Source: Escherichia coli | Lineage (GTDB): Bacteria; Pseudomonadota; Gammaproteobacteria; Enterobacterales; Enterobacteriaceae | NCBI RefSeq assembly: GCF_030013595.1 | Contig: NZ_CP122768.1 | Reading direction: 5' to 3' (one strand) | Length of the DNA stretch: 64,000 nucleotides | Shown here: piece by piece, positions 1-64,000 of the stretch | How the letters are laid out: every line of letters begins with the position of its first letter | How positions within the stretch are numbered: the first letter of the stretch is position 1 | Made by a program: the position numbers and the translations under genes | Notes under the pieces: generated by a model | Seen by the model: the letters and a program-made list of their open reading frames with translations, nothing else | The model's database searches: none | What the model was told of the DNA's origin: nothing

Positions 1-2
1 GC

Positions 3-803
3 ATGAAACGAATTAACGCTCTGACGATTGCCGGTACTGATCCCAGTGGTGGTGCGGGGATTCAGGCCGATCTTAAAACCTTCTCGGCACTTGGCGCTTA
101 TGGTTGCTCAGTTATTACTGCACTGGTGGCGCAAAATACCCGTGGCGTACAGTCGGTGTATCGCATTGAGCCTGATTTTGTCGCCGCCCAGCTCGATTCG
201 GTGTTCAGCGATGTGCGAATCGACACCACTAAAATCGGTATGTTGGCGGAAACCGATATTGTTGAAGCGGTGGCAGAACGGTTGCAACGTTATCAGATCC
301 AAAACGTGGTACTCGACACCGTTATGCTGGCAAAAAGCGGCGACCCGCTGCTTTCACCTTCGGCGGTTGCTACGTTGCGCAGTCGATTATTGCCACAGGT
401 TTCATTAATAACGCCAAACTTGCCCGAAGCTGCTGCCTTGCTCGACGCGCCACACGCGCGCACCGAACAGGAAATGCTGGAACAAGGGCGATCGCTGTTG
501 GCGATGGGCTGTGGCGCAGTGCTAATGAAAGGTGGTCATCTGGATGATGAGCAAAGCCCGGACTGGCTGTTTACCCGCGAGGGTGAACAACGGTTTACCG
601 CACCGCGCATTATGACCAAAAACACCCACGGCACTGGTTGTACGCTCTCTGCGGCGTTGGCTGCACTACGCCCGCGCCATACAAACTGGGCTGACACCGT
701 ACAGGAGGCAAAAAGCTGGCTTTCATCAGCATTAGCCCAGGCCGACACGCTGGAAGTTGGTCACGGTATTGGTCCGGTTCACCACTTCCACGCCTGGTGG
801 TGA
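3..803 (+). CDS. thiD: hydroxymethylpyrimidine / phosphomethylpyrimidine kinase
   Basis: 266-aa ORF; N-terminus MKRINALTIAGTDPSGGAGIQADL recognised as ThiD; ATG at nt 3, so the upstream gene lies outside the window. Confidence 0.9.
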   Translation: MKRINALTIAGTDPSGGAGIQADLKTFSALGAYGCSVITALVAQNTRGVQSVYRIEPDFVAAQLDSVFSDVRIDTTKIGMLAETDIVEAVAERLQRYQIQNVVLDTVMLAKSGDPLLSPSAVATLRSRLLPQVSLITPNLPEAAALLDAPHARTEQEMLEQGRSLLAMGCGAVLMKGGHLDDEQSPDWLFTREGEQRFTAPRIMTKNTHGTGCTLSAALAALRPRHTNWADTVQEAKSWLSSALAQADTLEVGHGIGPVHHFHAWW

Positions 804-858
804 GCACCGTACTATAGCTGCTTTGGTTATTGTCAGCCTTTGGCACTGACATTCAGGG

Positions 859-1686
859 ATGAAACCAATGCAGCTGAGAATCACCAGTCGAAAAAAATTC
901 ACCGCTTTATTATGCGCTCTTGGGCTAATTTCCATCGTTGCAATTTGTCCACGTCAGACGGTGAATTTTTTCTATTCGACAGCAGTTCAGATTAAAGACT
1001 ACATCCACTTCTACGGTTATCGCCCGGTTAAATCTTTCGCTATTCGCATTCCTGCCAGTTACACCATTCACGGAATAGATGTTTCGCGCTGGCAGGAGCG
1101 GATCGACTGGCAGCGGGTGGCAAAAATGCGCGACAACGGTATCCGCTTACAGTTTGCTTTTATTAAGGCGACGGAAGGCGAAAAGCTGGTGGACCCCTAT
1201 TTTTCGCGTAACTGGCAACTAAGCCGCGAAAATGGCCTGCTGCGCGGGGCGTATCATTATTTCTCCCCGTCGGTAGCAGCGCCTGTTCAGGCGCGATTAT
1301 TTCTGCAAACGGTGGATTTCTCACAAGGCGATTTCCCTGCCGTGCTGGACGTAGAAGAACGGGGAAAATTATCGGCAAAAGAATTACGCAAGAGGGTAAG
1401 TCAGTGGCTAAAAATGGTCGAAAAAAGTACGGGGAAAAAGCCGATTATTTACTCAGGAGCCGTTTTTTATCACACGAATCTGGCGGGCTATTTCAATGAA
1501 TATCCGTGGTGGGTGGCTCACTACTATCAACGTCGTCCGGACAATGACGGCATGTCCTGGCGCTTCTGGCAGCATTCCGACCGTGGACAGGTAGATGGCA
1601 TCAATGGTCCGGTGGATTTTAATGTGTTTAATGGCACGGTGGAGGAGTTGCAGGCATTCGTTGATGGGATTAAAGAAACGCCTTAA
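859..1686 (+). CDS. yegX: GH25 lysozyme-like glycoside hydrolase family protein
   Basis: 275-aa ORF with an N-terminal hydrophobic segment; position after thiD and sequence recognised as YegX; true start may be a few codons downstream. Confidence 0.8.
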   Translation: MKPMQLRITSRKKFTALLCALGLISIVAICPRQTVNFFYSTAVQIKDYIHFYGYRPVKSFAIRIPASYTIHGIDVSRWQERIDWQRVAKMRDNGIRLQFAFIKATEGEKLVDPYFSRNWQLSRENGLLRGAYHYFSPSVAAPVQARLFLQTVDFSQGDFPAVLDVEERGKLSAKELRKRVSQWLKMVEKSTGKKPIIYSGAVFYHTNLAGYFNEYPWWVAHYYQRRPDNDGMSWRFWQHSDRGQVDGINGPVDFNVFNGTVEELQAFVDGIKETP

Positions 1687-1737
1687 ATAAGAAGCAGTGA
1701 TATACTCCCACCAGACTCCCTGGCAGGAAAAAGACAA

Positions 1738-2484
1738 ATGGAACAAGCGCATACCCAGCTGATTGCCCAACTGAACGAGCGTATTTTAGCGGCGGATAAC
1801 ACGCCGCTTTATATTAAGTTTGCCGAAACGGTAAAAAATGCCGTGCGCAGCGGGGTGCTGGAGCATGGCAATATTTTGCCCGGTGAGCGTGATTTAAGTC
1901 AGTTAACCGGCGTTTCGCGCATTACGGTGCGCAAGGCGATGCAGGCGCTGGAAGAAGAGGGCGTGGTGACGCGTTCGCGTGGTTACGGCACGCAGATCAA
2001 CAACATCTTCGAATACTCGTTGAAAGAAGCGCGAGGTTTTTCTCAGCAGGTGGTATTGCGCGGGAAAAAGCCCGATACGCTATGGGTTAACAAGCGTGTC
2101 GTGAAATGTCCCGAAGAAGTCGCGCAGCAGCTGGCGGTCGAAGCGGGAAGTGATGTCTTTTTGCTTAAGCGTATTCGCTATGTCGATGAAGAAGCGGTAT
2201 CGATTGAGGAATCGTGGGTTCCGGCGCATTTAATTCATGATGTTGATGCCATCGGGATTTCACTTTATGACTATTTCCGCAGCCAGCACATTTACCCACA
2301 ACGTACGCGTTCCCGCGTTAGCGCCCGGATGCCGGATGCCGAGTTTCAGTCACATATTCAGTTAGATAGCAAAATACCGGTGCTGGTGATCAAGCAAGTG
2401 GCGCTTGACCAACAGCAACGGCCTATTGAGTACAGCATTAGCCACTGTCGCAGCGATCTATACGTTTTTGTGTGCGAGGAGTAG
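1738..2484 (+). CDS. yegW: GntR/HutC-family transcriptional regulator
   Basis: 248-aa ORF; N-terminal winged-HTH region (LPGERDLSQLTGVSRITVRKAM) typical of GntR regulators; recognised as YegW. Confidence 0.85.
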   Translation: MEQAHTQLIAQLNERILAADNTPLYIKFAETVKNAVRSGVLEHGNILPGERDLSQLTGVSRITVRKAMQALEEEGVVTRSRGYGTQINNIFEYSLKEARGFSQQVVLRGKKPDTLWVNKRVVKCPEEVAQQLAVEAGSDVFLLKRIRYVDEEAVSIEESWVPAHLIHDVDAIGISLYDYFRSQHIYPQRTRSRVSARMPDAEFQSHIQLDSKIPVLVIKQVALDQQQRPIEYSISHCRSDLYVFVCEE

Positions 2485-3423
2485 TTCCTCGCGCGTTGGC
2501 GCACAATCACCGCCCCGATGCCCGACAACCCACGACGCCACTGCATTGCCCAGTAATACGGCATCCGCCAGTGGCAGACCAGAGGCCAGCCCGGCAAGTA
2601 CGCCACCGGCATGACTGTCGCCCGCCCCAATGGTGTCGACAACTTGCGTTGGAAATGCCGGAATGCAGCCAGAAGCGTCGTTGCTGAAATACCATGCGCC
2701 TTCTTTATCGAGACGAACGATCAACGGCGCGGCAAATTTCTCCTGCCATTGCTTGCCAAGTGTTGTTATCTCTGCGGATAAAGCAAAACGTTCGGCGGCA
2801 ATCTCAGCCTCTTGACGATTGAGCGACACTAAAGGTCGACAGGCCATGATCCGCGCCAGTAATGCATCCGGGATATCGCCAATACGTGGGCCAAAATCGA
2901 TAAACGGCGTCACGTCTTGCAGCTCTTCCAGCCATTCCACTAACAATTCGCCGCAGGGCGAGGCCAGTTGATAACCGGAAAAATAGAGCAGGCTGCCAGG
3001 CGCAACGGTTAATCGCGCCAGCCACTGGCGATTCCACTGATTTTCCACACCGCTGAATGACATAAAAGTGCGTTCGCCATCCGGCTCAACCAGCGCCAGA
3101 CACCAGCCGTTATCACCTTCGGCGTTATCGATCAGGCTGATTAAGCCCTCTTTTGCCATCCGGTTGCGAATAATCTCCGCCCACACGCCCTGACCGAGCG
3201 GCAAGGCATTACCCGCTTCGATGCCGAGGCGCTTTAACGCCACGGCAATATTCAGTGCGCAGCCGCCAACGTTAACGCTCTGCTGTTTCAGTTCGATATC
3301 GCACCCACGCCAGGGGAGGGCATAAGCGTCGGCGATCACGTCAATGACCGCCGCGCCGACGACCATCACCGGCTGACGCGTGGTTAATTCAGGCAGCAGC
3401 GTGTGTAATCGAGCGCCGCTCAT
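2458..3423 (-). CDS. yegV: PfkB/ribokinase-family sugar or nucleoside kinase
   Basis: 321-aa ORF; C-terminal TIGAGDSHAGG matches the PfkB signature; 3' end overlaps yegW by 27 nt (convergent). Confidence 0.85.
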   Translation of the reverse strand: MSGARLHTLLPELTTRQPVMVVGAAVIDVIADAYALPWRGCDIELKQQSVNVGGCALNIAVALKRLGIEAGNALPLGQGVWAEIIRNRMAKEGLISLIDNAEGDNGWCLALVEPDGERTFMSFSGVENQWNRQWLARLTVAPGSLLYFSGYQLASPCGELLVEWLEELQDVTPFIDFGPRIGDIPDALLARIMACRPLVSLNRQEAEIAAERFALSAEITTLGKQWQEKFAAPLIVRLDKEGAWYFSNDASGCIPAFPTQVVDTIGAGDSHAGGVLAGLASGLPLADAVLLGNAVASWVVGHRGGDCAPTREELLLAHKNV

Positions 3424-4424
3424 ACCGCCTCCCGTTGTTGACGATATTTCGCCAGCGCTGTGGCATAGCGGTTGAAATCAAGCTGATTTACCGCATCCAG
3501 TTCCGCCTTTAACGCAGGATCGATAGCGTTAACGCCATGCAACGCGCCGCAAATTGCCGTCGCCATAGCACCGATGGTGTCTGTGTCGCCGCCAAGGTTA
3601 GCGCACAGGACGGCGCAGCGATTCGGGTCGGTTTGTGCCAGTTCAACCAGCGCAATGGCGCACGGAACGGACTCAATAGTGCTGGTACCTGCGCCAACGA
3701 CCTGGTAAAGCTGTTCGCTGGCGGATTCGGTGCCGTCGGCATTGCGCACAATTTTCAGCGCAATCTCCAGCCGCGCCGCCAGTGAGGCGCTGAACGTAGT
3801 GATGCGTTTTTGCTGTGCATGTCGCGCAATTGAAGGCAGGGAATCAACAATCGCTGACCAGCTTTCTCCGTCAATGGCACGAGAAATCGCCCATGCGATG
3901 ACTACCGCGCCTGCAACCGCCAGATCGGATTTATGGGTCGGGCTGGACGCCAGCGCTACATCATCAATAAAGGAATCAACATCACGCGCCGGAAGCAAAC
4001 AACCTAATGGCGAGACGCGCATCGCTGCGCCGTTGGTCACGCCGTTGTTTTCCAGTTCAGCAACGGGTTTACCGTCGCGAATGGCGTTAAGCGCAATCTT
4101 CGAGGTCGGACCTAGCACGTTTTTGTTGAAGGCGTCGAAACGCAGCGCCCAGTCGAGGATATTACGCCCAATCAGATCCGGATCGATCTTGCCTTTACGT
4201 TCCAGCAACGCATCCGCCAGACACAGCGCCATCGAGGTATCGTCGGTGAATTCGGCGCGGTTAAAATAACAGGCCGCGTTATTCTCCTTTGGTCCAGGCA
4301 GAAAACGGTCAATCCAGCCAAAGTGTGCTTTAACGCGGCTGCGTGGCCAAAGCTCGGAGGGCATCCCCATCGCATCCCCTAACGCCTGCCCATAAAGAGC
4401 ACCGAGAATACGTTCTGTTTTCAT
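3420..4424 (-). CDS. yegU: ADP-ribosylglycohydrolase-family hydrolase
   Basis: 334-aa ORF; start overlaps the yegV region by 4 nt and its stop overlaps the yegT start (operon arrangement); recognised as YegU. Confidence 0.85.
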   Translation of the reverse strand: MKTERILGALYGQALGDAMGMPSELWPRSRVKAHFGWIDRFLPGPKENNAACYFNRAEFTDDTSMALCLADALLERKGKIDPDLIGRNILDWALRFDAFNKNVLGPTSKIALNAIRDGKPVAELENNGVTNGAAMRVSPLGCLLPARDVDSFIDDVALASSPTHKSDLAVAGAVVIAWAISRAIDGESWSAIVDSLPSIARHAQQKRITTFSASLAARLEIALKIVRNADGTESASEQLYQVVGAGTSTIESVPCAIALVELAQTDPNRCAVLCANLGGDTDTIGAMATAICGALHGVNAIDPALKAELDAVNQLDFNRYATALAKYRQQREAV

Positions 4425-5698
4425 TTAACTTCCCCTTGTGTCAACGCAATATCGCGATCATCGACCTTGATAGCCGTAATTTCGTTGTCGGATTCGCGGA
4501 AAAAAATCATGAACAGCACGGCGATAATGGCAATCATCACCGCGCCAAAAGTCCACATCCCGGACCAGTTGAAAGTCAGTCCGTTTACCGGTTCCTGATA
4601 AGCGAACATCTTTTCCATCATCACACCGCCAAGACGATAGCCGAGCAAACTGCCGAAGCCCTGGCAGCAGAGCGTGATCAGCCCCTGCGCGGCGGTACGC
4701 ATATGCACGGGGGCTTTTTTATCGACATAGATGTAAGCGGTAACGTAGTAAAAATCGTAACTTACGCCGTGAAGCAAAATACCGAGGAACAGTAACGCGT
4801 AGGTGAAATATTCATCCGCACTACCGTAAATAAAGAAGCCATAGCGGATCGCAGCGGTGACCAGACCAAGCAATAATACCTTTTTGATACCAAAGCGTTT
4901 AGTGAAAAACGGTAATGCCAGCATAAAGAATATTTCAGAGAACTGGCCGAGCGTCATCCAGCCGGTGGCATTTTTCATGCCGACTTCGGTCAGATAACCG
5001 TTGGCAAAGATGTAATAGAACGCCAGTGGCATCGCAAACAGGAATGAACAGAAGAAAAAGACGAGGAAGTTTTTATCGCGCAGCAGGATCAGCGCATCCA
5101 GGCCGAGCATGACTTTAATATCCATTTTGCCGGTGCTTTTTGGTGGCGTGTCGGGCAGGAAAAACGCAAACACACCGAGCAGAGCAGAACTTCCGGCGGT
5201 AATCAGCAGCGGGATGTTAGTCGGTGAGATATCGGCATACCCCAGTATTTGCGGCAAGAAACCACATGCCAGACCGGAGGCAATCCAGCCGATAGTGCCC
5301 ATCACACGAATGCGCGGGAAATCACGCTCCACATCCGGCACGTTGGCAAAAGCGATGCTGTTAGTCAGCGCAATGGTCGGCATATAGGTTAGAGAGTAAG
5401 CCAGCAGTAACGGAAAGAACCCGGCAAAAGTGGTCTGTTGCGCAGCGAAATACATCAGCAGCGCGCCTGCGAACATCAATACCGCCAGCACTTTTTGCGC
5501 CGAGAAAAAGCGGTCAGTGATGGAGCCAACCAGAATTGGCGACAGGATCGCCGCAATGGCGGTACAGGCATACGACCAGCCAATTTCTCCGGCACTAAAA
5601 CCGCTTTTACTTAACCACAACCACAATGGCACAAACCACGCGCCCCAGATAAACCATTCAACAAACATCATGAACGACAGCTTTGCTGTTGTTTTCAT
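4421..5698 (-). CDS. yegT: nucleoside:H+ symporter family MFS transporter
   Basis: 425-aa ORF, highly hydrophobic with multiple predicted TM segments; first gene of the yegTUV operon. Confidence 0.85.
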   Translation of the reverse strand: MKTTAKLSFMMFVEWFIWGAWFVPLWLWLSKSGFSAGEIGWSYACTAIAAILSPILVGSITDRFFSAQKVLAVLMFAGALLMYFAAQQTTFAGFFPLLLAYSLTYMPTIALTNSIAFANVPDVERDFPRIRVMGTIGWIASGLACGFLPQILGYADISPTNIPLLITAGSSALLGVFAFFLPDTPPKSTGKMDIKVMLGLDALILLRDKNFLVFFFCSFLFAMPLAFYYIFANGYLTEVGMKNATGWMTLGQFSEIFFMLALPFFTKRFGIKKVLLLGLVTAAIRYGFFIYGSADEYFTYALLFLGILLHGVSYDFYYVTAYIYVDKKAPVHMRTAAQGLITLCCQGFGSLLGYRLGGVMMEKMFAYQEPVNGLTFNWSGMWTFGAVMIAIIAVLFMIFFRESDNEITAIKVDDRDIALTQGEVK

Positions 5699-5954
5699 CT
5701 TTTAATTCCTTCATGACAGGTAATGTAAGGTACGCGATGACAATACCACTTAATAATACCTTTTAAATACCTTTACGGTGAAAACTTGACCGCGCTAACA
5801 TTTTTTCTGATGAATCGAGCCAACAGAAAACGCTGAAAAAACATCCAAAAGATGGAAAAACTCGCCCGTAACGACCAGGATTATGATTGCCCGCAAAAGG
5901 CGGGCCAGGACAATCCATAGCCGATATCCAATCGGAATTTACGGGAGCATAGTA

Positions 5955-7007
5955 ATGACAGATATTGCGCAGTTGCTTGGCAAAGACGCCGACAACCTTT
6001 TACAGCACCGTTGTATGACAATTCCTTCTGACCAGCTTTATCTCCCCGGACATGACTACGTAGACCGCGTAATGATTGACAATAATCGCCCGCCAGCGGT
6101 GTTACGTAATATGCAGACGTTGTACAACACCGGGCGTCTGGCTGGCACAGGATATCTTTCTATTCTGCCGGTTGACCAGGGCGTTGAGCACTCTGCCGGA
6201 GCTTCATTTGCTGCTAACCCGCTCTACTTTGACCCGAAAAACATTGTTGAACTGGCGATCGAAGCGGGCTGTAACTGTGTGGCATCAACTTACGGCGTGT
6301 TGGCGTCGGTATCGCGGCGCTATGCGCATCGCATTCCATTTCTCGTCAAACTTAATCACAACGAGACGCTAAGTTACCCGAATACCTACGATCAAACGCT
6401 GTATGCCAGCGTGGAGCAGGCTTTCAACATGGGCGCGGTGGCGGTTGGTGCGACTATCTATTTTGGCTCGGAAGAGTCACGTCGCCAGATTGAAGAAATT
6501 TCTGCGGCTTTTGAACGTGCGCACGAGCTGGGCATGGTGACCGTGCTGTGGGCCTATTTGCGTAACTCCGCCTTTAAGAAAGATGGCGTTGATTACCATG
6601 TTTCCGCCGACCTGACCGGTCAGGCAAACCATCTGGCGGCAACCATAGGTGCAGATATCGTCAAACAAAAAATGGCGGAAAATAACGGCGGCTATAAAGC
6701 GATTAATTACGGTTACACCGACGATCGTGTTTACAGCAAATTGACTAGCGAAAACCCGATTGATCTGGTGCGTTATCAGTTAGCTAACTGCTATATGGGC
6801 CGGGCTGGGTTGATAAACTCCGGCGGTGCTGCGGGCGGTGAAACTGACCTCAGCGATGCAGTGCGTACTGCGGTTATCAACAAACGCGCTGGCGGAATGG
6901 GGCTGATTCTTGGACGTAAGGCGTTCAAGAAATCGATGGCTGACGGCGTGAAACTGATTAACGCCGTGCAGGACGTTTATCTCGATAGCAAAATTACTAT
7001 CGCCTGA
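5955..7007 (+). CDS. fbaB: fructose-bisphosphate aldolase class I
   Basis: ORF track extends to 5883, but the internal ATG at 5955 ([19 protein letters not shown]) gives the 350-aa FbaB with a GGGAG Shine-Dalgarno 8 nt upstream. Confidence 0.88.
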
Positions 7008-7011
7008 TACG

Positions 7012-7175
7012 CCTTATACGAACAACACCACCCCGTAGGACGGATAAGGCGTTTACGCTGCATCCGGCAACCTATGCCTGATGCGACGCTGAAGCGTCTT
7101 ATCATGCCTACATAGCACTGCCACGTATGTCGGAAAAGGCGTTTACACCGCATCCGGCATAAAAACACGCGCACT
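7012..7175. repeat. REP (repetitive extragenic palindromic) elements
   Basis: Several copies of the GCCGGATGCGGCGT / CGCCTTATCCGGC-type palindromic unit between fbaB and gatY. Confidence 0.7.
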
Positions 7176-7182
7176 TTGCTAC

Positions 7183-7210
7183 GGCTTCCCTATCGGGAGG
7201 CCGTTTTTTT
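7183..7210 (+). terminator. intrinsic terminator downstream of fbaB
   Basis: GGCTTCCC-tatc-GGGAGGCC hairpin followed directly by GTTTTTTT. Confidence 0.6.
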
Positions 7211-7271
7211 GCCTTTCACACCTCGAACAATTTTCATATTGTCGTTTTGTGATCGTTATCTCGACATTTAA

Positions 7272-8196
<925 letters not shown>

Positions 8197-8197
8197 T

Positions 8198-9471
<1,274 letters not shown>

Positions 9472-9480
9472 GGACGGTAT

Positions 9481-9843
9481 ATGACTAACCTGTTTGTTCG
9501 TAGCGGAATTTCTTTTGTCGATCGTAGCGAAGTTTTAACCCATATCGGTAATGAGATGCTCGCCAAAGGTGTGGTTCATGATACCTGGCCACAGGCATTA
9601 ATTGCCAGAGAAGCAGAATTCCCTACCGGGATAATGCTTGAGCAGCACGCCATTGCAATACCGCATTGTGAGGCGATTCATGCTAAGTCGTCAGCCATTT
9701 ATCTGTTAAGGCCAACAAATAAAGTTCATTTTCAGCAAGCGGATGATGATAACGACGTGGAGGTATCGTTGGTTATTGCGTTGATTGTGGAAAATCCGCA
9801 GCAGCAATTGAAACTTTTACGCTGTTTATTTGACAAGTTATAA
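9481..9843 (+). CDS. gatA: PTS galactitol-specific EIIA component, truncated by a premature TAA
   Basis: 120-aa ORF ending at TAA 9841-9843; the same frame continues for 29 codons to a TAA at 9931-9933, giving a 150-residue product of typical EIIA size. Confidence 0.75.
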   Translation: MTNLFVRSGISFVDRSEVLTHIGNEMLAKGVVHDTWPQALIAREAEFPTGIMLEQHAIAIPHCEAIHAKSSAIYLLRPTNKVHFQQADDDNDVEVSLVIALIVENPQQQLKLLRCLFDKL

Positions 9844-9963
9844 CAGCCCGATATCGTCGAGACACTAATCACTCTTCCTGAAACCCAGTTAAAGGAATAC
9901 TTCACAAAGTATGTTTTAGATTCAGACGAATAAATCCCTCTGTAACAATAAAAAGGACTATTT

Positions 9964-10248
9964 ATGAAACGCAAGATTATTGTCGCTTGCGGAGGCGCGG
10001 TTGCGACCTCTACGATGGCGGCGGAAGAAATTAAAGAGTTGTGTCAGAATCATAATATTCCTGTTGAATTAATCCAGTGTCGGGTTAATGAAATAGAAAC
10101 CTATATGGATGGTGTGCATTTGATATGCACCACTGCCAAAGTGGATCGTAGTTTTGGCGATATTCCGTTAGTTCACGGCATGCCTTTTATTTCTGGTGTC
10201 GGTATCGAAGCATTACAAAATAAAATTCTGACTATCTTACAGGGGTGA
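9964..10248 (+). CDS. gatB: PTS galactitol-specific EIIB component
   Basis: 94-aa ORF with the cysteine-containing N-terminus ([11 protein letters not shown]) typical of EIIB. Confidence 0.9.
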
Positions 10249-10251
10249 CCT

Positions 10252-11607
10252 ATGTTTTCAGAAGTCATGCGTTATATTCTCGACCTCGGCCCTACGGTGA
10301 TGCTTCCGATTGTCATCATTATTTTTTCTAAAATATTAGGCATGAAGGCAGGCGATTGCTTTAAAGCGGGTCTGCATATCGGGATTGGCTTTGTTGGCAT
10401 TGGCCTTGTGATTGGCTTAATGCTGGATTCCATTGGTCCGGCGGCGAAAGCGATGGCGGAAAATTTCGACCTGAATCTGCATGTGGTCGATGTCGGCTGG
10501 CCGGGCTCTTCACCAATGACCTGGGCGTCGCAAATTGCGCTGGTGGCGATTCCGATTGCGATTCTGGTTAACGTGGCGATGTTACTGACCCGTATGACGC
10601 GGGTGGTAAATGTTGATATCTGGAATATCTGGCATATGACCTTCACCGGCGCGTTGCTGCATCTGGCAACCGGTTCATGGATGATAGGGATGGCAGGTGT
10701 GGTAATTCACGCGGCGTTTGTTTATAAGCTCGGCGACTGGTTTGCCCGCGATACCCGAAATTTCTTTGAGCTGGAAGGTATTGCTATTCCGCACGGTACG
10801 TCGGCGTATATGGGGCCGATTGCGGTGCTGGTCGATGCTATCATCGAGAAAATCCCAGGCGTTAACCGAATTAAATTTAGCGCCGACGATATTCAGCGCA
10901 AATTTGGTCCATTTGGCGAGCCTGTCACCGTGGGTTTTGTGATGGGGCTGATTATCGGCATCCTCGCGGGTTACGATGTCAAAGGTGTATTGCAGCTGGC
11001 GGTAAAAACGGCGGCAGTTATGCTGCTGATGCCACGGGTGATTAAACCCATCATGGATGGTTTAACGCCCATCGCTAAGCAGGCTCGTAGTCGTTTACAG
11101 GCGAAGTTCGGCGGTCAGGAGTTCCTGATTGGCCTTGATCCGGCGTTGCTGCTGGGACATACGGCGGTGGTATCGGCAAGCCTGATTTTTATCCCACTCA
11201 CCATTTTAATTGCTGTTTGTGTGCCGGGTAATCAGGTGCTGCCGTTTGGCGATCTTGCCACTATCGGCTTCTTTGTGGCGATGGCGGTCGCGGTGCATCG
11301 TGGAAATCTGTTCCGCACCTTAATCTCGGGTGTCATCATTATGAGCATCACCCTGTGGATCGCGACGCAAACTATTGGTTTGCACACCCAACTGGCGGCT
11401 AATGCTGGGGCGTTAAAAGCCGGGGGTATGGTGGCTTCAATGGATCAGGGCGGTTCTCCCATTACCTGGTTACTGATTCAGGTTTTCTCCCCGCAAAATA
11501 TTCCCGGTTTCATTATTATCGGCGCAATTTATCTTACCGGTATTTTCATGACCTGGCGTAGAGCGCGTGGTTTTATTAAACAAGAGAAAACCGTTCTCGC
11601 AGAATAA
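10252..11607 (+). CDS. gatC: PTS galactitol-specific EIIC permease
   Basis: 451-aa polytopic membrane ORF immediately after gatB. Confidence 0.9.
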   Translation: MFSEVMRYILDLGPTVMLPIVIIIFSKILGMKAGDCFKAGLHIGIGFVGIGLVIGLMLDSIGPAAKAMAENFDLNLHVVDVGWPGSSPMTWASQIALVAIPIAILVNVAMLLTRMTRVVNVDIWNIWHMTFTGALLHLATGSWMIGMAGVVIHAAFVYKLGDWFARDTRNFFELEGIAIPHGTSAYMGPIAVLVDAIIEKIPGVNRIKFSADDIQRKFGPFGEPVTVGFVMGLIIGILAGYDVKGVLQLAVKTAAVMLLMPRVIKPIMDGLTPIAKQARSRLQAKFGGQEFLIGLDPALLLGHTAVVSASLIFIPLTILIAVCVPGNQVLPFGDLATIGFFVAMAVAVHRGNLFRTLISGVIIMSITLWIATQTIGLHTQLAANAGALKAGGMVASMDQGGSPITWLLIQVFSPQNIPGFIIIGAIYLTGIFMTWRRARGFIKQEKTVLAE

Positions 11608-11654
11608 TTTTTACCTGAGGGGGAGGTTATCCCCCTTAACAATCAGGAGTTTTT

Positions 11655-12695
11655 ATGAAATCAATGGTGAATGATACTGATGGTATAGTGCGCGTTGCAG
11701 AAAGCGTCATTCCTGAAATTAAACATCAGGATGAGGTGCGGGTAAAAATTGCCAGCTCGGGCTTATGTGGTTCCGATTTACCCAGGATATTTAAAAATGG
11801 TGCACATTATTATCCAATAACGTTAGGCCATGAATTTAGCGGCTATATTGATGCGGTGGGATCCGGTGTTGATGATTTACACCCTGGCGATGCGGTTGCC
11901 TGTGTGCCGTTATTACCCTGTTTTACTTGTCCAGAGTGTTTGAAAGGGTTTTATTCCCAGTGTGCAAAATATGATTTTATTGGCTCGCGGCGTGATGGTG
12001 GATTTGCTGAATATATTGTCGTTAAGCGAAAAAATGTCTTTGCTCTACCCACGGATATGCCTATTGAGGATGGGGCTTTTATTGAGCCGATTACCGTTGG
12101 CCTGCATGCTTTTCATTTAGCGCAAGGTTGTGAGAATAAAAACGTTATTATTATTGGTGCCGGAACCATTGGCCTGCTGGCTATTCAGTGCGCTGTCGCG
12201 CTGGGAGCAAAGAGTGTGACGGCGATCGACATTAGCTCAGAAAAACTGGCACTGGCAAAATCTTTCGGTGCGATGCAAACATTTAACAGTAGCGAAATGA
12301 GCGCGCCGCAAATGCAGAGCGTTTTACGCGAACTGCGCTTTAATCAGCTTATCCTCGAGACGGCTGGCGTACCGCAAACTGTCGAACTGGCGGTAGAGAT
12401 TGCCGGTCCTCATGCCCAACTGGCGCTGGTGGGCACGTTGCATCAGGATCTGCATTTAACATCGGCAACGTTTGGCAAAATATTGCGTAAAGAGCTGACG
12501 GTTATCGGCAGTTGGATGAACTACTCCAGCCCTTGGCCGGGGCAGGAGTGGGAAACGGCGAGCCGGTTGCTGACAGAACGTAAGTTAAGCCTGGAGCCAT
12601 TAATCGCTCACCGTGGAAGCTTTGAAAGCTTCGCCCAGGCGGTGCGTGACATCGCTCGTAATGCCATGCCGGGCAAAGTGTTGCTCATTCCCTGA
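11655..12695 (+). CDS. gatD: galactitol-1-phosphate 5-dehydrogenase (zinc-dependent MDR family)
   Basis: 346-aa ORF with Zn-ADH motifs (GHEFSGY..., GAGTIGL Rossmann motif). Confidence 0.9.
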   Translation: MKSMVNDTDGIVRVAESVIPEIKHQDEVRVKIASSGLCGSDLPRIFKNGAHYYPITLGHEFSGYIDAVGSGVDDLHPGDAVACVPLLPCFTCPECLKGFYSQCAKYDFIGSRRDGGFAEYIVVKRKNVFALPTDMPIEDGAFIEPITVGLHAFHLAQGCENKNVIIIGAGTIGLLAIQCAVALGAKSVTAIDISSEKLALAKSFGAMQTFNSSEMSAPQMQSVLRELRFNQLILETAGVPQTVELAVEIAGPHAQLALVGTLHQDLHLTSATFGKILRKELTVIGSWMNYSSPWPGQEWETASRLLTERKLSLEPLIAHRGSFESFAQAVRDIARNAMPGKVLLIP

Positions 12696-12700
12696 AACCG

Positions 12701-12731
12701 CGGGCCAGCGTGATGCTGGCCCGGTATTGTG
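12701..12731 (+). terminator. candidate terminator after gatD
   Basis: Perfect 9-bp stem CGGGCCAGC / GCTGGCCCG with a 5-nt loop just after the gatD stop; weak T tract (GTATTGTG). Confidence 0.4.
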
Positions 12732-12800
12732 CAAAACAGATCATTCACCAATGGTCCCCCTTCGTTTACACTAGCCACAATTGAATATGGGTAAATGACG

Positions 12801-13574
12801 ATGAATTCATTCGAGCGAAGGAATAAGATCATCCAATTAGTGAATGAACAGGGAACCATGCTTGTTCAGGATCTGGCGGGAGTATTTGCTGCCTCGGAAG
12901 CGACAATCCGTGCCGATTTGCGCTTTCTCGAACAAAAAGGCGTGGTTACGCGCTTTCATGGCGGTGCGGCGAAAATAATGTCCGGTAATAGTGAAACCGA
13001 GACCCAGGAAGTCGGGTTTAAAGAGCGATTTCAGCTCGCCAGCGCGCCGAAAAACAGAATAGCGCAGGCGGCAGTCAAAATGATCCATGAAGGGATGACC
13101 GTTATTCTCGACAGCGGAAGTACCACAATGCTTATCGCCGAAGGATTAATGACCGCCAAAAATATCACGGTGATTACCAACAGTCTCCCGGCTGCGTTTG
13201 CCCTTTCCGAAAATAAAGACATTACTCTGGTCGTCTGCGGTGGCACGGTCCGCCATAAAACGCGATCTATGCATGGATCTATTGCTGAACGTTCCCTGCA
13301 GGATATTAATGCCGATTTAATGTTTGTCGGTGCTGATGGTATTGATGCGGTTAATGGTATTACGACCTTTAATGAGGGTTATTCCGTTAGCGGTGCGATG
13401 GTCACAGCCGCTAATAAAGTGATTGCCGTTCTCGATTCATCGAAATTTAACCGTCGCGGTTTTAATCAGGTACTGCCAATCGAAAAAATTGACATTATTA
13501 TTACCGATGATGCTGTGTCTGAGGTGGATAAACTGGCATTGCAGAAGACACGGGTGAAATTAATTACGGTGTAG
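12801..13574 (+). CDS. gatR: DeoR-family repressor of the galactitol operon (intact)
   Basis: ORF from 12795; MNSFERRNKIIQLVNEQGTMLVQDLA... is a DeoR-type HTH N-terminus; uninterrupted reading frame of about 257 aa. Confidence 0.85.
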   Translation: MNSFERRNKIIQLVNEQGTMLVQDLAGVFAASEATIRADLRFLEQKGVVTRFHGGAAKIMSGNSETETQEVGFKERFQLASAPKNRIAQAAVKMIHEGMTVILDSGSTTMLIAEGLMTAKNITVITNSLPAAFALSENKDITLVVCGGTVRHKTRSMHGSIAERSLQDINADLMFVGADGIDAVNGITTFNEGYSVSGAMVTAANKVIAVLDSSKFNRRGFNQVLPIEKIDIIITDDAVSEVDKLALQKTRVKLITV

Positions 13575-13579
13575 TATTG

Positions 13580-13640
13580 TTCTGTATGCCGGATAAGGTA
13601 TTTACACCGCATCCGGCATTACGGATTCTCCCTGGTTCAA
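13580..13640. repeat. REP element
   Basis: GCCGGATAAGG...CGCATCCGGC palindromic unit in the convergent gatR/yegS gap. Confidence 0.6.
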
Positions 13641-13655
13641 GAGAGAATAGTTTGA

Positions 13656-14555
13656 TTAACGCAATAATGGACAATCTGGTGGTAATCGACAACGCAACGC
13701 CGCCGGAAGTATTTCAATATGAAAGTTTTGTCCACTCAACGGTTCGCCATCAAGATTAAAAGTGATTTCGTGTGGGGCTTGTATATCAAACCACGACGAA
13801 GCGCCTTCGATAATATTCGGGTTATCTTCGTCAGATTTTAAGGTTGATACGAGAGCCGGAAGAATTTCATCGCCGGTAAAAATGCGCAGTTGCAGCAAGC
13901 CATCGTTAATTAACGCGTTCGGGCACAATTGTTGACCGCCACCGGCCTGACGCCCGTTACCAATACCAATGACCAGGGCGTCACCTTGCCAGTGAAAGTT
14001 TTCACCGCGGATTTCACAACGGTCCGGTTGCAGAGTATCCATACGCATTAAGCCATGAATGATGTATGAGACGCCACCCAGCGCGGCTTTTAATTTTTCC
14101 GGCGTTTCTGTGGTAATACGCGTCCCAAACCCGCCTGTCGCCATATTAATAAAACAGGTTTGTTTGTTGACCTGCGCCATATCTATCGCAATGGCATTAC
14201 CGGCAATTGCCAGTTTCAGCGCCTTATCCAGTGCCTCAGGAATCCCTACACTGGTGGCAAAATCATTGGCGGTTCCTAATGGCAAAATTCCCAGCGCGGG
14301 TATGTCATCCCCCTCACACTGAATCAACGCCGTAGAAACTTCATTAATGGTGCCATCGCCACCACCGGCAATCACCGTTGCGACGCCCAACTTCCGGGCC
14401 TCCTCTACAAATCGTGCGGCATCACCTTTCTCCCAGGTGACCCGCACATGGATCGTCATTCCTTCCTCACGCAACAGCATAATTGCTTCGCGCAAGGGTA
14501 GATTGTCAGTACTTTTGCCATTAAGAATCAGTAAGCTGGCGGGAAATTCTGCCAT
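13656..14555 (-). CDS. yegS: lipid kinase (DAGK_cat family)
   Basis: 299-aa ORF with a diacylglycerol-kinase-like catalytic region (GGDGT); recognised as YegS. Confidence 0.88.
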
Positions 14556-14960
14556 GATCGTATGTGCCTTTATGATTGGTCTGTAGATAGTGTAGAGCAG
14601 AAAAGAAAAGGTGGAGTCAGAACAGGATGAAAGTCGGAGGATAAAAAGTCAGTTCAAGTATGGAGGATTCAGTGGTTACCACCAGGAGCTTGCAATGGGA
14701 ACAGCGAATATTAACGGTAACCACCGATAAATTTCAAAAAAGAGCATATGCCTAATATTCAACTAAACAGTGGCATCTTCAATATAATATATTAAAGCCC
14801 CCATGGAGTTACCCTGAAGGGCCTCAATGTCCGTAATTCCTACTTATGTAGGAAATGTTGTACAGAACATTTATTATAATCCTATTCAATTATAATGATC
14901 ATGCCATTATTATATTTAAACACTAGAGAGTGTCGTTGGTATTTAATGGGGGAAGGTGAG

Positions 14961-15278
14961 ATGAAAAAGATAGCTGCTATATCATTAACTAGTATTTTTC
15001 TTATATCTGGTTGTGCTGTGCATAATGATGAGACAAGTATCGGTAAATTTGGTCTTGCATATAAAAGTAATATTCAGCGTAAACTCGATAACCAATACTA
15101 CACCGAAGCCGAAGCTTCTTTAGCCAGGGGTAGAATATCTGGTGCAGAAAATATAGTAAAAAATGATGCAACTCATTTCTGTGTTACTCAGGGCAAAAAA
15201 ATGCAAATAGTTGAGCTGAAGACAGAAGGTGTAGGATTACATGGTGTCGCTCGTCTGACATTCAAATGTGGAGAGTGA
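14961..15278 (+). CDS. yegR: small putative lipoprotein
   Basis: ATG at 14961 preceded by GGAAGGTGAG; product MKKIAAISLTSIFLISGC... carries a lipobox (LISGC); the ORF-track start at 14895 has no SD. Confidence 0.8.
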   Translation: MKKIAAISLTSIFLISGCAVHNDETSIGKFGLAYKSNIQRKLDNQYYTEAEASLARGRISGAENIVKNDATHFCVTQGKKMQIVELKTEGVGLHGVARLTFKCGE

Positions 15279-15427
15279 GAATATTTTTTGGTAAGCGTCA
15301 AATATGCGCGTTCTGGCTGTGCGTAGCCGGAACCTGTGGGAGCACGATGCCGATAAGTGAAAGGCATCGTGCTATGAAGGAGGATTCTATCGATGTGGTC
15401 AATGGAAGACGGTTACCAGAGATAGGG

Positions 15428-15514
15428 CTTATGCATAAAAAAATAAGCCCGTGTAAGGGAGATTACACAGGCTAAGGAGGTGGTTCCTGGTACAGCTAGC
15501 ATTTTATGGGTTAT
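15428..15514 (-). ncRNA. cyaR: Hfq-dependent small RNA CyaR (RyeE)
   Basis: Minus-strand sequence GCTGAAAAACATAACCCATAAAATGCTAGCTGTACCAGGAACCACCTCCTTAGCCTGTGTAATCTCCCTTACACGGGCTTATTTTTT matches CyaR as I recall it, including the terminator hairpin and U tract. Confidence 0.8.
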
Positions 15515-15608
15515 GTTTTTCAGCGAAACGGATGATAACCTTAATAAATGCAGCTGTATGTGATCGGTTTCTAAGAATTTTCCATCCGGGAAAAATAATC
15601 GAAATTAA

Positions 15609-16970
15609 TCACTTACCGTGGGGATTACGCGTGGTTTCCCCGGAGAAATTACGCATCAGCAGCGCGTAATTGAGCTCAAGATCCTGCGGGACCGGGAGCC
15701 ACACAGTATAACCATCGCCTGGTGCTATCGGCATAGCTTCGCCTTTGGCGTTTTCCATGTGCTCAAGGGTAAAATTAATGTTGCCTTGCGGCGTCATCAG
15801 CTCAAGGCTGTCGCCAACGGAGAATTTATTTTTCACCGCTACCGCCGCGAGGTCCCCCTTGCGCTCACCGGTAAACTCACCAACAAACTGCTGGCGGTCA
15901 GAAACTGAATAACCGTATTCGTAGTTCTGATAATCGTCGTGAGTATGACGACGCAGGAAACCTTCGGTATAGCCACGATGCGCCAGACCTTCCAGAGTTT
16001 CCAGCAGGCTGGTATCGAACGGTTTTCCCGCAGCGGCGTCATCGATAGCTTTGCGGTAAACCTGTGCGGTGCGTGCACAATAGTAGAAAGATTTGGTACG
16101 ACCTTCGATTTTCAGCGAATGCACGCCCATTTTGGTCAGGCGTTCTACATGGGCGATGGCGCGCAGATCTTTCGAGTTCATGATGTAAGTGCCGTGCTCA
16201 TCTTCAAACGCGGTCATATACTCGCCCGGACGCTGGGCCTCTTCGATCATAAACACTTTGTCGGTTGGTGCGCCGATACCCAGCGTCGGCTCAACATTTT
16301 GCACCGGAATCGGCTCGTACTTGTGTACGATGTTGCCAACATCATCTTCTTTCCCTTCCTGGACGTTGTACTCCCAGCGGCAGGCGTTGGTGCAGGTGCC
16401 CTGGTTCGGGTCGCGCTTGTTGATATAGCCAGAGAGCAGGCAGCGACCGGAGTAGGCCATGCACAGCGCGCCGTGAACGAAGATCTCGATCTCCATATCC
16501 GGCACCTGATTGCGGATCTCTTCAATCTCTTCCAGCGACAGCTCGCGAGAGAGGATCACGCGGGTCAGGCCCATTTGCTGCCAGAATTTCACCGTCGCCC
16601 AGTTCACGGCGTTAGCCTGCACCGAAAGGTGGATCGGCATTTCAGGGAAGTGCTCACGCACCAGCATAATCAGCCCTGGATCGGACATAATCAGCGCATC
16701 CGGCCCCATTTCCACCACCGGTTTCAGGTCACGGATAAAGGTTTTCAGCTTGGCGTTGTGCGGTGCAATGTTGACCACGACATAAAACTTTTTCCCCAGC
16801 GCGTGGGCTTCATTGATGCCGAGCTGAAGATTTTCGTGGTTGAATTCGTTGTTGCGCACACGCAGGGAATAACGCGGCTGGCCCGCATAAACAGCATCTG
16901 CGCCATAAGCGAAAGCGTAACGCATATTTTTCAGCGTTCCCGCCGGGGAAAGGAGTTCCGGTTTAAACAT
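15609..16970 (-). CDS. yegQ: U32-family peptidase-like protein (tRNA hydroxylation factor TrhP)
   Basis: 453-aa ORF recognised as YegQ (peptidase U32 family). Confidence 0.88.
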   Translation of the reverse strand: MFKPELLSPAGTLKNMRYAFAYGADAVYAGQPRYSLRVRNNEFNHENLQLGINEAHALGKKFYVVVNIAPHNAKLKTFIRDLKPVVEMGPDALIMSDPGLIMLVREHFPEMPIHLSVQANAVNWATVKFWQQMGLTRVILSRELSLEEIEEIRNQVPDMEIEIFVHGALCMAYSGRCLLSGYINKRDPNQGTCTNACRWEYNVQEGKEDDVGNIVHKYEPIPVQNVEPTLGIGAPTDKVFMIEEAQRPGEYMTAFEDEHGTYIMNSKDLRAIAHVERLTKMGVHSLKIEGRTKSFYYCARTAQVYRKAIDDAAAGKPFDTSLLETLEGLAHRGYTEGFLRRHTHDDYQNYEYGYSVSDRQQFVGEFTGERKGDLAAVAVKNKFSVGDSLELMTPQGNINFTLEHMENAKGEAMPIAPGDGYTVWLPVPQDLELNYALLMRNFSGETTRNPHGK

Positions 16971-17072
16971 AATTCTCTCGTTCTGATGACAGGTCAGATC
17001 CGCTTCACCTGATGAAGCGGTTAGGGGAGTGCCCCCACTTTAAGGGCGGGCATTGTAGCGCAATCGGCGGGT

Positions 17073-17369
17073 TTAGCTCCAGTGTAAATGTCTGGTGGCG
17101 TCCTGGTTTTGGTTAAGGATACGAATGACGATAATTTCCCCTGGTGATTGCAGGAAATAAATGACGTGGCGTTCAAAAGGAAGAACAAAAATACCTTCGC
17201 CTAATTCAGGTCTGGGCGTACCTATATTATTGTTACTCAGAATCTGGAGAACGTCTGAAAGATGTTCCACATATCTGTCGGCTTGTGGTTCGCCGAAATG
17301 GTGATAGCTGTAATACCAGATGCCTTCTAAATCCTCATTGGCTTTTGGCATGAGTTTAATAATACGCAC
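17073..17369 (-). CDS. ParE/RelE-superfamily type II toxin
   Basis: 98-aa ORF; pattern ...ANEDLEGIWYY...PRPELGEGIFVLPFERHVIYF...IIVIRILNQNQD fits ParE-family toxins; start is 1 nt after the upstream antitoxin stop. Confidence 0.7.
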   Translation of the reverse strand: MRIIKLMPKANEDLEGIWYYSYHHFGEPQADRYVEHLSDVLQILSNNNIGTPRPELGEGIFVLPFERHVIYFLQSPGEIIVIRILNQNQDATRHLHWS

Positions 17370-17370
17370 A

Positions 17371-17622
17371 TTATTTCCTTATCCCTGCTTTCACCTTCCG
17401 TAAGAACGCGTCCTTTTCCCACGGCTGAGCTTCACCACTACTCAACCCTTCTGCGAGCATGTCACGTAACGCTTGCAGGCGAGACTCTGCTTGCTTTTCT
17501 CGAAGTAATCGCAGTGACTCACGGATCACTTCGCTTTGGGTGCGATAGTCGCCGGATTCAATTAAGGACTCGATAAATTCACGCAACTCATCGCCGAGAT
17601 CAACCGTCATCGTTCTGGCCAT
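17371..17622 (-). CDS. ParD-family (ribbon-helix-helix, COG3609-like) antitoxin
   Basis: 83 aa from the internal ATG at 17622 (MARTMTVDLGDELREFIESLIESGDYRTQSEVIRESLRLL...); ORF track begins at 17667 but that start lacks an SD. Confidence 0.7.
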   Translation of the reverse strand: MARTMTVDLGDELREFIESLIESGDYRTQSEVIRESLRLLREKQAESRLQALRDMLAEGLSSGEAQPWEKDAFLRKVKAGIRK

Positions 17623-17875
17623 TTTACGCCCGCCTGTAAGTAAAAATCTTACATCAGTGTATGTCATAAACCGGATAGCGTCACGAAAGTATTAGAAGAT
17701 ATTTTGGCACATGAACATGTTCAGGAGGATAAGTATGGGATGGTAAACAAAGAAAGCACAACGAGTGCTCGTCAGTGCCCACTATTTTAATGGCGGCGGT
17801 TACTCTTAATTATTAATAACTAAGCGTTATTTGGATATAAAGCCGGACGCCAACAACCCACGCCCGGCATCGTAA

Positions 17876-18208
17876 TTACGTATTGTCTTTCACCGTCTGG
17901 CTTGTGCCATTGGCTTTAACGGAGGCAATTCCGGTTTCACGAGATTGCGCGGTGGCGTACATCTGGCTGGAGCCGATAATTTGATGATTAGCGGCTTTCA
18001 GATTGAAATAGAATTTGCCGTTACTTGCCGTTTTTTTCTCATAGCGTTCTTCTTGCGGGCTGTTGCTACGCACCGACGCGATGCCCTTTTCCGCAGAGGC
18101 TTTTGAGGTATACAGCTCGCTGGTGAGGATAGTCTCACCATTGCCCGCTTTTAGCACAAACCGGAACTGATTATCACTGCTCTTACTGAGTTCAAACCAA
18201 CCAGCCAT
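17876..18208 (-). CDS. yegP: UPF0339 (DUF1508 tandem repeat) protein
   Basis: 110 aa from the ATG at 18208, preceded by AAGGAG; sequence MAGWFELSKSSDNQFRFVLKAGNGE... recognised as YegP. Confidence 0.85.
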   Translation of the reverse strand: MAGWFELSKSSDNQFRFVLKAGNGETILTSELYTSKASAEKGIASVRSNSPQEERYEKKTASNGKFYFNLKAANHQIIGSSQMYATAQSRETGIASVKANGTSQTVKDNT

Positions 18209-18398
18209 AATGACTCCTTGATTGAAATTGTGTATCGAAAACAGCATCTAAAGGTGCTGTTTACCGATTAAAGTATGAGCGATTTTCTGATGCCTGCCAG
18301 GGCGGAGAGATAATGTCAGTTTGCTGACCATGCGTGGGATAATGTTGCCGGATCGGGTCTGAACGCCATCTCCGGCTAACAAAATAATGTCGCTAAAA

Positions 18399-19121
18399 CT
18401 AAACGATGCGGCAGGCGTCGGCTTCCCAGCGGTAACCGACGCCGTAAACGGCGCGGATAAATGACTGTTCGGCGTCGAGAGATTCCAGCTTGCGGCGCAG
18501 GTTTTTAATGTGGCTGTCGATGGTGCGGTCGGTTACTACGCGGTAGTCGTCATAAAGATGATTGAGCAAATGCTCGCGGGAGAACACTTTTCCTGGTTCA
18601 TGAGAGAGCGTTTTCAGCAGACGAAATTCCGCAGGCGTCAGGTCAAGCATTTTACCGCGCCATGAAGCCTGAAAACGACCTTCGTCGATAATCAACGGGC
18701 TTTCAGCATCCTGTTGCTGCAACTCGCGCTGCGGTTTGCAACGGCGCAAAATGGTTTTGACGCGCGCTACCACTTCCCGTGGGCTGTACGGCTTACAGAT
18801 ATAATCATCTGCGCCAATCTCCAGCCCCAGCAGGCGATCGATCTCTTCGATTTTTGCCGTCACCATCACGATCGGAATGTCAGAAAAACGACGAATTTCC
18901 CGGCACAGCGTCAGGCCATCGGTGCCAGGGAGCATCAGATCTAACAGGATCAGATCCGGTGGTGTCTGGCGCACATACGGCAGTACCTGATCGCCGTGGC
19001 TGATAAGCGTCGGCGCATAGCTCGCAGCACGCAGATAATCAATGAGCAACTGCCCCAGCTTCGGTTCATCTTCCACGATCAAAATACGCGGTGTGTTTTC
19101 GTCGATTGGTAACTCGGTCAT
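18399..19121 (-). CDS. baeR: OmpR-family response regulator
   Basis: 240-aa ORF with a receiver domain (ILIVEDEP...[11 protein letters not shown]) and a winged-helix C-terminus. Confidence 0.92.
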
Positions 19122-20521
19122 ACTTCTCTCTGTAAATCCCGTTCCAGCGGTAACTCTACTGTAATGCTTACCCCGCCAAAAGGCGAATGGGCAGCAATAA
19201 TGCGACCATTATGTGCTTCAACAATGTTCAGGCAAATCGCCAGCCCCAGCCCGGAACCGCCGCTGGCACGGTTGCGGGAACCTTCGGTGCGATAAAAACG
19301 TTCAAACAATTTTTGTAGCTGATCGTCACTGACACCTGGCGCACTGTCGGCAAAGGTCAGGCGCACCGTTTTGTCGCGCTGCCCGGCAGAGATTTGCAGG
19401 CTGCCGCCGCTGTCAGTGTAGCGCAGGCTGTTTTCCAGTAAGTTATTGAATAACTGCATTAAACGGTCGCGATCGCCAAATACGGTAATACTGTCTGGCA
19501 GGGAAAATTGCAGTTTCAGGCCACGACTGGCGAATCGTTCGCGAAATGCGCCGCCCGCCACTTCCAGCAGTGGGATCAAATCTACCGGTGCTTTTTGATA
19601 GGCGAGAGCGCCTTCATCAGACATCGACAACTGATGGAGATCGTCAACCAGTTTGGTCAGTGTACCGACCTCCGCCTGTAAAGACGCCACCGTCTCCGGC
19701 GTGAATTTACGCACGCCATCCTGAATGGCTTCCAGTTCACCGCGCAGCACCGCTAATGGCGTACGCAGTTCGTGAGAAATATCGGCCATAAAATCGCGCC
19801 GCATTTGCTGGTTTTTCTCCAGTGTGCTGGCAAGCTGGTTGAAGTCTTGCGCCAGTTTGCCCAGTTCATCTTCACTGGTGGGCGTTACGCGGGTAGTGAA
19901 ATCGCCCGCCGCCAGTTTGTGCGTGCCATCGACAAGTCGTTTTACCGGTGCCAGTAAACCGCGCGCCAGCAGAAAAGTGGCAAGTGCCGCGAGTAACGTT
20001 GCCAGGGCGACAATCAACCAGCTGGTTTGCCGCTGTTGTTTATCGAAATTGATATCAGTATTGCGCGTTAACCGCTCAACGGGGGAGGCGATCACCGCGC
20101 CAACTTCCGCACCGTTGACCAGAATGGGTCGCCGTGTACCGTCAGGTGGAATCGGCGCTCGCGGACCAACCAGCACTTTGTTGTTTTGATCAACCACCCA
20201 GAACTGGGTACGCCAGCCGTGCGGTGGCATACCCGGGCCGGGTTTATCTTCCGAATTATCGTGTTCAAATGAACGCAGGATCTGAAAGACAAAGCGATCA
20301 TTGTTGCGCAGGAAGCGCCAGTTGCCATGCTGCGCATACTGCTCGCCAAGCGCATCACTTAACAGTTGTAATCGCTGTTCATTACCATGCTTGATGTAAT
20401 CAATAAAGCCACGCTCAAAACTGATACGCACCGCCCAGTGCATACTGATCAGCAAGACAATGCAGGTGGCGAAAATCGCCAGAAACAGTTTGCCGGTAAT
20501 ACCGGGTCGCCAGAACTTCAT
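19118..20521 (-). CDS. baeS: envelope-stress sensor histidine kinase
   Basis: 467-aa ORF with two TM segments, HAMP, H-box ([11 protein letters not shown]) and ATPase G-boxes; 4-nt overlap with baeR. Confidence 0.92.
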
Positions 20522-21933
20522 TGCGCGCTCCTTTTTCGCCGCGAAATAGCTACATTTTGATGCGTATCGTTCGGCACTCTGGCAAAGATGAACGCCGGAA
20601 GGGCGATGATCAACGCCATGCTAAGCCAGGTGTACATAAAGACGGTTTGTGTGGTGCCGCTGTCGACGCTGACATGCTGTGAACCAAAAAGTCCCAGCAA
20701 CAGCCCGGCGATAGTGACGCCGATACTCATCGACAATTGCATAATCATCGACAGCAGGCTGTTGCCGCTGCTCGCCAGATTGTCCGGGAGATCTTTCAGC
20801 GTCAGGGTGTTCATGGAGGAGAAACGCGTCGAGTTGACCATCCCTTGTAAAAACAGGACGAACGGCAAAACGTAGTACCAGCCCAGCAGGGCGGTAGTCA
20901 TAAACAACAGGGTGACCAGCGACAGACCCAGCGTGGTCGCTACCAGTACCCGACGATAACCAAAGCGATTCACCACCTGTACCACAATTCGCTTCATTCC
21001 CATGCTGCCAAGCACCATCGGGATCATCATCAGTCCGGCATGAAACGGCGAGAAACGGAGGCCAATTTGCAGGAAAACCGGTGTCATAAAGGGCAACATG
21101 CCACTGCCAATACGTCCGGCAAAGCTCCCCGCCAGGCCCAGCGAAAAGGTACGAGTACGGAACAGTTTCAGACTGAACAGGGCACGGTTGTTATTTCTGG
21201 CGTGCAGCAGATAAAGCACCAGTGCCACCACGCCAACTGCGACCAGGCCTGCAATCGTCAGCGGCGATAAACCTGTACCTTTACTGCCGTCCAGCGCCAG
21301 GGTTAATACCGCCATGCCAACCGCCAGCAATAAAAATCCGGAGAGATCAAAGCGCCGCGTCTGCATGGTGTAGTTTGGCATTAACAGCAATGTGGCGATC
21401 GCACCGATAATCCCCACCGGAATGTTGATCAAAAAGATACAGTGCCACGATGCGTACTCCACCAGCAGACCGCCGAGCGCCGGACCGAGCAGCGGACCGA
21501 CCTGACCGGGTAACGTGACAAAGGTCATCGCCGCCATATATTGCTCGCGCGGTACGATTTTCATCACCGTCAATCTGCCGACCGGCACCATCATCGCGCC
21601 GCCAACGCCCTGTAACGCGCGTGCCAGCAACAGTTCGTTCAGCGTGCCGGAAAGCGCGCAAAACAGTGAACCGAGAGTAAACAGCACGATGGCGGTAAAG
21701 AAAATATTGCGCACGCCGACTTTGTCCGCCAGCCAGCCGCTGGCGGGCAGCATCACCGCCACGGTCAGCACATAAGAGACAATGACCATGTGCATATGCA
21801 ACGGACTTTCCCCGAGGCTTTGCGCCATTGAGGGAAGGGCGGTGTTTACGATGGTGGTGTCCAGCGACTGCATAAAGAAGCCGAAAGCCACAATCCACAA
21901 TTGCCAACGGGTGCTGTCGGGAAGATCTGTCAT
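20518..21933 (-). CDS. mdtD: MFS-type multidrug efflux transporter
   Basis: 471-aa polytopic ORF; operon position between mdtC and baeS. Confidence 0.9.
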
Positions 21934-24900
21934 TTACTCGGTTACCGTTTGTTTAGGTTTACGCGAAAAACGCAGCCGCAGACGGTCGAAAAAGAGATAC
22001 ACCACCGGCGTGGTATACAGCGTAAGGAGCTGGCTCATTACCAGTCCGCCGACAATGGTGATCCCCAGGGGTTGCCGCAGCTCCGAGCCGTCGCCGCCCG
22101 ACAATACCAGCGGCAGCGCACCAAACAGCGCCGCCAGGGTAGTCATCATAATCGGGCGAAAACGCAGCAGACAGGCCTGGAAAATAGCTTCCTGCGGCGT
22201 CAGGTTACCGTGCCGTTGGGCTTCAAGCGCAAAATCGACCATCATAATGGCGTTTTTCTTCACGATGCCGATTAATAGCATGATCCCTATCAGGGCGATT
22301 AGGCTGAACGGGGCATTGAACAGCTCCAGCGCCAACAGCGCTCCAACGCCCGCCGAGGGCAGGGTGGAGAGAATCGTCAGCGGATGTACGTAACTCTCGT
22401 AAAGGATACCCAGCACGATATACACCGTGGCGATGGCGGCGATAATCAGGATCACCTGCGAGTTCATCGTCTCCTGGAACACCTGCGCCGTGCCGGCAAA
22501 ACTGCCGCGCACCGTCGAAGGCACACCAAGCTGGGTCATTGCGCGATCGATCGCCGCACTGGCGTCCGAGAGCGATTTTCCGGTCGGCAGGTTAAACGAA
22601 ATGGTCGAGGCCGCCGATAATCCCTGATGATTCACCGATAGTGGGGCATTCGCCGGTTGCCATTTAGCGAAATACGACAGCGGGATCGCTTTGCCTTCGT
22701 TATTGATAACGAACATTTTTTCCAGCGCACTGATGTCCTGGGTATAGCGCGGATCCACTTCCATCACCACTTTATACTGGTTCATCGGCTGGTAAATGGT
22801 CGAGATTTGCCGCTGACCGAAGGCGTTATTTAACAGACTGTTGGCGGCTTGTACGTCGATTCCCAGCCGTGCCATGGTGTCGCGGTCGTAAACCAGATTC
22901 ATCTCCGCGCCGTTATCCTGCTGATCGGAGTTCACGTCCGCCAGTTCCGGCAACGTCGCCAGTTTTTTGCGGATTTTCGGCTCCCATTCTCGCAGTGCCG
23001 CCAGGTCGTCGGATAACAACGTGTACTGGTAGCTGGCGTTCGACTGACGCCCACCAACGCGAATATCCTGTACCGCCATCAGGAACAGATTCGCCCCCGG
23101 TTCTTTCGCCAGTTTTACGCGCAGACGGTCGATAATTTGCTGCGCCGTTTCGCTGCGTTCGTCGCGTGGCTTGAGGGTGATAAACATCATCCCGCTGTTC
23201 ACTCGCGAACCGCCTGTAAAGCCGGTGACATTATCCACTGCCGGATCGTCACGGATAATTTTCATGAAATCCTGCAACTTACCGCGCATCGCCTGAAACG
23301 AAATACTCTGATCCGCCTGAATCCCGCCCATCAACACGCCAGTGTCCTGCTCCGGGAAGAAGGTTTTCGGGATCGAGATATACAGCCAGATATTCAGCGC
23401 AATGGTGCCAAGCAGCACCACGCCCACCAGACGGGTATGATTGAGCACCCATTTCAGTGACTTGCCGTAGCCTTGTTGCAGGGCTACCAACATGCGACCA
23501 AAACCACGCAGTCGCTTTTGCTCGCGCGGCTTGCTGGCTTTCAGCATCCAGCCACACATCATTGGCGTTAATGTCAGAGAAACCAGCAACGATATACCAA
23601 TGGCGACAGAAAGCGTCACGGCAAATTCGCGTAACAGTCGGCCCGGCAATCCGCCCATCAACAGCAGCGGCAGGAACACCGCCACCAGTGACAGACTCAT
23701 CGACAGCACCGTAAAACCGACTTCGCGAGTACCTTGCAGTGCGGCTTGCAACGGTTTCATTCCCGCTTCCAGATGACGTGCAATGTTTTCCAGCACCACG
23801 ATGGCGTCATCCACCACGAAACCAGTAGCGATGGTGAGCGCCATTAACGAAAGGTTATTGAGACTGAATCCGCACAGGTACATCGCCGCAAACGTACCAA
23901 TCAGCGAAACCGGCACCGAAACGGCGGGAATAATAGTGGCGCGACCCGAGCGCAGGAATAAAAACACCACCAGAATCACCAGCGCCACCGAGATAATCAG
24001 CGTTTGCTCGACTTCTTCCAGCGAGGCGCGAATGGTGGGGGAGCGATCCTGGGCAATTTGCAGATCAATCGCCGCCGGAATGGTTTCCTGCAACTCCGGT
24101 AATTTTGCCCGGATGCTGTCAACCGTCTGGATAATATTGGCTTCCGGCAGTTTGCGGATCATCAGTAAAATAGCCGGTTTGGCGTTGGTCATCCCGGCGT
24201 TGCGCACATCCTGCACTGAGTCGGTCACCGTCGCCACATCGCCCAGACGAACCGCGCCGCCGTTGTTGTAGTGAATAATCAACGGCTGATATTCAGCGGC
24301 GGTTTTTAGCTCATCATTGGTCTGGATCTGCCAGCGGTGAGTGCCATCTTCCAGCGCGCCCTGCGGTTTACGCACGTTGGCATTGCTGACGGCGGTGCGT
24401 ACGTCGTCCAGCGACACGCCCTGATTAAACAGCGCCTGCGGATTCAGCCCGACGCGTACGGCGGGCAGTGAGCTGCCTCCGACATCGACATCACCAACAC
24501 CGTCGATTTGCGAAATCGTCGGAGCCAGCTGCGTCGAGGCGAAATCGTACAGTTCACCCTGCGAATAAGTATCGGACGTCAGCGTGAGGATCATAATTGG
24601 TGCATCCGACGGGTTCGCTTTGCGATAGGTCGGGCGGCTGGGCATCCCACTGGGCAGCAAACTTTGTGCAGCGTTGATCGCCGCCTGCACATCACGCGCT
24701 GCGCCGTTGATATCCCGGTCAAAATCAAACTGCAAAATAATACGCGTGCTGCCGAGCGAACTGCTGGAGGTCATTTCACTGACTCCGGCAATGCGCCCAA
24801 GTGAGCGCTCCAGCGGCGTGGCAACGGAAGACGCCATTGTTTCTGGTGACGCACCGGGCAGCGAGGCGCTGACCATAATCACCGGAAAATCGACCTGCGG

Positions 24901-25011
24901 CAGCGGGGCGACCGGCAGCATACGGAAGCCCAGTATGCCGCACAGGGTAATGGCAACCGACAGTAAAATCGTCGCCACCGGACGGTAAATGAAGAGGGCA
25001 AAAAACTTCAC
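21934..25011 (-). CDS. mdtC: RND multidrug efflux pump subunit
   Basis: 1025-aa ORF of AcrB/RND topology; recognised as MdtC. Confidence 0.92.
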
Positions 25012-28000
25012 TTACGCCTCCTCTTCATGACGGGCAAAGCGGCTTTTGGTCCACAATGCCAGGCGGTCGAACAGCAGATAAATCACCGGCGTGGTGAACA
25101 GCGTCAGCACCTGGCTGACAATCAGGCCGCCGACCATGCCGATACCTAACGGACGACGCAGTTCCGCGCCGACCCCGGTACTCAACATCAGCGGCAGCGC
25201 GCCAAGCAGAGCCGCCAGGGTGGTCATCAGGATCGGACGAAAACGCAACAGACAAGCCTGGTAGATTGCCTCGCGCGGCGACATGCCTTGCTCGCGCTCG
25301 GCAGCCAGCGCGAAGTCGATCATCATGATGGCGTTCTTCTTCACGATACCGATCAGCAAAATAATGCCGATAATCGCAATCACATCCAGTTCGCTACCAG
25401 CAATCAGCAACGCCAGCAGTGCGCCAACCCCTGCGGTGGGTAGCGTCGAGAGAATGGTGATCGGGTGAATAAAGCTCTCGTACAGAATGCCGAGCACGAT
25501 ATACATCGCCACCACCGCCGCGACAATCAGCCAGACAGTGCTGCCCAGCGCCGACTGGAAGGCGAGGGTGCTGCCCTGGAACTGCGTGGTGATATCCACC
25601 GGCAGATTCAGCGTCTTTTCGGTGTCCATAATCGCCTGCACCGCATCGCCCAGCGAATAGTTATCCGGCACGTTAAAGGAGATGGTCGTTACCGGGAACT
25701 GATCCAGATGGTTGATGGAGAGCGGCGCAAAACGCTGCTCAATTTTGGCAATTGAGCTTAGCGGCACCACGCCGCCGTCGCTGCTGGTCAGGCGAATGGT
25801 ATCCAGCGCCGCGAGGCCTGGGGTATTTTCGGTGTTGTGCTCCAGCACCACGCGATACTGGTTGGCCTGAGTATAAATAGTGGAAATCAGCCGCTGACCA
25901 AACGCGTTGTACAGGGCGTTATCGACATCCGCCATGCTGATCCCCAGACGGCTGGCGCTGTCGCGATCAACATTGACATACGCCACCAGCCCTTTGTCCT
26001 GCCAGTCGCTGGAGACATCAGAAAGCTGTGGCAGTTGCTGGAGTTTTTCCATCAACTGTGGCACCCAGGTACTGAGCGCATCCAGTGACGTGGCCTGCAA
26101 GGTAAACTGGTACTGGGTGCGGCTGACCTGAGTATCAATAGTCAGATCCTGCGTTGGTTGCAGGAAGAGATCGACGCCCGGCACTTTATCTACCGCCGTT
26201 TGCAGACGGGCGATGACTTTTTGCACCCGATCATCACGTTCATCCAACGGTTTGAGGTTGATTTGTAAACGTGCACTGTTCAGCGACGGGTTAGTGCCAT
26301 CAACGCCAACAAATGAGGTCAGGCTTTGCACTGCCGGATCCTGCAAAATCACGTCCGCGACCTGGCGTTGTCGCTGGGCCATATTGGCAAAGGAGCTGGA
26401 TTGCGGTGCCTGCAAAGTGCCCTGAATAATGCCATTGTCCTGTACCGGGAAGAAACCTTTCGGAATGAACACCCACAGCAGCACGCTAAGCAGCAGCGTG
26501 CTGAGTGCCACGCTTAAGGTCAGCCACGGATGATTCAGCACTTTCGCCAGTCCACGACCATAGGCGGCGATTATCCTGTCGAACATTTTTTCCGAGGCAC
26601 GGGAGAAGCGGTTCTGTTTACGCAACGACTCCTGGCTGAGCATCCGCGCGCACATCATCGGTGTCAGGGTCAGCGACACCACCGCTGAGATCAAAATCGC
26701 TACCGCCAGGGTAATAGCAAATTCGCGGAACAGTCGCCCGACGATATCGCCCATAAACAGCAGTGGGATCAACACCGCAATCAGCGAGAAGGTCAGCGAG
26801 ATAATGGTAAAGCCGATTTCACCTGCGCCCTTGAGCGCCGCCGCCAACGGTTTTTCGCCTTTTTCGATATAGCGGGAAATGTTTTCGATCACCACGATGG
26901 CGTCATCGACCACGAATCCGGTGGCGATAGTTAACGCCATCAGCGTCAGGTTATTGATTGAAAAATCGAGAAACACCATGACCGCGAAGGTGCCGATTAA
27001 CGACAGCGGCACTGCGAAGCCGGGAATGATGGTCGCCGGAATATTGCGCAAAAACAGGTAGATAATCATGACTACCAGCGCGATAGCCATCATCAATTCA
27101 AACTGGGTATCGTTGACCGATGCGCGGATATTGGTGGTGCGATCGGAAAGCACTGTTACCTTCACCGATTTCGGCAGACTCTCGGTGAGCTGTGGCAGCA
27201 TCTGCCGGATGCTGTCGGCGGTGGAGATAATGTTAGCACCGGGCTGGCGCTGAACATTCATCACAATGGCCTGTTCTTTGTTCGCCCATGCGCCAAGCCA
27301 GCTGTTTTCTGCACCTTGCTCTACGGTTGCGACATCGCCAAGACGAATCGGCGCGCCGTTCTGGTAGGCGATGATTAGCTGGCGATACTCTTCGGCGGAT
27401 TGCATCTGGTCGTTCGCGGAAAGCGTGACCGCACGGGAAGGGCCGTCGAGGCTACCTTTTGCCGAGTTAACGTTAGCGCCGGTAATGGCGGTGCGCACGG
27501 TTTCGCTGGTCAGGCCGAGGGCGGCAATCGCCTGAGCGTTAAGTTTGACGCGAACAGCCGGACGCTGACCGCCGGAAAGCGTCACCAGGCCGACGCCGGA
27601 AATCTGCGAGATTTTCTGCGCGACGCGGGTTTCCACCATATCTTCCACTTGCGTCATCGGCATGGCGGTTGAGGTGACGGCGAGCGTCATGATCGGCGGA
27701 TCTGCCGGGTTCACTTTGCTGTAAACCGGCGGGTTAGGCAGATCGCTCGGTAGCAGGTTAGTGGCGGCGTTAATCGCGGCCTGCACTTCCTGCTCGGCGA
27801 CATCGAGCGGTAATGTTAGCTGGAACTGTAAGGTGATAACTGACGCACCGCCGGAACTTTGCGACGACATCTGTTTCAGGCCAGACATCTGCCCGAACTG
27901 GCGTTCTAGCGGCGCGGTAACGGCAGAGGTCATGACATCCGGGCTGGCACCTGGGTAGAGCGTGACCACCTGAATGGTCGGATAGTCCACTTCCGGCAGC

Positions 28001-28134
28001 GCCGAAACGGGCAGGGCGCGATAACCGATAATCCCGGCGAGTAAGATCGCCACCATCAGCAGCGTGGTGGCCACAGGACGCATAATAAACAGGCGCGACG
28101 GGCCGCCTGTGCTGCTCGGGGGTAACACCTGCAT
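25012..28134 (-). CDS. mdtB: RND multidrug efflux pump subunit
   Basis: 1040-aa ORF ([26 protein letters not shown]...) recognised as MdtB. Confidence 0.92.
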
Positions 28135-29381
28135 CAGGAGCGTGCTCCTTTTTTCGCGTATTCGCGGCTGGTGGCTTTCTCTTCCGGAGTAGTGGCGCTC
28201 TGGGCTTCCACCACTTCCACTTTCGCCCCTTCGGTCAGGCGATCAATGCCGTCTGTCACCACGCGATCGCCCGCAGAAATACCTGCACGGATCACCACTT
28301 TCTGACTGTCCTGAATGCCCGGCGTCACCAGATGTTTGCTGACCTTGTTTTCGCTATTCAGCACCCAGACAAAATGGCCTTCATTGCCCATTTGCAGGGC
28401 GGCTGTTGGGATCACTACGGCGTTTTGTTCGGTGTCGACTAACATGCGCGCGTTAACAAACTGATTGGGAAACAGCGCATCATCCTGATTATTAAAGCGT
28501 GCTTTCACTTTAATCGTACCGGTAGTGGCATCGATTTGGTTATCTAGACTTAACAGCGTGCCTTCACTTAATTTCTTCGAGTTGGTGCGATCCCAGGCTT
28601 CTACCACCAGCGGTTTTCCGGCTTTCTGCGCCTGCACTACGGTAGCGATATCGCTTTCCGGCAGGGTAAAGACTAAATCGATAGGATGCGTCTGGGTGAT
28701 CACCACGATCCCGGTGGTATCACCACTGGAGATTTGGTTACCAACATCAACCTGCTTGAGACCAACGCGACCATCGACTGGTGCGGTAATCCGGCTCCAG
28801 TCGAGTTGCAGCTGCGCGCTGGCAACGCTTGCTTCATCAGCCTTAATGGTGCCTTCGGTTTCACTGACCAGCGCCTGTTGGGCATCCAGCTCCTGGCGGG
28901 AAACGAGATTGGTTTTTGCCAGTTGTTGATAACGCGCCAGGTCACGGCGGGCGTTGGCAAGCGTGGCTTTATCTTTTGCCAGTTGGCCCTGGGCTTGTGC
29001 TAATGCAACTTTGAACTGGCTGGGGTCAATTTCTGCCAGTAAATCGCCTGCTTTGACCTGCTGGCCTTCCTGGAAATGTAACGCTATCAGTTGGCCGTCC
29101 ACGCGGCTGCGCACCGTAACGGTATTAGCGGCGGTAATGGTGCCAAGCCCGGTGAGGTAACGCGGAACTGCCTGTTCTACGGCGGTCGCCGCCTGAACCG
29201 GGGCTAATGGGCCGGAACGCATACCACGTCGACCACCCGCTGGCGATTGCTGCGCTTGTTTCGTCGCCCCTGGGGCTGCACTCCGGGAGTCATTGCGGCC
29301 TTGCCAGAACCAGAATGCGGCGATGGCGGCGATAACCACCACGATTACGATTACCCAACGGGATTTATAACTACCTTTCAT
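28134..29381 (-). CDS. mdtA: RND efflux periplasmic adaptor (membrane fusion protein)
   Basis: ORF track extends to 29528; the internal ATG at 29381 ([23 protein letters not shown]...) gives 415 aa; stop overlaps the mdtB start. Confidence 0.88.
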
Positions 29382-29434
29382 CGTTAAGAGTTTCTCTTCC
29401 TGAAACGTTTCGCGGAATGATACTAGTGTAGCCA

Positions 29435-29452
29435 GCCAATAAGGGAGAAAAA
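29435..29452 (-). promoter_or_regulatory. candidate BaeR binding box in the mdtA promoter
   Basis: Minus-strand TTTTTCTCCCTTATTGGC, about 55-70 nt upstream of the mdtA start, closely matches the BaeR box consensus (TTTTTCTCCATDATTGGC) as I recall it. Confidence 0.5.
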
Positions 29453-29599
29453 TGGAGGAATTATGAAACACTGTCTGGAATCGTCTGAATGACGGGCACA
29501 TTTGCGAGCACGCATCCAGTAATAACACAGGAAACTATTTTATCTACGCGTTAGCGATAGACTGCTTGCATGGCGAAAGGAGGTAAGCCGACGATTTCA

Positions 29600-29740
29600 G
29601 CGGGACGCTGAAACGGGAAAGCCCCTCCCGAGGAAGGGGCCATAAATAAGGAAAGGGTCATGATGAAGCTACTCATCATCGTGGTGCTCTTAGTCATAAG
29701 CTTCCCCGCTTACTAAGACTACCAGGGCGGGGGAAACCCC
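29600..29740 (-). ncRNA. sibB: Sib-type antisense sRNA (antitoxin of ibsB); approximate bounds
   Basis: Established arrangement: Sib RNAs are transcribed antisense across ibs ORFs. A minus-strand hairpin plus T-rich tract lies near 29600-29640. Bounds not verifiable here. Confidence 0.35.
29660..29716 (+). CDS. ibsB: type I toxin, small hydrophobic peptide
   Basis: 18-codon ORF encoding MMKLLIIVVLLVISFPAY preceded by AAGGAAAGGG; matches the Ibs toxin family. Confidence 0.7.
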   Translation: MMKLLIIVVLLVISFPAY

Positions 29741-29929
29741 GCTCTACCCTCACTCCTGAAAGTATGCCTTCACGATAAGATTGTCAATCCGCAGGCTTTG
29801 TAGTCTGCGATCCTGCCAGCAAATATTCTTTGCGAGTCGTTACGCAATAATCACAGAGGAAACTATTTTATTCACGCGTTAGCGATAGACTGCATTCAGG
29901 GCGAAAGGAGGTAAGCCGATGATTTCAGC

Positions 29930-30070
29930 GGGACGCTGAAACGGGAAAGCCTCTCCCGGAGAAGAGGGCTTTTAATAAGGAAAGGGTTATGATGAAGCAC
30001 GTCATCATACTGGTGATACTCTTAGTGATTAGCTTCCAGGCTTACTAAGAACACCAGGGGGAGGGGGAAA
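29930..30070 (-). ncRNA. sibA: Sib-type antisense sRNA (antitoxin of ibsA); approximate bounds
   Basis: Second copy of the repeat unit; inferred by analogy with the first copy. Confidence 0.35.
29989..30048 (+). CDS. ibsA: type I toxin, small hydrophobic peptide
   Basis: 19-codon ORF encoding MMKHVIILVILLVISFQAY preceded by AAGGAAAGGG. Confidence 0.7.
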   Translation: MMKHVIILVILLVISFQAY

Positions 30071-30268
30071 CCTCTCCCTAACCCTCACTCCTGAAATTAT
30101 GTCACTCCGCCCTTAGTGTCAATCGACGGCTCTCCGTTCTTGCGAGGCGAATAGCAAAATTTTCTGCGCCGCCGGGCCTAATTCTGAAAGTTTCTTCGTT
30201 TGCTCTTATTTCATTATTGCAGTCGGTATGATACCGGACCTCGATAATTCTCTAAGAAAGGATTTCTT

Positions 30269-30928
30269 ATGAGCGAACAAATCACGTTTGCCACCAGCGA
30301 TTTTGCCAGTAACCCGGAACCACGTTGCCCCTGCATTTTGCTGCTGGATGTTTCTGGTTCTATGAACGGTAGACCTATTAATGAACTTAACGCCGGATTG
30401 GTTACCTTTCGTGATGAACTGCTTGCTGATCCGCTGGCTTTAAAAAGAGTGGAACTCGGCATTGTGACGTTCGGCCCGGTGCATGTGGAACAACCCTTTA
30501 CCAGCGCCGCTAATTTTTTTCCGCCCATCCTGTTTGCCCAGGGCGATACACCAATGGGTGCGGCCATTACCAAAGCCCTGGATATGGTAGAGGAGCGGAA
30601 ACGTGAGTATCGTGCAAATGGTATTTCGTATTATCGCCCGTGGATTTTCCTGATTACCGATGGTGCACCAACCGATGAGTGGCAGGCTGCAGCCAACAAA
30701 GTGTTTCGGGGGGAAGAAGATAAAAGGTTTGCTTTCTTTTCCATCGGTGTTCAGGGGGCGGATATGAAGACGCTGGCACAAATTAGCGTTCGTCAGCCTT
30801 TGCCTCTGCAAGGATTACAATTCCGTGAACTGTTTAGCTGGTTATCCAGTTCGCTGCGTTCGGTTTCCCGCTCCACGCCGGGAACGGAAGTTGTGCTGGA
30901 AGCGCCAAAAGGCTGGACGTCAGTGTGA
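30269..30928 (+). CDS. yegL: von Willebrand factor A (vWA) domain protein, TerY-like
   Basis: 219-aa ORF with a MIDAS motif (LLLDVSGSM ... ITDGAPTD); recognised as YegL. Confidence 0.88.
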
Positions 30929-31686
30929 GCTGGCGTCTGGTCTATGCATCAACCGTTGGAACGTCGCACATCAGCGCGGACTTGCCTTGTCAGGATGCCT
31001 GCCAGATGCAGATTGCCTGGTTAAATGACCAGCAGCCATTATTGTCGGTATTTGTCGCTGATGGCGCAGGCAGTGTCTCGCAGGGTGGCGAAGGCGCGAT
31101 GCTCGCCGTCAATGAAGCGATGGCTTATATGTCGCAAAAAGTGCAGGGCGGGGAATTGGGGCTTAATGATGTCCTCGCCACAAATATGGTACTGACCATT
31201 CGTCAACGACTTTTTGCCGAGGCGGAAGCCAAAGAATTAGCGGTTCGCGATTTTGCCTGCACATTTCTGGGACTGATTTCATCGCCTGACGGCACCTTGA
31301 TTATGCAGATTGGCGATGGCGGCGTGGTGGTAGATTTGGGTCACGGTCTGCAATTGCCTCTCACGCCGATGGCGGGTGAATATGCCAACATGACGCACTT
31401 CATTACCGACGAAGATGCCGTTTCCAGACTGGAAACTTTCACCAGCACTGGGCGTGCGCACAAAGTTGCAGCATTTACGGATGGTATCCAGCGACTGGCG
31501 TTAAATATGCTGGATAATTCTCCTCATGTGCCTTTCTTTACCCCGTTTTTCAATGGACTGGCGGCAGCAACGCAGGAACAACTCGATTTATTACCTGAAT
31601 TGTTAAAGCAGTTTTTGTCCAGCCCGGCGGTAAACGAGCGTACGGATGATGATAAAACGTTGGCACTGGCGCTGTGGGCAGAGTGA
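30925..31686 (+). CDS. pphC: PP2C-family Ser/Thr protein phosphatase
   Basis: 253-aa ORF (YegK); GTG start overlaps the yegL stop (GTGA), implying translational coupling; VADGAGS / IGDGG motifs fit a PP2C fold. Confidence 0.85.
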
Positions 31687-31750
31687 GTTTCTCATGGCGG
31701 TTGAAGACAACAATTCAACCGCCAGTTTAAACAATAAATATAACGGCTGA

Positions 31751-32212
31751 TTAGCGAACTAATTTTGCTCTTAGCTCGTCGGCTTCTTCTTTTGGATAGG
31801 TGACCAATAAAGGATCAATGGTATAACCGCCGTAAATTTTATCCCCGCGCGTATACATCCAGTCTGAAATATCTTCTTTCTTGATTTTCCACTCCTGGCC
31901 ATATTCTACGTTTGTAACAATACCAGGGTCATTGCTGATTACGCCAATAAACATGCCGTTAGAATAAGTGACATCCGTAAGCCAGAAATGCTCGGTTCTT
32001 CCGTGATCGGTTATCGGGGCTTTGACTGCGAAAGTATCGGCATCTTTTTTATTCATAACCTCGATGAATTTATCGGTTTCTTTCCGCGCATGTTTAATCG
32101 CGTCAGACATCGCTTGTTTATCATAACCTCCCGTCACTAACGTATCCGAAACTTCACTAAAGCCCGCGGTAGTAAAAAATAGCAGACTCAACATAAGTAA
32201 TATCTTTTTCAT
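31751..32212 (-). CDS. yegJ: secreted DUF-type protein of unknown function
   Basis: 153-aa ORF with an N-terminal signal peptide (MKKILLMLSLLFFTTAGFS); AT-rich relative to neighbours. Confidence 0.8.
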   Translation of the reverse strand: MKKILLMLSLLFFTTAGFSEVSDTLVTGGYDKQAMSDAIKHARKETDKFIEVMNKKDADTFAVKAPITDHGRTEHFWLTDVTYSNGMFIGVISNDPGIVTNVEYGQEWKIKKEDISDWMYTRGDKIYGGYTIDPLLVTYPKEEADELRAKLVR

Positions 32213-32411
32213 TTTTTCTCCAGAATCCCTTTGTAGTCAAAGTTAGCAAAAACCTGTGGAAGTTAATCATTATCAGGCCGAAATTGAATTGTATCCTGAT
32301 AAAATTGCATTATCATTTTTATTCTTGAGTGGGTTTTCCCCATATAGAAATAATTTTAATGGTTAGTTGTTATTATTCATTGAAATATAATATAACTACC
32401 CGCGAAATATT

Positions 32412-34358
32412 ATGAAAACAAATATAAAAGTATTTACATCGACAGGTGAATTGACCACTCTTGGCCGTGAACTGGGCAAAGGTGGTGAAGGCGCGGTTTA
32501 TGATATCGAGGAGTTTGTCGATAGCGTCGCCAAGATTTATCACACGCCGCCACCCGCCTTAAAACAGGACAAACTTGCCTTTATGGCTGCGACAGCTGAC
32601 GCGCAGTTGTTGAATTATGTCGCCTGGCCGCAGGCAACGCTTCACGGTGGACGAGGCGGAAAAGTTATCGGTTTTATGATGCCAAAAGTTTCTGGTAAAG
32701 AACCGATTCATATGATCTATAGCCCGGCACATCGTCGCCAGAGTTACCCTCATTGTGCGTGGGATTTTCTACTCTATGTTGCGCGCAATATTGCTTCATC
32801 TTTTGCTACGGTTCACGAGCACGGGCACGTCGTGGGTGACGTAAACCAGAACAGTTTTATGGTAGGTCGCGACAGCAAAGTGGTACTGATTGATAGCGAC
32901 TCCTTTCAGATTAACGCCAATGGCACACTGCATTTATGCGAAGTCGGCGTGTCGCATTTTACGCCGCCAGAGCTACAAACCTTGTCGTCATTTGTCGGCT
33001 TTGAACGCACAGAAAATCACGATAATTTTGGCCTTGCGTTGCTGATTTTTCACGTCTTGTTTGGTGGCCGGCATCCTTATTCTGGTGTGCCGCTTATCTC
33101 TGATGCGGGTAATGCGCTGGAGACGGATATTACCCATTTCCGTTATGCCTACGCGTCAGATAATCAGCGACGTGGTTTAAAACCGCCGCCACGATCGATT
33201 CCGCTATCGATGTTACCGAGTGATGTTGAAGCCATGTTTCAGCAGGCATTCACGGAAAGTGGCGTGGCAACCGGGCGTCCGACGGCTAAAGCGTGGGTAG
33301 CGGCACTTGATTCTCTGCGCCAACAGTTAAAGAAATGTCCCGTTTCGGCAATGCATGTTTATCCCGCTCATTTGACCGACTGCCCGTGGTGTGCGCTGGA
33401 TAATCAAGGCGTTATCTATTTTATTGATCTCGGCGAAGAGGTCATTACCACCAGCGGTGATTTTGTGCTGGCGAAAGTCTGGGCGATGGTGATGGCGTCA
33501 GTAGCACCGCCAGCATTGCAATTGCCATTACCCGATCATTTCCAACCGACTGGCAGGCCGCTTCCTTTAGGCCTGTTACGGCGCGAATACATCATTCTGA
33601 TTGAGATCGCACTGTCAGCGTTATCGCTGTTGCTTTGCGGCCTTCAGGCAGAACCGCGTTATATTATTTTGGTTCCTGTGCTGTCGGCTATCTGGATTAT
33701 TGGCAGTCTGACAAGCAAAGCGTACAAAGCAGAAGTTCAGCAACGCCGTGAGGCATTTAATCGCGCGAAAATGGACTATGACCATTTATTCAGCCAGATC
33801 CAACAGTTGGGCGGGCTGGAAGGTTTTATCGCCAAACGGACGATGCTCGAAAAAATGAAGGACGAAATGCTCGGGTTACCGGAAGAAGAAAAACGTGCTC
33901 TGGCAGCACTTCACGACACCGCAAGGGAACGGCAGAAGCAGAAGTTTCTGGAGGGATTTTTTATTGATGTTGCCTCTATTCCCGGCGTTGGCCCTGCGCG
34001 TAAAGCGGCGTTACGGTCCTTTGGTATTGAAACAGCAGCGGATGTTACCCGTCGTGGGGTTAAGCAAGTGAAAGGGTTTGGTGATCATCTGACCCAGGCA
34101 GTTATCGACTGGAAAGCAAGTTGCGAACGCCGTTTTGTGTTCAGGCCGAATGAAGCGGTAACGCCAGCAGACAGACAAGCGGTAATGGCGAAAATGACCG
34201 CCAAACGACATCGGCTGGAATCGACGTTGACTGTCGGCGCGACAGAGTTGCAGCGATTCCGCCTTCATGCTCCAGCACGGACCATGCCGTTGATGGAACC
34301 GTTACGTCAGGCGGCAGAAAAACTGGCTCAGGCGCAGGCAGATTTAAGCCGCTGCTGA
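32412..34358 (+). CDS. yegI: membrane-anchored atypical Ser/Thr protein kinase with C-terminal helix-hairpin-helix
   Basis: 648-aa ORF; kinase-like motifs (GKGGEGAVY, VAKIY, HGHVVGDVNQNS, DSDSF), two hydrophobic helices near residues 395-440, and an HhH (IPGVGPARKAALRSFGIETAADV). Confidence 0.85.
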   Translation: MKTNIKVFTSTGELTTLGRELGKGGEGAVYDIEEFVDSVAKIYHTPPPALKQDKLAFMAATADAQLLNYVAWPQATLHGGRGGKVIGFMMPKVSGKEPIHMIYSPAHRRQSYPHCAWDFLLYVARNIASSFATVHEHGHVVGDVNQNSFMVGRDSKVVLIDSDSFQINANGTLHLCEVGVSHFTPPELQTLSSFVGFERTENHDNFGLALLIFHVLFGGRHPYSGVPLISDAGNALETDITHFRYAYASDNQRRGLKPPPRSIPLSMLPSDVEAMFQQAFTESGVATGRPTAKAWVAALDSLRQQLKKCPVSAMHVYPAHLTDCPWCALDNQGVIYFIDLGEEVITTSGDFVLAKVWAMVMASVAPPALQLPLPDHFQPTGRPLPLGLLRREYIILIEIALSALSLLLCGLQAEPRYIILVPVLSAIWIIGSLTSKAYKAEVQQRREAFNRAKMDYDHLFSQIQQLGGLEGFIAKRTMLEKMKDEMLGLPEEEKRALAALHDTARERQKQKFLEGFFIDVASIPGVGPARKAALRSFGIETAADVTRRGVKQVKGFGDHLTQAVIDWKASCERRFVFRPNEAVTPADRQAVMAKMTAKRHRLESTLTVGATELQRFRLHAPARTMPLMEPLRQAAEKLAQAQADLSRC

Positions 34359-34370
34359 GCCAGTTTTCAA

Positions 34371-35723
34371 TTAACGAAACACCACTTCCGCCCAGCGTGC
34401 CAGCCCGGCGGTGACGGAGCCAAAGTCATCGCCGCCTGCAATCGGAATGCCCGGCAACTGTTCTGCCAGCGCTTTTTTAATCAGCGGCGAACGGGCGCTA
34501 CCGCCGGTCAGGTATATAACGTCCGGTTTTTCCTGGGCGTTATCCAGCGCCAGTTGCACCTGTTCCAGAATTCGCGCAAGCGGCTGGCTGAGGGCGCTTT
34601 CCAGCCCTTGCTGGCTAATCAGCGTAGCCAGTTCATCGCTGATAAACGGCAGTGAGGCGCGAGTTTCCGCAGTGCTGGAAAGAGCAATTTTGCTCTCTTC
34701 TGCGCTGCGTACCAGGCGATAGCTTAAACGCTGACGCCAGACTTTCTGTAACAGGGCCACTTTTTCCGGTTCGCGGGCATCGCGTACCAGATCGTTAAGC
34801 AGACGACCGTTGGCACTACTGTAGAAATCACTCTGCGCAGGAACGTCGTTGATGGCAACCGCATTCCACCACGGCAGAATCGGCAGGGCGATGCCTTTTT
34901 CGGTTTCGCCACCCATGCCCAGTAACGGCATCAGGTTTTTAAACGCCAGCGCGATATCCAGATCGTTACCGCCAATACGGCAACCACTGTGACCCAGCAG
35001 GCTGGCTTCACGATCGAGACGCGAACGCCACTGCGGCCCCATCAGCAGCAATGAACAGTCAGTCGTACCACCGCCGATATCCACCACCAGCACCCGTTTT
35101 TCTTCCTGCAAGGTGGCTTCGTAATCCAGCCCAGCCGCGACCGGCTCGTACTGGAATACCACGTCCCTGAATCCGGCACGCTTCGCCGCGCGTTCCAGAA
35201 TCCCTTGCGCCTGGGCGTTTGCTTCATCGCCGCCAAGCCCCTGGAAGTTGATCGGGCGACCAATCACTGCCTGAGTAATTGCCTCCGGCAGTTGAGCCTG
35301 CGCCTGTTGGCGAATGTGCAACATCATTGCGCAGACCAGATCCTCAAACAGCGCTACCTGCTGCGGTTTTAAGCCGCTGGCACCGAGGAACGATTTTGGT
35401 GATTTCACAAACCACACTTCTTCTGGATCATCAATGTACTGTGCCAGTGAGGAAAGACCGAACTGCACGCTTTTCGCCGTAACATCGATATCTTCTTCGC
35501 GGTTATAACGAATCGCCCGACGCAACAGCGCCTGCGTTTCATCGTCGTCTGCCGGAACATCATGATGGCGGTACAGCCATTCGCTTACCGCTTCACGCGT
35601 TGGCGCGCAAAGCATTGAAGGCAGCAGCGTGCTGTCGTTTTCCATTTTTAGCAAGTGCGGTTTACCGTCACGCATGACCGCCACTGAACAGTTTGCTGTA
35701 CCGTAATCAAAACCAATAAACAC
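34371..35723 (-). CDS. yegD: Hsp70/actin-fold ATPase (DnaK-like chaperone homologue)
   Basis: 450 aa from the GTG at 35723 (VFIGFDYGTANCSVAV..., Hsp70 phosphate-1 motif; VVDIGGGTTDCSLL phosphate-2); the ORF track extends 21 codons upstream without an SD. Confidence 0.82.
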   Translation of the reverse strand: MFIGFDYGTANCSVAVMRDGKPHLLKMENDSTLLPSMLCAPTREAVSEWLYRHHDVPADDDETQALLRRAIRYNREEDIDVTAKSVQFGLSSLAQYIDDPEEVWFVKSPKSFLGASGLKPQQVALFEDLVCAMMLHIRQQAQAQLPEAITQAVIGRPINFQGLGGDEANAQAQGILERAAKRAGFRDVVFQYEPVAAGLDYEATLQEEKRVLVVDIGGGTTDCSLLLMGPQWRSRLDREASLLGHSGCRIGGNDLDIALAFKNLMPLLGMGGETEKGIALPILPWWNAVAINDVPAQSDFYSSANGRLLNDLVRDAREPEKVALLQKVWRQRLSYRLVRSAEESKIALSSTAETRASLPFISDELATLISQQGLESALSQPLARILEQVQLALDNAQEKPDVIYLTGGSARSPLIKKALAEQLPGIPIAGGDDFGSVTAGLARWAEVVFR

Positions 35724-35856
35724 GAAATAATCCCCATGCCGGTGAAGAAGGGGCGTGACTTTAGCGAAATGTTGCCGTCGCGACAACCGGAATATGAAAG
35801 CAAAGCGTAGCGTCTGAATAACGTTTATGCTGAAAGCGGATTAACAAGGAGATGCG

Positions 35857-36705
35857 ATGTATACCCTGAACTGGCAGCCGCCGTATGACTGGTCGTGGAT
35901 GTTGGGATTTCTCGCCGCCCGTGCAGTGAGTGGTGTGGAAACGGTCGCGGACAGTTATTATGCCCGTAGTCTGGCGGTGGGCGAATATCGCGGCGTGGTG
36001 ACTGCTATTCCGGATATAGCCCGCCATACTCTGCACATAAATTTAAGTGCAGGTTTAGAACCCGTTGCCGCTGAGTGTCTGGCGAAAATGAGCCGCCTGC
36101 TTGATCTGCAATGTAACCCGCAGATTGTTAACGGTGCGTTGGGCAAGTTAGGCGCGGCGCGGCCCGGATTGCGTTTACCCGGCAGTGTTGATGCTTTTGA
36201 GCAGGGCGTGCGGGCGATTTTAGGCCAACTGGTGAGCGTGGCGATGGCGGCAAAATTGACCGCCAGAGTGGCACAGCTTTATGGCGAACGGCTGGATGAT
36301 TTTCCGGAGTATATCTGCTTCCCCACGCCTCAGCGGCTGGCAGCAGCCGACCCGCAGGCATTAAAAGCGTTAGGCATGCCGTTGAAACGGGCAGAGGCAC
36401 TGATTCATCTGGCAAATGTGGCGCTGGAGGGCAGCTTACCAATGACAATTCCGGGCGATGTGGAGCAGGCGATGAAAACGCTGCAAACTTTTCCGGGTAT
36501 CGGGCGCTGGACGGCGAATTATTTCGCTTTGCGTGGCTGGCAGGCGAAAGATGTTTTCCTGCCGGATGATTATCTGATTAAACAGCGATTTCCGGGAATG
36601 ACACCAGCACAAATCCGCCGTTATGCCGAACGCTGGAAGCCCTGGCGCTCTTATGCGCTGTTGCATATCTGGTATACGGAAGGCTGGCAACCAGACGAAG
36701 CATGA
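35857..36705 (+). CDS. alkA: 3-methyladenine DNA glycosylase II
   Basis: 282-aa ORF (MYTLNWQPPYDWSWMLGFLAARAVS...) recognised as AlkA. Confidence 0.92.
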   Translation: MYTLNWQPPYDWSWMLGFLAARAVSGVETVADSYYARSLAVGEYRGVVTAIPDIARHTLHINLSAGLEPVAAECLAKMSRLLDLQCNPQIVNGALGKLGAARPGLRLPGSVDAFEQGVRAILGQLVSVAMAAKLTARVAQLYGERLDDFPEYICFPTPQRLAAADPQALKALGMPLKRAEALIHLANVALEGSLPMTIPGDVEQAMKTLQTFPGIGRWTANYFALRGWQAKDVFLPDDYLIKQRFPGMTPAQIRRYAERWKPWRSYALLHIWYTEGWQPDEA

Positions 36706-36709
36706 CGTT

Positions 36710-36815
36710 GGTCGCCGGATGCGGTGCGAGCGCCTTATCCGGCCTGGAGAATGAGCGATTTGTAGATTTGTAGGCCTGATAAGACGCGTTAGCGTCGCAT
36801 CAGGCAATGGGCAAA
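36710..36815. repeat. REP elements
   Basis: GCCGGATGCGGTG...GCCTTATCCGGCC and GTAGGCCTGATAAGACGCG...CGTCGCATCAGGC palindromic units in the convergent alkA/dgcE gap. Confidence 0.7.
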
Positions 36816-36822
36816 CGCTCCC

Positions 36823-39800
36823 TCAGTTAATCGCGAAATAACTACTATTCACCAGCAAATCCAGCGGTTGGGCATCGGCAATCACATCACCATAAATCAG
36901 ATCGACGCCGATGCCCGAAAGCGTATCCATCACTAAGGGTAAAACGACTGGCCCGGCTATAGTCTTCACCCCGAGTCGCTGAGCGTGCCCCAGAATAATC
37001 GTAATCAGCATCTCATCCATCAAATTACCCTGCACGTTGGCGCATAAATCCCCATCAAGTAGCAGGTAATCTGCCATATTCGCTTTCAGCGAGTTGAAGA
37101 TTTGCAGATCGCGGCCCACCTGGCTGAGCACTATCCGACATCCCGCCAGCCGCAGTTTTTGCACGCTTTCTGCGTGATCTAAAATCGCTTCTGCCGGAAT
37201 AACCAGATGTAATAACCGTGGTGGTAGAGGGCTATTTTCCATCTGCTCAAGCAGGTCATTCACCAGCGTGGCGCTACTCAAACCGGCAACGGAAAGGGGG
37301 AGGGCGATGCTTATGCCTTTACTGGCAACCGCTTTGGCAGCCTGCTGGAAAAATTCGTGGAATACCCGTCGGTCAAGAGCATGGCTAAGTGCCGGATCGC
37401 TGCAGCTACGACGAAATGTTTGTTCATCAATAATCTCGCCTTCGCAACTCCACAGCTTAAGTGAAATCAGCCACAAATTACGCGCTTCCGGGATCCGTGG
37501 CGAAGCGACACCGTGGGCGATCATCATCAACTGATTCTCTTTAATCATCCGCCACTGTTCATCAAGCGACATCGCCGCCTGTTCGCTATGTGCGGCAGCT
37601 TGCTGCGGTTCGTAAATCGTCACCCGGCCCCGGCCACCATTTTTGGAGGCATAACAGGCGATATCAGCCTGCGACATCACTTCAGCCGCCTGATGATTGT
37701 TGTCATCAATCAAGGTAATCCCGGCACTGGCACCTACCCGATGTACACGTCCTTCCCAGATAAAGTGATAGTCATTCACAGCACTGATAATACGTGTAGC
37801 GATAAAACGCGCACTTTCGACATTGCAGTCTGGCAGCAGCAGACCAAATTCATCACCGCCGAGCCGCGCCAGCACGTCGCTGGAGCGCAGCATGCTCAGC
37901 ATCAACGACGCCAGTTCGCGCAGTAAAGCGTCGCCCGCCGCATGCCCGGCGCTGTCATTCACCGCTTTAAAGCGATCAAGATCGATAAACACCAGGGCAT
38001 GTCGCTGATGCGTACTGTTTACCGTTTGCAGCAGGATGCGTAGTTGCTTCTCAAAACTGGCGCGATTGGCGAGATGCGTCAGTGCATCATGGGAGGCGCT
38101 GTAGCTCAGCTGGCGCAGCATTTTGCGTGATTCGGTGACGTCCTGAATCACCAGAACCGAACCAATATTGCTGCCGTCCAGAGTACTTAACGGCGTAATA
38201 CTGTAATGCACGTCGTAGCTGCCGCCGCTCCGGCAGTGCAACACCACATCTTGTTCAATCGCGGAACGTGAGGTGTCGGCACTGTAAATGTTTTCCATTA
38301 ATGGTCCGTTGTCGCCAAAAGTAATATGCAACACCGTCAGGAGCGGAACACCTAATGCTTCTTCCTGCGTCCAGCCGCTCATCTTCTCCGCCACTGGATT
38401 CATAAAGGTAATTTTCATTGCCATATCAATACAGACCACGGCTTCGCCGATGGAGTCCAGCGTAATGTGCAGGCGCTCTTTTTCCTGAAACAATGCCTCG
38501 TTAAGCTGTTTAACCTCGGTCATATCCATATTAATGCCGAGCAGGCGTTCGACTTCGCCTTCTTTATTCAGTACCCGGTTGGCGAGGGCGCGGATATGGC
38601 GGATGCCATCTTTCACGGCAATGCGAAATTCCAGCTTAAAGGGCGAGCGTGATTGCAACGAATCACGAATCACTTTTTCGGCATGCTGGCGATCTTCCGG
38701 CAGCACGCACTCGTACCACACCTGCCAGTTCGGTTTGATATGCGGAGGAATTTCATACAGCTCGAACATCCGCTTATCCCAGCTAAAAATATTCGGCTTC
38801 AGCTCCCACTCCCAGATGCCAATCCCGCCCGCTTCGTTAGCCAGCGTGATGCGTTCCATCAGTTGCTGATTCACCTGTTCGGTGCGTTTTAGCTCGTTAA
38901 TGTCTTCAATCTGAGCGATAAAATAGAGCGGCGTGCCATCCGTGTGGCGCACCAGTGAGACGGCAAGCAACGCCCAGACAACATCGCCATTGCGGTTGTA
39001 GTAACGTTTTTCCATTGAATAGGTGTTTATTTCACCGCTTATCAGCTTTTCAACCTGTTGGAGATCTTTATTGAGATCCTCCGGCCAGGTCAGTTGCTGA
39101 AAGGTGAGTCCGCGCAGCTCTTCCTGACTGTAACCGAGAAACTGGCAGAGTGCTTTGTTGGATTGCAGCCATTGTCCCTCGGTGCCCACTAATGCCATGC
39201 CGATGGCGGAATATTCCATGGCGTTCCGAAAGCGGGTTTCGCTTTCGGAAATGTGTTTGCGTTCCGCACGAAAGGCATACATCACCATGGTCATGATGTT
39301 GGCGGGCAGCAGGATCAGCAAAAACGGTAGCCACGGCATATGGCTCGTCAGGTACGTACGCGGCGTAGCAAGCAGGGAGGGATCCGCGGCCATCATCAGC
39401 GACACCATCATTACCGTGGTAAGGAAGATCAAAAAGGCTTCCATTCGTGGCAGGCGCACGGCGCTCCACATCAACAGCACAATAATGAAAGTAAAAGGCC
39501 ACGGCAGATACAGCATCGAAAGCCAGCTTAACGTCAGTGTGATGGCTAACGTGAGCAGCGACTCAAAAAGCAACCGTGGGTTGCGATGGCGCAGCAGATA
39601 GTGTGGTTTAAATAACAATCCCAGCGGCACCAGTGCCAGAGCGCCGATGGATTCTGACAGTACCCATATCAAAAATGCCCTGAGAGGATCGTCTCCGGGC
39701 GTCAGCAGGACAACCAGAACACCCCCCAACAGAGGTGGAACAATGGCGCTGCCGAGTGCCAGACGCAGCCAGTCAGCCAGATTTTGCAAGGGGTTATACC

Positions 39801-40140
39801 ACGGCAGCAATTTACGTAGCAGCACTGCCCCGACCACGGCTTCAACAATATTGATGGTCGTCCAGGTCATGTTCAGCGAGCTGGTGGAAAAAAGCAGGAT
39901 GGATGCGGCGATATTTCCCAGCGAACAGCTCAGCGCAATTCCCGGCCACATGCGCCCGGCATGGCGATAAAACGCCACCATCATGATGGACGTCGGGAAC
40001 CACAGTGGGGCGAGTTGGGTGCCAAACTGCGAAAGCTCAAGCGAGAAAAGGGTAAAGATAAACGAGACTAAACCTAAACTGACCAGGTGAAGCAGCGGGT
40101 GGGGCAGGGCAATTAATACATGCTGTGATTGTTTGCTCAT
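36823..40140 (-). CDS. dgcE: multidomain diguanylate cyclase (MASE1-PAS-GGDEF with degenerate EAL)
   Basis: 1105-aa ORF with an N-terminal polytopic region, PAS repeats, an intact GGDEF motif (LARLGGDEFGLLL) and a C-terminal EAL-like region lacking the EAL motif. Confidence 0.9.
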   Translation of the reverse strand: MSKQSQHVLIALPHPLLHLVSLGLVSFIFTLFSLELSQFGTQLAPLWFPTSIMMVAFYRHAGRMWPGIALSCSLGNIAASILLFSTSSLNMTWTTINIVEAVVGAVLLRKLLPWYNPLQNLADWLRLALGSAIVPPLLGGVLVVLLTPGDDPLRAFLIWVLSESIGALALVPLGLLFKPHYLLRHRNPRLLFESLLTLAITLTLSWLSMLYLPWPFTFIIVLLMWSAVRLPRMEAFLIFLTTVMMVSLMMAADPSLLATPRTYLTSHMPWLPFLLILLPANIMTMVMYAFRAERKHISESETRFRNAMEYSAIGMALVGTEGQWLQSNKALCQFLGYSQEELRGLTFQQLTWPEDLNKDLQQVEKLISGEINTYSMEKRYYNRNGDVVWALLAVSLVRHTDGTPLYFIAQIEDINELKRTEQVNQQLMERITLANEAGGIGIWEWELKPNIFSWDKRMFELYEIPPHIKPNWQVWYECVLPEDRQHAEKVIRDSLQSRSPFKLEFRIAVKDGIRHIRALANRVLNKEGEVERLLGINMDMTEVKQLNEALFQEKERLHITLDSIGEAVVCIDMAMKITFMNPVAEKMSGWTQEEALGVPLLTVLHITFGDNGPLMENIYSADTSRSAIEQDVVLHCRSGGSYDVHYSITPLSTLDGSNIGSVLVIQDVTESRKMLRQLSYSASHDALTHLANRASFEKQLRILLQTVNSTHQRHALVFIDLDRFKAVNDSAGHAAGDALLRELASLMLSMLRSSDVLARLGGDEFGLLLPDCNVESARFIATRIISAVNDYHFIWEGRVHRVGASAGITLIDDNNHQAAEVMSQADIACYASKNGGRGRVTIYEPQQAAAHSEQAAMSLDEQWRMIKENQLMMIAHGVASPRIPEARNLWLISLKLWSCEGEIIDEQTFRRSCSDPALSHALDRRVFHEFFQQAAKAVASKGISIALPLSVAGLSSATLVNDLLEQMENSPLPPRLLHLVIPAEAILDHAESVQKLRLAGCRIVLSQVGRDLQIFNSLKANMADYLLLDGDLCANVQGNLMDEMLITIILGHAQRLGVKTIAGPVVLPLVMDTLSGIGVDLIYGDVIADAQPLDLLVNSSYFAIN

Positions 40141-40457
40141 TACCGCTTTATCCGCAAGACCTGGTCGCCAGTATTCGTTTCTGTGTTTATGCTAGTACAA
40201 AAGTTTTACATTTTATATGCGAATTGCTCATAAAGTGACGTAAAGGCGGATAATTTGCGCAACTGCGTATAACATTTTTTACCTTACATAAAACTGATCA
40301 ACGTAATTTGCCCCCGGGAATTCTTTGTCAACAATTAACTCTGAGCGCGCGGCAACGCTATTCGACTGGTATCAGACGGATGAAATCCCTATAATTGCCG
40401 CGTTTGGCGCTTCGTCGCCCCCTTCCTAACATCCAGGTTAATCAGGTCGCTAAATAT

Positions 40458-41099
40458 ATGACTGATCAGTCTCATCAGTGCGTCATTATCGGTATCGCTG
40501 GCGCATCGGCTTCCGGCAAGAGTCTTATTGCCAGTACCCTTTATCGTGAATTGCGTGAGCAAGTCGGTGATGAACACATCGGCGTAATTCCCGAAGACTG
40601 CTATTACAAAGATCAAAGCCATCTGTCGATGGAAGAACGCGTTAAGACCAACTACGACCATCCCAGCGCGATGGATCACAGTCTGCTGCTTGAGCATTTA
40701 CAAGCGTTGAAACGCGGCTCGGCAATTGACCTGCCGGTTTACAGCTATGTTGAACATACGCGTATGAAAGAAACGGTGACGGTTGAGCCGAAGAAGGTCA
40801 TCATTCTCGAAGGCATTTTGTTGCTGACGGATGCGCGTTTGCGTGACGAACTTAACTTCTCCATTTTCGTTGATACCCCGCTGGATATCTGCCTGATGCG
40901 CCGCATCAAGCGTGACGTTAACGAGCGTGGGCGTTCAATGGATTCAGTGATGGCGCAATATCAAAAAACCGTGCGCCCGATGTTCCTGCAATTCATTGAG
41001 CCTTCTAAACAATATGCGGACATTATCGTGCCGCGCGGCGGGAAAAACCGCATCGCGATCGATATATTGAAAGCGAAAATAAGTCAGTTCTTTGAATAA
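40458..41099 (+). CDS. udk: uridine/cytidine kinase
   Basis: ORF track starts at a TTG (40395); the internal ATG gives 213 aa ([26 protein letters not shown]-loop). Confidence 0.9.
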
Positions 41100-41190
41100 G
41101 CTTGATAAATTGTGTACCGTTCAGTGATAACCTGGTATGCCCTTGACGTAATTGGCGTTAAGGGAGTGATGCGCGAAAGGAGAAAATGCC

Positions 41191-41772
41191 ATGCGTCTGT
41201 GTGACCGAGATATTGAAGCCTGGCTTGATGAAGGCCGTTTGTCGATCAACCCACGTCCGCCAGTGGAGCGTATTAACGGCGCGACGGTGGATGTACGCCT
41301 GGGCAATAAATTTCGTACCTTCCGTGGTCACACGGCAGCGTTTATCGATCTGAGCGGTCCCAAAGATGAAGTGAGCGCCGCGCTTGACCGCGTGATGAGC
41401 GATGAGATCGTTCTCGACGAGGGCGAGGCGTTCTATCTTCACCCAGGAGAGCTGGCGCTGGCGGTGACGCTGGAGTCGGTGACGCTGCCAGCCGATCTGG
41501 TGGGCTGGCTGGACGGGCGTTCCTCACTGGCGCGTCTGGGGCTGATGGTGCACGTCACCGCGCACCGCATCGATCCGGGCTGGTCTGGTTGCATTGTGCT
41601 GGAGTTCTACAACTCCGGTAAGCTGCCGCTGGCGCTGCGTCCGGGCATGTTAATTGGTGCGCTGAGCTTTGAGCCGCTTTCCGGCCCGGCGGCGCGACCT
41701 TACAACCGCCGTGAAGATGCGAAATATCGCAACCAGCAGGGCGCGGTAGCCAGCCGAATCGATAAAGACTAA
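41191..41772 (+). CDS. dcd: dCTP deaminase
   Basis: 193-aa ORF ([23 protein letters not shown]...) recognised as Dcd. Confidence 0.92.
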
Positions 41773-41793
41773 TTCAGGCCCATTGAGGATACC

Positions 41794-43647
41794 ATGAGAC
41801 GATTTCTGACGACGCTGATGATACTCCTGGTCGTGCTGGTGGCCGGGTTATCTGCGTTAGTGTTGCTGGTGAATCCGAATGATTTCCGCGACTATATGGT
41901 CAAGCAAGTTGCTGCACGTAGCGGTTATCAATTGCAGCTCGACGGGCCACTGCGTTGGCACGTCTGGCCGCAGCTTAGTATCCTCTCCGGGCGAATGTCT
42001 CTCACCGCCCAGGGCGCAAGCCAGCCACTGGTTCGCGCCGACAACATGCGTCTGGACGTGGCGCTTTTACCACTACTGAGTCATCAACTGAGCGTTAAGC
42101 AGGTGATGCTAAAAGGGGCAGTGATCCAACTGACGCCGCAGACGGAAGCGGTGCGCAGTGAAGACGCTCCGGTTGCACCGCGCGACAATACCTTGCCGGA
42201 TCTGTCAGACGATCGCGGATGGTCGTTTGATATATCCAGTCTTAAGGTGGCGGACAGCGTGCTGGTGTTCCAGCATGAAGATGACGAGCAGGTGACAATC
42301 CGCAATATTCGCCTGCAAATGGAACAAGATCCCCAACATCGTGGTTCATTTGAGTTCTCCGGGCGGGTTAATCGCGATCAGCGCGATCTCACGATATCCC
42401 TTAACGGTACGGTAGATGCTTCTGATTATCCGCATGATTTAACGGCGGCTATTGAACAAATTAACTGGCAGTTGCAGGGTGCCGATTTACCAAAACAAGG
42501 TATTCAGGGGCAGGGGAGTTTCCAGGCCCAGTGGCAGGAGTCACATAAACGCCTTTCATTTAACCAAATTAGTTTGACCGCCAATGATAGTACGCTAAGC
42601 GGGCAAGCACAGGTTACGCTGACAGAGAAACCGGAATGGCAGCTGAGGCTGCAATTCCCGCAACTGAATCTTGACAACCTCATCCCGCTTAATGAAACCG
42701 CGAATGGTGAAAACGGTGCCGCGCAGCAGGGGCAGAGCCAATCAACGTTGCCGCGCCCGGTCATTTCTTCGCGTATTGATGAACCGGCCTATCAGGGACT
42801 GCAAGGCTTTACGGCTGATATTTTGTTGCAGGCCAGTAACGTGCGCTGGCGCGGAATGAATTTTACAGATGTTGCCACGCAAATGACCAACAAGTCGGGT
42901 TTGCTGGAAATTACTCAACTGCAGGGCAAACTTAACGGTGGACAGGTTTCACTGCCGGGCACGCTGGACGCGACATCAATAAATCCGCGGATAAACTTCC
43001 AGCCACGGCTGGAAAACGTTGAGATTGGTACCATTCTGAAGGCGTTTAACTATCCGATTTCGTTGACCGGAAAAATGTCACTGGCTGGTGATTTCTCCGG
43101 TGCTGACATAGATGCCGACGCATTCCGCCACAACTGGCAAGGACAGGCACATGTCGAAATGACCGACACGCGCATGGAAGGGATGAACTTCCAGCAGATG
43201 ATTCAGCAAGCGGTAGAGCGTAATGGCGGTGATGTGAAGGCCGCTGAAAACTTTGATAACGTGACGCGGCTTGACCGCTTTACCACCGATTTGACGTTGA
43301 AGGATGGCGTCGTGACGTTAAACGACATGCAAGGTCAATCGCCTGTGCTGGCGCTGACAGGGGAAGGCATGTTGAATCTGGCAGATCAAACCTGCGACAC
43401 CCAGTTTGATATTCGGGTCGTGGGTGGCTGGAACGGGGAAAGCAAACTGATTGATTTCCTGAAAGAAACGCCAGTACCGCTGCGGGTTTATGGCAACTGG
43501 CAGCAACTCAATTACAGCCTGCAAGTGGATCAGTTACTGCGCAAACATCTACAGGACGAAGCGAAACGTCGCCTGAATGACTGGGCCGAGCGGAATAAAG
43601 ATTCCCGTAATGGCAAAGATGTGAAGAAGTTGCTTGAGAAGATGTAG
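41794..43647 (+). CDS. asmA: AsmA-family outer-membrane biogenesis protein
   Basis: 617-aa ORF with an N-terminal TM anchor (LTTLMILLVVLVAGLSALVLLV); recognised as AsmA. Confidence 0.9.
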   Translation: MRRFLTTLMILLVVLVAGLSALVLLVNPNDFRDYMVKQVAARSGYQLQLDGPLRWHVWPQLSILSGRMSLTAQGASQPLVRADNMRLDVALLPLLSHQLSVKQVMLKGAVIQLTPQTEAVRSEDAPVAPRDNTLPDLSDDRGWSFDISSLKVADSVLVFQHEDDEQVTIRNIRLQMEQDPQHRGSFEFSGRVNRDQRDLTISLNGTVDASDYPHDLTAAIEQINWQLQGADLPKQGIQGQGSFQAQWQESHKRLSFNQISLTANDSTLSGQAQVTLTEKPEWQLRLQFPQLNLDNLIPLNETANGENGAAQQGQSQSTLPRPVISSRIDEPAYQGLQGFTADILLQASNVRWRGMNFTDVATQMTNKSGLLEITQLQGKLNGGQVSLPGTLDATSINPRINFQPRLENVEIGTILKAFNYPISLTGKMSLAGDFSGADIDADAFRHNWQGQAHVEMTDTRMEGMNFQQMIQQAVERNGGDVKAAENFDNVTRLDRFTTDLTLKDGVVTLNDMQGQSPVLALTGEGMLNLADQTCDTQFDIRVVGGWNGESKLIDFLKETPVPLRVYGNWQQLNYSLQVDQLLRKHLQDEAKRRLNDWAERNKDSRNGKDVKKLLEKM

Positions 43648-43659
43648 GTTACCAGGTGA

Positions 43660-43700
43660 CCAGTCCTGTAGGCCTGATAAGACGCGTAAAGCGTCGCATC
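43660..43700. repeat. REP element
   Basis: GTAGGCCTGATAAGACGCG...CGTCGCATCAGGCG unit after asmA; a further 9-bp hairpin (CCAGGGTGG...CCACCCTGG) lies near 43805-43835. Confidence 0.6.
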
Positions 43701-43939
43701 AGGCGTTCGTGGCGGCATCATTATATTCTGAATATGTAAGATCGAAGGCTGTTCCGTTCACTTGATGTTCCTCGTTACTATGGAACGCTCAAGCCGGTGA
43801 ACGTGCCAGGGTGGCTCAATCGCCACCACCCTGGCAACCCGGGCCCACACCCCCGCTGTGATGTCCATGTACCACAGACAACGCTTCATTGCTGAAGTTA
43901 TAAGGCGTTACGCAGCATCGGGTAAAATGACCGATACCA

Positions 43940-45523
43940 TCACACCTCGTACTCCATCTCGCCATCCTTACGCAGCGGTATAATCTGCACCTTCTGCACG
44001 CGATGGCTTTCTACCTGCAACGTTTTAAGCAAATAATCCCCCACCTGAACTTCTTCGCCAGGTTTTGGAATACGCTGCAAATACTCCATCAACAGCCCGG
44101 CAATGGTGTGATATTCACGTTTTTCATCCAGCGGCAGCGGCACATATTGCACCAGATCCTCCAGCGGCATATGACCATTCGCCGTCCAGGAACCGTCCGC
44201 ATTCTTCTGAATATCATGGCGGGCGTCGATCTCTTCCACTTCGTTCGGTAAGTTACCGGCAATGGTTTCAGTGACGTCACTTAATGTCACAATCCCTTCC
44301 ACCGAGCCAAACTCATCCACCACAAAAGCAAAGTGCGTGCGGGCATTACGGAACTGCTCCAGGGCAGGTAACAACGGCAAGGTTTCCGGGAACACCAGCG
44401 GCTGGCGAATCAACACCCGCAGGTTGAGCGGTTCGCCGCGCAGAGACTGTTGTAGCAGGTCGATAACGTGAACAACACCGAGCAAATCTTCTGCGTCATC
44501 ACCGTCGGTAACCACCAGCCGCGTATGCTGATTTCGCTCCAGCAACTGGTGGATCTCGTCTTCCGGCGCGTTGAGATCGATATGCTCAATATCGTGGCGC
44601 GACGTCATAATGCTGCTGACGGTACGCTGGTTAAGATTTAGTACCCGCTCAATCATCCGCCGTTCCTGCGGATTAAAGATCTGCTGGTTACCATGATCCA
44701 CCAGCATGGACGCGGTTTCGGCGTCCAGTTCCGCATCTTCTTTTTGCCCGCTAAGCAGGCGCATTACCGCTTCGGTAGTCCGCTGGCGCAGCGTCTGGTT
44801 AGCGGAAAGAAAACGTCGCCGGTTAAAGATAGCCAACTGATTGAGCGCCTCGATCATCACCGAGAAACCAATGGCAGCGTACAGGTAGCCTTTCGGAATG
44901 ACGAAGCCGAAACCTTCTGCCACCAGGCTAAAGCCAATCATCAACAGGAAGCTTAAGCAGAGAATAACGATCGTCGGGTGACTGTTAACAAATTGCGTTA
45001 ACGGCTTGCTGGCCATCAACATCAGGCTGATAGCGATAACCACGGCGGCCATCATGACCAGTAAATGGTCGACCATCCCGACGGCGGTAATCACTGAGTC
45101 GAGTGAGAAAATGGCGTCCAGTACCACAATTTGCGTCACCACGCCCCAGAACTTCGCACCTTTGCGTTGTGTGGGATTATTGCTGTCTTTCCCTTCCAGC
45201 CGTTCGTTCAGCTCCATCGTGGCTTTGAACAACAGGAAGAAACCACCAAACAGCATGATTAAGTCGCGGGCACTAAAGGTAAACGAGCGGAAGCTGAACA
45301 GCGGTTGAGTCAGGGTGACCAGCCAGGAGATTGACGCCAGCAGTAACAGGCGCATTAACATTGCCAGCAGCAGCCCGGTAACCCGTGCGCGGTCACGCTG
45401 CTTCGGCGGTAGTTTTTCGGCGAGGATGGCAATAAAGACCAGGTTATCAATGCCGAGGACCAGTTCGATCACAATCAGCGTGATTAACCCGGCCCAGATA
45501 GACGGATCGGCAATCCATTCCAT
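43940..45523 (-). CDS. yegH: TerC-family integral membrane protein with C-terminal CBS/CorC domains (UPF0053)
   Basis: 527 aa from the ATG at 45523 ([32 protein letters not shown]...); the ORF track extends 22 codons further upstream. Confidence 0.85.
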
Positions 45524-45991
45524 AGTAAGTACAAAACCTATTCGTTGTATGACAAATGTCACAATTCGATCATGGATAAATCGGGGCAAAAATGCAATGT
45601 TGCAGCACTATTTATCTCATATTATTTGAGGGTAATAACCTCACATTATCCCTGAATTAAAAGTGGTAATAATAAAACATTATTTAAGAAATATCGCATG
45701 TGGAGGCGCAATATTAAATATTGTCAACCTAAAGAAACTCCTAAAAACCATATTGAATGACACTTAATATAATTCTTAAAAATAGCCAATTGCCGAATTG
45801 TTACCTTGCCTGCTATTCCGTTAGCTGTAACACTTCCTCCTGCATTATTGGAGAGCCAATATTCAATTACCATAATGTCACCTTATATTCGGAAGTTAAT
45901 TTCCGCAATAACCCTTTCTCATCAACGATTGTATGCTGAGAGGGTGTGAAAAATTAAGCTAAATCAGTGTATTGGTAGCTAAAAAGCCAGG

Positions 45992-46003
45992 GGCGGTAGC
46001 GTG
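45992..46003 (+). promoter_or_regulatory. ops element (RfaH-dependent antitermination signal, within JUMPstart)
   Basis: Exact GGCGGTAGCGTG about 180 nt upstream of the wza start. Confidence 0.65.
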
Positions 46004-46181
46004 TCTGGATGCCTGAAAGACCAGTCTGAATTATTCTGTCAATAGCCTGCGGATGAAATCAATTTTTTTAGGACTGATGCCAGTTAAATTTTTATTCAAT
46101 TAACTGCAAGGTAAATGTGCATGGCGACATTGCTATTAATAGTGCACAGGATAATTACTCTGCCAAAGTGATAAATAAACA

Positions 46182-47321
46182 ATGATGAAATCCAAAATGA
46201 AATTGATGCCATTATTGGTGTCAGTAACCTTGATAAGCGGTTGCACAGTACTTCCGGGCAGCAATATGTCGACGATGGGCAAAGACGTCATCAAACAGCA
46301 GGACGCTGATTTCGATCTCGACAAAATGGTGAATGTTTATCCGTTGACCCCGCGCCTGATTGACCAATTACGTCCACGACCCAACGTAGCGCGCCCCAAT
46401 ATGACGCTGGAAAGCGAGATCGCGAATTACCAGTATCGCGTCGGGCCGGGCGACGTTCTGAATGTCACCGTCTGGGATCACCCGGAACTCACCACGCCAG
46501 CCGGTCAGTACCGCAGCTCCAGTGACACCGGCAACTGGGTACAGCCTGACGGCACTATGTTTTACCCGTATATCGGCAAGGTTCACGTAGTCGGGAAAAC
46601 GCTCGCTGAAATCCGCAGTGATATTACCGGGCGCTTAGCGACGTACATCGCTGACCCGCAGGTGGACGTTAATATCGCCGCCTTCCGCTCACAAAAGGCC
46701 TATATCTCCGGACAGGTGAATAAATCCGGTCAACAGGCGATCACCAACGTACCACTGACCATTCTCGACGCCATCAACGCCGCAGGTGGCCTGACCGACA
46801 CCGCTGACTGGCGCAACGTGGTGCTAACACACAATGGTCGTGAAGAACGCATTTCTTTGCAGGCGCTGATGCAAAACGGCGACCTCAATCAGAACCGACT
46901 GCTTTATCCCGGCGATATTCTCTACGTGCCGCGTAATGATGATCTGAAAGTGTTTGTGATGGGTGAAGTGAAGAAACAGAGCACCCTGAAAATGGACTTT
47001 AGCGGCATGACCCTGACTGAAGCCCTGGGCAATGCCGAAGGTATCGACATGACCACCTCCAACGCCAGCGGCATCTTTGTCATTCGTCCGCTGAAAGGCG
47101 AGGGCGGGCGTAATGGCAAGATTGCCAATATCTACCAGCTGGATATGTCCGATGCGACGTCGCTGGTGATGGCGACAGAATTCCGCCTGCAACCTTATGA
47201 CGTGGTGTATGTCACCACCGCCCCGGTTTCCCGCTGGAACCGTCTGATCAATCAGTTGCTGCCAACTATTAGCGGTGTCCGTTACATGACGGATACAGCC
47301 AGCGACATTCATAACTGGTAA
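46182..47321 (+). CDS. wza: outer-membrane polysaccharide export lipoprotein (colanic acid)
   Basis: 379-aa ORF with a lipobox (LISGC); recognised as Wza. Confidence 0.92.
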
Positions 47322-47326
47322 TCGTC

Positions 47327-47770
47327 ATGTTTAACAACATATTAGTTGTCTGTGTCGGCAATATTTGCCGTTCCCCGACGGCGGAACGCTTACTGCAACG
47401 TTATCACCCGGAGCTGAAAGTGGAGTCCGCTGGACTCGGCGCGCTGGTCGGTAAGGGCGCTGATCCTACCGCTATCAGCGTCGCCGCAGAACATCAACTG
47501 TCTCTGGAAGGTCACTGTGCCCGTCAAATCAGCCGCCGTCTGTGTCGCAACTACGACCTGATTTTGACCATGGAAAAGCGCCATATCGAACGCTTATGCG
47601 AGATGGCACCCGAGATGCGCGGCAAAGTGATGCTGTTTGGTCACTGGGATAACGAATGTGAAATCCCCGATCCGTATCGCAAAAGCCGGGAAACGTTTGC
47701 AGCGGTGTACACATTACTTGAACGGTCTGCCCGCCAGTGGGCGCAGGCATTGAACGCAGAGCAGGTATAA
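47327..47770 (+). CDS. wzb: low-molecular-weight protein-tyrosine phosphatase
   Basis: 147-aa ORF with the CVGNICRS active-site loop. Confidence 0.92.
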   Translation: MFNNILVVCVGNICRSPTAERLLQRYHPELKVESAGLGALVGKGADPTAISVAAEHQLSLEGHCARQISRRLCRNYDLILTMEKRHIERLCEMAPEMRGKVMLFGHWDNECEIPDPYRKSRETFAAVYTLLERSARQWAQALNAEQV

Positions 47771-47772
47771 GA

Positions 47773-49935
47773 ATGACAGAAAAAGTAAAACAACATGCCG
47801 CTCCGGTAACGGGCAGTGATGAAATCGATATTGGTCGCCTGGTCGGTACAGTCATTGAAGCGCGCTGGTGGGTGATTGGCATCACCGCCGTATTTGCCCT
47901 CTGTGCTGTGGTTTACACCTTCTTCGCCACGCCGATTTATAGTGCCGACGCACTGGTACAAATCGAGCAAAACAGCGGCAATTCGTTAGTGCAGGACATT
48001 GGTTCGGCATTAGCCAATAAACCGCCAGCATCGGACGCCGAGATCCAGTTGATTCGTTCGCGTCTGGTGCTTGGTAAAACGGTGGACGATCTCGACCTCG
48101 ATATTGCGGTGAGCAAAAACACGTTCCCGATTTTCGGTGCGGGTTGGGATCGCCTGATGGGACGTCAGAACGAGACGGTGAAAGTGACCACCTTTAACCG
48201 CCCGAAAGAGATGGCGGACCAGGTGTTTACGCTTAATGTGCTGGATGACAAAAACTACACCCTGAGCAGCGACGGCGGCTTTAGCGCCCGGGGGCAAGCG
48301 GGCCAGATGCTGAAAAAAGAAGGCGTCACGCTGATGGTTGAAGCCATTCACGCCAGCCCGGGCAGTGAGTTTACCGTCACCAAATACTCCACGCTGGGGA
48401 TGATCAACCAACTGCAAAACAGCCTGACGGTAACGGAGAACGGCAAAGACGCTGGCGTTTTGAGCCTGACTTATACCGGTGAAGATCGTGAACAGATCCG
48501 CGACATTCTTAACAGCATCGCCCGTAACTATCAGGAACAAAATATTGAGCGCAAATCGGCGGAAGCGTCGAAAAGCCTCGCCTTCCTCGCGCAACAGTTA
48601 CCGGAAGTACGTAGCCGCTTGGATGTTGCCGAAAACAAACTGAATGCCTTCCGTCAGGATAAAGATTCTGTTGATCTGCCGCTGGAAGCGAAAGCGGTGC
48701 TCGATTCGATGGTGAACATCGACGCCCAGTTGAACGAACTGACCTTTAAAGAGGCGGAAATCTCCAAGCTGTACACCAAAGTTCACCCGGCGTACCGCAC
48801 GCTGCTGGAGAAACGTCAGGCGCTGGAAGACGAAAAAGCCAAACTTAACGGTCGCGTAACGGCGATGCCGAAAACCCAGCAGGAGATTGTCCGTCTGACC
48901 CGCGATGTCGAGTCTGGTCAGCAGGTCTATATGCAACTGCTGAATAAAGAGCAGGAGCTGAAAATCACCGAAGCCAGCACCGTCGGCGATGTGCGCATTG
49001 TTGACCCGGCAATCACTCAGCCTGGTGTGCTAAAACCGAAGAAAGGGCTGATTATCCTTGGGGCGATTATTCTTGGCCTGATGCTCTCTATCGTGGGTGT
49101 GCTGCTGCGCTCGTTGTTTAATCGCGGCATCGAAAGCCCGCAGGTGCTGGAAGAACACGGTATCAGCGTCTATGCCAGCATCCCGTTGTCGGAATGGCAG
49201 AAAGCGCGCGATAGCGTCAAAACCATCAAAGGGATTAAACGCTATAAACAGAGCCAGCTACTGGCGGTGGGGAATCCAACCGATCTGGCGATTGAAGCCA
49301 TCCGCAGTCTGCGTACCAGTCTGCACTTCGCGATGATGCAGGCGCAGAACAATGTGTTGATGATGACCGGGGTTAGCCCGTCAATCGGTAAAACCTTTGT
49401 CTGCGCCAACCTGGCGGCGGTGATCAGCCAGACCAATAAACGCGTGTTGTTGATCGACTGCGATATGCGCAAAGGCTACACCCACGAGCTGTTGGGCACC
49501 AATAACGTCAATGGCCTGTCGGAAATTCTGATTGGTCAGGGCGATATTACTACCGCAGCTAAACCGACCTCTATTGCCAAATTTGACCTGATCCCGCGCG
49601 GTCAGGTGCCGCCAAATCCTTCTGAACTGTTGATGAGCGAACGCTTTGCCGAACTGGTGAACTGGGCGAGTAAAAACTATGACCTGGTGTTGATTGATAC
49701 GCCGCCGATTCTGGCAGTGACCGATGCGGCAATTGTTGGTCGTCACGCTGGAACCACGTTAATGGTGGCGCGTTATGCGGTCAACACCTTGAAAGAAGTG
49801 GAAACCAGTCTGAGCCGCTTTGAGCAAAACGGTATTCCGGTGAAAGGGGTGATTCTGAACTCCATCTTCCGCCGCGCCAGCGCGTATCAGGATTATGGCT
49901 ATTACGAATACGAATATAAGTCGGACGCGAAATAA
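47773..49935 (+). CDS. wzc: tyrosine autokinase / polysaccharide co-polymerase
   Basis: 720 aa from the ATG at 47773 (MTEKVKQHAAPVTGSDEIDIG...); Walker A (SPSIGKT) and a C-terminal Tyr-rich tail (YQDYGYYEYEYKSD). Confidence 0.92.
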   Translation: MTEKVKQHAAPVTGSDEIDIGRLVGTVIEARWWVIGITAVFALCAVVYTFFATPIYSADALVQIEQNSGNSLVQDIGSALANKPPASDAEIQLIRSRLVLGKTVDDLDLDIAVSKNTFPIFGAGWDRLMGRQNETVKVTTFNRPKEMADQVFTLNVLDDKNYTLSSDGGFSARGQAGQMLKKEGVTLMVEAIHASPGSEFTVTKYSTLGMINQLQNSLTVTENGKDAGVLSLTYTGEDREQIRDILNSIARNYQEQNIERKSAEASKSLAFLAQQLPEVRSRLDVAENKLNAFRQDKDSVDLPLEAKAVLDSMVNIDAQLNELTFKEAEISKLYTKVHPAYRTLLEKRQALEDEKAKLNGRVTAMPKTQQEIVRLTRDVESGQQVYMQLLNKEQELKITEASTVGDVRIVDPAITQPGVLKPKKGLIILGAIILGLMLSIVGVLLRSLFNRGIESPQVLEEHGISVYASIPLSEWQKARDSVKTIKGIKRYKQSQLLAVGNPTDLAIEAIRSLRTSLHFAMMQAQNNVLMMTGVSPSIGKTFVCANLAAVISQTNKRVLLIDCDMRKGYTHELLGTNNVNGLSEILIGQGDITTAAKPTSIAKFDLIPRGQVPPNPSELLMSERFAELVNWASKNYDLVLIDTPPILAVTDAAIVGRHAGTTLMVARYAVNTLKEVETSLSRFEQNGIPVKGVILNSIFRRASAYQDYGYYEYEYKSDAK

Positions 49936-49944
49936 CGAGATCCG

Positions 49945-50005
49945 CTGTCGGATGCGATGCTGACGCATCTTATCCGACTTACGCTCACGCCGCATCCGGC
50001 AACAG
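49945..50005. repeat. REP element
   Basis: Palindromic CGGATGCG...GCATCTTATCCGAC...CGCATCCGGCA units after wzc. Confidence 0.6.
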
Positions 50006-50063
50006 AACCCGTAAACAAGCTTATAAACCGGCAGAACATCTCGACACTCCGGGAGAACAACCT

Positions 50064-50903
50064 ATGAAAGACAATCCGCTGATCTCAATCTATATGCCGA
50101 CCTGGAACCGCCAACAACTGGCGATTCGGGCAATAAAATCGGTTTTGCGCCAGGACTACAGCAACTGGGAGATGATCATCGTGGATGATTGCTCCACCTC
50201 CTGGGAACAACTGCAACAGTACGTCACTGCCCTCAACGATCCGCGTATTACCTACATTCACAACGACATTAACAGCGGGGCGTGCGCGGTACGTAACCAG
50301 GCGATTATGCTGGCGCAAGGGGAATACATCACCGGGATCGATGATGATGATGAATGGACACCCAACCGTCTGAGCGTCTTCCTCGCCCATAAACAGCAAC
50401 TGGTCACTCACGCCTTTTTGTACGCTAACGACTACGTTTGCCAGGGCGAAGTCTATTCCCAACCAGCAAGTTTGCCGCTATATCCCAAATCGCCGTATTC
50501 ACGCCGCCTGTTCTACAAACGCAATATCATTGGCAACCAGGTCTTTACCTGGGCATGGCGTTTCAAAGAGTGTTTGTTCGATACCGAACTGAAAGCGGCA
50601 CAGGATTACGACATCTTCCTGCGGATGGTGGTGGAGTACGGCGAACCGTGGAAAGTAGAAGAGGCGACGCAGATCCTGCATATCAATCACGGTGAAATGC
50701 AGATCACCTCGTCACCGAAAAAATTCTCCGGATACTTCCACTTTTACCGCAAGCACAAAGACAAATTCGACCGTGCCAGTAAAAAATATCAGCTGTTTAC
50801 CCTCTACCAGATCCGCAATAAACGTATGACCTGGCGCACTTTGCTGACGCTGCTGTCGGTGCGTAACGGCAAACGTCTGGCTGATGGTATTCGGGGGCGC
50901 TAA
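50064..50903 (+). CDS. wcaA: colanic acid biosynthesis glycosyltransferase (GT2)
   Basis: 279-aa ORF with GT2 motifs (ISIYMPTWN, DDCS); first in the conserved wca gene order. Confidence 0.9.
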   Translation: MKDNPLISIYMPTWNRQQLAIRAIKSVLRQDYSNWEMIIVDDCSTSWEQLQQYVTALNDPRITYIHNDINSGACAVRNQAIMLAQGEYITGIDDDDEWTPNRLSVFLAHKQQLVTHAFLYANDYVCQGEVYSQPASLPLYPKSPYSRRLFYKRNIIGNQVFTWAWRFKECLFDTELKAAQDYDIFLRMVVEYGEPWKVEEATQILHINHGEMQITSSPKKFSGYFHFYRKHKDKFDRASKKYQLFTLYQIRNKRMTWRTLLTLLSVRNGKRLADGIRGR

Positions 50904-50905
50904 AG

Positions 50906-51394
50906 ATGCTGGAAGATCTACGCGCCAACAGCTGGAGTTTACGCCCGTGCTGCATGGTTCTTGCCTATCGCGTCGCTCATTTTTGTTCGGTGTGGCGCAA
51001 AAAGAACGTTCTCAACAATCTGTGGGCGGCCCCGCTGCTGGTGCTGTATCGCATTATCACCGAATGCTTTTTCGGTTATGAAATCCAGGCTGCCGCGACC
51101 ATTGGCCGCCGCTTTACTATCCATCACGGTTACGCCGTAGTGATCAATAAAAACGTGGTAGCGGGGGATGATTTCACCATTCGCCACGGCGTCACTATCG
51201 GCAATCGGGGGGCCGATAACATGGCATGTCCACACATTGGCAACGGCGTCGAACTCGGTGCCAACGTCATTATTCTTGGTGATATCACGCTTGGTAACAA
51301 CGTCACCGTGGGCGCGGGCAGCGTGGTGCTCGACTCTGTCCCGGACAACGCGCTGGTGGTGGGAGAAAAAGCGCGAGTGAAGGTAATTAAATGA
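50906..51394 (+). CDS. wcaB: colanic acid biosynthesis acetyltransferase (hexapeptide repeat)
   Basis: 162-aa ORF with left-handed beta-helix repeats. Confidence 0.9.
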   Translation: MLEDLRANSWSLRPCCMVLAYRVAHFCSVWRKKNVLNNLWAAPLLVLYRIITECFFGYEIQAAATIGRRFTIHHGYAVVINKNVVAGDDFTIRHGVTIGNRGADNMACPHIGNGVELGANVIILGDITLGNNVTVGAGSVVLDSVPDNALVVGEKARVKVIK

Positions 51395-52608
51395 ATATTT
51401 TGCAATTTAATGTGCGACTGGCGGAAGGCGGGGCAGCAGGTGTGGCGTTAGATCTCCACCAGCGTGCGCTGCAACAGGGGCTGGCGTCACATTTTGTCTA
51501 CGGTTACGGCAAAGGCGGCAAAGAGAGCGTCAGCCATCAGAACTATCCGCAGGTCATCAAACATACGCCGCGGATGACCGCGATGGCGAATATTGCTCTG
51601 TTTCGTCTGTTTAATCGCGATCTGTTTGGCAATTTCAATGAGTTATATCGCACCATTACTCGCACAGCGGGTCCGGTGGTCCTGCATTTTCATGTGCTGC
51701 ACAGCTACTGGCTAAATCTTAAGAGCGTGGTGCGCTTTTGCGAAAAAGTGAAAAACCATAAACCGGACGTCACTCTGGTCTGGACGCTGCACGACCACTG
51801 GAGTGTTACCGGACGCTGCGCCTTTACCGACGGTTGCGAAGGCTGGAAAACAGGCTGCCAGAAATGCCCGACCTTAAATAACTATCCGCCGGTGAAGATT
51901 GATCGCGCACACCAACTGGTGGCGGGCAAACGCCAGTTATTCCGTGAGATGCTGGCGCTGGGCTGTCAGTTTATTTCCCCCAGCCAGCATGTGGCTGACG
52001 CTTTCAATAGCCTGTACGGTCCAGGGCGTTGCCGGATTATCAATAATGGCATTGATATGGCAACTGAAGCGATTCTGGCGGACTTGCCTCCGGTGCGCGA
52101 AACCCAGGGCAAGCCGAAAATCGCGGTGGTGGCGCATGATCTGCGTTACGACGGCAAAACTAACCAGCAACTGGTACGCGAGATGATGGCGCTGGGCGAC
52201 AAAATTGAACTGCATACCTTTGGTAAGTTCTCGCCGTTCACCGCTGGCAACGTGGTTAATCACGGCTTTGAAACCGACAAACGTAAGCTGATGAGCGCGC
52301 TCAATCAGATGGATGCGCTGGTATTCAGTTCTCGCGTCGATAACTACCCGCTGATTTTGTGTGAGGCGCTATCGATTGGCGTGCCGGTGATTGCCACCCA
52401 TAGCGATGCGGCGCGGGAAGTGTTGCAAAAATCCGGCGGTAAAACCGTCAGCGAAGAAGAGGTGCTGCAACTGGTGCAGTTAAGCAAACCGGAAATCGCG
52501 CAGGCGATATTTGGTACCACGCTGGCTGAGTTCAGCCAACGCAGCCGTGCCGCTTACAGTGGACAACAGATGCTGGAGGAGTATGTCAACTTCTATCAGA
52601 ATCTGTAG
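51391..52608 (+). CDS. wcaC: colanic acid biosynthesis glycosyltransferase (GT4)
   Basis: 405-aa ORF; 4-nt overlap with wcaB. Confidence 0.9.
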   Translation: MNILQFNVRLAEGGAAGVALDLHQRALQQGLASHFVYGYGKGGKESVSHQNYPQVIKHTPRMTAMANIALFRLFNRDLFGNFNELYRTITRTAGPVVLHFHVLHSYWLNLKSVVRFCEKVKNHKPDVTLVWTLHDHWSVTGRCAFTDGCEGWKTGCQKCPTLNNYPPVKIDRAHQLVAGKRQLFREMLALGCQFISPSQHVADAFNSLYGPGRCRIINNGIDMATEAILADLPPVRETQGKPKIAVVAHDLRYDGKTNQQLVREMMALGDKIELHTFGKFSPFTAGNVVNHGFETDKRKLMSALNQMDALVFSSRVDNYPLILCEALSIGVPVIATHSDAAREVLQKSGGKTVSEEEVLQLVQLSKPEIAQAIFGTTLAEFSQRSRAAYSGQQMLEEYVNFYQNL

Positions 52609-53800
52609 CTACCTGCTGCTGCCGCTGATCTACCTGCTGGTTAACGTCAAAATCGCCCAGCTTGGTGAAAGTTTCCCCATCACCATCGTAACTTTTTTAC
52701 CTGTTTTGTTACTGCTGTTTTTAGAACGCATCAGCGTTAAAAAATTGATGATTGCCTTAGGGATTGGCGCGGGACTCACGGCGTTTAACTATCTGTTTGG
52801 TCAGTCGCTGGATGCCAGTAAATACGTCACTTCAACTATGCTGTTTGTCTATATCGTGATCATTATTGGTATGGTGTGGAGTATTCGCTTTAAAACGATT
52901 TCGCCACACAACCATCGCAAGATATTACGTTTCTTTTATCTGGTGGTCGGGCTGGTGGTGGCGCTGGCGGCGGTGGAGATGGCGCAAATTATCCTCACCG
53001 GCGGCAGCAGTATTATGGAGTCGATTTCGAAATATCTGATTTACAGCAACAGCTATGTGCTGAATTTCATCAAATTCGGCGGCAAGCGCACGACAGCACT
53101 TTATTTCGAACCGGCATTTTTCGCTCTGGCATTAATCTCAATTTGGCTCAGCATCAAACAGTTTGGTATCAAAACGCCTAAAACAGATGCTATGATTCTC
53201 GCAGGGATAATATTATCCGGATCGTTTTCAGGGGTTATGACCTTTATCCTGTTTTATTTGCTGGAGTGGGCATTTCAATATCTGAATAAAGAGGCGATTA
53301 AGAAAAAGTTACCGTTAGCATTGATTTCTCTGGCTGTATTCCTGGTTGGTGTGGTAATTGCATTTCCTTATATTTCCACCCGTCTGGGCGATTTAGGTAC
53401 GGAAGGATCGTCATCGTATTATCGTATTGTCGGTCCGCTGGTGATGGTCGGTTATTCTTTGACCCATATTGACGGTGTAGTCAGATTTGGCTCACTTTAT
53501 GAATATGTCGCATCATTCGGAATATTTAACGGTGCGGATGTCGGAAAAACCATAGACAATGGTTTGTATCTGCTGATTATTTATTTTTCCTGGTTCGCAG
53601 TGTTTTTATCGCTGTGGTACATGGGGAAAGTGATAAAAATGATGATCAACGCTTTTGGTGATAACCGCAATTTTCGCGTGCAATTATATCTTTTTACTCC
53701 GGTGTCGCTGTTTTTTACCGGTTCGATATTTAGCCCGGAATATGCATTTTTAATCGTCTGTCCGTTTATTTTGCGAAAAGCGTTAAATATTACGAGGTAA
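52583..53800 (+). CDS. wcaD: putative colanic acid polymerase (Wzy-like)
   Basis: 405 aa from the ATG at 52583 ([21 protein letters not shown]), polytopic; overlaps the wcaC 3' end by 26 nt; the ORF track extends to 52511. Confidence 0.82.
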
Positions 53801-53810
53801 GAATAAGAAC

Positions 53811-54557
53811 ATGTTGCTTAGCATAATCACTGTCGCGTTTCGTAACCTCGAAGGGATAGTCAAAACACATGCCTCGCTGGCGCATCTGGCGCTGGCGGAA
53901 GATATCAGCTTCGAATGGATTGTTGTCGATGGCGGTTCCAATGACGGCACCCGTGAGTATCTGGAAAATCTCAATAGTATCTATAACCTACGCTTTGTCA
54001 GCGAGCCAGATAACGGTATCTACGACGCCATGAACAAGGGCATTGCGATGGCACAAGGCAAGTTCGCGTTGTTTCTCAATTCGGGCGATATTTTTCATCA
54101 GGATGCCGCAAATTTTGTCCGTAAGTTAAAAGTGCAAAAAGATAACGTGATGATCACCGGCGATGCGCTGCTGGATTTTGGCGACGGGCATAAAATTAAA
54201 CGTAGCGCCAAACCGGGTTGGTATATTTATCACAGCCTGCCCGCCAGCCATCAGGCGATATTTTTCCCGGTATCCGGCTTGAAAAAATGGCGTTATGACC
54301 TGGAATATAAAGTTTCTTCCGATTACGCGCTGGCAGCCAAAATGTATAAAGCCGGTTATGCATTTAAAAAACTCAATGGCCTGGTGTCTGAATTTTCCAT
54401 GGGTGGGGTATCAACAACCAATAATATGGAATTGTGTGCTGACGCCAAAAAAGTCCAACGGCAAATATTACATGTGCCTGGCTTCTGGGCAGAATTATCC
54501 TGGCATTTACGCCAACGTACTACCTCAAAGACGAAAGCCTTATATAACAAAAGCTGA
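53811..54557 (+). CDS. wcaE: colanic acid biosynthesis glycosyltransferase (GT2)
   Basis: 248-aa ORF recognised as WcaE. Confidence 0.9.
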
Positions 54558-54572
54558 ATATAAGGGAAAACG

Positions 54573-55121
54573 ATGCAAGATTTAAGTGGGTTCTCGGTGC
54601 CGAAAGGGTTCCGGGGCGGCAACGCTATTAAAGTGCAATTGTGGTGGGCAGTACAGGCAACATTATTTGCCTGGTCGCCACAAGTATTGTATCGCTGGCG
54701 GGCATTTTTATTACGTTTATTCGGGGCGAAAATAGGAAAAAACGTAGTTATTCGTCCGTCAGTAAAAATTACCTATCCGTGGAAATTAACCTTAGGTGAT
54801 TACGCGTGGGTCGGCGATGAGGTCAATTTATATACCCTCGGTGAAATAACCATTGGCGCACATTCGGTGATATCGCAAAAAAGTTATTTATGCACCGGGA
54901 GCCACGACCATGCAAGTCAACATTTCACCATTAACGCCACGCCTATTGTGATTGGCGAGAAATGTTGGCTGGCAACCGATGTCTTTGTTGCCCCAGGCGT
55001 CACAATCGGCGACGGCACCGTCGTGGGGGCGCGAAGCAGTGTTTTTAAATCGCTTCCGGCAAATGTGGTTTGCCGGGGGAATCCCGCAGTGGTGATACGC
55101 GAACGCGTTGAAACTGAATAA
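54573..55121 (+). CDS. wcaF: colanic acid biosynthesis acetyltransferase (hexapeptide repeat)
   Basis: 182-aa ORF recognised as WcaF. Confidence 0.9.
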   Translation: MQDLSGFSVPKGFRGGNAIKVQLWWAVQATLFAWSPQVLYRWRAFLLRLFGAKIGKNVVIRPSVKITYPWKLTLGDYAWVGDEVNLYTLGEITIGAHSVISQKSYLCTGSHDHASQHFTINATPIVIGEKCWLATDVFVAPGVTIGDGTVVGARSSVFKSLPANVVCRGNPAVVIRERVETE

Positions 55122-55147
55122 ATTCAAAAAATACAGAGGAATAAGAC

Positions 55148-56269
55148 ATGTCAAAAGTCGCTCTCATCACCGGTGTAACCGGACAAGACGGTTCTTACCT
55201 GGCAGAGTTTCTGCTGGAAAAAGGTTACGAGGTGCATGGTATTAAGCGTCGTGCATCGTCATTCAACACCGAGCGCGTGGATCACATTTATCAGGATCCG
55301 CACACCTGCAACCCGAAATTCCATCTGCATTATGGCGACCTGAGTGATACCTCCAACCTGACGCGCATTTTACGTGAAGTGCAGCCGGATGAAGTGTACA
55401 ACCTGGGCGCAATGAGCCACGTTGCGGTCTCTTTTGAGTCACCAGAATATACCGCAGACGTTGATGCGATGGGTACGCTGCGCCTGCTGGAGGCGATCCG
55501 CTTCCTCGGTCTGGAAAAGAAAACTCGTTTCTATCAGGCTTCCACTTCTGAACTGTACGGTCTGGTGCAGGAAATTCCGCAGAAAGAAACCACGCCGTTC
55601 TACCCACGCTCTCCGTATGCGGTCGCCAAACTGTATGCCTACTGGATCACCGTTAACTACCGCGAATCCTACGGCATGTACGCTTGTAACGGTATTCTCT
55701 TCAACCATGAATCCCCGCGCCGCGGCGAAACCTTCGTTACCCGCAAAATCACCCGCGCAATCGCCAATATCGCCCAAGGGCTGGAGTCGTGCCTGTACCT
55801 CGGCAATATGGATTCCCTGCGTGACTGGGGCCATGCCAAAGACTACGTAAAAATGCAGTGGATGATGCTGCAACAGGAACAGCCGGAAGATTTCGTTATC
55901 GCGACCGGCGTTCAGTACTCCGTGCGTCAGTTCGTGGAAATGGCGGCAGCACAGCTGGGCATCAAACTGCGCTTTGAAGGCACGGGCGTTGAAGAGAAGG
56001 GCATTGTGGTTTCCGTCACCGGGCATGACGCGCCGGGCGTTAAACCGGGGGATGTGATTATCGCCGTTGACCCGCGTTACTTCCGTCCGGCAGAAGTTGA
56101 AACGCTGCTCGGCGACCCGACCAAAGCGCACGAAAAACTGGGCTGGAAACCAGAAATCACCCTCAGAGAGATGGTGTCTGAAATGGTGGCTAATGACCTC
56201 GAAGCGGCGAAAAAACACTCTCTGCTGAAATCTCACGGCTACGACGTGGCGATCGCGCTGGAGTCATAA
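55148..56269 (+). CDS. gmd: GDP-mannose 4,6-dehydratase
   Basis: 373-aa ORF ([31 protein letters not shown]...), SDR NAD-binding motif. Confidence 0.93.
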
Positions 56270-56271
56270 GC

Positions 56272-57237
56272 ATGAGTAAACAACGCATTTTTATCGCTGG
56301 CCATCGCGGAATGGTCGGTTCCGCCATCACCCGTCAGCTCGAACAGCGCGGTGATGTGGAACTGGTATTACGTACCCGCGACGAGCTGAACCTGCTGGAC
56401 AGCCGCGCGGTGCATGATTTCTTTGCCAGCGAGCGCATTGACCAGGTCTATCTGGCGGCGGCGAAAGTGGGCGGCATTGTTGCCAACAACACCTGTCCGG
56501 CGGATTTCATCTACCAGAACATGATGATTGAGAGCAACATCATTCACGCCGCGCATCAGAACGGCGTGAACAAACTGCTGTTTCTCGGATCGTCCTGTAT
56601 CTACCCGAAACTGGCAAAACAGCCGATGGCAGAAAGCGAGTTATTGCAGGGCACGCTGGAGCCGACCAACGAGCCTTACGCCATTGCCAAAATCGCCGGG
56701 ATCAAACTGTGCGAATCTTACAACCGCCAGTATGGACGCGATTACCGCTCAGTCATGCCGACCAACCTGTATGGCCCGCATGACAATTTCCACCCGAGTA
56801 ACTCGCATGTGATCCCAGCATTGCTGCGTCGCTTCCACGAGGCGACGGCACAGAATGCACCGGACGTGGTGGTGTGGGGCAGCGGTACACCGATGCGCGA
56901 ATTTCTGCACGTCGATGATATGGCGGCGGCAAGCATTCATGTGATGGAGCTGGCGCACGAAGTCTGGCTGGAAAACACCCAGCCGATGTTGTCGCACATT
57001 AACGTCGGTACGGGCGTTGACTGCACTATCCGCGAGCTGGCGCAAACCATCGCCAAAGTGGTGGGTTACAAAGGTCGGGTGGTTTTTGATGCCAGTAAAC
57101 CGGATGGTACGCCGCGCAAACTGCTGGATGTGACGCGCCTGCATCAGCTTGGCTGGTATCACGAAATCTCACTGGAAGCGGGGCTTGCCAGCACTTACCA
57201 GTGGTTCCTTGAGAATCAAGACCGCTTTCGGGGGTAA
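56272..57237 (+). CDS. fcl: GDP-L-fucose synthase
   Basis: 321-aa ORF ([19 protein letters not shown]...) recognised as Fcl/WcaG. Confidence 0.93.
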
Positions 57238-57719
57238 TGATGTTTTTACGTCAGGAAGACTTTGCCACGGTAGTGTGCTCCACACCGCTTGTCTCTCTCG
57301 ATTTTATTGTCGAGAACAGTCGCGGCGAGTTTCTGCTTGGCAAAAGAACCAACCGCCCGGCGCAGGGTTACTGGTTTGTGCCGGGAGGGCGCGTGCAGAA
57401 AGACGAAACGCTGGAAGCCGCATTTGAGCGGCTGACGATGGCGGAACTGGGGCTGCGTCTGCCTATAACAGCAGGCCAGTTTTACGGTGTCTGGCAGCAC
57501 TTTTATGACGATAACTTCTCCGGCACGGATTTCACCACTCACTATGTGGTGCTCGGTTTTCGCTTCAGAGTAGCGGAAGAAGAGCTGTTACTGCCGGATG
57601 AGCAGCATGACGATTACCGCTGGCTGACGCCGGACGCGCTGCTCGCCAGTAACGATGTTCACGCTAACAGCCGCGCCTATTTTCTCGCTGAGAAGCGTGC
57701 CGGAGTACCCGGATTATGA
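57237..57719 (+). CDS. gmm: GDP-mannose mannosyl hydrolase (Nudix)
   Basis: 160-aa ORF with a Nudix box region; start may be the second ATG at 57240. Confidence 0.9.
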
Positions 57720-58939
57720 AAATACTGGTCTACGGCATTAACTACTCGCCGGAGTTAACCGGCATCGGCAAATACACCGGCGAGATGGTGGAATGGCTGG
57801 CGGCACAAGGTCATGAGGTGCGGGTTATTACCGCACCGCCTTACTACCCGCAATGGCAGGTGGGCGAGAACTATTCCGCCTGGCGGTACAAACGAGAAGA
57901 GGGGGCCGCCACGGTGTGGCGCTGCCCGCTGTACGTGCCAAAACAGCCGAGCACCCTGAAACGCCTGTTACATCTCGGCAGTTTTGCCGTCAGCAGTTTC
58001 TTTCCTCTGATGGCGCAACGTCGCTGGAAGCCGGATCGCATTATCGGCGTGGTGCCAACGCTGTTTTGCACGCCGGGAATGCGCCTGCTGGCGAAACTCT
58101 CTGGTGCGCGTACCGTGCTGCATATTCAGGATTACGAAGTGGACGCCATGCTGGGGCTGGGCCTTGCCGGAAAAGGCAAAGGCGGCAAAGTGGCGCAGCT
58201 GGCGACGGCGTTCGAACGTAGCGGACTGCATAACGTCGATAACGTCTCCACGATTTCGCGTTCGATGATGAATAAAGCCATCGAAAAAGGCGTGGCGGCG
58301 GATAACATCATTTTCTTCCCCAACTGGTCGGAAATCGCCCGTTTTCAGCATGTTGCAGACGCCGATGTTGATGCCCTTCGTAACCAGCTTGGCCTGCCGG
58401 ATAACAAAAAAATCATTCTTTACTCCGGCAATATTGGTGAAAAGCAGGGGCTGGAAAACGTTATTGAAGCTGCCGATCTCCTGCGCGATGAACCGCTGAT
58501 TTTTGCCATTGTCGGGCAGGGCGGCGGCAAAGCGCGGCTGGAAAAAATGGCGCAACAGCGTGGTCTGCGCAACATGCAATTTTTTCCGCTGCAATCGTAT
58601 GACGCTTTACCCGCACTGCTGAAGATGGGCGATTGCCATCTGGTGGTGCAAAAACGCGGCGCGGCAGATGCCGTATTGCCGTCGAAACTGACCAATATTC
58701 TGGCGGTAGGCGGTAACGCGGTGATTACTGCAGAAGCCCACACAGAACTGGGACAGCTTTGCGAAACCTTTCCGGGCATTGCGGTTTGCGTTGAACCGGA
58801 ATCGGTCGAGGCGCTGGTGGCGGGGATTCGTCAGGCGCTCCTGCTGCCCAAACACAACACGGTGGCACGTGAATATGCCGAACGCACGCTCGATAAAGAG
58901 AACGTGTTACGTCAATTTATAAATGATATTCGGGGATAA
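57716..58939 (+). CDS. wcaI: colanic acid biosynthesis glycosyltransferase (GT4)
   Basis: 407-aa ORF; 4-nt overlap with gmm. Confidence 0.9.
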
Positions 58940-58941
58940 TT

Positions 58942-60378
58942 ATGGCGCAGTCGAAACTCTATCCAGTTGTGATGGCAGGTGGCTCCGGTAGCCGCTTATG
59001 GCCGCTTTCCCGCGTACTTTACCCCAAGCAGTTTTTATGCCTGAAAGGCGATCTCACCATGCTGCAAACCACCATCTGCCGCCTGAAAGGCGTAGAGTGC
59101 GAAAGCCCGGTGGTGATTTGCAATGAGCAGCACCGCTTTATTGTCGCGGAACAGCTGCGCCAACTGAACAAACTCACCGAGAACATTATTCTCGAACCGG
59201 CAGGGCGTAACACTGCACCAGCCATTGCGCTGGCGGCGCTGGCGGCAACACGTCATAGTCCGGAGAGCGACCCGTTAATGCTGGTGCTGGCGGCGGATCA
59301 TGTGATTGCCGATGAAGACGCGTTCCGTGCCGCCGTGCGTAATGCCATACCGTATGCCGAAGCGGGCAAGCTGGTGACCTTTGGCATTGTGCCGGATCTA
59401 CCTGAAATCGGTTATGGCTATATTCGTCGCGGTGAAGTGTCTGCGGGTGAGCAGGATACGGTGGCCTTTGAAGTGGCGCAGTTTGTCGAAAAACCGAATC
59501 TGGAAACCGCTCAGGCCTATGTGGCAAGTGGCGAATATTACTGGAACAGCGGCATGTTCCTGTTCCGCGCCGGACGCTATCTCGAAGAACTGAAAAAATA
59601 TCGCCCGGATATTCTCGATGCCTGTGAAAAAGCGATGAGCGCCGTCGATCCGGATCTCGATTTTATTCGCGTGGATGAAGAAGCGTTTCTCGCCTGCCCG
59701 GAAGAGTCGGTGGATTACGCGGTCATGGAACGTACGGCAGATGCTGTTGTGGTGCCGATGGATGCGGGCTGGAGCGATGTCGGCTCCTGGTCCTCATTAT
59801 GGGAAATTAGCGCCCACACCGCCGAGGGCAACGTTTGCCACGGCGATGTGATTAATCACAAAACCGAAAACAGCTATGTGTATGCCGAATCTGGCCTGGT
59901 CACCACCGTCGGGGTGAAAGATTTGGTGGTAGTGCAGACCAAAGATGCGGTGCTGATTGCCGACCGTAACGCGGTGCAGGATGTGAAAAAAGTGGTCGAG
60001 CAGATCAAAGCCGATGGTCGCCATGAGCATCGGGTGCATCGCGAAGTGTATCGTCCGTGGGGCAAATATGACTCTATCGACGCGGGCGACCGCTACCAGG
60101 TGAAACGCATCACCGTGAAACCGGGCGAGGGCTTGTCGGTACAGATGCACCATCACCGCGCGGAACACTGGGTAGTGGTAGCGGGAACGGCAAAAGTCAC
60201 CATTGACGGTGATATCAAACTGCTTGGTGAAAACGAGTCCATTTATATTCCGCTGGGGGCGACGCACTGCCTGGAAAACCCGGGGAAAATTCCGCTCGAT
60301 TTAATTGAAGTGCGCTCCGGCTCTTATCTCGAAGAGGATGATGTGGTGCGCTTCGCGGATCGCTACGGACGGGTGTAA
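58942..60378 (+). CDS. cpsB: mannose-1-phosphate guanylyltransferase
   Basis: 478-aa ORF ([24 protein letters not shown]...) recognised as CpsB/ManC. Confidence 0.93.
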
Positions 60379-60380
60379 AC

Positions 60381-60656
<276 letters not shown>

Positions 60657-60746
60657 AATGAATGCGAAACCGCGGTGTAAATAATGACAAAAACAAAATT
60701 GGCCGTTTCGGTCAGGGCCAACTATTGCCTGAAAAAGGGTAACGAC

Positions 60747-62117
60747 ATGAAAAAATTAACCTGCTTTAAAGCCTATGATATTCGCGGGAAATTAGGCGAA
60801 GAACTGAATGAAGATATTGCCTGGCGCATTGGTCGCGCCTATGGCGAATTTCTCAAACCGAAAACCATTGTGTTAGGCGGTGATGTCCGTCTCACCAGCG
60901 AAACCTTAAAACTGGCGCTGGCAAAAGGTTTACAGGATGCGGGCGTTGACGTGCTGGATATCGGTATGTCCGGCACCGAAGAGATCTATTTCGCCACGTT
61001 CCATCTCGGCGTGGATGGCGGCATCGAAGTTACCGCCAGCCATAACCCGATGGATTATAACGGCATGAAACTGGTGCGCGAAGGGGCTCGCCCGATCAGC
61101 GGTGATACCGGACTGCGCGATGTCCAGCGCCTGGCTGAAGCCAACGACTTTCCTCCCGTCGATGAAACCAAACGCGGTCGCTATCAGCAAATCAACCTGC
61201 GTGACGCTTACGTTGATCACCTGTTCGGTTATATCAATGTCAAAAACCTCACGCCGCTCAAGCTGGTGATTAACTCCGGGAATGGCGCAGCGGGTCCGGT
61301 GGTGGACGCCATCGAAGCCCGCTTTAAAGCCCTCGGCGCACCCGTGGAATTAATCAAAGTGCACAACACACCGGACGGCAATTTCCCCAACGGTATTCCT
61401 AACCCGCTGCTGCCGGAATGCCGCGACGACACCCGCAATGCGGTCATCAAACACGGCGCGGATATGGGCATTGCCTTTGATGGCGATTTTGACCGCTGTT
61501 TCCTGTTTGACGAAAAAGGGCAGTTTATCGAGGGCTATTACATTGTCGGCCTGCTGGCAGAAGCGTTCCTCGAAAAAAATCCCGGCGCGAAGATCATCCA
61601 CGATCCGCGTCTCTCCTGGAATACCGTTGATGTGGTGACTGCCGCAGGCGGCACCCCGGTAATGTCGAAAACCGGACACGCCTTTATTAAAGAACGTATG
61701 CGCAAGGAAGACGCCATCTACGGTGGCGAAATGAGCGCCCACCATTACTTCCGTGATTTCGCTTACTGCGACAGCGGCATGATCCCGTGGCTGCTGGTCG
61801 CCGAACTGGTGTGCCTGAAAGGAAAAACGCTGGGCGAACTGGTGCGCGACCGGATGGCTGCGTTTCCGGCAAGCGGTGAGATCAACAGCAAACTGGCGCA
61901 ACCCGTTGAGGCGATTAATCGCGTCGAACAGCATTTTAGCCGTGAGGCGCTGGCGGTGGATCGTACCGATGGCATCAGCATGACCTTTGCCGACTGGCGC
62001 TTTAACCTGCGCACCTCCAACACCGAACCGGTGGTGCGCCTGAATGTGGAATCGCGCGGTGATGTGCCGCTGATGGAAGCGCGAACGCGAACTCTGCTGA
62101 CGTTGCTGAATGAGTAA
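60747..62117 (+). CDS. cpsG: phosphomannomutase
   Basis: 456 aa from the ATG at 60747 ([29 protein letters not shown]...); the ORF-track start at 60684 runs back toward the REP array. Confidence 0.92.
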
Positions 62118-62171
62118 TGTCGGATCTTCCCTTACCCCACTGCGGGTAAGGGGCTAATAACAGGAACAACG

Positions 62172-63566
62172 ATGACAAATCTAAAAAAGCGCGAGCGAGC
62201 GAAAACCAATGCATCGTTAATCTCTATGGTGCAACGCTTTTCAGATATCACCATCATGTTTGCCGGACTATGGCTGGTTTGCGAAGTCAGCGGACTGTCA
62301 TTCCTCTACATGCACCTGTTGGTGGCGCTGATTACGCTGGTGGTGTTCCAGATGCTGGGCGGCATCACCGATTTTTATCGCTCATGGCGCGGTGTTCGGG
62401 CAGCGACAGAATTTGCCCTGTTGCTACAAAACTGGACCTTAAGCGTGATTTTCAGCGCCGGACTGGTGGCGTTCAACAATGATTTCGACACGCAACTGAA
62501 AATCTGGCTGGCGTGGTATGGGCTGACCAGTATCGGACTGGTGGTTTGCCGTTCATGTATTCGCATTGGGGCGGGCTGGCTGCGTAATCATGGCTATAAC
62601 AAGCGCATGGTCGCGGTGGCGGGGGATTTAGCCGCCGGACAAATGCTGATGGAGAGCTTCCGTAATCAGCCGTGGTTAGGGTTTGAAGTGGTGGGCGTTT
62701 ACCACGACCCGAAACCGGGCGGCGTTTCTAACGACTGGGCGGGTAACCTGCAACAGCTGGTCGAGGACGCGAAAGCGGGCAAGATTCATAACGTCTATAT
62801 CGCGATGCAAATGTGCGACGGCGCACGAGTGAAAAAACTGGTCCATCAATTGGCGGACACCACCTGTTCGGTGCTGCTGATCCCCGATGTCTTTACCTTC
62901 AACATTCTCCATTCACGTCTCGAAGAGATGAACGGCGTTCCGGTGGTGCCGCTGTATGACACGCCACTTTCCGGGGTTAACCGCCTGCTCAAACGTGCGG
63001 AAGACATTGTGCTGGCGACGCTTATTCTGCTGCTGATCTCCCCGGTGCTGTGCTGTATTGCGCTGGCGGTAAAACTCACTTCACCAGGGCCGGTTATTTT
63101 CCGCCAGACTCGCTATGGCATGGATGGCAAACCGATCAAAGTGTGGAAGTTCCGTTCGATGAAAGTGATGGAGAACGACAAAGTGGTGACTCAGGCGACG
63201 CAGAACGATCCGCGCGTCACCAAAGTGGGGAACTTTCTGCGCCGCACCTCGCTGGACGAATTGCCGCAGTTTATCAATGTGCTGACCGGGGGGATGTCGA
63301 TTGTCGGTCCACGTCCACACGCGGTGGCGCATAACGAACAATATCGCCAGCTCATTGAAGGCTACATGCTGCGCCATAAGGTGAAACCGGGCATTACCGG
63401 CTGGGCGCAGATTAATGGCTGGCGTGGCGAAACCGACACGCTGGAGAAAATGGAAAAACGCGTCGAGTTCGACCTTGAGTACATCCGCGAATGGAGCGTC
63501 TGGTTCGATATCAAAATCGTTTTCCTGACGGTATTCAAAGGCTTCGTTAACAAAGCGGCATATTGA
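62172..63566 (+). CDS. wcaJ: undecaprenyl-phosphate glucose-1-phosphate transferase (colanic acid initiating enzyme)
   Basis: 464-aa ORF with N-terminal TM helices and a C-terminal sugar-transferase region (PRVTKVGNFLRRTSLDELPQFINVL). Confidence 0.92.
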   Translation: MTNLKKRERAKTNASLISMVQRFSDITIMFAGLWLVCEVSGLSFLYMHLLVALITLVVFQMLGGITDFYRSWRGVRAATEFALLLQNWTLSVIFSAGLVAFNNDFDTQLKIWLAWYGLTSIGLVVCRSCIRIGAGWLRNHGYNKRMVAVAGDLAAGQMLMESFRNQPWLGFEVVGVYHDPKPGGVSNDWAGNLQQLVEDAKAGKIHNVYIAMQMCDGARVKKLVHQLADTTCSVLLIPDVFTFNILHSRLEEMNGVPVVPLYDTPLSGVNRLLKRAEDIVLATLILLLISPVLCCIALAVKLTSPGPVIFRQTRYGMDGKPIKVWKFRSMKVMENDKVVTQATQNDPRVTKVGNFLRRTSLDELPQFINVLTGGMSIVGPRPHAVAHNEQYRQLIEGYMLRHKVKPGITGWAQINGWRGETDTLEKMEKRVEFDLEYIREWSVWFDIKIVFLTVFKGFVNKAAY

Positions 63567-63567
63567 T

Positions 63568-64000
63568 ATGAGCTTACGTGAAAAAACCATCAGCGGCGCG
63601 AAGTGGTCGGCGATTGCTACGGTGATCATCATCGGCCTCGGGCTGGTACAGATGACCGTGCTGGCGCGGATTATCGACAACCACCAGTTCGGTTTGCTTA
63701 CCGTGTCGCTGGTGATCATCGCGCTAGCAGATACGCTTTCTGACTTCGGTATCGCTAACTCGATTATTCAGCGAAAAGAAATCAGCCACCTTGAACTCAC
63801 CACGCTGTACTGGCTGAACGTCGGGCTGGGGCTTGTGGTGTGCGTGGCGGTGTTTTTGTTGAGTGATGCCATTGGCGACGTGCTGAATAACCCGGACCTG
63901 GCACCGTTGATTAAAACATTGTCGCTGGCGTTTGTGGTGATCCCCCACGGGCAACAGTTCCGCGCGTTGATGCAGAAGGAGCTGGAGTTCAACAAAATCG
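63568..64000 (+). CDS. wzxC: colanic acid repeat-unit flippase, 5' partial (runs off the window end)
   Basis: ATG at 63568, 1 nt after the wcaJ stop; open frame to the window end encodes MSLREKTISGAKWSAIATVIIIGLGLVQ... (polytopic Wzx-like); not in the ORF track because no stop is reached. Confidence 0.85.
   Translation, partial: MSLREKTISGAKWSAIATVIIIGLGLVQMTVLARIIDNHQFGLLTVSLVIIALADTLSDFGIANSIIQRKEISHLELTTLYWLNVGLGLVVCVAVFLLSDAIGDVLNNPDLAPLIKTLSLAFVVIPHGQQFRALMQKELEFNKI

Follow-up and report, generated by a model that had tools for sequence, protein, structure and literature searches.

The window, by which we mean the whole 64-kb stretch of DNA that was analysed, carries the mdtABCD-baeSR operon on its minus strand. 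A stretch of 501 nt around the BaeR box discussed below is 100% identical to E. coli K-12 MG1655, and a 501-nt piece of NC_000913.3 maps exactly onto the window. Provided that the two are collinear throughout, the window corresponds to NC_000913.3 2119397-2183396 in reverse complement, with the box at 2153945-2153962. The genes of the operon are the following:

28134..29381, minus strand: mdtA (415 aa; RefSeq start 2154016; NCBIfam MdtA/MuxA equivalog, 722 bits)
28134..25012, minus strand: mdtB (open reading frame and RefSeq annotation)
25011..21934, minus strand: mdtC (open reading frame and RefSeq annotation)
21933..20518, minus strand: mdtD (open reading frame and RefSeq annotation)
20521..19118, minus strand: baeS (open reading frame and RefSeq; NCBIfam equivalog match)
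19121..18399, minus strand: baeR (open reading frame and RefSeq; NCBIfam equivalog, 449 bits)

MdtA, BaeS and BaeR each score above the respective NCBIfam equivalog cut-off. Over its full length BaeR matches PDB entry 4b09 (528.7 bits), and its C-terminal DNA-binding domain, a winged-helix domain of the OmpR/PhoB type as is expected of a regulator acting at a class II activator site, matches the domain structures of PhoB, CpxR and AdeR at about 50-54 bits. The AdeR family model matches BaeR with 153 bits; for the DNA-binding domain, the scores put AdeR no nearer to BaeR than PhoB or CpxR. A separate transcript of b2079/b2080 (baeR and the next gene) starts at 2164245 (about 19275 in the window) in the SMRT-Cappable-seq data, apart from the mdtA promoter. 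Between yegL and mdtA, two Sib antitoxin RNAs (Rfam RF00113; 142 and 149.5 bits) occupy 29645-29787 and 29974-30122 on the minus strand, overlapped on the plus strand by the ibsB and ibsA toxin reading frames. The Rfam SibB match (29787..29645) and the RefSeq sibB (29751..29616 in the window) are about 30 nt out of register.

Upstream of mdtA, the minus strand reads ...TTTCATAATTCCTCCATTTTTCTCCCTTATTGGCTGGCTACACTAGTATCATTCCGCGAAACGTTTCAGGAAGAGAAACTCTTAACGATG and contains the 18-mer TTTTTCTCCCTTATTGGC at 29452..29435, i.e., 54-71 nt 5' of the mdtA ATG (29381). The earlier note on this DNA, made from the sequence alone, had described a near-consensus BaeR box at this place, some 55-70 nt upstream of mdtA and one mismatch from the BaeR consensus, and its sequence, coordinates and distance agree with what we find. 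The consensus of Nishino et al. 2005, in the form quoted in PMC3799227 and PMC3915751, is 5'-TTTTTCTCCATDATTGGC-3'; the form behind the earlier note proved correct when compared with these quotations, and the mdtA box matches the consensus in 17 of its 18 positions, the sole mismatch being a C for A in position 10. Within 3 mismatches of the consensus, the 64-kb window has this site and no other (0.15 matches expected), and none of 100 dinucleotide-preserving shuffles matched TTTTTCTCCATDATTGGC with one mismatch or fewer. Closeness to the consensus is nevertheless not independent evidence and is partly circular, since the mdtA site helped to define it. The K-12 boxes of spy (TTTTTCTCCATAATTGGC), acrD (TTTTTCTCCACGATTGGC) and mdtA (TTTTTCTCCCTTATTGGC) match the consensus in 18, 17 and 17 of the 18 positions, respectively; TTTTTCTCCATDATTGGC is the majority sequence of the three sites, and its "D" stands for their A, G and T. 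The mdtA box is thus a rediscovered founding member of the published BaeR motif, already known for E. coli K-12, and the site in an mdtA fusion has been called "well characterised" (PMC3160322). It is set out here together with the repeat that it contains:

29435..29452, minus strand: BaeR box (18-mer TTTTTCTCCCTTATTGGC), in which ATTGGC comes after the repeat R3; among 80 species, conservation is confined to the 7 nt at its 5' end
29442..29447, minus strand: R3, CTCCCT, core repeat of the box, offset by 10 bp downstream from the repeat R2 (see below); low column information

An alternative BaeR box, the TCTNCANAA direct repeat of Yamamoto et al. 2008, is quoted in PMC3799227. Its best match inside the mdtA box is TCTCCCTTA at 29448..29440, a weak one with 2 mismatches. 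R2 was absent from a scan for TCTNCANAA at up to 2 mismatches; by eye, R2 reads CCTCCATTT, with 3 mismatches. For ycaC, the reported fourth target of BaeR, nothing in the 316-nt upstream region resembles the 18-mer to within 5 mismatches, and the gene is thus of no help in defining the motif.

We take the transcription start of thrL to be at 148. The SMRT-Cappable-seq table gives it as 147 and hence appears to be 0-based. Supplementary Data 2 of that data set, mapped without BaeR induction, provides two starts for b2074, 2153978 and 2153986, and the table has no entry for spy or acrD. The two starts and the hexamers that precede them are located as follows:

29410..29418, minus strand: mdtA transcription starts A29418 and A29410 (each +/-1 nt), with 5' UTRs of about 37 and 29 nt
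29425..29430, minus strand: -10 hexamer TACACT of promoter P1, 7 nt 5' of the start at ~29418, invariant save for its third base
29417..29422, minus strand: -10 hexamer TATCAT of promoter P2, 7 nt 5' of the start at ~29410, conserved in 74 of 79 species

Each hexamer occupies positions -12 to -7 relative to its start, and that of P1 reads TAAACT in most other genera. The -35 position of P1 (ATTTTT) is poor. The box covers positions -34 to -17 of P1 and -42 to -25 of P2. ATTGGC was considered as a -35 element and rejected: TTGGCT matches TTGACA in 4 of 6 positions but lies 3 or 11 nt from the mdtA -10 hexamers, and in spy and acrD it lies 13 nt from the hexamer. The only match of the sigma-70 scan, TTCAGA-18-CATAAT (29489..29460, minus strand), was likewise rejected as the main promoter, as such matches were no more numerous than in shuffles (mean 1.1) and this one has no mapped start; it overlaps the conserved upstream block and the repeat R1, both described below. 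For the CpxR consensus GTAAA-N5-GTAAA, only 3-mismatch matches occur, and we claim no CpxR site.

These transcripts also bear on the start codon of mdtA. The program-made list of reading frames contains a long ORF of 464 aa that begins at GTG 29528 and runs through the promoter (28134-29528, minus strand). Both mapped starts lie downstream of this GTG and upstream of ATG 29381, so that the long ORF is not translatable from these transcripts. The MdtA match starts with residue 1 in each of the 80 orthologous loci taken from other species of the Enterobacteriaceae, an ATG stands at the aligned mdtA start in all 81 loci when K-12 is included, and the MdtA family profile aligns from residue 4. The in-frame extension upstream of the ATG is variable in length, and in 49 of 79 species a stop codon precedes any alternative start. 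On the strength of the RefSeq start, the mapped starts, the conservation of the ATG and the variability of the extension, the long ORF was rejected as a gene: its first 49 codons are an artefact, and the mdtA start at ATG 29381 is secure. The earlier note had likewise preferred 29381 to the longer frame and had looked to a transcription start downstream of 29381 as evidence to the contrary; the starts at ~29418 and ~29410 are both upstream of it. The version suffix of the mdtA protein, NP_416578.2, might, we assume, reflect an earlier revision of the start.

Occupancy of the promoter by BaeR in vivo has been reported for MG1655, in which ChIP-exo detected two peaks upstream of mdtA (PMC7657598 Data Set S2):

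29430..29466, no strand assigned: ChIP-exo peak_5 (2153931-2153967; S/N 10.96; PMC7657598)
29399..29425, no strand assigned: ChIP-exo peak_6 (2153972-2153998; S/N 14.99; PMC7657598)

Peak_5 covers the whole mdtA box, taking in most of R1, all of R2 and R3, and ATTGGC. The stronger of the two, peak_6, lies on the -10 hexamers, the two transcription starts and the first part of the 5' UTR, and not over the box; it may represent RNA polymerase co-crosslinked with BaeR, or an additional contact. The 18-mer of spy sits between the two ChIP-exo peaks of that gene and inside neither, so that coverage by a peak is not base-pair-precise proof of contact. In the same study, deletion of baeR under 5% ethanol lowered the expression of mdtA, mdtB, mdtC, iceT (mdtD) and baeS by log2 4.0, 3.8, 3.6, 3.4 and 4.6, respectively, a drop of ~10-25-fold, and had no effect in plain LB (PMC7657598). 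The whole operon, the kinase gene with it, is thus induced in a BaeR-dependent manner, which supports autoregulation, and a review of the envelope-stress regulons counts "the mdt-bae operon" among four reported BaeR binding sites (PMC2731931). The mdtA site thus combines the sequence of a BaeR box with a position in the promoter of a BaeR-dependent gene and with occupancy in vivo, the last two known from the literature. The earlier note had read the box as support for BaeSR autoregulation of mdtABCD-baeSR; the ChIP-exo peak over the box and the loss of expression in the baeR deletion bear this out. Both this reading and that of the mdtA start are supported, although stronger evidence than the box alone exists for each.

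The conservation of the promoter was assessed with MAFFT, by aligning the 170 nt that precede the ATG in K-12 and in 79 other species of the Enterobacteriaceae. The segments that can be distinguished, and the two repeats upstream of the box, are as follows:

29491..29446, minus strand: from the upstream block through R1 and R2 to nucleotide 7 of the box, near-invariant
29470..29491, minus strand: conserved upstream block CATTCAGACGATTCCAGACAGT with CAGAC-N5-CAGAC, of high information across 80 species
29463..29468, minus strand: R1, TTTCAT, an upstream repeat resembling a half-site, near-invariant in 80 Enterobacteriaceae, starting 11 bp before R2
29452..29457, minus strand: R2, CTCCAT, invariant in the conservation profile and the most conserved core of the BaeR type
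29445..29432, minus strand: TCCCTTATTGGCTG, of low information, its first 11 nt being the last 11 nt of the box
29431..29416, minus strand: CTACACTAGTATCATT, with both -10 hexamers, near-invariant
around 29405..29390, minus strand: Shine-Dalgarno region, near-invariant

The starts of R1, R2 and R3 at 29468, 29457 and 29447 give periods of 11 and 10 bp, and the midpoint of R1-R2 falls near -42 of P1; a class II site is characterised by direct repeats of 10-11 bp period that overlap or replace the -35 element. R2 begins 27 nt before the start of TA[AC]ACT in 76 of 79 species, R3 being 17 nt away, and TCTCCCT, which contains R3, is present in 19 of 79 species, all of them Escherichia or Citrobacter. 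The 18-mer at up to 2 mismatches is restricted to Escherichia (6 of the 80 sequences scored, with K-12 counted), and most Citrobacter sequences have 3-4 mismatches. The sequence that best fits the consensus in Enterobacter, Klebsiella, Raoultella, Kluyvera and others is ATTTCCTCCATTTTTCCG, 10 bp further upstream. Variants of TTGGC (TTGAC, TTAGC) occur within Escherichia, and in the Citrobacter lineage the ATTGGC of mdtA has drifted to GTTCGC or GATGGC. The E. coli 18-mer, used as the query of a genome scan, would miss most enterobacterial mdtA promoters. Of 5426 complete E. coli genomes, 5416 have the promoter with at least 95% identity, and four sampled diverged alleles carry SNPs at 29492, 29476 and 29473 only, all at the conserved upstream block and 5' of the repeats; these alleles show no change in the box, in either -10 hexamer or in the 5' UTR.

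Comparison with the other E. coli boxes reveals a shared geometry. The boxes of spy, acrD and mdtA have the 18-mer motif in common and lie 5' of BaeR-induced genes for envelope stress or efflux. The box core of spy and acrD stands 27 nt upstream of TACACT and TACAGT, respectively, and a weaker pyrimidine repeat (TTTCTT and CTCCTT) lies 11 bp further upstream; mdtA shares both a CTCCA[T/C] core 27 nt upstream of TACA[CG]T and the weaker repeat 11 bp beyond it. The chance of finding one specified, half-degenerate hexamer at a fixed offset in two unrelated sequences would be roughly (2/4096)^2, an estimate rather than a computed test. In an alignment anchored on the -10 hexamer, the R1 position is filled by TTTCAT or TTCCAT in mdtA promoters, by TTTCTT in spy and by CTCCTT in acrD. 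The mdtA promoter differs in that its core at 27 nt is R2, which lies outside the core of the box, the full 18-mer being at 17 nt, and in that it has three phased repeats as opposed to two in spy and acrD.

Regulators of the OmpR/PhoB family bind head-to-tail to direct repeats spaced about one helical turn apart, and in the pho box of PhoB such tandem repeats replace the -35 element and end ~10 bp upstream of the -10. The mdtA promoter has the same design, with tandem direct repeats of 10-11 bp period, a poor -35 replaced by them, and an end of the array ~10 bp before the -10, and the DNA-binding domain of BaeR matches the PhoB domain structures 3t72 and 1gxp (53.8 and 53.7 bits). The recognition sequences differ (CTGTCAT in the pho box, CTCCAT at mdtA), and the contact of BaeR with sigma-70 region 4 is only presumed. 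In sequence, the repeats resemble the operators of AdeR (Acinetobacter) and DzrR (Dickeya/Burkholderia), two response regulators of efflux pumps; both operators precede an RND efflux operon and are built of CTCCA[C/T] direct repeats of 11-bp period. The DNase I footprint of DzrR is CGGTTCTCCATCATATCTCCATATT, with the conserved box CTCCATC-N2-A-N-CTCCAT, and the AdeR site in the crystal structure is AAGTGTGGAG-N-AAGTGTGGAG, or CTCCACACTT-N-CTCCACACTT on the other strand. The proteins and organisms differ from BaeR and E. coli, and R1 of mdtA is degenerate; the likeness, drawn by analogy, is one of how the site may work and not of family membership.

Taken together, we hold it highly probable that the 18-mer belongs to the operator from which the mdtABCD-baeSR promoter is activated by phosphorylated BaeR. 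BaeR, as an OmpR/PhoB-type response regulator encoded at the end of the operon, would thereby close a positive autoregulatory loop. It would bind head-to-tail on the pyrimidine-rich repeats R1, R2 and R3 (29468..29442), in the form of one dimer on R1-R2, one on R2-R3, or two dimers. The repeat array would stand in for the poor -35 (ATTTTT) and ends 10 bp upstream of TACACT, from where BaeR may recruit sigma-70 RNA polymerase as a class II activator, by a putative contact with the polymerase. Transcription would then proceed from ~29418 and/or ~29410, either of which could be the BaeR-dependent start, and translation would begin at ATG 29381. Judged from the alignment, the operator is probably larger than the marked 18 nt, reaching about 16 nt further upstream. 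Some findings sit less well with this account: the 3' 11 nt of the 18-mer, including ATTGGC, are poorly conserved outside Escherichia, as opposed to the ATTGGC of spy, which is kept in Salmonella and Citrobacter; the match to TCTNCANAA is weak; the mdtA transcription starts were mapped without BaeR induction; and the 18-mer of spy falls outside the ChIP-exo peaks.

Two readings would deny the box any part in binding BaeR. That the match is a functionless product of chance could appeal to the T-rich composition of the site and to nothing else; it is effectively refuted by the dinucleotide-preserving shuffles, by the location of the site inside a ChIP-exo peak, and by the invariance of the box in the sampled E. 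coli alleles while its flanks vary. Alternatively, the 18-mer might have been kept as core promoter, i.e., as the spacer and -35 region of P1 or P2, with BaeR acting elsewhere or indirectly. The overlap of the box with these regions of both promoters, and the position of peak_6 over the core promoter, are consistent with this view, but the box has no likeness to TTGACA at the correct spacing, TTGGCT being 3 or 11 nt from the -10 hexamers. Moreover, the 18-mer recurs at two other BaeR-regulated genes, and both BaeR occupancy and BaeR-dependent expression are documented (PMC7657598). We regard a purely core-promoter role as very improbable.

A different question is which of the repeats BaeR primarily recognises. 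The ancestral, principal site of the BaeR dimer may instead be R1-N5-R2 (TTTCAT AATTC CTCCAT, 29468..29452), centred near -42 of P1, the 18-mer being a lineage-specific extra of Escherichia and Citrobacter; the latter (R3 and ATTGGC), one turn nearer the promoter, may then add affinity or serve P2. R1 and R2 are near-invariant in the 80 species whereas 29445..29432 is not, and it is R2 that, in 76 of 79 species, shares with the spy and acrD cores the 27-nt distance to the -10 hexamer, R3 being at 17 nt. The 11-bp period agrees with the DzrR and AdeR sites, peak_5 begins at 29466 and so takes in the R1-R2 repeat, and the Escherichia variants (TTGAC, TTAGC) hit TTGGC. On the other hand, the proximal box, with ATTGGC in register, resembles the boxes of spy and acrD in 17 of 18 positions, far beyond chance, R1 (TTTCAT) is a partial copy of the core, and the conservation could stem from another factor or from promoter architecture. 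We would put the probability of the R1-R2 site as the principal one slightly short of even. In its broader form, the proposal is that the BaeR element for mdtA across the Enterobacteriaceae would be TTTCAT-N5-CTCCAT (29468..29452) and not the 18-mer, which would be a recent addition in Escherichia and Citrobacter, and that a CTCCA[T/C] direct repeat of 11-bp period, like those of AdeR and DzrR, would be the more apt description of the motif; this we advance tentatively, with more doubt than conviction. The R1-R2 reading is a refinement of the assignment of the BaeR box and does not contradict it. In the accessible literature, we found no paper that combines BaeR, "direct repeat", mdtA and spy, and nothing directly relevant on a BaeR direct repeat or an mdtA footprint.

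Control of MdtABC by BaeSR is a documented route to efflux tolerance of novobiocin, bile salts, indole, copper, zinc and tungstate. For E. coli K-12 the mdtA box itself adds nothing new, and the R1-R2 reading is the only modestly novel part. What is gained at this locus is that the consensus and the coordinates of the earlier note are accurate, that the start of mdtA is secure, and that the operator is probably longer on its upstream side.

The conserved upstream block CATTCAGACGATTCCAGACAGT matches neither the CpxR nor the BaeR consensus. The region upstream of ycaC (NC_000913.3 944500-946500) contains two copies of AAATTTCAT and an inverted repeat, CGTCTGA-N5-TCAGACG, which shares TTCAGACG with this block, probably by coincidence. 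Upstream of spy (NC_000913.3, ~1825744-1825781, within the segment 1825100-1825960), TACACT comes 14 nt after the BaeR 18-mer. The 18-mer, ATTGGC and the downstream hexamer of spy are kept in Salmonella and Citrobacter, the hexamer of Salmonella being TATACT, which is nearer to the -10 consensus. This arrangement suggests a separate upstream, BaeR-dependent promoter of spy, with a predicted start near 1825737 and a 5' UTR of ~112 nt, apart from the ATG-proximal region of peak_1.

Follow-up and report, generated by a model that had tools for sequence, protein, structure and literature searches.

Two tandem Ibs/Sib type I toxin-antitoxin modules between mdtA and yegL in an Escherichia coli genome

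The stretch of Escherichia coli DNA analyzed in this study (64,000 nucleotides; referred to below as the window) almost certainly carries, between mdtA and yegL, two tandem type I toxin-antitoxin modules, ibsB/sibB followed by ibsA/sibA when read in the direction from mdtA to yegL (Table 1). Positions 27997-31097 of the window are the exact reverse complement of positions 2152300-2155400 of the genome of E. coli K-12 strain MG1655 (NC_000913.3), a segment of 3.1 kb with 100% sequence identity for which the K-12 record annotates yegL, sibA, ibsA, sibB, ibsB, and mdtA. By mapping this annotation onto the window, we assigned the unit adjoining mdtA to ibsB/sibB and the unit adjoining yegL to ibsA/sibA. 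The mdtA-yegL pair is the type locus of the Ibs/Sib family and has already been described; we encountered no evidence that contradicts this identification. The sibA and sibB loci were formerly designated RyeC/RyeD.

The region was present in 5,419 of the 5,426 complete E. coli genomes that were inspected by megablast, with its reading frames labelled as Ibs-family type I toxins, and 5,320 of the 5,426 genomes held at least 80% of the query sequence; a 100% identical query was found in K-12 and in further strains. RefSeq lists the ibs reading frames as 'type I toxin-antitoxin system Ibs family toxin' in thousands of genomes. The window as a whole is not derived from K-12: identity of 100% is limited to the ibs/sib neighbourhood, while the remainder is 97-99% identical to MG1655. 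Three structural differences set the window apart from MG1655; its gatR is free of IS3E, the PR-X remnant next to cyaR is missing, and an insertion of about 780 bp encoding ParD/ParE is present between trhP and yegP.

A seed-based repeat finder applied to positions 29500-30170 detected two direct-repeat units with a start-to-start distance of 328-335 bp. The longest ungapped repeat block comprises 139 nt (29501-29639 versus 29829-29967; 86% identical), and the mean column identity in a pairwise alignment of the two units is likewise 86%. Tandem Repeats Finder reported no array in this region, most likely as a consequence of the divergence and the indels between the approximately 330-bp units and not of a missing repeat. 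A first-pass annotation, made from the DNA sequence alone, had proposed a tandem duplication at this position whose copies differ by many substitutions. Both statements are confirmed; the SibA and SibB RNAs differ in 38 of 147 aligned columns.

Table 1. Coordinates of the genes, RNAs, and sequence elements of the mdtA-yegL region in the window.
Feature	Position	Strand	Basis
mdtA	28134-29381	-	K-12 annotation mapped onto window
Repeat unit 1, ibsB/sibB module, mdtA side	29501-29828	.	Direct-repeat families D1-D4 and pairwise alignment
A/B-type upstream block, unit 1, contains GGCGAAAGGAGGTAAGCCG at 29572-29590	29525-29594	+	A/B conservation
Hairpin TTTCAGCGGGACGCTGAAA, unit 1, 3 nt past the SibB 3' end; putative 5' end of ibsB mRNA	29595-29613	+	Homology to ibsC/ibsD starts
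SibB antisense RNA, 136 nt, G start, overlaps all of the ibsB ORF plus the ribosome-binding region	29616-29751	-	K-12 b4437 mapped; Rfam
SibB terminator hairpin GGCCCCUUCCUCGGGAGGGGCU, followed by UUCC	29620-29641	-	Fold and coordinates
SibB TRD2 equivalent (putative), pairing with the ibsB ribosome-binding region	29641-29660	-	Alignment to SibC
ibsB CDS, 18 aa, MMKLLIIVVLLVISFPAY, then stop	29660-29716	+	Translation; maps to K-12 b4668
SibB TRD1 equivalent (putative), pairing in the 3' part of the ibsB ORF	29688-29710	-	Alignment to SibC +46 to +68
sibB promoter -35 box, perfect TTGACA	29782-29787	-	Rfam model starts at hexamer
Repeat unit 2, ibsA/sibA module, yegL side	29829-30160	.	Direct-repeat search and pairwise alignment
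A/B-type upstream block, unit 2, contains GGCGAAAGGAGGTAAGCCG at 29900-29918	29853-29922	+	A/B conservation
Hairpin TTTCAGCGGGACGCTGAAA, unit 2; putative 5' end of ibsA mRNA	29923-29941	+	Homology to ibsC/ibsD starts
SibA antisense RNA, 144 nt, G start	29943-30086	-	K-12 b4436 mapped; Rfam
SibA terminator hairpin	29946-29972	-	Fold and coordinates
SibA TRD2 equivalent (putative), within the 24-nt run common to SibE	29970-29989	-	Alignment to SibC
ibsA CDS, 19 aa, MMKHVIILVILLVISFQAY, then stop	29989-30048	+	Maps to K-12 b4667, 'toxic peptide IbsA'
SibA TRD1 equivalent (putative)	30020-30042	-	Alignment to SibC
sibA promoter -35 box, perfect TTGACA	30117-30122	-	Sequence
yegL	30269-30928	+	K-12 annotation mapped onto window

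Each repeat unit contains one short reading frame for a hydrophobic peptide, and both peptides that the first-pass annotation had quoted are encoded exactly as given there. IbsB and IbsA are identical to their K-12 counterparts, can be aligned with IbsC, IbsD, and IbsE, and are made up largely of hydrophobic residues (14 of 18 and 14 of 19, respectively). Upstream of each ATG codon lies the sequence AAGGAAAGGG, a recognizable Shine-Dalgarno element; its earlier description as strong was slightly generous, as the sequence is imperfect. As summarized from Fozo 2008 in PMC2943612, overexpression of the 18-19-residue Ibs peptides is lethal and affects the cell envelope, while the constitutively made Sib RNAs repress their synthesis. 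The K-12 record refers to IbsB as a 'putative' toxic peptide, and the toxicity of this particular peptide is one that we infer.

Reading frames of 18-19 codons cannot be distinguished from chance by their length alone, and the ibs frames are shorter than the 20 aa that the ORF and HMM tools require, so that one might view the region as a non-coding intergenic repeat in which short reading frames have arisen fortuitously. We regard this as extremely improbable, and it is already contradicted by several lines of evidence. The peptides are conserved over the five K-12 paralogues and in strain variants, and synonymous changes (e.g., ATA to ATT, CCC to CCA) stand beside conservative substitutions such as F15W. 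Both the curated K-12 record and RefSeq list the reading frames as toxins, and toxicity of Ibs peptides has been reported experimentally (PMC2943612, citing Fozo 2008; 10.1101/2025.05.26.656083).

The minus strand of both units is matched over the full length (positions 1-147) of the Rfam model RF00113 (SIB_RNA, 'Gene; antitoxin'; gathering score 56). The match in unit 1 covers positions 29645-29787 (142 bits; E-value 2e-30) and that in unit 2 positions 29974-30122 (149.5 bits; E-value 3e-32); with E-values of about 1e-30 in both units, a chance origin of these matches is excluded. Together with the 100% identity to the annotated K-12 loci, the outcome of this covariance-model search upholds the proposal that the two units represent an Ibs/Sib arrangement. 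Since the RF00113 model opens at the -35 box, the Rfam matches begin upstream of the true transcription start sites of the Sib RNAs. ibsB is wholly contained within SibB and ibsA wholly within SibA, and in each case the ribosome-binding site is covered as well.

Each of the TTGACA -35 boxes is positioned 31-36 nt upstream of the annotated Sib +1 nucleotide. Candidates for the sibB -10 region are CATACT or TACTTT, and the sequence TGACATAAT located downstream of the sibA -35 box resembles an extended -10 element. A generic scan for sigma-70 promoters and terminators called neither the Sib and ibs promoters nor the Sib terminators. Its sole promoter site is a minus-strand one at 29489-29460, the site count being no higher than that obtained with shuffled sequences, and the terminator scan picked up a weak plus-strand hairpin complementary to the SibA terminator. 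As the promoter scan was silent on the Sib and ibs promoters, the -10 elements as well as the ibsA and ibsB start sites are presented here as inferred positions.

The predicted fold of the Sib RNAs consists of a closing stem around three hairpins, a single-stranded linker, a GC-rich terminal hairpin at the end of both RNAs, and a short U-tract (UUUCC). The fold z-score is -4.4 for both SibA and SibB, and none of 200 shuffled sequences folded as well. A consensus structure derived from nine Sib sequences (four strain variants in addition to the five paralogues of K-12) contains 37 base pairs, seven of which exhibit compensatory double changes; given that this sample is small and its members are closely related, these changes are supportive of the structure without constituting independent proof.

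Published data concur with the presence of the two antisense RNAs. RNA-seq has revealed abundant sibA and sibB transcripts, while those of ibsA and ibsB were nearly undetectable (PMC5389530). Transcripts of SibA and SibB that begin with a +1G have been assayed, and SibA was detected by northern blot analysis (PMC12956327); the G present at the Sib +1 position in the window agrees with these starts. The N-terminal (FinO) domain of the RNA chaperone ProQ binds SibA with a Kd of 7.6 nM and SibB with a Kd of 9.7 nM via the terminator, and the oligoU tail of SibB has been described as short with two cytidines at its end (PMC10168233), which is exactly matched by the sequence in the window.

The flanks of the toxin reading frames contain a hairpin, TTTCAGCGGGACGCTGAAA, that the first-pass annotation had quoted as an example. 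It occurs exactly twice in the window, once per unit, where shuffled sequences led us to expect none, and the earlier observation is thereby confirmed. All five units of K-12 carry its CAGC/GCTG stem unchanged, an invariance that speaks neither for nor against base-pairing. Positioned 3 nt beyond the Sib 3' end, the hairpin most likely constitutes the 5'-terminal stem-loop of the ibs mRNA. Primer sequences place the +1 nucleotide of ibsC and ibsD one or two bases ahead of the corresponding CAGC...GCTG hairpin, with the modelled 3' end of the mRNA lying opposite the Sib +1 nucleotide; the ibsC mRNA has a size of about 160 nt (PMC2943612). By analogy, the ibsB mRNA would extend approximately from 29597 to 29751 (155 nt) and that of ibsA approximately from 29925 to 30086 (162 nt), sizes that agree with that of the ibsC mRNA. 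These model transcripts yield fold z-scores of -4.6 (ibsB) and -5.7 (ibsA), and part of the Shine-Dalgarno sequence and of the AUGAUGA start region is predicted to be paired within them.

Further upstream, the A and B units share a block that includes the sequence GGCGAAAGGAGGTAAGCCG; it is invariant between these two units and absent from the ibsC, ibsD, and ibsE units of K-12. The block at 29525-29594 presumably holds the putative ibsB promoter. GGCGAAAGGAGGTAAGCCG includes a perfect Shine-Dalgarno-like sequence, AAGGAGGT, which precedes the ibs start codon by about 75 nt, and standby ribosome-loading sites or leader elements are described for other type I toxins. One may consider that the AAGGAGGT block belongs to a longer primary ibsA/ibsB transcript, in which it would act as such an element and not as a promoter spacer; we judge this to be rather unlikely. 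A mini-ORF located 3' of the AAGGAGGT block in unit 2 (ATG ATT TCA GCG GGA CGC TGA) was rejected as a gene; ACG replaces its ATG codon in unit 1.

The scarcity of ibsB transcripts (PMC5389530), the 'putative' status of IbsB in the K-12 record, and the length of this peptide, which falls one codon short of that of the four other Ibs peptides, could be taken to indicate that ibsB is a decaying or inert copy and that the SibB RNA alone is of importance, for instance as a ligand of ProQ or as a regulator in trans. Such a scenario appears quite improbable to us. The ibsB reading frame, its ribosome-binding site, and the start-codon hairpin are all intact and conserved, IbsB still conforms to the family pattern MMK...ISFPAY, and a B-type peptide is retained, at times in two to three copies, across the complete genomes that were sampled.

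How such modules operate has been worked out for SibC and SibD (PMC2943612). SibC contains two target recognition domains, TRD1 (+46 to +68), which is directed against the ibsC reading frame, and TRD2 (+99 to +115), which is directed against the translation-initiation region; both are located where the family varies most, and repression by SibC is accompanied by degradation of the mRNA (PMC2943612). When the TRD map of SibC is applied to SibA and SibB by alignment, putative equivalents of both elements can be delineated in each RNA (Table 1). We have assigned the mechanism to SibA and SibB from the literature and carried it over on the basis of sequence identity. According to this model, the plus strand of each unit would give rise to an ibs mRNA that is expressed at a low level, measures about 155-160 nt, and encodes a hydrophobic inner-membrane peptide of 18-19 residues, and the minus strand to an abundant Sib RNA (136 or 144 nt) that is fully complementary to the ribosome-binding region and to the whole reading frame of the toxin gene. 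Present in excess and bound by ProQ at its terminator hairpin, the Sib RNA would pair with the ibs mRNA through two independent recognition regions, TRD1 in the reading frame and TRD2 at the translation-initiation region. Pairing would then block translation and lead to decay of the mRNA, so that the toxin is not made.

The first-pass annotation had also surmised that the substitutions between the copies keep each antisense RNA specific for its own toxin mRNA. To evaluate this notion, we aligned the five K-12 Sib RNAs over 147 columns, in which TRD1 comprises 23 and TRD2 20 positions. Four of 23 TRD1 positions and four of 20 TRD2 positions distinguish SibA from SibB, and the longest run common to both spans 14 nt; these differences, in conjunction with the maximum run of 14 nt, make discrimination between the two RNAs plausible. 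The pair SibA/SibE differs in 37 of 147 columns (TRD1 7/23; TRD2 3/20; longest common run 24 nt), and the pair SibA/SibD in 43 of 147 (TRD1 9/23; TRD2 4/20; longest common run 22 nt). These 24-nt and 22-nt matches are perfect and cover the start codon of ibsA and its Shine-Dalgarno region. For the A versus B copies the earlier claim therefore stands as plausible, but it is too strong for ibsA, given the 24-nt and 22-nt runs and a report that repression across the family is restricted to cognate pairs, ibsA being the exception (Han et al., PMC2943612).

The chances seem to us about even that ibsA is also repressed by the non-cognate RNAs SibE and/or SibD, whose genes reside between yqiK and hldE; sequence divergence would then separate A from B, while control of ibsA would not be strictly cognate. 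Expression of ibsA in cells without the ibsA/sibA locus left survival unchanged (unpublished data cited in PMC2943612). A contiguous duplex of 22 nt suffices for repression (PMC2943612), and perfect runs of 24 nt (GCTTCATCATAACCCTTTCCTTAT; SibA/SibE) and 22 nt (SibA/SibD) extend over TRD2 and the start codon. Symmetry, however, would have SibA repress ibsE, which it reportedly does not (PMC2943612), and the exceptional behavior of ibsA could alternatively reflect too weak an expression of the gene or a lower toxicity of IbsA at its native levels. A direct test of SibE on ibsA was not found in the literature consulted.

The number of units at this locus varies: the mdtA-yegL array comprises one, two, three, or four ibs/sib units among complete E. 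coli genomes. In a sample of 40 rows taken at even steps, we counted about 20 three-copy arrays, 16 two-copy arrays, one one-copy array, and two four-copy arrays; these are approximate values. We resorted to such a sample since a query-coverage threshold proved unusable for recognizing three-copy genomes, in that genomes with two copies also reach full query coverage through BLAST pieces that overlap. That the number of Ibs genes varies by strain has been noted before, with seven Ibs genes present in O157:H7 Sakai (PMC2887945). The ibsB unit is a mosaic with respect to three-copy arrays: its 5' side corresponds to their first unit and its 3' side to their second unit, both being identical, with the switch falling within 29592-29681. 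In the single-copy form, a B-type 5' flank is joined to an A-type body. Both the mosaic and this junction fit deletion through recombination between neighbouring units, and it is possible, judging from these sequence comparisons, that an array of three copies collapsed by recombination into the two-copy array present in the window. Nearly all differences between SibB and the additional B-like copies fall in the segment equivalent to TRD1 (four of four differences in one strain and five of six in another), and these differences change F15 of IbsB to W or Y. Conceivably, divergence of the tandem copies is selected specifically in TRD1.

The mdtA-yegL locus ranks among the founding examples of type I toxin-antitoxin modules encoded on chromosomes; it contributes no new biology, and it is already curated in Rfam, in the K-12 reference record, and in RefSeq. 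Its value here is that of a positive control, as a very small toxin gene, the antisense arrangement, and the neighbouring genes were all correctly recognized from the raw DNA sequence.

When compared with ibsA/sibA (b4667/b4436) and ibsB/sibB (b4668/b4437) of K-12 MG1655, the modules in the window agree in sequence, in being flanked by mdtA and yegL, and in gene order and orientation; the locus shows no differences. The other K-12 members, ibsC/sibC (between fau and serA) and ibsD/sibD and ibsE/sibE (between yqiK and hldE), share the architecture of the A and B units and belong to the same Rfam family, and a core that extends from the CAGC...GCTG hairpin through the reading frame to the Sib -35 box is common to all A-E units. 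IbsC, IbsD, and IbsE are peptides of 19 aa with the pattern MM(K/R)...SF..Y, a pattern also present in the Ibs peptides encoded here. SibC, SibD, and SibE are separated from the two Sib RNAs of the window by 37-59 differences per 147 aligned columns; in addition, unlike SibA and SibB, they start with an A instead of a G and carry an NAD cap (PMC12956327). Furthermore, the GGCGAAAGGAGGTAAGCCG upstream block is a property of the A/B units that the ibsC, ibsD, and ibsE units do not possess.

Salmonella Typhimurium likewise possesses a 19-aa toxin, IbsA, that is fully overlapped by its antisense RNA SibA and whose induction leads to growth arrest; it inhibits the FoF1 ATP synthase and promotes systemic infection (10.1101/2025.05.26.656083). 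The Salmonella gene is located between yqiK and rfaE (hldE) and is therefore the positional counterpart of ibsD/ibsE and not of the mdtA-yegL locus. In view of this synteny, the FoF1 ATP synthase cannot be assumed to be the target of the mdtA-yegL peptides. A type I toxin-antitoxin survey published in mSystems in 2024 (PMC11264685) does not feature ibs/sib except for one entry in its reference list. Other chromosomal type I systems such as Ldr/Rdl and ZorO/OrzO also combine a small hydrophobic toxin with an antisense antitoxin and are tandemly duplicated within one intergenic region (PMC2887945). They belong, however, to unrelated sequence families, and several of their antitoxins overlap the toxin mRNA only in part, whereas the Sib RNAs cover the ribosome-binding region and the reading frame (PMC2943612).

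The number of ibs/sib units, each a tiny toxin gene with its antisense Sib RNA, at the mdtA-yegL site differs between complete E. coli genomes and ranges from one to four. In an even-step sample of 40 rows of matches, three units were present in about 20 rows, two units in 16, a single unit in one and four units in two. We chose two three-copy arrays (L004 and L006) and one single-copy locus (L005) as comparison loci, and every ibs/sib unit in these gave a full match to the Rfam SIB_RNA family (RF00113). Across the E. coli genome collection, 8-10 of roughly 18,000 Sib-like matches were borne on a plasmid and not on the chromosome.

Comparison of 29382-29988 with L004 and L006 revealed a composite structure of the ibsB unit (repeat unit 1) of the window, which equals that of K-12. 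Its 5' side matches unit 1 of the three-copy arrays perfectly, its 3' side is a perfect match to their unit 2, and the change from unit-1-like to unit-2-like sequence falls within 29592-29681. The single-copy locus L005 consists of an A-type body fused to a B-type 5' flank. Both the ibsB unit of the window and K-12 and the L005 locus look, from their sequences, like the products of deletions that arose through recombination between tandem units.

The extra B-like Sib copies of the three-copy arrays (L004:700-835 and L006:688-823) were set against SibB (window 29616-29751), and the differences proved to be almost confined to the segment equivalent to TRD1, the SibC-defined target-recognition domain aimed at the ibs open reading frame. 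Four of four differences lay within this segment in one strain and five of six in the other; these changes convert F15 of IbsB to W or Y and also include synonymous ones. The focus of the divergence on the TRD1-equivalent segment is compatible with selection for antisense discrimination, but a gene-conversion patch may instead have been its source.

Upstream of the ibs genes, the A/B-type units share a block, GGCGAAAGGAGGTAAGCCG, that includes a perfect AAGGAGGT and was unchanged in all seven A/B-type units examined; in a comparison of units, it was absent from those of ibsC, ibsD and ibsE, the K-12 paralogues located elsewhere. In unit 2, an ATG at ideal spacing after the block starts an open reading frame of six codons; the corresponding position in unit 1 is occupied by ACG.

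On the upstream side of mdtA, the minus strand carries a further sequence, TTTTTCTCCCTTATTGGC (29435-29452), some 50 bp away from where repeat unit 1 begins. It agrees at 17 of 18 positions with TTTTTCTCCATDATTGGC, which we take to be the published BaeR-binding consensus, and is the sole site of this type in the window. The TTTTTCTCCATDATTGGC string turns up in three papers on BaeSR or efflux pumps.

Features located in the window
Feature	Position	Strand	Remark
GGCGAAAGGAGGTAAGCCG block, unit 1	29572-29590		
GGCGAAAGGAGGTAAGCCG block, unit 2	29900-29918		
CyaR (RyeE) small RNA	15441-15526	minus	full-length Rfam match, 100.7 bits
JUMPstart element	45965-46003	plus	Rfam match; upstream of wza colanic-acid operon by K-12-mapped position
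algC RNA motif	60693-60742	plus	Rfam match; upstream of cpsG
naRNA4	7038-7108	plus	Rfam match
naRNA4	60448-60518	minus	Rfam match
naRNA4	60536-60606	minus	Rfam match
ParD-family antitoxin	17371-17667	minus	inside trhP-yegP insertion
RelE/ParE-family toxin	17073-17369	minus	inside trhP-yegP insertion

The 3.1 kb surrounding ibs/sib are 100% identical to strain MG1655, and 1123-64000 of the window is 97-99% identical to MG1655 2119726-2183396. Unlike MG1655, the window carries gatR without IS3E (junction near 13097) and, next to cyaR, has no PR-X, a cryptic prophage remnant with ogrK and yegZ (junction 15438-15455). Relative to K-12, it possesses about 780 bp of extra DNA (17062-17841) flanked by trhP (yegQ) and yegP; a query spanning this insertion was at least 80% covered in 1,843 of 5,426 complete E. 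coli genomes. Taken as a whole, the window is not K-12.

Follow-up and report, generated by a model that had tools for sequence, protein, structure and literature searches.

Among described systems, the locus treated here is closest to the TerY-P triad that Anantharaman, Iyer & Aravind defined in 2012 (cited here through PMC11090510 and PMC4978471), in which a TerY-type vWA protein is combined with a PP2C phosphatase and with a kinase of the Ser/Thr type. Protection against T7-like phages has been reported for TerY-P-like triads (Gao et al. 2020, as related in PMC7699616 and PMC11090510), and a Pseudomonas aeruginosa TerY-P variant, missed by detection tools, protects against Autographiviridae (Costa et al. 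2024, PMC10889362). The kinases of the validated TerY-P systems are C-terminally fused to an OB fold (PMC11090510).

Two other kinds of switch bear comparison. In Hanks kinase/PP2C pairs (PknB/PstP, PrkC/PrpC, Stk1/Stp1), as in yegLKI, kinase and phosphatase genes are adjacent and co-transcribed, the kinase is autophosphorylated on its activation loop, and it is itself a substrate of the phosphatase; yegLKI differs in adding a dedicated gene for a vWA partner. PpkA/PppA/Fha1, which switches the H1 type VI secretion system of P. aeruginosa by threonine phosphorylation, likewise joins a vWA domain to a Hanks kinase and a PP2C phosphatase, and turns a conflict apparatus on and off post-translationally. 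In PpkA, however, the vWA domain is periplasmic and forms a fusion with the kinase, and the output (Fha1, assembly of the secretion system) is known, whereas yegLKI is accompanied neither by an FHA protein nor by type VI secretion genes.

The yegL-pphC-yegI locus, YegL and PphC

Within the window, a 64,000-nucleotide stretch of Escherichia coli DNA, the 4090 bp at positions 30269-34358 are 100% identical in sequence comparison to annotated E. coli chromosomes, which label the genes 'yegL vWA domain-containing protein', 'pphC protein-serine/threonine phosphatase PphC', 'YegJ family protein' and 'protein kinase YegI'. The locus is not new: it is annotated, has been studied biochemically and is already classed as a TerY-P triad. 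What the present analysis adds is the recognition of yegJ as a strain-variable insert, the contiguity of the cassette and its defence neighbours, the architecture of YegI, and the mismatch to PADLOC models. The locus carries, on the chromosome, a self-contained phospho-switch cassette of TerY-P type made up of three genes; in E. coli this copy is core, silent in the laboratory and possibly domesticated. It was found in 5392 of 5426 complete E. coli genomes (~99%), at a constant site between mdtABC and yegD/alkA. In E. coli the triad is on its own, without McrBC/CoCoNuT, WXG/FtsK or ter genes in its vicinity, in which it differs from the described TerY-P triad.

A sequence-only reading of the same DNA had placed yegL, yegK (pphC), yegI and, on the opposite strand, yegJ, with coordinates that proved exact to the base. 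The vWA, PP2C and kinase domains that it proposed are all supported by profile and structure searches. Its equation of the trio with a TerY-P triad agrees with the component genes, which form one operon as in the described triad, with a zinc-ribbon-like motif on the kinase side and with distant co-occurrence.

The first gene, yegL (30269-30928, plus strand; ORF and Pfam VWA match, 1.8e-9), encodes a stand-alone TerY-type vWA protein of 219 aa. The MIDAS motif already recognised in it is complete (D27-x-S29-x-S31, T94, D131), and D27, S31, T94 and T130-D131-G132 are invariant across 29 YegL homologues, with S29 nearly so. In the same 29 homologues 69 of the 219 positions are invariant, and the Ser-rich C-terminal tail is conserved. 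With a dN/dS of 0.03-0.05, YegL is under the strongest constraint among the triad partners. It shares 32-37% identity with the TerY VWA proteins that flank TerD/TerX in the IncHI2 ter cluster.

This last relationship raises the question of a metal- or tellurite-type stress sensor, in which the MIDAS of YegL would detect a divalent metal or metalloid and signal through the kinase/phosphatase pair. A metal-sensing switch was hypothesised by Anantharaman et al. 2012 for ter-linked TerY-P triads (according to PMC11090510), and the invariant MIDAS, the TerY type of YegL with its closest paralogues in a tellurite-resistance cluster, and the recurrence beside the triad of DUF4236, a ter-cluster gene family, are in line with it. 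We nevertheless consider a metal sensor improbable: YegL is cytoplasmic, and TerZ/A/B/C/D/E genes were not found near the triad, either in the window or at any related locus examined. Furthermore, MIDAS sites normally mediate protein-ligand contacts and not a readout of metal concentration.

The stop codon of yegL overlaps the GTG start of pphC in the bases GTGA (30925-30928, plus strand), as had been read from the sequence, an arrangement indicating translational coupling. The pphC gene (yegK; 30925-31686, plus strand) encodes a PP2C-type Ser/Thr phosphatase of 253 aa, for which the earlier assignment is borne out by a match to Pfam PP2C_2 (6.4e-52) and by the motifs DGAGS, GDGG, DG and DDD, conserved among homologues. 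PphC is active on pNPP, casein and phospho-YegI, and the MG1655-type enzyme is less active than the B-type (10.1101/303594). PphC removes phosphate from YegI and YegI phosphorylates PphC (10.1101/819920, 10.1101/303594; Rajagopalan & Dworkin), in agreement with the active kinase/phosphatase pair named in the sequence-only reading.

Architecture of the kinase YegI

The product of yegI (32412-34358, plus strand) is a membrane Ser/Thr kinase of 648 aa. Its N-terminal domain (32412-33311, plus strand; residues 1 to ~300) is a divergent Hanks-type kinase: E. coli YegI itself has no Pfam kinase match, falling below the Pkinase thresholds, and 88 of 107 full-length homologues match Pkinase at <=1e-3. 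The AF2 (AlphaFold) model has a pLDDT of 94.6 and is matched by Foldseek to the kinase domains of BRAF, PknA and PknB (probability 1.00, TM ~0.7). G22-x-G24-G25-E26-G27, K41, D143, N145, D161 and D163-S164 are conserved in the homologue alignment, so that fold, homologue matches and the conserved Gly loop, Lys and Asp together sustain the earlier kinase claim. Unlike the Hanks kinases above, YegI has no canonical HRD and DFG, reading HVVGD143VNQNS and LID161SD163SF with VGD and DSD instead. Noncanonical catalytic and Mg-binding loops have likewise been reported, with 3 of 10 canonical kinase residues missing (10.1101/819920). Autophosphorylation prefers Mn2+ and requires K39 and D141 in REL606 numbering, i.e. 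K41 and D143 here (10.1101/819920); it occurs on activation-loop serines with second-order kinetics (10.1101/819920, 10.1101/303594).

Between the kinase domain and the membrane helices lies a conserved zinc-ribbon-like motif which the sequence-only reading did not mention (33324-33404, plus strand; residues ~305-331; C309-x5-H315-x8-C324-P-W326-C327). C309, H315, C324, W326 and C327 are invariant across 107 YegI homologues of 32-90% identity, and the region is modelled as two short strands forming a beta-hairpin, followed by a helix. A conserved cytoplasmic zinc ribbon with metal-binding capacity is predicted from motif and model, and a motif of this kind C-terminal to the kinase is a further likeness to the TerY-P triad.

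The two transmembrane helices proposed earlier are seen both in the sequence and in the model, as a hairpin (33588-33713, plus strand) of TM1 (residues ~393-411), the loop QAEPR and TM2 (residues ~417-434). The PhoA-LacZ topology reported in 10.1101/819920 has YegI spanning the membrane twice with N and C termini inside. With a loop of 5 residues YegI is essentially without a periplasmic sensor, and unlike the kinases of the Hanks pairs it lacks PASTA or any other extracellular sensor domain. The hairpin is followed by cytoplasmic helical hairpins and a coiled coil (33714-33950, plus strand; residues ~435-513; AF2 models), a putative (HhH)2 module (33960-34130, plus strand; residues 517-573; IPGVGPARKAALRSFGIETAADV ... 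VKGFGDHLTQAVIDW; Pfam HHH_5), and a long C-terminal helix with the stop codon (34164-34358, plus strand; residues 585-647; AF2 models).

The C-terminal helix-hairpin-helix claimed by the sequence-only reading stands in part. HHH_5 matches the whole protein with an E-value of 0.0025 and the C-terminal piece with 4.8e-4, 31 of 107 homologues reach it at <=0.1, and the hairpins G-I/V-G and G-F-G are conserved; fold searches with the C-terminal model returned coiled-coil noise only and did not confirm the HhH. An (HhH)2 module carried by a coiled-coil stalk is accordingly graded as probable but weakly supported. Membrane hairpin, stalk and probable (HhH)2 module are additions relative to the TerY-P triad, and the all-helical C-terminus (membrane hairpin, coiled coil, HhH, long helix) differs from that of the validated defence kinases in having no OB fold.

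yegJ as a strain-variable passenger

In this window, unlike in the TerY-P triad, yegK and the kinase gene have between them yegJ (31751-32212, minus strand), which encodes a DUF2314 protein (2.9e-25) of 153 aa with a hydrophobic, signal-like N-terminus (MKKILLMLSLLFFTTAGFS) and for which PMC13232886 is the relevant literature. The gene lies in a 788-bp segment of low GC content (31678-32465; ~39-40%), whose breakpoints were set by aligning it with the sequences of E. coli E69 and E. whittamii. The segment contributes the final pphC codons, yegJ, a divergent intergenic region of 199 bp and the first ~18 yegI codons; in its place, yegJ-less strains have an overlapping yegK/yegI junction of ~55 bp. 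Of 5426 complete E. coli genomes, 1898 (~35%) have the segment. In yegJ-less E. coli both cassette junctions, yegL/yegK and yegK/yegI, are 4-nt overlaps, and neighbourhood comparison did not find yegJ in non-Escherichia loci or in other Escherichia species. Because it is patchy in E. coli, absent from non-Escherichia relatives and interrupts the overlapping yegK-yegI junction, yegJ is a strain-variable passenger outside the triad module. The opposite strand and the signal-like N-terminus noted earlier hold, and its place as an embedded part of the module does not.

The split by yegJ, together with transcriptional silence, could also mean that the locus is an inactive relic in this strain, whose three genes no longer cooperate. 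The inserted segment does remove the yegK/yegI overlap, no transcription of the locus was detected under any condition tested, and the weaker PphC is of the MG1655 type (10.1101/303594); in addition, yegI carries apparent frameshifts in two Escherichia sp. assemblies. A relic is very unlikely all the same, as the ORFs of yegL, yegK and yegI are all intact in the window, dN/dS values of 0.03-0.14 across the three genes indicate continuing purifying selection, enzymatic activity of the proteins has been shown in vitro (10.1101/819920, 10.1101/303594), and a promoter-like site (consensus-level match only) lies 5' of the relocated yegI start.

The cassette across bacteria and its possible role

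The sequence-only reading had made its interpretation dependent on co-occurrence of the three genes outside close relatives, and they are indeed contiguous far beyond Escherichia. The order yegL-yegK-yegI is kept in all loci with enough flanking DNA, in Burkholderiales, Klebsiella, Hyphomicrobiales, Verrucomicrobiota and on plasmid pQBR103, i.e. in Gamma-, Beta- and Alphaproteobacteria and in Verrucomicrobiota; yegJ, yegD, alkA and mdtA are all absent from these non-Escherichia loci. The trio is thus carried as a single overlapping operon through distant bacteria. The family comprises 4237 clusters at 50% identity (E<=1e-30) and occurs in 83 plasmid records, of which 46 are conjugative and some are megaplasmids.

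Like those of the TerY-P triad, the relatives are tied to DNA-processing, restriction and mobile contexts. Six of 12 annotated non-Escherichia contexts have defence-type neighbours (a raw count), three more have nucleases or mobile-element genes only, and the remaining three have housekeeping or uninformative neighbours. At one locus PifA (1.4e-118) and AbiH lie directly upstream of the cassette within a Tn7-like element, and at another Lamassu LmuA/LmuB (4.9e-116) lie 2 kb downstream. A type I restriction-modification system adjoins the cassette elsewhere, together with Mrr; GmrSD, type I restriction-modification, SymE and BrnA are found near a fourth copy, an OLD/AriA/GajA-like ATPase, a PDDEXK nuclease and a STAND NTPase near a fifth, and BrxR/WYL, JetB, an SLFN-like helicase and a McrA-like protein near a sixth.

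This suggests, with a probability that we put at about 0.5, that yegLKI is a TerY-P-type phospho-switch whose family role most likely lies in phage or mobile-DNA conflict, the yegJ insertion being unrelated. The shared vWA, PP2C and kinase logic, the contiguous cassette, its carriage on plasmids, its defence neighbours, the TerY link and the phage precedent of TerY-P all favour this. Evidence against it comes from E. coli, where the locus is core and not accessory, near-universal and at one site, unlike typical variable defence islands. The TerY-P models of PADLOC-DB v2 match YegL only with an E-value of 0.032 (TerY) and YegK not at all at E<=10, and YegI gives only weak matches to generic kinase models (PD-T4-6/MkoA). 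This mismatch, the missing OB fold, the housekeeping contexts, the lack of detected transcription and the weakly supported HhH also count against a phage switch. So does the status of E. coli K-12, a carrier of the locus, as a standard host permissive to T7 and to most coliphages. No report of a phage phenotype of yegLKI was found in the searched literature. No inducing condition is known (10.1101/819920, 10.1101/303594). That the known substrates of YegI are confined to itself and PphC is a further point against.

Several of these observations would suit a domesticated endogenous module of stress or stationary phase, in which YegI and PphC tune housekeeping phosphorylation in response to an internal cue (e.g. 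envelope state, DNA damage or growth arrest) and have no phage or plasmid role in E. coli. Core genes at a constant chromosomal site, strong purifying selection on yegL, the housekeeping surroundings of some relatives and the unmatched PADLOC models are as such a module would predict. Expression of yegI was seen only weakly and in stationary phase (10.1101/819920), and yegI is a recurrent target of mutation in the long-term evolution experiment (cited in 10.1101/303594). On the other hand, the cassette is patchy outside Escherichia, where the nearest YegI is 62% identical compared with 89-98% inside the genus; conjugative megaplasmids and repeated defence or transposon neighbours are unexpected for a housekeeping regulator; and no physiological substrate or phenotype is known. 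We therefore hold a stress module to be possible but rather unlikely.

For the phage or mobile-DNA switch, the following mode of action may be proposed. The input would be cytoplasmic and probably nucleic acid at the inner membrane, e.g. entering phage or other foreign DNA, whose binding by the HhH and zinc-ribbon parts would gather YegI molecules and allow trans-autophosphorylation. Active YegI might then phosphorylate YegL, other host proteins or invader proteins, the Ser-rich tail of YegL being a candidate site; the MIDAS of YegL could serve as a phospho- or metal-dependent adaptor, and PphC would reset the switch.

YegL and YegI are both DNA-damage-up proteins when overproduced (10.1101/354589), which is counted in favour of the phage or mobile-DNA switch. 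The same applies to the pattern of sequence evolution: under overall purifying selection, yegK and yegI outpace the flanking genes ~3-fold in evolutionary rate, and a highly divergent yegK allele (dS 0.84) occurs in one E. coli strain.

Organization of the locus and the yegJ segment

The locus at positions 30269-34358 begins with the start codon of yegL and ends with the stop codon of yegI, as proposed in the sequence-only reading, and all sequence features listed there were found in the window. Gene order around it on the E. coli chromosome is mdtC-mdtB-mdtA (minus strand), two Ibs/Sib loci, yegL, pphC (yegK), yegJ (minus strand), yegI, yegD (minus strand), alkA and dgcE. YegL (219 aa) is a vWA protein (Pfam VWA, 1.8e-9) with a MIDAS motif whose residues D27-x-S29-x-S31, T94 and D131 are kept across 29 homologues; the GTG start of yegK lies on the yegL stop in a GTGA overlap at 30925-30928, and YegK is PP2C-like (PP2C_2, 6.4e-52). 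The 4090-bp locus is 100% identical to several annotated genomes. Of 5426 complete genomes of E. coli, 5416 have a match to it and 5392 cover at least 80% of its length. It is a correct re-discovery of a known locus whose genes, activities and family are already documented, and the window holds no new biology.

YegJ has the hydrophobic, signal-like N-terminal segment expected of it and matches DUF2314 (2.9e-25). Its gene had been taken for an embedded part of the module, but is instead a passenger, strain-variable, low in GC and absent from the other taxa examined. Only 1898 of the 5426 complete genomes carry the yegJ region at 80% coverage or more, and yegJ was found in none of the non-Escherichia loci and in none of the other Escherichia species examined. 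When the window is aligned to E. coli E69, which lacks yegJ, and to E. whittamii, homology breaks off at position 31677 and resumes at about 32466; in between, a 788-bp segment of 39-40% G+C, compared to 49-54% in the triad genes, stands in for roughly 55 bp of the yegJ-less form. The yegK stop and yegI start overlap in E. coli E69 (GTGA), and an ATGA overlap has been reported for strain REL606 (Rajagopalan & Dworkin); such overlap in the yegJ-less form indicates an ancestral operon with two 4-nt overlaps. According to a 2026 study (PMC13232886), YegJ binds the N-terminal half of RNase E and its overproduction induces yegD, findings which represent a story separate from that of the triad.

Two full-length Sib antitoxin RNAs (Rfam SIB_RNA) are found on the minus strand directly upstream of yegL, at 29645-29787 (142 bits) and 29974-30122 (149.5 bits). 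Their partners on the plus strand are the toxin ORFs annotated as ibsA and Ibs family, so that two type I toxin-antitoxin loci in tandem separate mdtA from the triad. Downstream, yegD (34371-35726, minus strand), encoding an Hsp70/actin-like "molecular chaperone" (NCBIfam NF008673, 808 bits), is convergent to yegI and ends 12 bp past the yegI stop. It was considered as a fourth component of the module and rejected because it adjoins the triad only in Escherichia; alkA and mdtA are likewise neighbours of the triad in Escherichia only.

Architecture of YegI and resemblance to TerY-P systems

The assignment of YegI (648 aa) as a protein kinase is solid despite the lack of a kinase domain match in a Pfam search of the protein itself, although its sequence is more divergent than had been implied. 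Pkinase is detected at 1e-3 or below in 88 of 107 full-length homologues (32-90% identical), among which the Gly loop, K41, D143, N145, D161, D163 and S164 are fully or almost fully conserved. The AlphaFold model built from this 107-homologue alignment has a mean pLDDT of 94.6, and its first ~300 residues resemble the kinase domains of BRAF, PknA and PknB with a Foldseek probability of 1.00 and a target TM of about 0.7. A PDB sequence search with the YegI profile gave no significant relative.

That YegI and PphC are an active kinase/phosphatase pair, as stated in the sequence-only reading, is borne out by the work of Rajagopalan & Dworkin (10.1101/303594, 10.1101/819920). YegI is an active kinase preferring Mn2+, whose activity needs K39 and D141 (REL606 numbering; K41 and D143 in the window) and an unusual DSD loop, and PphC is an active Mn-dependent PP2C phosphatase by which YegI is dephosphorylated. 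Robust expression of the locus was seen in none of the conditions tried, and neither study found a physiological substrate. YegI and PphC are the sole Hanks-kinase/PP2C pair of E. coli. Both YegL and YegI raise endogenous DNA damage in a genome-wide overexpression screen (10.1101/354589).

The two predicted membrane helices of YegI span residues about 393-411 and 417-434, joined by a five-residue linker; so short a periplasmic loop rules out the sensing of extracellular signals by YegI. The conserved regions outside the catalytic domain, namely a zinc-ribbon-like motif, a coiled-coil stalk, a probable (HhH)2 module and a long helix at the C-terminus, all lie on the cytoplasmic side. The zinc-ribbon-like motif, C309-x5-H315-x8-C324-P-W326-C327, follows the kinase domain and precedes the membrane hairpin; it is invariant in the 107 homologues, is modelled as a small beta-hairpin and helix, and corresponds to the zinc ribbon reported in kinases of the TerY-P class. 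The helix-hairpin-helix was the weakest of the early claims. Profile matches to HHH_5 are weak (0.0025 for the whole protein, 4.8e-4 for the isolated C-terminal region, and at 0.1 or below in 31 of the 107 homologues), with the G-I/V-G and G-F-G hairpins conserved; structure searches with the C-terminal model (pLDDT 95) returned coiled-coil matches only, and profile comparison gave no match to AlkA or to RuvA, the latter represented by an approximate sequence.

Placement of the trio in the TerY-P class agrees with every tested feature of the comparative-genomics definition, since vWA protein, PP2C phosphatase, Ser/Thr kinase with zinc ribbon and conserved co-occurrence are all shared by yegLKI. 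YegL is 32-37% identical to the VWA proteins which, in the IncHI2 ter cluster, flank both TerD/TerX and the "TerY-C" protein. In the experimentally defined TerY-P defence system, however, the kinase carries a C-terminal OB fold (PMC11090510) where YegI has a membrane hairpin and helical modules, and membership of yegLKI in that system is not established. A PADLOC search of YegL, YegK, YegJ, YegI and YegD gave no TerY-P assignment, and the triad proteins yielded weak, sub-threshold matches only in a search of NCBIfam. Published primers of the experimentally validated Pseudomonas aeruginosa TerY-P variant found no match in two metagenome scans, nor in the loci and proteins gathered here.

Distribution and genomic company of the triad

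Scanning one genome per GTDB species, with search patterns restrictive enough to make the count a lower bound, yielded 26 loci. Contiguous triads were found in Burkholderiales, Klebsiella spallanzanii, Hyphomicrobiales, Microvirga and Verrucomicrobiota, and the same arrangement occurs on the Pseudomonas megaplasmid pQBR103. The expected conservation of neighbourhood was confirmed, with yegL, yegK and yegI contiguous and on the same strand in every locus with enough upstream DNA. Against 1.84 billion cluster representatives, the YegI profile retrieved 11136 proteins at E<=0.001, of which 4237 reached E<=1e-30; the 150 top-scoring hits listed are mostly full-length matches of about 645 aa. YegI relatives were also present in 83 plasmid records, 46 of them conjugative. 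Identity of YegI within Enterobacteriaceae is 89-98% inside Escherichia and then drops to 62% (Klebsiella), a gap which suggests horizontal acquisition. YegL is the most conserved partner throughout (70-85% identity where YegK and YegI show 50-65%, and still about 50% where YegI shows 30%); a homologue look-up with YegL returned E. coli variants only.

Near-identical, full-length matches to YegL, YegK and YegI (E down to 0) were observed for phrog_28389, phrog_37072 and phrog_37888. A phage origin was not accepted on this basis; these entries most likely derive from mis-delimited prophage regions in Escherichia genomes. The phage-genome collection contained a single distant kinase relative, a weak match of 26.7% identity on the unannotated contig MT836238.1.

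Recognised defence genes lie within 10 kb of the triad in 6 of 12 independent annotated contexts outside Escherichia. In Chromobacterium, PifA (PADLOC, 1.4e-118) and AbiH are directly upstream, inside a Tn7-like element; Herbaspirillum LeCh32-8 has Lamassu LmuA/LmuB (4.9e-116) and, farther along in the downstream direction, a patatin-domain gene; on a metagenome contig, a type I RM system adjoins the triad and an Mrr-like nuclease is also present. GmrSD, type I RM, SymE and BrnA are near the triad of K. spallanzanii, an OLD/AriA/GajA-like ATPase, a PDDEXK nuclease and a 1786-aa STAND-like protein near that of Herbaspirillum YR522, and BrxR/WYL, JetB, SLFN-like helicase, McrA-like, NYN and SNase genes near that of Piscinibacter. 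Three further contexts are ambiguous (nucleases, HxsBCD radical-SAM genes or Tn7 TnsA), and the other three have housekeeping or uninformative neighbours. As a raw count without background correction, this company is suggestive.

Several associations recur on a smaller scale. In four independent loci of Burkholderiales (7719-8474 in L028; also L006, L007, L012, L021 and L036/L037), yegL is directly preceded, at a distance of 70-105 bp, by a co-oriented SNase-family nuclease gene (PADLOC C3a212 "SNc+LTD", 1.2e-9). In some cases an ORF of ~70 aa comes just ahead of this nuclease gene, which could encode an accessory effector of a Burkholderiales sub-clade. Genes with a DUF4236 domain adjoin the triad in two unrelated loci (L036/L037, 3962-5182; L045, 1441-2265), and another is found by terW/terY inside the classical tellurite-resistance cluster of IncHI2 (L043, 6838-8046), a possible further link between ter and TerY-P neighbourhoods. 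On two Burkholderiales contigs (L035, 1090-2994; L044, 13479-15239) the triad sits in variable DNA by comEC and a circularly permuted ATP-grasp gene. Other cargo differs, with type I RM in one contig and Tn7 TnsA-like and Endonuclease_NS genes in the other, and the site looks like an integration hotspot.

Among divergent copies, the yegI homologue of Candidatus Methylophosphatis roskildensis (L017, 9002-14037) is interrupted by an insertion of about 5 kb, which separates kinase residues 7-340 from 345-646, and the upstream yegL appears truncated. In the alphaproteobacterium Microvirga massiliensis (L041, 7959-13114), the kinase homologue has 1037 aa with C-terminal matches to peptidoglycan-binding domains, and its gene is divergent from adjoining HxsD and two radical-SAM (HxsB/C-like) genes; L036/L037 likewise has a pair of radical-SAM genes, at a distance of about 8 kb from its triad.

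Possible role and selection in E. coli

Given the genomic company of the cassette and the TerY-P defence precedent, a role against phage or foreign DNA is the best single guess, to which we assign a probability of about 0.5. TerY-P-like modules have been reported to protect on their own against T7-like phages (Gao et al. 2020, as cited in PMC7699616 and PMC11090510), and a TerY-P variant overlooked by detection tools protects P. aeruginosa against Autographiviridae (PMC10889362). For the yegLKI locus, no phage phenotype was reported in the literature searched. The main rival, a domesticated endogenous stress module, appears less probable; it is favoured by a locus that is core, fixed and silent in E. 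coli. It also agrees with the fact that E. coli K-12 carries the locus and yet is freely infected by T7.

Beyond YegI autophosphorylation, its dephosphorylation by PphC and the membrane topology, which have been shown, we infer the remainder of a defence mechanism as follows. The input would be cytoplasmic, probably nucleic acid met at the inner membrane; its binding by the HhH/zinc-ribbon stalk would lead to YegI-YegI trans-phosphorylation, active YegI would act on YegL or on other proteins, and PphC would reset the switch. Within YegL, a candidate acceptor of the phosphate is the Ser-rich C-terminal tail FRELFxWLSxSLxSVSxSxPG, which is conserved. In its fullest form, which we consider less likely than not, this proposal would make YegLKI cassettes a very widespread TerY-P immunity subtype, unannotated by current tools, in which an inner-membrane kinase lacking a periplasmic sensor uses its cytoplasmic HhH/zinc-ribbon stalk to detect phage or plasmid DNA directly on entry, and triggers a phosphorylation response through YegL; the E. 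coli copy would be nearly universal and normally silenced, and in roughly one strain out of three the yegJ insertion would have uncoupled it. A DNA-triggered defence switch of this kind would give a function to three y-genes of a model organism, add a common subtype that defence-annotation tools now miss, and offer a tractable system in which to study how Ser/Thr phosphorylation serves immunity in bacteria.

Between the window and its counterparts in E. coli E69 and E. whittamii, dN/dS is 0.03-0.05 in yegL, about 0.14 in yegK and about 0.11 in yegI, with 0.03-0.04 in the flanking mdtA and yegD. Values of 0.03-0.14 indicate that all three triad genes are kept by purifying selection, somewhat more relaxed for the two enzymes. 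The yegK gene of E. coli E69 (L018, 2980-3732) shows 80% DNA identity to that of the window, with a dS of 0.84 compared to 0.27-0.37 in flanking genes, and is probably an imported divergent allele limited to the phosphatase gene. This is consistent with the published observation that PphC is unusually different between K and B strains (Rajagopalan & Dworkin). Values of dN/dS for yegI of the drafts of Escherichia sp. E1V33 and MOD1-EC7003 (L004 and L003, respectively) were left out because of apparent frameshifts: the alignment is in two frames in L004 (6025-6050) and dN is inflated in L003, which suggests frameshifts due either to pseudogenes or to assembly errors.

Follow-up and report, generated by a model that had tools for sequence, protein, structure and literature searches.

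A probable H-NS-bound divergent promoter region in a small foreign insert within the yegL-pphC-yegI operon of Escherichia coli

Results

The yegJ-yegI spacer is an exceptionally AT-rich divergent region

The spacer between yegJ and yegI is, with a probability that we place at roughly three in four, an H-NS-bound divergent promoter region belonging to a short stretch of foreign DNA that interrupts the yegL-pphC-yegI operon, and the inverted repeat found inside it is incidental. The spacer occupies positions 32213-32411 of a 64,000-nucleotide stretch of E. coli DNA (assembly GCF_030013595.1, contig NZ_CP122768.1; the whole stretch is referred to below as the window), whose examined part matches E. 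coli K-12 MG1655 exactly. Reading along the plus strand, the locus comprises yegL (30269-30928, encoding a vWA protein) and pphC, also known as yegK (30925-31686, a PP2C phosphatase), followed on the minus strand by yegJ (31751-32212, a DUF2314 protein of 153 amino acids), then by yegI on the plus strand (32412-34358, a Ser/Thr kinase) and by yegD on the minus strand (34371-35786, a molecular chaperone). Since yegJ and yegI are transcribed away from each other, the spacer lies upstream of both; the initial annotation had placed it upstream of yegI, which is true for that gene but incomplete.

The same annotation had called the interval very AT-rich, and on this point the composition is unequivocal. 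The 199-bp spacer has a GC content of 29.1%, against 52.0% for the window and 37.3% for the strain-variable segment described below, and across the 64 kb, windows of 199 bp that are as AT-rich make up just 0.19% of the total and are confined to two places. The only place other than the spacer itself is located at about 45576-45820 (~31% GC). The spacer contains many promoter-like hexamers, and its small open reading frames are limited to unsupported frames of 26-37 amino acids, none of them credible.

A 785-bp segment replaces the ancestral pphC/yegI junction

Alignment of K-12 with O157:H7 and B places the spacer within a strain-variable, low-GC segment of 785 bp (31678-32462, 37.3% GC), which splits the operon and had escaped the initial annotation. 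From left to right it takes in the last two codons of pphC with its stop, a hairpin, yegJ, the spacer itself and the opening 17 codons of yegI. Its left border falls at 31677/31678, after ...GCGCTGTGG and two codons short of the pphC stop, while the right border falls at 32462/32463, immediately before GGCCGTGAACTGGG, the start of the glycine-rich loop of the kinase. The low GC content is unevenly distributed (41% in yegJ, 29% in the spacer and 29% in the first 51 nt of yegI), and the remainder of yegI is at 51%. The hairpin, GGCGGTTGAA-N8-TTCAACCGCC at 31696-31723, has a perfect 10-bp stem and sits between the convergent stops of pphC and yegJ; a proper T-run follows it on neither strand, and a terminator scan of 31500-32100 was empty.

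When a 1.2-kb query spanning the spacer (31700-32900) was compared with 5426 complete E. coli genomes, 5414 of them matched and 1897 (35%) contained the whole query. In the non-carriers, as judged from a spread sample, homology begins at 32463, inside yegI. O157:H7 and B have yegL, pphC and yegI contiguous, with a 4-bp overlap between pphC and yegI and with neither yegJ nor the AT-rich spacer. The same synteny (mdtBA, yegL, pphC, yegI, yegD, alkA) and the same 4-bp overlap, again without yegJ, are found in E. marmotae, and Klebsiella spallanzanii carries the same three-gene operon with overlaps at another locus, likewise without yegJ. Between mdtA and yegL, the number of Ibs type I toxin genes also varies among strains, with two in K-12, three in O157:H7 and four in B.

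The start of yegI differs between the two forms of the locus. The first 17 codons of the K-12-type gene (32412-32462, plus strand, 29% GC), encoding MKTNIKVFTSTGELTTL, are a diverged homologue of 15 ancestral codons encoding MKPTLYTATGECVTP, and the two 5' ends share about 58% nucleotide identity by a hand count on the alignment. The N-terminus MKTNIKVFTSTGELTTL occurs only in K-12-type YegI, all other YegI homologues starting with an MK.TLYT..G-type sequence. Given the empty site in relatives and the MK.TLYT-type N-termini elsewhere, the K-12 form is derived from the contiguous operon, which is the ancestral state. A plain insertion or deletion was considered and ruled out, as the first 15-17 codons of yegI differ between the forms and are nevertheless homologous; because these starts are homologous but diverged, the junction was replaced by recombination rather than by a clean indel. 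The donor would thus have been a diverged, AT-richer genome that already had yegJ beside a yegI homologue. In addition, to the left of the yegJ insert, the identity of pphC between K-12 and O157:H7 or B drops to 85-92% (window 30950-31700), as low as that between K-12 and E. marmotae, and within yegI it is back to 96-99% after 32463, a pattern which suggests an imported recombination tract that includes pphC.

Searches for a donor of the 785-bp insert returned no phage match, and the matches to records labelled as plasmids were E. coli chromosomal DNA only. Among representative genomes, YegJ was found in Superficieibacter electus alone, at 74% identity, and the donor itself was not found. In S. 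electus and a related metagenomic genome (L010, an ENA metagenome scaffold), yegJ (74-76% identity) lies between yegD and mdtA(BC) in the same orientation as in K-12, and the locus has no vWA-PP2C-kinase operon. An apparently distant YegJ listed at '86%' identity (L014) was discarded, its spacer being identical to that of K-12 and its source a noisy E. coli contig.

The indel has already been published (Rajagopalan & Dworkin 2018, 10.1101/303594, and 2020, 10.1101/819920; Gopel et al. 2026, PMC13232886). These papers describe the same yegJ disruption, noting that B and O157 have the ATGA overlap and K strains a divergent yegJ, and Gopel et al. further report that YegJ binds the N-terminal domain of RNase E and that its over-production damages the envelope/membrane. 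Beyond them, the present analysis adds the base-exact borders, the replacement of 15 yegI codons by 17 diverged ones and the occurrence in 35% of 5414 complete genomes, together with two deep carrier haplotypes, the raised divergence of pphC and the location of yegJ in Superficieibacter-like genomes, where it is flanked by yegD and mdtA. Of the picture presented here, only the borders to the base, the frequencies and the haplotype structure are absent from the literature.

Carriers fall into two haplotype families

A 76-bp probe of the K-12 type matched 1114 genomes at 99% identity or more, and an 85-bp probe of the variant type matched 1886, of which 752 were at 95% or above and 1134, corresponding to the K-12 type, were at 90-95%. 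The variant family consequently accounts for about 752 of the 1886 carriers (about 40%). On these sequence comparisons, the carriers split into a K-12-type haplotype and a variant family, two deep haplotypes. Within the insert, it is the spacer that has diverged fastest between carriers, with 88-90% identity compared to 96-100% in yegJ.

Several individual genomes carry further changes at the locus. In E. coli EC21Z-147 (NZ_CP101210.1), an IS5-like element of the ISKpn26 family is inserted in the yegJ-yegI spacer at TTAG, a site equivalent to about 32244-32247 of the window and located between the ribosome-binding site of yegJ and its predicted promoter. An IS1 element breaks yegI about 40 codons into the gene in four genomes (E. 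coli PSJ-14, ES7, ES8 and NCCP 13717), and another IS1 lies within the yegJ segment in CP137936.1, a 365-kb record labelled as a plasmid. E. coli PEC011 has yegJ, and its yegI is annotated with 646 rather than 648 amino acids.

H-NS and the sigma-70 holoenzyme are reported to bind the spacer

Published binding data cover the spacer directly. By genomic SELEX, Shimada et al. 2014 (PMC3946193, Table 1) recovered both an RpoD-holoenzyme site and an H-NS site in the yegI/yegJ spacer, and by ChAP-seq Higashi et al. 2016 (PMC4720273, Tables S2 and S6) found yegK/pphC bound by H-NS at its 3' end only. In the latter study yegK is one of 42 genes bound in one or two of three strains, a difference tied to a neighbouring strain-specific segment; the segment assigned to yegK is yegJ, present in K-12 only and missing from SE11 and SE15. 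Binding of a nucleoid protein, in line with the silencing that the AT-richness had led the initial annotation to propose, is accordingly present in published data, as a SELEX site in the spacer and as a K-12-specific ChAP-seq signal that depends on the yegJ insertion. The genes residing in the segment are reported to be poorly expressed (10.1101/303594, 10.1101/819920 and PMC13232886). Because H-NS binds the segment and its genes are expressed at low levels, we infer that H-NS silences them; the proposal of silencing by a nucleoid protein is thus supported and was already known as far as binding is concerned. No hns-mutant expression values for yegJ or yegI were found in the readable supplements, those of PMC4288151 containing neither gene. 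The spacer holds no match of at least 8/10 to the high-affinity H-NS 10-mer TCGATAAATT, so no specific nucleation motif can be named.

The segment resembles the strain-specific class of H-NS xenogeneic silencing targets (PMC4720273, with ytfI as its worked example). Its AT content is far above average and its presence is patchy, with an intact empty site in relatives, as in other xenogeneic segments; like the members of that class, it is a low-GC segment found in some strains only, H-NS binding occurs only where the segment is present and spills over into a core gene (the 3' end of yegK/pphC), and the resident genes are poorly expressed. Unlike them, it is tiny, with 785 bp and a single gene, and it sits inside an operon, where it breaks the translational coupling of kinase and phosphatase and gives the kinase a new 5' end.

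Predicted promoters and translation signals

The spacer also belongs to a second known group, that of the Type-A (divergent) constitutive-promoter spacers with H-NS sites (PMC3946193), a catalogue in which it appears at 46.28 min with predicted promoters for both genes. The promoters that PMC3946193 assigns to SELEX peaks are computational best matches rather than mapped starts, and no mapped transcription starts for yegJ or yegI were found in the searchable supplements of published studies. For yegJ, the promoter predicted in that study and by our own scan is the same, ATGATA-17-TACAAT on the minus strand (32288-32316), with the -35 hexamer at 32316-32311, the -10 at 32293-32288 and a start expected near 32281. 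Neither hexamer varies among the 10 E. coli sequences sampled, and the position aligned with the -10 reads TATAAT in S. electus. A good Shine-Dalgarno (GGAG) precedes the yegJ start codon.

The promoter predicted for yegI in PMC3946193, TTGTTA-18-TATAAC on the plus strand (32367-32396), is weak, with a -35 at 32367-32372, a -10 at 32391-32396 and a putative start near 32403. In contrast with the catalogue to which it belongs, its -10 (TATAAC) lacks the invariant final T, and the promoter varies between haplotypes: in the variants the -35 changes from TTGTTA to GTGTTA through the loss of 1 nt immediately before it, and TATTAC, TATGAC or TATTGC stands at the -10. The perfect TATAAT at 32386-32391 does not vary but lacks a good -35. 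There is no Shine-Dalgarno before the yegI ATG, in contrast to yegJ, and the predicted yegI leader measures just 7-9 nt. Over 32100-32520 the scan found seven promoter-like sites, compared with 1.8 +/- 1.3 in shuffled sequences, an excess that is usual for AT-rich DNA.

Within the yegI gene itself (32412-34358), an intragenic Cra site has been reported by Cra ChIP-exo (10.1101/080929); the best matches to a Cra-like consensus there reach only 12 of 16 positions.

The inverted repeat lies over the predicted yegJ promoter

The initial annotation had further singled out an inverted repeat of 7-9 bp at about 32269-32303 with a 17-bp spacing. The repeat and its spacing are real and the coordinates were slightly off: it consists of two perfect arms of exactly 8 bp, TTATCAGG at 32270-32277 and CCTGATAA at 32295-32302, separated by 17 nt (32270-32302 overall), and can be extended on neither side. 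A direct repeat, CATTATCA, also occurs twice in this area (32268-32275 and 32308-32315, 40 bp apart), one copy overlapping the left arm and the other the yegJ -35. The inverted repeat is centred at 32286, which puts it about 117 bp ahead of the predicted yegI start, and it straddles the predicted yegJ -10. Because the repeat sits on the predicted core promoter of yegJ and far from the predicted start of yegI, any action that it had would fall on yegJ.

We weighed the repeat as an operator for yegJ, with a dimeric or tetrameric repressor occupying both arms and covering the -10 and the start. Relative to the predicted start, the right arm spans about -14 to -21 and the left arm about +5 to +12, so that the -10 falls inside the gap, an arrangement reminiscent of the palindromic operators that overlie core promoters (LacI/GalR-type dyads, Fur boxes), given a dyad near -5 and a partial match to a Fur box. 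The left arm, like both yegJ hexamers, is invariant among all 10 sampled E. coli sequences. The right arm, however, has an A to G change, giving CCTGATGA, in each of the 7 variant-family members sampled, with the left arm as in K-12, no compensating change and three substitutions in the adjoining spacer of the repeat; this family makes up about 40% of carriers. A protein could still recognise a palindrome with one mismatch. Upstream of the aligned yegJ in S. electus and L010 the repeat is missing, despite an aligned ribosome-binding site and -10, and across the sampled carriers and relatives the half-sites are thus neither both conserved nor co-varying. (A short hairpin lies 25-45 nt upstream of the yegJ start codon in these two genomes, at a position that differs from that of the E. 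coli repeat.)

The statistics and geometry of the repeat also weigh against such an operator. Of 5000 dinucleotide-preserving shuffles of the spacer, 21.8% contain a perfect inverted repeat whose arms reach 8 bp or more across a gap of 0-30 nt, and the dyad symmetry is within chance for the local composition; the expectation of 0.00 obtained for the repeat refers to its exact 16-base pattern only and not to inverted repeats in general. With arm centres 25 bp apart, about 2.4 helical turns, the half-sites would, on B-DNA geometry, face different sides of the helix, an unfavourable arrangement for a simple dimer; this spacing, like the length of only 8 bp per arm, sets the repeat apart from the known palindromic operators. 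The insert holds no regulator gene, and, again unlike those operators, the repeat has no known or nearby-encoded cognate regulator. Taken together, we consider an operator for yegJ unlikely.

A second alternative assigns the left arm to a Fur box through which iron-loaded Fur would repress yegJ, the palindrome being a by-product of GATAAT-type hexamers. At 32256-32274, a short way downstream of where yegJ transcription is predicted to start, a Fur-box-like 19-mer overlaps the left arm; it agrees with the consensus in 14 of 19 positions and includes a perfect 9-mer half, GATAATGAT, on the minus strand. Only 3.8% of spacer shuffles reach 14/19, and more hexamers of the ATTATC and GATAAA kind are present at 32269, 32298 and 32310. 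These hexamers are not adjacent, unlike those of real Fur boxes, and five other sites of 14-15/19 occur in the 64 kb, mostly inside genes. As the motif was picked after seeing the sequence, from among many possible ones, it is a weak post hoc lead, and no publication tying yegJ or yegI to Fur was found. Repression by Fur is, in our estimation, highly improbable.

Alternatively, the repeat might act as RNA, folding into a stem-loop within a long yegJ leader, or within an antisense or upstream yegI transcript, and so influencing stability or termination. An 8-bp stem can form on both strands (-8.2 and -7.8 kcal/mol), and the A to G change of the variant family would keep a G-U pair on one of them. 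Both strands nonetheless fold weakly: the z-score is -1.46 and 14-17 of 200 shuffles fold equally well, the loop would be 17 nt long with no T-run after it, no terminator was called over 32100-32520 and no Rfam match was obtained at E <= 1 (31500-32600). Moreover, transcription from the predicted yegJ start (about 32281) would include only one of the arms. We rejected this reading, which is hardly credible.

As for the operator that the initial annotation had proposed, for a regulator of the kinase gene, it is not supported: the repeat is at chance level, polymorphic without compensation, absent in S. electus and distant from the predicted yegI start. Most probably the 8-bp repeat arose incidentally from AT-rich sequence of low complexity and would have no function of its own, rather than being a yegI operator.

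Discussion

The preferred reading, a divergent promoter region bound by H-NS within a small foreign segment, implies the following sequence of events. A 785-bp foreign segment would have replaced the 4-bp-overlap junction between pphC and yegI, as found today in about 35% of E. coli genomes, cutting yegI off from pphC and giving it a new AT-rich 5' end without a Shine-Dalgarno. From then on, the expression of yegI would rely on whatever promoter activity the AT-rich spacer offers. The extreme AT content would account both for the many sigma-70-like hexamers and for the H-NS target, and H-NS, by coating the insert, would hold yegJ and yegI silent or nearly so during laboratory growth.

A more ambitious interpretation views the yegJ segment not as a mere passenger but as a selected regulatory rewiring, in which YegI has been moved from translational coupling with its phosphatase PphC to an autonomous, H-NS-gated promoter shared with the divergent yegJ, the gene of the RNase E-binding protein that harms the membrane on over-production. 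The frequency of about 35%, the two deeply diverged haplotypes and the divergence of pphC would then reflect either balancing selection over the long term or repeated import, with two alternative wirings of a single signalling module as its object, and the invariant left arm together with the Fur-like site at the yegJ promoter would serve as an entry point for counter-silencing. We regard this interpretation as improbable.

Under the preferred reading, in which the spacer is a silenced divergent promoter region and its repeat is incidental, the value of the locus as a regulatory discovery is small: H-NS binding and the insertion were already published and the repeat does not hold up as an operator. 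The locus is nonetheless a clear case from nature in which a foreign insert of very small size interrupts an operon for a kinase and its phosphatase and brings H-NS to a core locus. In K-12-type strains the 5' end of yegI, its translation signals and its promoter context are not ancestral, a point to bear in mind when YegI/PphC signalling in K-12 is compared with that in B, O157 or clinical strains.

Follow-up and report, generated by a model that had tools for sequence, protein, structure and literature searches.

We found that yegD (34371..35723, minus strand), in the 64,000-nucleotide stretch of Escherichia coli DNA analyzed here (the window), encodes a protein that consists entirely of an Hsp70 nucleotide-binding domain (NBD), and that its tail-to-tail position with the kinase gene yegI is an accident of the insertion of a genomic island. 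Taken as a whole, our reading is that yegD is a vertically inherited gene with a GTG start, that its NBD-only product serves as a partner-binding switch, and that the insertion brought it next to yegI; we consider this reading very probably correct. Databases and published work already contain the gene with its start codon, its family assignment, and its convergent arrangement, and the only additions made here are that the yegI adjacency is accidental and that YegD is an NBD and nothing else. What these additions offer is clarification of a negative kind.

Identity and conservation of yegD

The coding sequence comprises 450 codons and a TAA stop and encodes an Hsp70-superfamily ATPase. It coincides exactly with the RefSeq annotation at the equivalent position (yegD, "molecular chaperone," WP_000469697.1, 450 aa), in agreement with the name that the preliminary description had given it, and RefSeq places yegI convergent on it and alkA divergent from it. 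The product matched the NCBIfam family NF008673 at 811 bits against a cutoff of 331, with residues 1 to 450 on profile positions 1 to 450, and Pfam HSP70 at an E value of 1.7e-24, values that put the reality of the gene far above chance. It was present in 5417 of the 5426 complete E. coli genomes, and bases 34000 to 36000 of the window were 100% identical to several complete E. coli genomes. Carrying the annotation of strain CP53 over the whole window was dropped; the window departs from CP53 outside ~17.8 to 51.4 kb.

Natural E. coli/Shigella alleles of yegD (P0066, P0072, P0008, P0105, and P0001; window 34371-35723) had changes within the ATPase core. Some E. coli/Shigella alleles carried in-frame deletions of residues 141 to 169, 311 to 335, or 316 to 353, and another natural allele type carried a 30-residue duplication after residue 239. 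The deletion of residues 141 to 169 takes out the AVIGRP strand and sits between AQAQ repeats. These alleles suggest that some lineages can dispense with yegD and that the gene is decaying in them. The gene was lost in a 52-kb deletion of viable phage-resistant Klebsiella mutants (PMC13224724).

Start codon and leader of yegD

The mechanical open reading frame spans 34371..35786 on the minus strand, beginning from a TTG at 35786 and encoding 471 aa. The homologous codon in relatives, the ribosome-binding site, and the protein lengths all place the start at the GTG at 35721..35723 (minus), 21 codons downstream of the TTG, from which the N terminus reads V/M-FIGFDYGTANC. The homologous codon was GTG in seven sequences, from E. 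coli, Salmonella, two Citrobacter species, Pseudocitrobacter, Enterobacter sp., and Superficieibacter, and ATG in Acerihabitans, Providencia, two Vibrio species, Aeromonas, and Amphritea. Five of these relatives, namely Superficieibacter, Acerihabitans, the two Vibrio species, and Amphritea, have an in-frame stop upstream and no second in-frame start, so the homologous codon is the only possible start in them. Among the protein clusters nearest to YegD, 101 of 120 were 450 aa long, including clusters of 8268, 2367, and 1805 members, and diverse members of the family begin 1 to 16 residues from the DxGT motif.

At a distance of 7 nt upstream of the GTG is a Shine-Dalgarno-like GGGGA (35731..35735, minus), which does not vary among E. 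coli, Salmonella, Citrobacter, and Pseudocitrobacter. The anti-Shine-Dalgarno duplex for the GTG, at −5.5 kcal/mol, was the best among all in-frame candidates, compared with +2.2 kcal/mol for the TTG at 35784..35786 (minus). We rejected the TTG, which has no Shine-Dalgarno sequence, is thrown out of frame in both Citrobacter species by a 1-nt indel between the GGGGA and the GTG, is missing from, or cut off by a stop codon in, Superficieibacter and more remote relatives, and lies within a conserved −35-like hexamer, TTGTCG. These results bear out the preliminary description, which had taken the GTG at 35723 as the best start, had seen no ribosome-binding site at the TTG, and had pointed to a conserved Hsp70 phosphate-1 motif at the N terminus.

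The TTGTCG hexamer belongs to a candidate sigma-70 promoter of yegD, TTGTCG-17 nt-TAAAGT (35758..35786, minus), both hexamers of which are conserved across four genera. A sigma-70 scan did not call this element, which has 8 of 12 consensus matches and fell under the threshold; read from the sequence, it would be the yegD promoter. The leader and promoter region (35724-35790, minus; TAAAGTCACGCCCCTTCTTCACCGGCATGGGGA) was near-invariant in four genera, above the synonymous-site conservation of the gene. A structured 5′ leader was considered and rejected, with a minimum free energy of −10.7 kcal/mol (z = +1.2 versus shuffled sequences), and an Rfam search of the leader region matched no family.

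The alkA-yegD intergenic region is 133 bp long and contains, at 35797-35831 (plus), a TATGCT −10-like hexamer and the sequence AAAGCAA, which is presumably the box bound by Ada in the alkA promoter and was conserved in all four of the genera aligned. The candidate promoter of the divergent yegD lies only ~10 bp from this box, and because of this closeness Ada binding might affect yegD. RyhB activates the translation, not the transcription, of yegD, according to lacZ fusions (PMC4666370). The best duplex of RyhB with yegD positions −70 to +30 was −25.3 kcal/mol, which was equaled or bettered by 91% of shuffled targets and by 81% of random genomic windows, giving no support for a specific site.

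YegD is an Hsp70 nucleotide-binding domain and nothing else

We added the E. coli DnaK NBD, its sequence verified against 1dkg, 2kho, and other entries, to an alignment of 35 YegD-family members. The phosphate-1 (DxGTxN), phosphate-2 (DxGGGTxD), and adenosine (GG) motifs were invariant in all 35. The catalytic and nucleotide-binding residues of DnaK mapped onto YegD as follows: D8 to D6, T11 to T9, K70 to K110, E171 to E193, D194 to D215, G196-198 to G217-219, T199 to T220, D201 to D222, G228-229 to G251-252, D231 and D233 to D254 and D256, E267 to E342, K270 to K345, and G341-342 to G407-408. All of them were invariant in the 35 sequences, with the exception of YegD D254 (34/35). We infer from this conservation that YegD has ATPase activity.

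All 450 residues of YegD make up the NBD. The last residue of the DnaK NBD, G384, aligns with R450, the last residue of YegD, and because the protein ends exactly at the NBD boundary, it has neither an interdomain linker nor a substrate-binding domain (SBD). The PDB sequence matches of YegD were all to DnaK/Hsp70 NBDs, with alignments that stop within the NBD, and the Pfam HSP70 match extended only to about profile position 372 of 599. An AF2 model of YegD had a mean pLDDT of 94.1 and a pTM of 0.90, and Foldseek against the PDB returned only Hsp70-family chains (E of about 1e-20), the fold match having a TM score of about 0.7 when normalized to NBD-only chains of ~380 aa. The Hsp70 ATPase core proposed in the preliminary description is thus upheld by the Pfam match, the invariant motifs, and the fold matches, which place YegD in the Hsp70 clade of the ASKHA fold. 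The C-terminal region, to which that description had assigned an uncertain substrate-binding character, proved to be lobe II of the ATPase, because YegD residues 327 to 427 align with DnaK residues 245 to 355, R450 aligns with G384, and the model matches Hsp70 NBDs only.

At the positions of DnaK R167, N170, and T173, which we take from the DnaK-DnaJ literature to be the J-domain contacts, YegD has V189, Y192, and V195, and the corresponding columns of the family are variable or hydrophobic (E/S/R/V/A, Y/F/L, and V/I/L, respectively). YegD has three extra segments compared with DnaK (residues 45 to 80, 260 to 306, and 328 to 339) and is missing DnaK residues 84 to 113 in subdomain IB. Charged residues abound in the first insert, which belongs to subdomain IB and whose length among family members lies between 9 and 117 residues, and the second, at the base of subdomain IIB, has a constant length of ~49 residues. 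The long members of the family had no added Pfam domain, except for one probable gene merge with NeuB.

The convergent neighbor yegI arrived with an island

The yegI stop (TGA, 34356-34358) and the yegD stop (TAA, 34371-34373) are separated by a gap of 12 bp (34359..34370), just as the preliminary description had read this convergent pair. The gap is the right-hand junction of an Escherichia-specific island (30157..34358, plus) carrying yegL, pphC/yegK, yegJ (on the minus strand), and yegI, whose Pfam domains are a vWA domain in yegL, PP2C in pphC/yegK, DUF2314 in yegJ, and a Ser/Thr kinase with an HhH tail in yegI. The corresponding gene order in Salmonella enterica, Citrobacter freundii, and Pseudocitrobacter is asmA-dcd-udk-dgcE-alkA<>yegD-ibs-mdtABC, and yegI, yegJ, pphC, and yegL are absent from these yegD loci. 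In pairwise alignments to Salmonella, Citrobacter, and Pseudocitrobacter, homology ran up to the yegD stop (34371) and resumed at ~30105-30156 (sibA/ibsA), which marks an insertion of ~4.2 kb directly after the yegD stop. The arrangement in Escherichia marmotae was identical, down to the 12-bp gap, save that yegJ was missing. A search of the island junctions for a common direct or inverted word of at least 8 nt found none. The island, which carries a mobile TerY-P-like triad and, in some strains, yegJ, entered directly after the yegD stop in an ancestor of Escherichia. The gene yegD itself stands alone and belongs to the backbone shared by enterobacteria, asmA-dcd-udk-dgcE-alkA<>yegD-sibA/ibs-mdtABCD, and its tail-to-tail arrangement with yegI is an accident of the island insertion.

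Within the island, yegJ (31751-32212, minus) has a GC content of 41% and splits the triad. The N-terminal segment of its product, read by eye, is hydrophobic and signal peptide-like. In Superficieibacter electus, a 74%-identical copy of yegJ lies directly downstream of yegD, beside genes for SUKH, an Rhs fragment, Tli3, and Tle3_C. It may be that yegJ is an orphan immunity-type gene and that the 3′ flank of yegD is an insertion hotspot. Between mdtA and the island are two tandem SIB RNA/ibs type I toxin-antitoxin modules (29645-29787 and 29974-30122, minus; Rfam RF00113, 142 and 149.5 bits), and Salmonella and Citrobacter have a single ibs gene at the corresponding place.

We scanned one genome per species and obtained at least 78 YegD-family loci of up to 10 kb each from Gamma-, Beta-, and Alphaproteobacteria and a few other groups. 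A tblastn search with YegI, PphC, and YegL placed none of them within 10 kb of the yegD-family gene at any of 83 non-E. coli loci, among the matches listed. Clustering of the 907 open reading frames that flank YegD-family genes likewise showed lineage-specific synteny only and no recurrent partner, among the matches listed. Homologues of YegI with ~60% identity had a scattered distribution, being found in Klebsiella spallanzanii, Piscinibacter, Chromobacterium, and two metagenomic contigs. All five of the non-Escherichia triad loci examined had a tight three-gene vWA-PP2C-kinase cassette, and none of the five had an HSP70-family gene within 9 kb. Four of these cassettes lay amid defense or mobile genes (GmrSD, type I restriction-modification, SymE, BrxR, JetB, AbiH, KAP NTPase, Tn7-like, and Mrr), and the fifth lay amid housekeeping-type genes. 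This suggests that the vWA-PP2C-kinase(HhH) triad is a mobile TerY-P-like defense or signaling cassette, to be studied as a self-contained unit. The preliminary description had raised a functional link of yegD to yegI/K/L, itself calling it speculative, and the counts from both sides give it no support. The co-occurrence analysis that it proposed gave, at the level of gene neighborhoods, the outcome it had named as contrary to the link: among the loci examined, only Escherichia (E. coli and E. marmotae) has yegD next to the triad. Within E. coli, yegI was found in 5410 of the 5426 genomes and yegJ in 1923 of them; as yegD and yegI are both near-universal there, the species is uninformative on their covariation.

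Proposed role of YegD and alternatives

Judging from its anatomy, YegD is most likely an ATP-driven partner-binding switch, not a peptide-clamping chaperone. It retains every residue that Hsp70s use to bind and hydrolyze Mg-ATP. ATP binding and hydrolysis would open and close its two lobes, and this movement would change the two family-specific surfaces formed by the helical insert in IB and the ~49-aa insert at the base of IIB, which may bind a partner. YegD would then act as a nucleotide-controlled switch or cofactor, not as a chaperone driven by a J protein. As for coupling to a J protein or GrpE, no recurrent neighbor of yegD was seen among the at least 78 species, as judged by clustering and, for only part of the neighbors, by Pfam. 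A search of PADLOC-DB 2.0 with YegD returned only PDC-M61B, over 27 residues (206 to 232, the GGGTTD motif) and at 22.5 bits, a trivial match. The intact catalytic residues, the lack of a J-domain docking site, and the two family-specific inserts provide handles for the study of YegD.

The literature on yegD turned up no biochemical or genetic study of what its product does. Standard conditions give little expression from the locus (PMC13232886). The gene is RpoS-repressed in EDL933 (PMC2907692), and turned up in an overexpression screen for H2O2 resistance (PMC8228696), and its Photobacterium orthologue was down 7.3-fold at 37°C (PMC7396505). None of these papers, nor those on RyhB, yegJ, the excludon, and the Klebsiella deletion, establishes what YegD does.

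An alternative that we consider unlikely is that YegD is a nucleotide-exchange factor or cochaperone for DnaK, HscA, or HscC, binding their NBD as Hsp110/Sse1 does for eukaryotic Hsp70. Hsp110/Sse1 are exchange factors and Ssz1 is a subunit of the ribosome-associated complex, all of them atypical Hsp70s. These proteins have a C-terminal SBD-like region that YegD does not, and their identity to YegD is only ~20%.

It is improbable that YegD works with YegL, PphC, and YegI in Escherichia as a kinase substrate or helper, or that yegD and yegI are bound by mutual transcriptional interference as an excludon. Terminators do not fit into the 12-bp gap, with so short a gap an overlap of the convergent transcripts can hardly be avoided, and the yegD-yegI pair is among the convergent excludon candidates defined by RNA-seq (PMC12288877). 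Overexpression of yegJ strongly raised yegD mRNA (PMC13232886), and both yegD and yegI are near-universal in E. coli. However, yegD is kept without the triad in Salmonella, Citrobacter, Pseudocitrobacter, Enterobacter, Superficieibacter, and more than 70 other species, and the triad is found without an Hsp70-like neighbor in the Klebsiella, Piscinibacter, Chromobacterium, and metagenomic loci given above. Moreover, the junction falls on the yegD stop codon, as an insertion predicts, and any excludon would have arisen as a side effect of it. Three terminators were predicted between or inside yegD and yegI, versus 2.3 ± 1.7 by chance, and thus not above chance. The alkA-dgcE pair (window 36705-36823) is also convergent with a short gap and is likewise an excludon candidate (PMC12288877), and alkA and dgcE, as called at the loci of Salmonella and Citrobacter, share ~30 bp.

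Regulatory cross talk between yegD and the island, acquired in Escherichia after the insertion, is possible. A bolder extension is a long shot: yegD would have come under island regulation after the insertion, by yegI read-through or by YegJ via RNase E, as a RyhB-activated stress switch wired to a TerY-P-like kinase module, and the YegD family would be a group of Hsp70 ATPases that bind partners and whose helical arm is hypervariable.

It is also distinctly improbable that YegD is a polymerizing actin-like protein of the MreB/ParM type, as the annotation "actin family protein" in some records might imply; YegD did not show the pair of traits expected of such a filament former, nucleotide-dependent polymerization together with a place closer to the actin/MreB clade than to Hsp70. 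Least credible by far is that YegD works as an ordinary Hsp70 chaperone whose C-terminal substrate-binding region has degenerated, since, despite the RefSeq product name and its classing with Hsp70 chaperones in genetic screens (PMC3930520), YegD ends at the equivalent of DnaK G384 before any linker, beta-sandwich SBD, or helical lid, is modeled confidently over its entire chain as a single NBD, varies at the J-domain contact residues, which in canonical Hsp70 chaperones are conserved, and, in Photobacterium, lacks heat induction.

Comparison with known systems

YegD belongs to the family NF008673/PRK11678 ("molecular chaperone"; E. coli K-12 b2069) and does not differ from it, the yegD gene described here being the type member. 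With the NBD of DnaK/Hsp70 (1dkg_D, 7n46, and 8w1m), YegD shares the fold and the phosphate-1, phosphate-2, connect, and adenosine motifs, whereas the linker, the SBD-beta, and the lid that follow in DnaK are all absent from YegD. It should not be treated as a classical chaperone bearing an SBD, nor as a partner of the kinase triad. The neighbors of yegD on the island compare with a different system. In searches against PADLOC models, YegL and PphC had no match at an E value of 0.01 or below. The TerY-P triad of Anantharaman et al. (2012) and Gao et al. (2020), summarized in PMC11090510, consists of a TerY-like vWA protein, a PP2C phosphatase, and a Ser/Thr kinase. The kinase of that triad carries a zinc ribbon or OB-fold tail, whereas the tail of YegI is HhH-like (a weak HHH_5 match). 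The genes yegL, pphC, and yegI have the same three-gene architecture as the TerY-P triad, and yegD lies outside it.

Follow-up and report, generated by a model that had tools for sequence, protein, structure and literature searches.

The TerC-family gene yegH and the TerY-P-like yegL-pphC-yegI triad of Escherichia coli are probably unrelated neighbours

Introduction

On the chromosome of Escherichia coli, yegH, a gene coding for a TerC-family integral membrane protein, is found close to yegL, pphC and yegI, a set of three genes reminiscent of the TerY-P triads. TerC and TerY-P alike owe their names to tellurite-resistance loci, and the question raised by this arrangement is whether two Ter-associated modules share a neighbourhood for a functional reason or by coincidence. 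Both units have been annotated and partly characterised before (bioRxiv 10.1101/819920, 10.1101/303594; PMC12421838). Here we examine the link between them, starting from a window of 64,000 nucleotides (the whole stretch of DNA analysed, GCF_030013595.1 NZ_CP122768.1; coordinates count from its first letter).

Gene Order and Spacing of yegH and the Triad

The segment 43940-45523 is identical (100%) to yegH, annotated as 'TerC family protein', and the window is E. coli chromosome. The genes that concern us are the following:

30269..30928, plus strand: yegL, TerY-like vWA protein, first gene of the triad (Pfam VWA; similarity to TerY)
30925..31686, plus strand: pphC (yegK), PP2C phosphatase, overlapping yegL by 4 nt (Pfam PP2C_2, E 5.7e-52; annotation)
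31751..32212, minus strand: yegJ (DUF2314), an insertion between pphC and yegI that varies among strains (Pfam DUF2314; annotation)
32412..34358, plus strand: yegI, Ser/Thr kinase of a divergent Hanks type, with a weak helix-hairpin-helix match at the C terminus (annotation; weak matches to kinase models)
34371..43647, mixed strands: the intervening genes yegD (minus), alkA (plus), dgcE (minus), udk (plus), dcd (plus) and asmA (plus) (annotation)
43940..45523, minus strand: yegH coding sequence, inner-membrane protein of 527 aa with a TerC domain, a CBS pair and a CorC_HlyC domain (100% megablast match, clean translation, Pfam)

The yegH frame is uninterrupted and the gene is an ordinary one, annotated before. 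Its longest mechanical open reading frame extends to a TTG at 45589; the annotated start is the ATG at 45523, and the alignment of distant homologues begins at residue 1 of the annotated protein. The gap between the yegI stop and the 3' end of yegH measures 9,581 bp (9.6 kb), and 15,255 bp separate the starts of yegL and yegH. An earlier, sequence-only reading of this DNA had placed yegH about 10 kb from the triad, both modules within one 15-kb neighbourhood and unrelated housekeeping genes between them, and was accurate in all three respects; the fusion of a TerC domain to CBS/CorC that it described is equally borne out by Pfam and annotation.

The six intervening genes lie on mixed strands, which excludes co-transcription of the triad with yegH. 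Selection might still maintain the proximity if the modules cooperated in Escherichia, either with the metal-binding vWA protein YegL and the membrane kinase YegI sensing a cation handled by YegH or with YegI and PphC regulating the cytosolic CBS/CorC part of YegH by phosphorylation. If the TerC-family genes of the E. coli genome number about four, as we presume, the chance that a given locus in a genome of 4.7 Mb has one of them no more than 15 kb away is, by our own rough estimate, 2-3%, a value low enough to lend such cooperation some appeal. In the same sense, YegI has been described as an integral membrane protein (bioRxiv 10.1101/819920), and a role as switches that sense metal and operate by phosphorylation has been hypothesised for TerY-P triads (so put in the part of PMC11090510 that cites Anantharaman 2012). 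Both units are also near-universal in E. coli, with yegH present in 5420 and the triad region in 5416 of the 5426 complete genomes; since both are core, however, profiling within the species speaks neither for nor against a link. Against cooperation stand the six genes of mixed orientation, together with the comparative evidence set out below.

The Triad Genes

Aligned with a TerY of the IncHI2 ter locus (pSA26-MCR-1), YegL shows 32% identity (E 1e-27) and is a true TerY homologue. For YegI, no Pfam Pkinase match was obtained at E<=0.01 and no sequence match in the PDB; weak matches were found to the kinase-containing models PD-T4-6 (1.4e-4) and LanL (3.4e-6), and the C-terminal HHH_5 match falls under the Pfam cut-off. 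Kinase activity of YegI has been demonstrated biochemically (bioRxiv 10.1101/819920). At E<=0.01, YegL, PphC and YegJ had no match among the PADLOC families; YegI received weak kinase hits only, and YegH has no model match. The yegJ insertion, already described (bioRxiv 10.1101/819920), is absent from other Escherichia species and from all the foreign triads considered below, and O157-type strains show approximately 81% query coverage at the triad/yegJ region. The triad is uninterrupted in its O157 and REL606 forms.

Distribution across Enterobacteriaceae

The history of the two units was compared through AlkA, whose gene lies in the middle of the interval. A search of species-representative genomes provided 61 AlkA loci, with 10-kb flanks that cover both ends, and 14 proteins of the window were run against them by tblastn; the triad counts thus cover the region around alkA in each species. 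The gene order mdtA-yegD-alkA-dgcE-udk-dcd-asmA-yegH is kept across some 15 genera, including Citrobacter, Enterobacter, Klebsiella, Raoultella, Kosakonia, Lelliottia, Phytobacter, Pseudocitrobacter, Yokenella, Silvania and Huaxiibacter, with mdtA or dgcE missing at some loci, notably in Klebsiella, Raoultella and several Enterobacter. We take yegH to be an ancient gene, passed on vertically, of a conserved block that runs from mdtA to wza. The triad behaves otherwise. yegL, pphC and yegI were found at 3 of the 45 loci with full yegD and yegH, all three in Escherichia, and the remaining 42 are without it. Phylogenetic profiling of yegH against the triad had been proposed in the earlier reading as a check of the link, with a lack of correlated presence counting against it; in the alkA region no correlated presence is seen.

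A nucleotide comparison of the mdtA-yegD interval provides additional clues on how the triad came and went. In Citrobacter, Enterobacter and most other genera compared, the sib/ibs region runs straight to the stop codon of yegD. In E. albertii, the sequence passes from about 53 nt of the yegL 5' end directly into about 70 nt from the 3' end of yegI, a junction that we read from its sequence as a clean deletion scar of the triad, and yegH is retained at 98% identity. The triad probably entered this site in the Escherichia lineage, with the mdtA-proximal sib/ibs repeats on one side of it and the end of yegD on the other, and was later lost in E. albertii. A C-terminal remnant of YegI beside yegD in Intestinirhabdus alba (residues 579-644, 58% identity, E 2e-9) suggests, alternatively, that the triad may predate the divergence of Escherichia at this site and have been lost repeatedly, so that its co-residence with yegH would not be very recent. 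On either history the triad came and went while yegH stayed in place.

Triad Loci outside Escherichia

YegI is at least 89% identical within Escherichia, and homologues with 57-63% identity occur in Klebsiella spallanzanii, K. aerogenes, Piscinibacter, Chromobacterium and many metagenome contigs. Eight such foreign triad loci keep the compact vWA-PP2C-kinase order. The K. spallanzanii and K. aerogenes triads have their upstream flank in common; the flanks of the remaining foreign loci all differ. Neighbours at these loci are type I RM, GmrSD, SymE and BrnA genes in K. spallanzanii, BrxR, JetB, SNase, a ScoMcrA-like gene and MazG in Piscinibacter, AbiH, a KAP NTPase and a Tn7-like TnsA/TnsB/TniB/TniQ set in Chromobacterium, and type I RM with Mrr on one metagenome contig. 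More distant homologues (approximately 40% YegI identity) are carried by plasmid pQBR103 and by a conjugative Cupriavidus plasmid. The triad is, in effect, a mobile cassette of TerY-P type that is complete in itself (vWA, PP2C and kinase) and spreads horizontally, with a putative role in defence or stress signalling.

By tblastn, neither a YegH-type nor a canonical TerC lies within 10 kb of any of the eight foreign triads, and triad genes were not found near the YegH homologues of Ralstonia, Deinococcus and Novosphingobium. K. spallanzanii SB6411 does possess both units, but on separate contigs: contig 5 carries the triad and contig 23 the yegD...yegH block. These observations count heavily against cooperation between YegH and the triad: in the alkA region the two do not co-occur outside Escherichia, no TerC lies within 10 kb of any of the eight foreign triads, E. 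albertii has kept a nearly unchanged yegH after losing its triad, and a shared phenotype of yegH and yegLKI has not been reported in the literature (PMC12421838; bioRxiv 10.1101/819920). We thus regard cooperation as very improbable.

In our assessment yegH and yegL-pphC-yegI are very probably separate units that have different histories and stand 10 kb apart in E. coli by coincidence. The suspicion that two Ter-associated modules stand together for a reason is not borne out, with 42 of 45 yegH loci lacking the triad and eight of eight foreign triads lacking a TerC gene within 10 kb, and the caveat with which it had been offered, that the arrangement may be coincidence, is in our view right, a mobile cassette having been inserted into a conserved housekeeping block.

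TerC Subfamilies and the Ter Names

The names of the two modules call for separate consideration. The TerC protein of the ter operon (IncHI2) scores 360 bits with the NCBIfam Alx/TerC model TIGR03718, whereas YegH has no match to this model at E<=1e-3; its membrane domain matches the YkoY (82 bits) and YjbE (80 bits) models only, in both cases below their cut-offs. In a direct BLASTP comparison with TerC of the IncHI2 ter locus (pSA26-MCR-1), YegH gave E 0.02, and the similarity is confined to the 'E..L..DN' motif. In a tblastn search of 72,556 plasmids, the YegH TerC domain matched 265 records and YegL 2331 (those examined for YegL, at three places per record, being vWA/TerY-type genes), a disparity indicating that TerC genes of ter plasmids are evidently missed by the YegH query at E<=1e-3. 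The TerC domain of YegH thus belongs not to the ter-operon (Alx/TerC) subfamily but to another.

One might nevertheless view the neighbourhood as what decay has left of an ancestral ter (tellurite-resistance) island, with a TerC-like gene and a TerY-like module as the sole survivors. YegL is after all a genuine TerY homologue by the comparison above, and canonical ter loci hold terC and several terY within about 12 kb. But YegH falls outside the Alx/TerC subfamily and has a CBS/CorC module that ter-operon TerC lacks; terZ, terA, terB, terD, terE and ter-linked biosynthetic genes are absent from the interval; genera in which the triad never appears conserve the yegH side of the block; and neither a PP2C nor a kinase gene is present in the canonical ter locus that was examined. 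The content of the ter locus and the subfamily of YegH lead us to reject this island scenario, which is effectively refuted.

The shared Ter name, on which the suspected link had leaned, says less than it seems to: YegL is a member of the TerY family, but YegH lies outside the TerC subfamily of the ter operon, and the ter locus examined has neither of the other two triad components. The common prefix reflects one operon of origin for the names and not a documented partnership of TerC with TerY-P. With YegH in another TerC subfamily and the triad a mobile cassette, the names TerC and TerY are unfit as evidence of association.

Domain Architecture and Proposed Function of YegH

Three domains can be delimited in YegH:

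44915..45484, minus strand: TerC membrane domain, residues 14-203 (Pfam PF03741, conserved columns, AlphaFold model)
44249..44626, minus strand: CBS-pair (Bateman) domain of CNNM/CorC type, approximately residues 300-425 (two Pfam CBS matches, PDB sequence matches, Foldseek)
43976..44206, minus strand: CorC_HlyC 'transporter-associated' domain, residues 440-516 (Pfam PF03471, E 4.5e-22; PDB 2o3g, 2oai, 4hg0)

The TerC profile is matched with E 2.4e-49 and 167.9 bits (cut-off 27.8) over profile positions 1-177 of 178, and the two CBS stretches with a Pfam E of 9.7e-15. In PDB sequence searches the cytosolic half matches the E. coli CorC structure 4hg0 (E 1.3e-27), and the CBS pair also matches the Mg-ATP-bound CBS pairs of Thermus CorC and archaeal MtCorB; residues 249-513 match the PaeA model (E 1.8e-46). 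The cytosolic module is, from these matches, homologous to those of CorC, CorB and PaeA, and nucleotide binding by YegH is predicted. The AlphaFold model of the full-length protein (pLDDT 80) finds PDB structures through its CBS/CorC part only, and Foldseek aligns it with Mg-ATP- or AMP-bound CBS pairs at TM 0.75-0.90.

The membrane half (residues 1-245), modelled together with 38 YgdQ-like sequences, consists of seven long helices with pLDDT 90. Against the PDB (copy of April 2026) the TerC-domain model retrieved nothing at E<=0.001 (best E 0.15; best TM approximately 0.39, to unrelated transporters), and so no solved TerC fold is available as a guide. The domain contains two repeat motifs, with E20 and D26 in ELVLGIDN and D136, S140 and D142 in LDAIFSLDS. 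In an alignment of 39 sequences (A2), E20, D26 and D142 are invariant and D136 and S140 at least 90% conserved; K100, E104 and Q131 are nearly invariant across the alignments of the YegH family, which comprises 1211 clusters (50% identity) at E<=1e-30. The acidic residues of the two motifs follow the pattern expected of the metal site of TerC proteins, here a putative one.

With these features YegH is most likely an inner-membrane exporter of divalent cations, of Mg2+/Mn2+ type, and published work on TerC proteins and MgpA also favours a role in cation handling. The seven-helix TerC domain, of the LysE superfamily, would form the metal path with its two acidic repeat motifs, and the cytosolic CBS pair and CorC_HlyC domain of CNNM/CorC type would sense Mg-ATP or cation load and gate export, as proposed for its paralogue MgpA. 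We lean slightly towards this view of a divalent-cation exporter gated through Mg-ATP or cation sensing by the CBS/CorC module, with the choice of ion and the mode of gating as its conjectural parts.

The yegH Upstream Region and PhoB

If the triad is not the partner of yegH, its conserved neighbours and its regulators are the next place to look. An alignment of the 330 nt upstream of yegH from 45 Enterobacteriaceae loci contains one strongly conserved block, and two published PhoB sites coincide exactly with it:

45545..45574, plus strand: published PhoB sites, located upstream of yegH at 22-51 nt from its start codon (sequences identical to those given in PMC3465305 and PMC10294691)

The sites are TTGTATGACAAATGTCAC, from ChIP and gel shift (PMC3465305), and TGTCACAATTCGATCATG, from ChIP (PMC10294691). 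Upstream of yegH, Rfam models gave no riboswitch or other RNA element at gathering score or E<=1, the sole hit being the JUMPstart element of wza, and a yybP-ykoY leader is absent at the same limit (E<=1). Consensus promoter and terminator scans around yegH gave no excess over shuffled sequence. The only candidate for a YoaL-like leader peptide upstream is a 4-codon frame, ATG-ATC-GAA-TTG-TGA, which lies in the conserved block and overlaps the PhoB site.

During phosphate starvation, metal-dependent phosphatases are exported in bulk. In this context, the real partners of yegH could be asmA and wza, with their part in envelope biogenesis, or PhoB and the response to phosphate starvation, with YegH supplying metal to periplasmic or envelope enzymes in the manner of the Bacillus subtilis proteins MeeF and MeeY. 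Several observations are in agreement with such a role: wza follows yegH, giving the order asmA-yegH-wza, at 27 of the 41 species loci outside Escherichia in which yegH is seen; two ChIP studies and a gel shift place PhoB at 22-51 nt before the gene, on its best-conserved upstream block; full-length YegH homologues in Ralstonia and Novosphingobium are found near genes for acid phosphatase, metallophosphoesterase, UppP and DedA; and the TerC proteins of B. subtilis metalate exoenzymes (PMC10550928). On the other side, yegH is monocistronic and, as annotated, convergent with asmA and divergent from wza, so that it is co-transcribed with neither. The expression data conflict as well, since a reporter went up, a microarray gave -0.92 and RNA-seq of a phoB mutant was unchanged (2,257 vs 2,498) (PMC3465305, PMC10294691), and the contexts of yegH in distant taxa are few and heterogeneous. 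We therefore consider this set of partners an unlikely one. The more specific version, which we draw from the conserved PhoB site and a few gene neighbourhoods, would make YegH the Enterobacteriaceae counterpart of MeeF/MeeY, a Mg-ATP-gated TerC exporter that gives Mg2+, Mn2+ or Zn2+ to periplasmic enzymes and is tied through PhoB to phosphate starvation; it is likewise doubtful, and we offer it as speculation.

Comparison with Known Systems

On the reading we prefer, that of two independent units, the proximity of yegH to the triad carries no functional information. What the comparison provides instead is a history of the triad at this site: it entered between sib/ibs and yegD, was later lost from E. 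albertii and was interrupted by yegJ. The more useful question is which cation YegH moves and why a PhoB site is conserved at its promoter, and the relationship of both units to characterised systems helps to frame it.

The closest counterpart of yegL-pphC-yegI is the TerY-P triad (Anantharaman et al. 2012; antiphage TerY-P, Gao et al. 2020), which has the same trio of TerY-like vWA protein, PP2C phosphatase and Ser/Thr kinase in compact order. As with TerY-P, relatives of the E. coli triad are found amid restriction and defence genes and on plasmids (PMC11090510). The kinases differ in their additional parts, since that of TerY-P has an OB fold or zinc ribbon and YegI a membrane segment (bioRxiv 10.1101/819920) plus the weak helix-hairpin-helix. 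Furthermore, the PADLOC models for antiphage TerY-P do not match YegL or PphC, and the triad of the window, unlike its compact relatives, is interrupted by yegJ.

With the TerC of the ter operon, YegH has in common Pfam PF03741 and acidic motifs of the 'E..L..DN' type. The former is, however, a protein of 346 aa without CBS/CorC, encoded amid terZABDE, while YegH has the CBS/CorC module and its gene is flanked by asmA and wza; TerB, TerD and TerZ genes are absent from the annotated 41 kb. Nearer to YegH, judging from NCBIfam, are the YkoY and YjbE subfamilies. The B. subtilis proteins MeeF (YceF), MeeY (YkoY) and YjbE, as well as E. coli YgdQ, are short TerC proteins without the CBS/CorC module found in YegH, whose membrane domain shares 42-50% identity with YgdQ-like proteins (alignment A2). 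Several short TerC genes are under the yybP-ykoY Mn riboswitch, and the yegH upstream region is without one. In B. subtilis, TerC proteins export Mn besides metalating exoenzymes, and tellurite transport by TerC proteins is unsupported by evidence (PMC10550928).

The cytosolic part of YegH connects it with a different group, the CNNM/CorB/CorC/PaeA transporters, which possess a homologous CBS pair and CorC_HlyC domain but in which the membrane domain is DUF21/CNNM, where that of YegH is TerC. Both halves are combined in MgpA (YoaE) of Salmonella and E. coli, a TerC-CBS-CorC_HlyC protein like YegH, for which the same logic of a transporter coupled to a cytosolic sensor of cation or Mg-ATP has been proposed, and which guards Salmonella against excess Mg2+ (PMC12421838). 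MgpA is nevertheless a separate paralogue. Deletion of yegH in Salmonella had no phenotype in Mg and cation-stress tests where deletion of mgpA had one (PMC12421838), and mgpA is preceded by the YoaL leader peptide, in whose place yegH has a PhoB site.

Origin and composition of the triad locus

Remnants of the yegL-pphC-yegI triad (vWA, PP2C and kinase proteins; window 30269-34358) are present in two of the comparison loci. In E. albertii (comparison locus L005, locus positions 8374-8594) all that is left is the 5' end of yegL (approximately 53 nt) joined to the 3' end of yegI (approximately 70 nt), the mark of a clean deletion of the triad. Since a C-terminal YegI remnant (66 aa at 58% identity) adjoins yegD in Intestinirhabdus alba (L023, 8285-8482), there is a hint that the triad occupied its present site before the divergence of Escherichia. 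The left edge of the insertion is marked by two repeats lying between mdtA and yegL:

29645-29787, minus strand, SIB RNA / ibs toxin repeat
29974-30122, minus strand, SIB RNA / ibs toxin repeat

The copy number is apparently one in E. whittamii and Escherichia sp. MOD1-EC7003 (L003 and L059), and a sib-like sequence is likewise retained at the mdtA-side site in Citrobacter.

Within the triad, pphC and yegI are separated (gap 31687-32411) by an inserted gene:

31751-32212, minus strand, yegJ (DUF2314)

This insertion is already known (bioRxiv 10.1101/819920). The gene is missing in other Escherichia species and in all the homologous triads compared from outside the genus, and O157-type E. coli apparently lacks it as well (triad query coverage 81%). 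Across distant triads (L063-L071, compared with window 30269-34358) the identity of YegL, at 75-86%, is far above that of PphC (60-65%) and YegI (59-62%), suggesting that constraint within the triad is strongest on the vWA protein.

The conserved block

The mdtA-yegD-alkA-dgcE-udk-dcd-asmA-yegH block is conserved across Enterobacteriaceae. The alkA-udk interval is devoid of dgcE in Intestinirhabdus, Klebsiella, Raoultella and some "Enterobacter" (L023, L038, L042-L045, L062), and thus the block has a lineage-specific gene loss or gain of its own. Two public assemblies are probably contaminated or mislabelled: L029, labelled Chryseobacterium sp. 18061, carries the full mdtB...yegH block with typical Enterobacteriaceae sequence, and a 449-nt record of Terrisporobacter mayombei (L060) holds an alkA fragment identical to E. 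coli.

Regulatory and RNA elements

Upstream of yegH (43940-45523, minus strand) and toward the divergent wza, we note:

45545-45574, plus strand, two published PhoB ChIP sites (PMC3465305, PMC10294691), 22-51 nt 5' of the yegH start codon
45724-45873, minus strand, RefSeq "hypothetical protein" of 49 aa

The PhoB sites coincide exactly with the best-conserved yegH upstream block among the 45 Enterobacteriaceae loci compared; published data on the effect of PhoB on yegH expression are conflicting. Part of the 49-aa frame coincides with a TAAGAATTATATTAAG-like stretch of moderate conservation, possibly the RcsAB box in the promoter of wza, and the frame is therefore probably not a real gene. 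Further RNA elements of the window were identified as Rfam matches, including three naRNA4 elements in all:

7038-7108, plus strand, naRNA4 (REP-type)
15441-15526, minus strand, CyaR sRNA
45965-46003, plus strand, JUMPstart element in the wza leader
60448-60606, minus strand, naRNA4 (REP-type)
60693-60742, plus strand, algC RNA motif upstream of cpsG

The YegH architecture and its relatives

The TerC membrane domain of YegH (residues 1-245) yields a confident predicted model (m268b2517c13a, pLDDT 90). A comparison with the PDB chains available through April 2026 gave no structural match at E<=0.001, and the TerC fold therefore appears to be without an experimental structure. In Ralstonia and Novosphingobium (L072, L074), genes for acid phosphatase, metallophosphoesterase, UppP and DedA lie near full-length homologues of YegH. 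A TerC-only gene adjoins a CorA Mg2+ transporter gene in Microvirga (L080, 7001-8717). In Deinococcus pMP1 (L073, 11980-15814) a TerC-only gene precedes a pair of "hemolysin family" genes of the CNNM-type CBS-CorC kind, an arrangement resembling the YegH architecture divided among separate genes.
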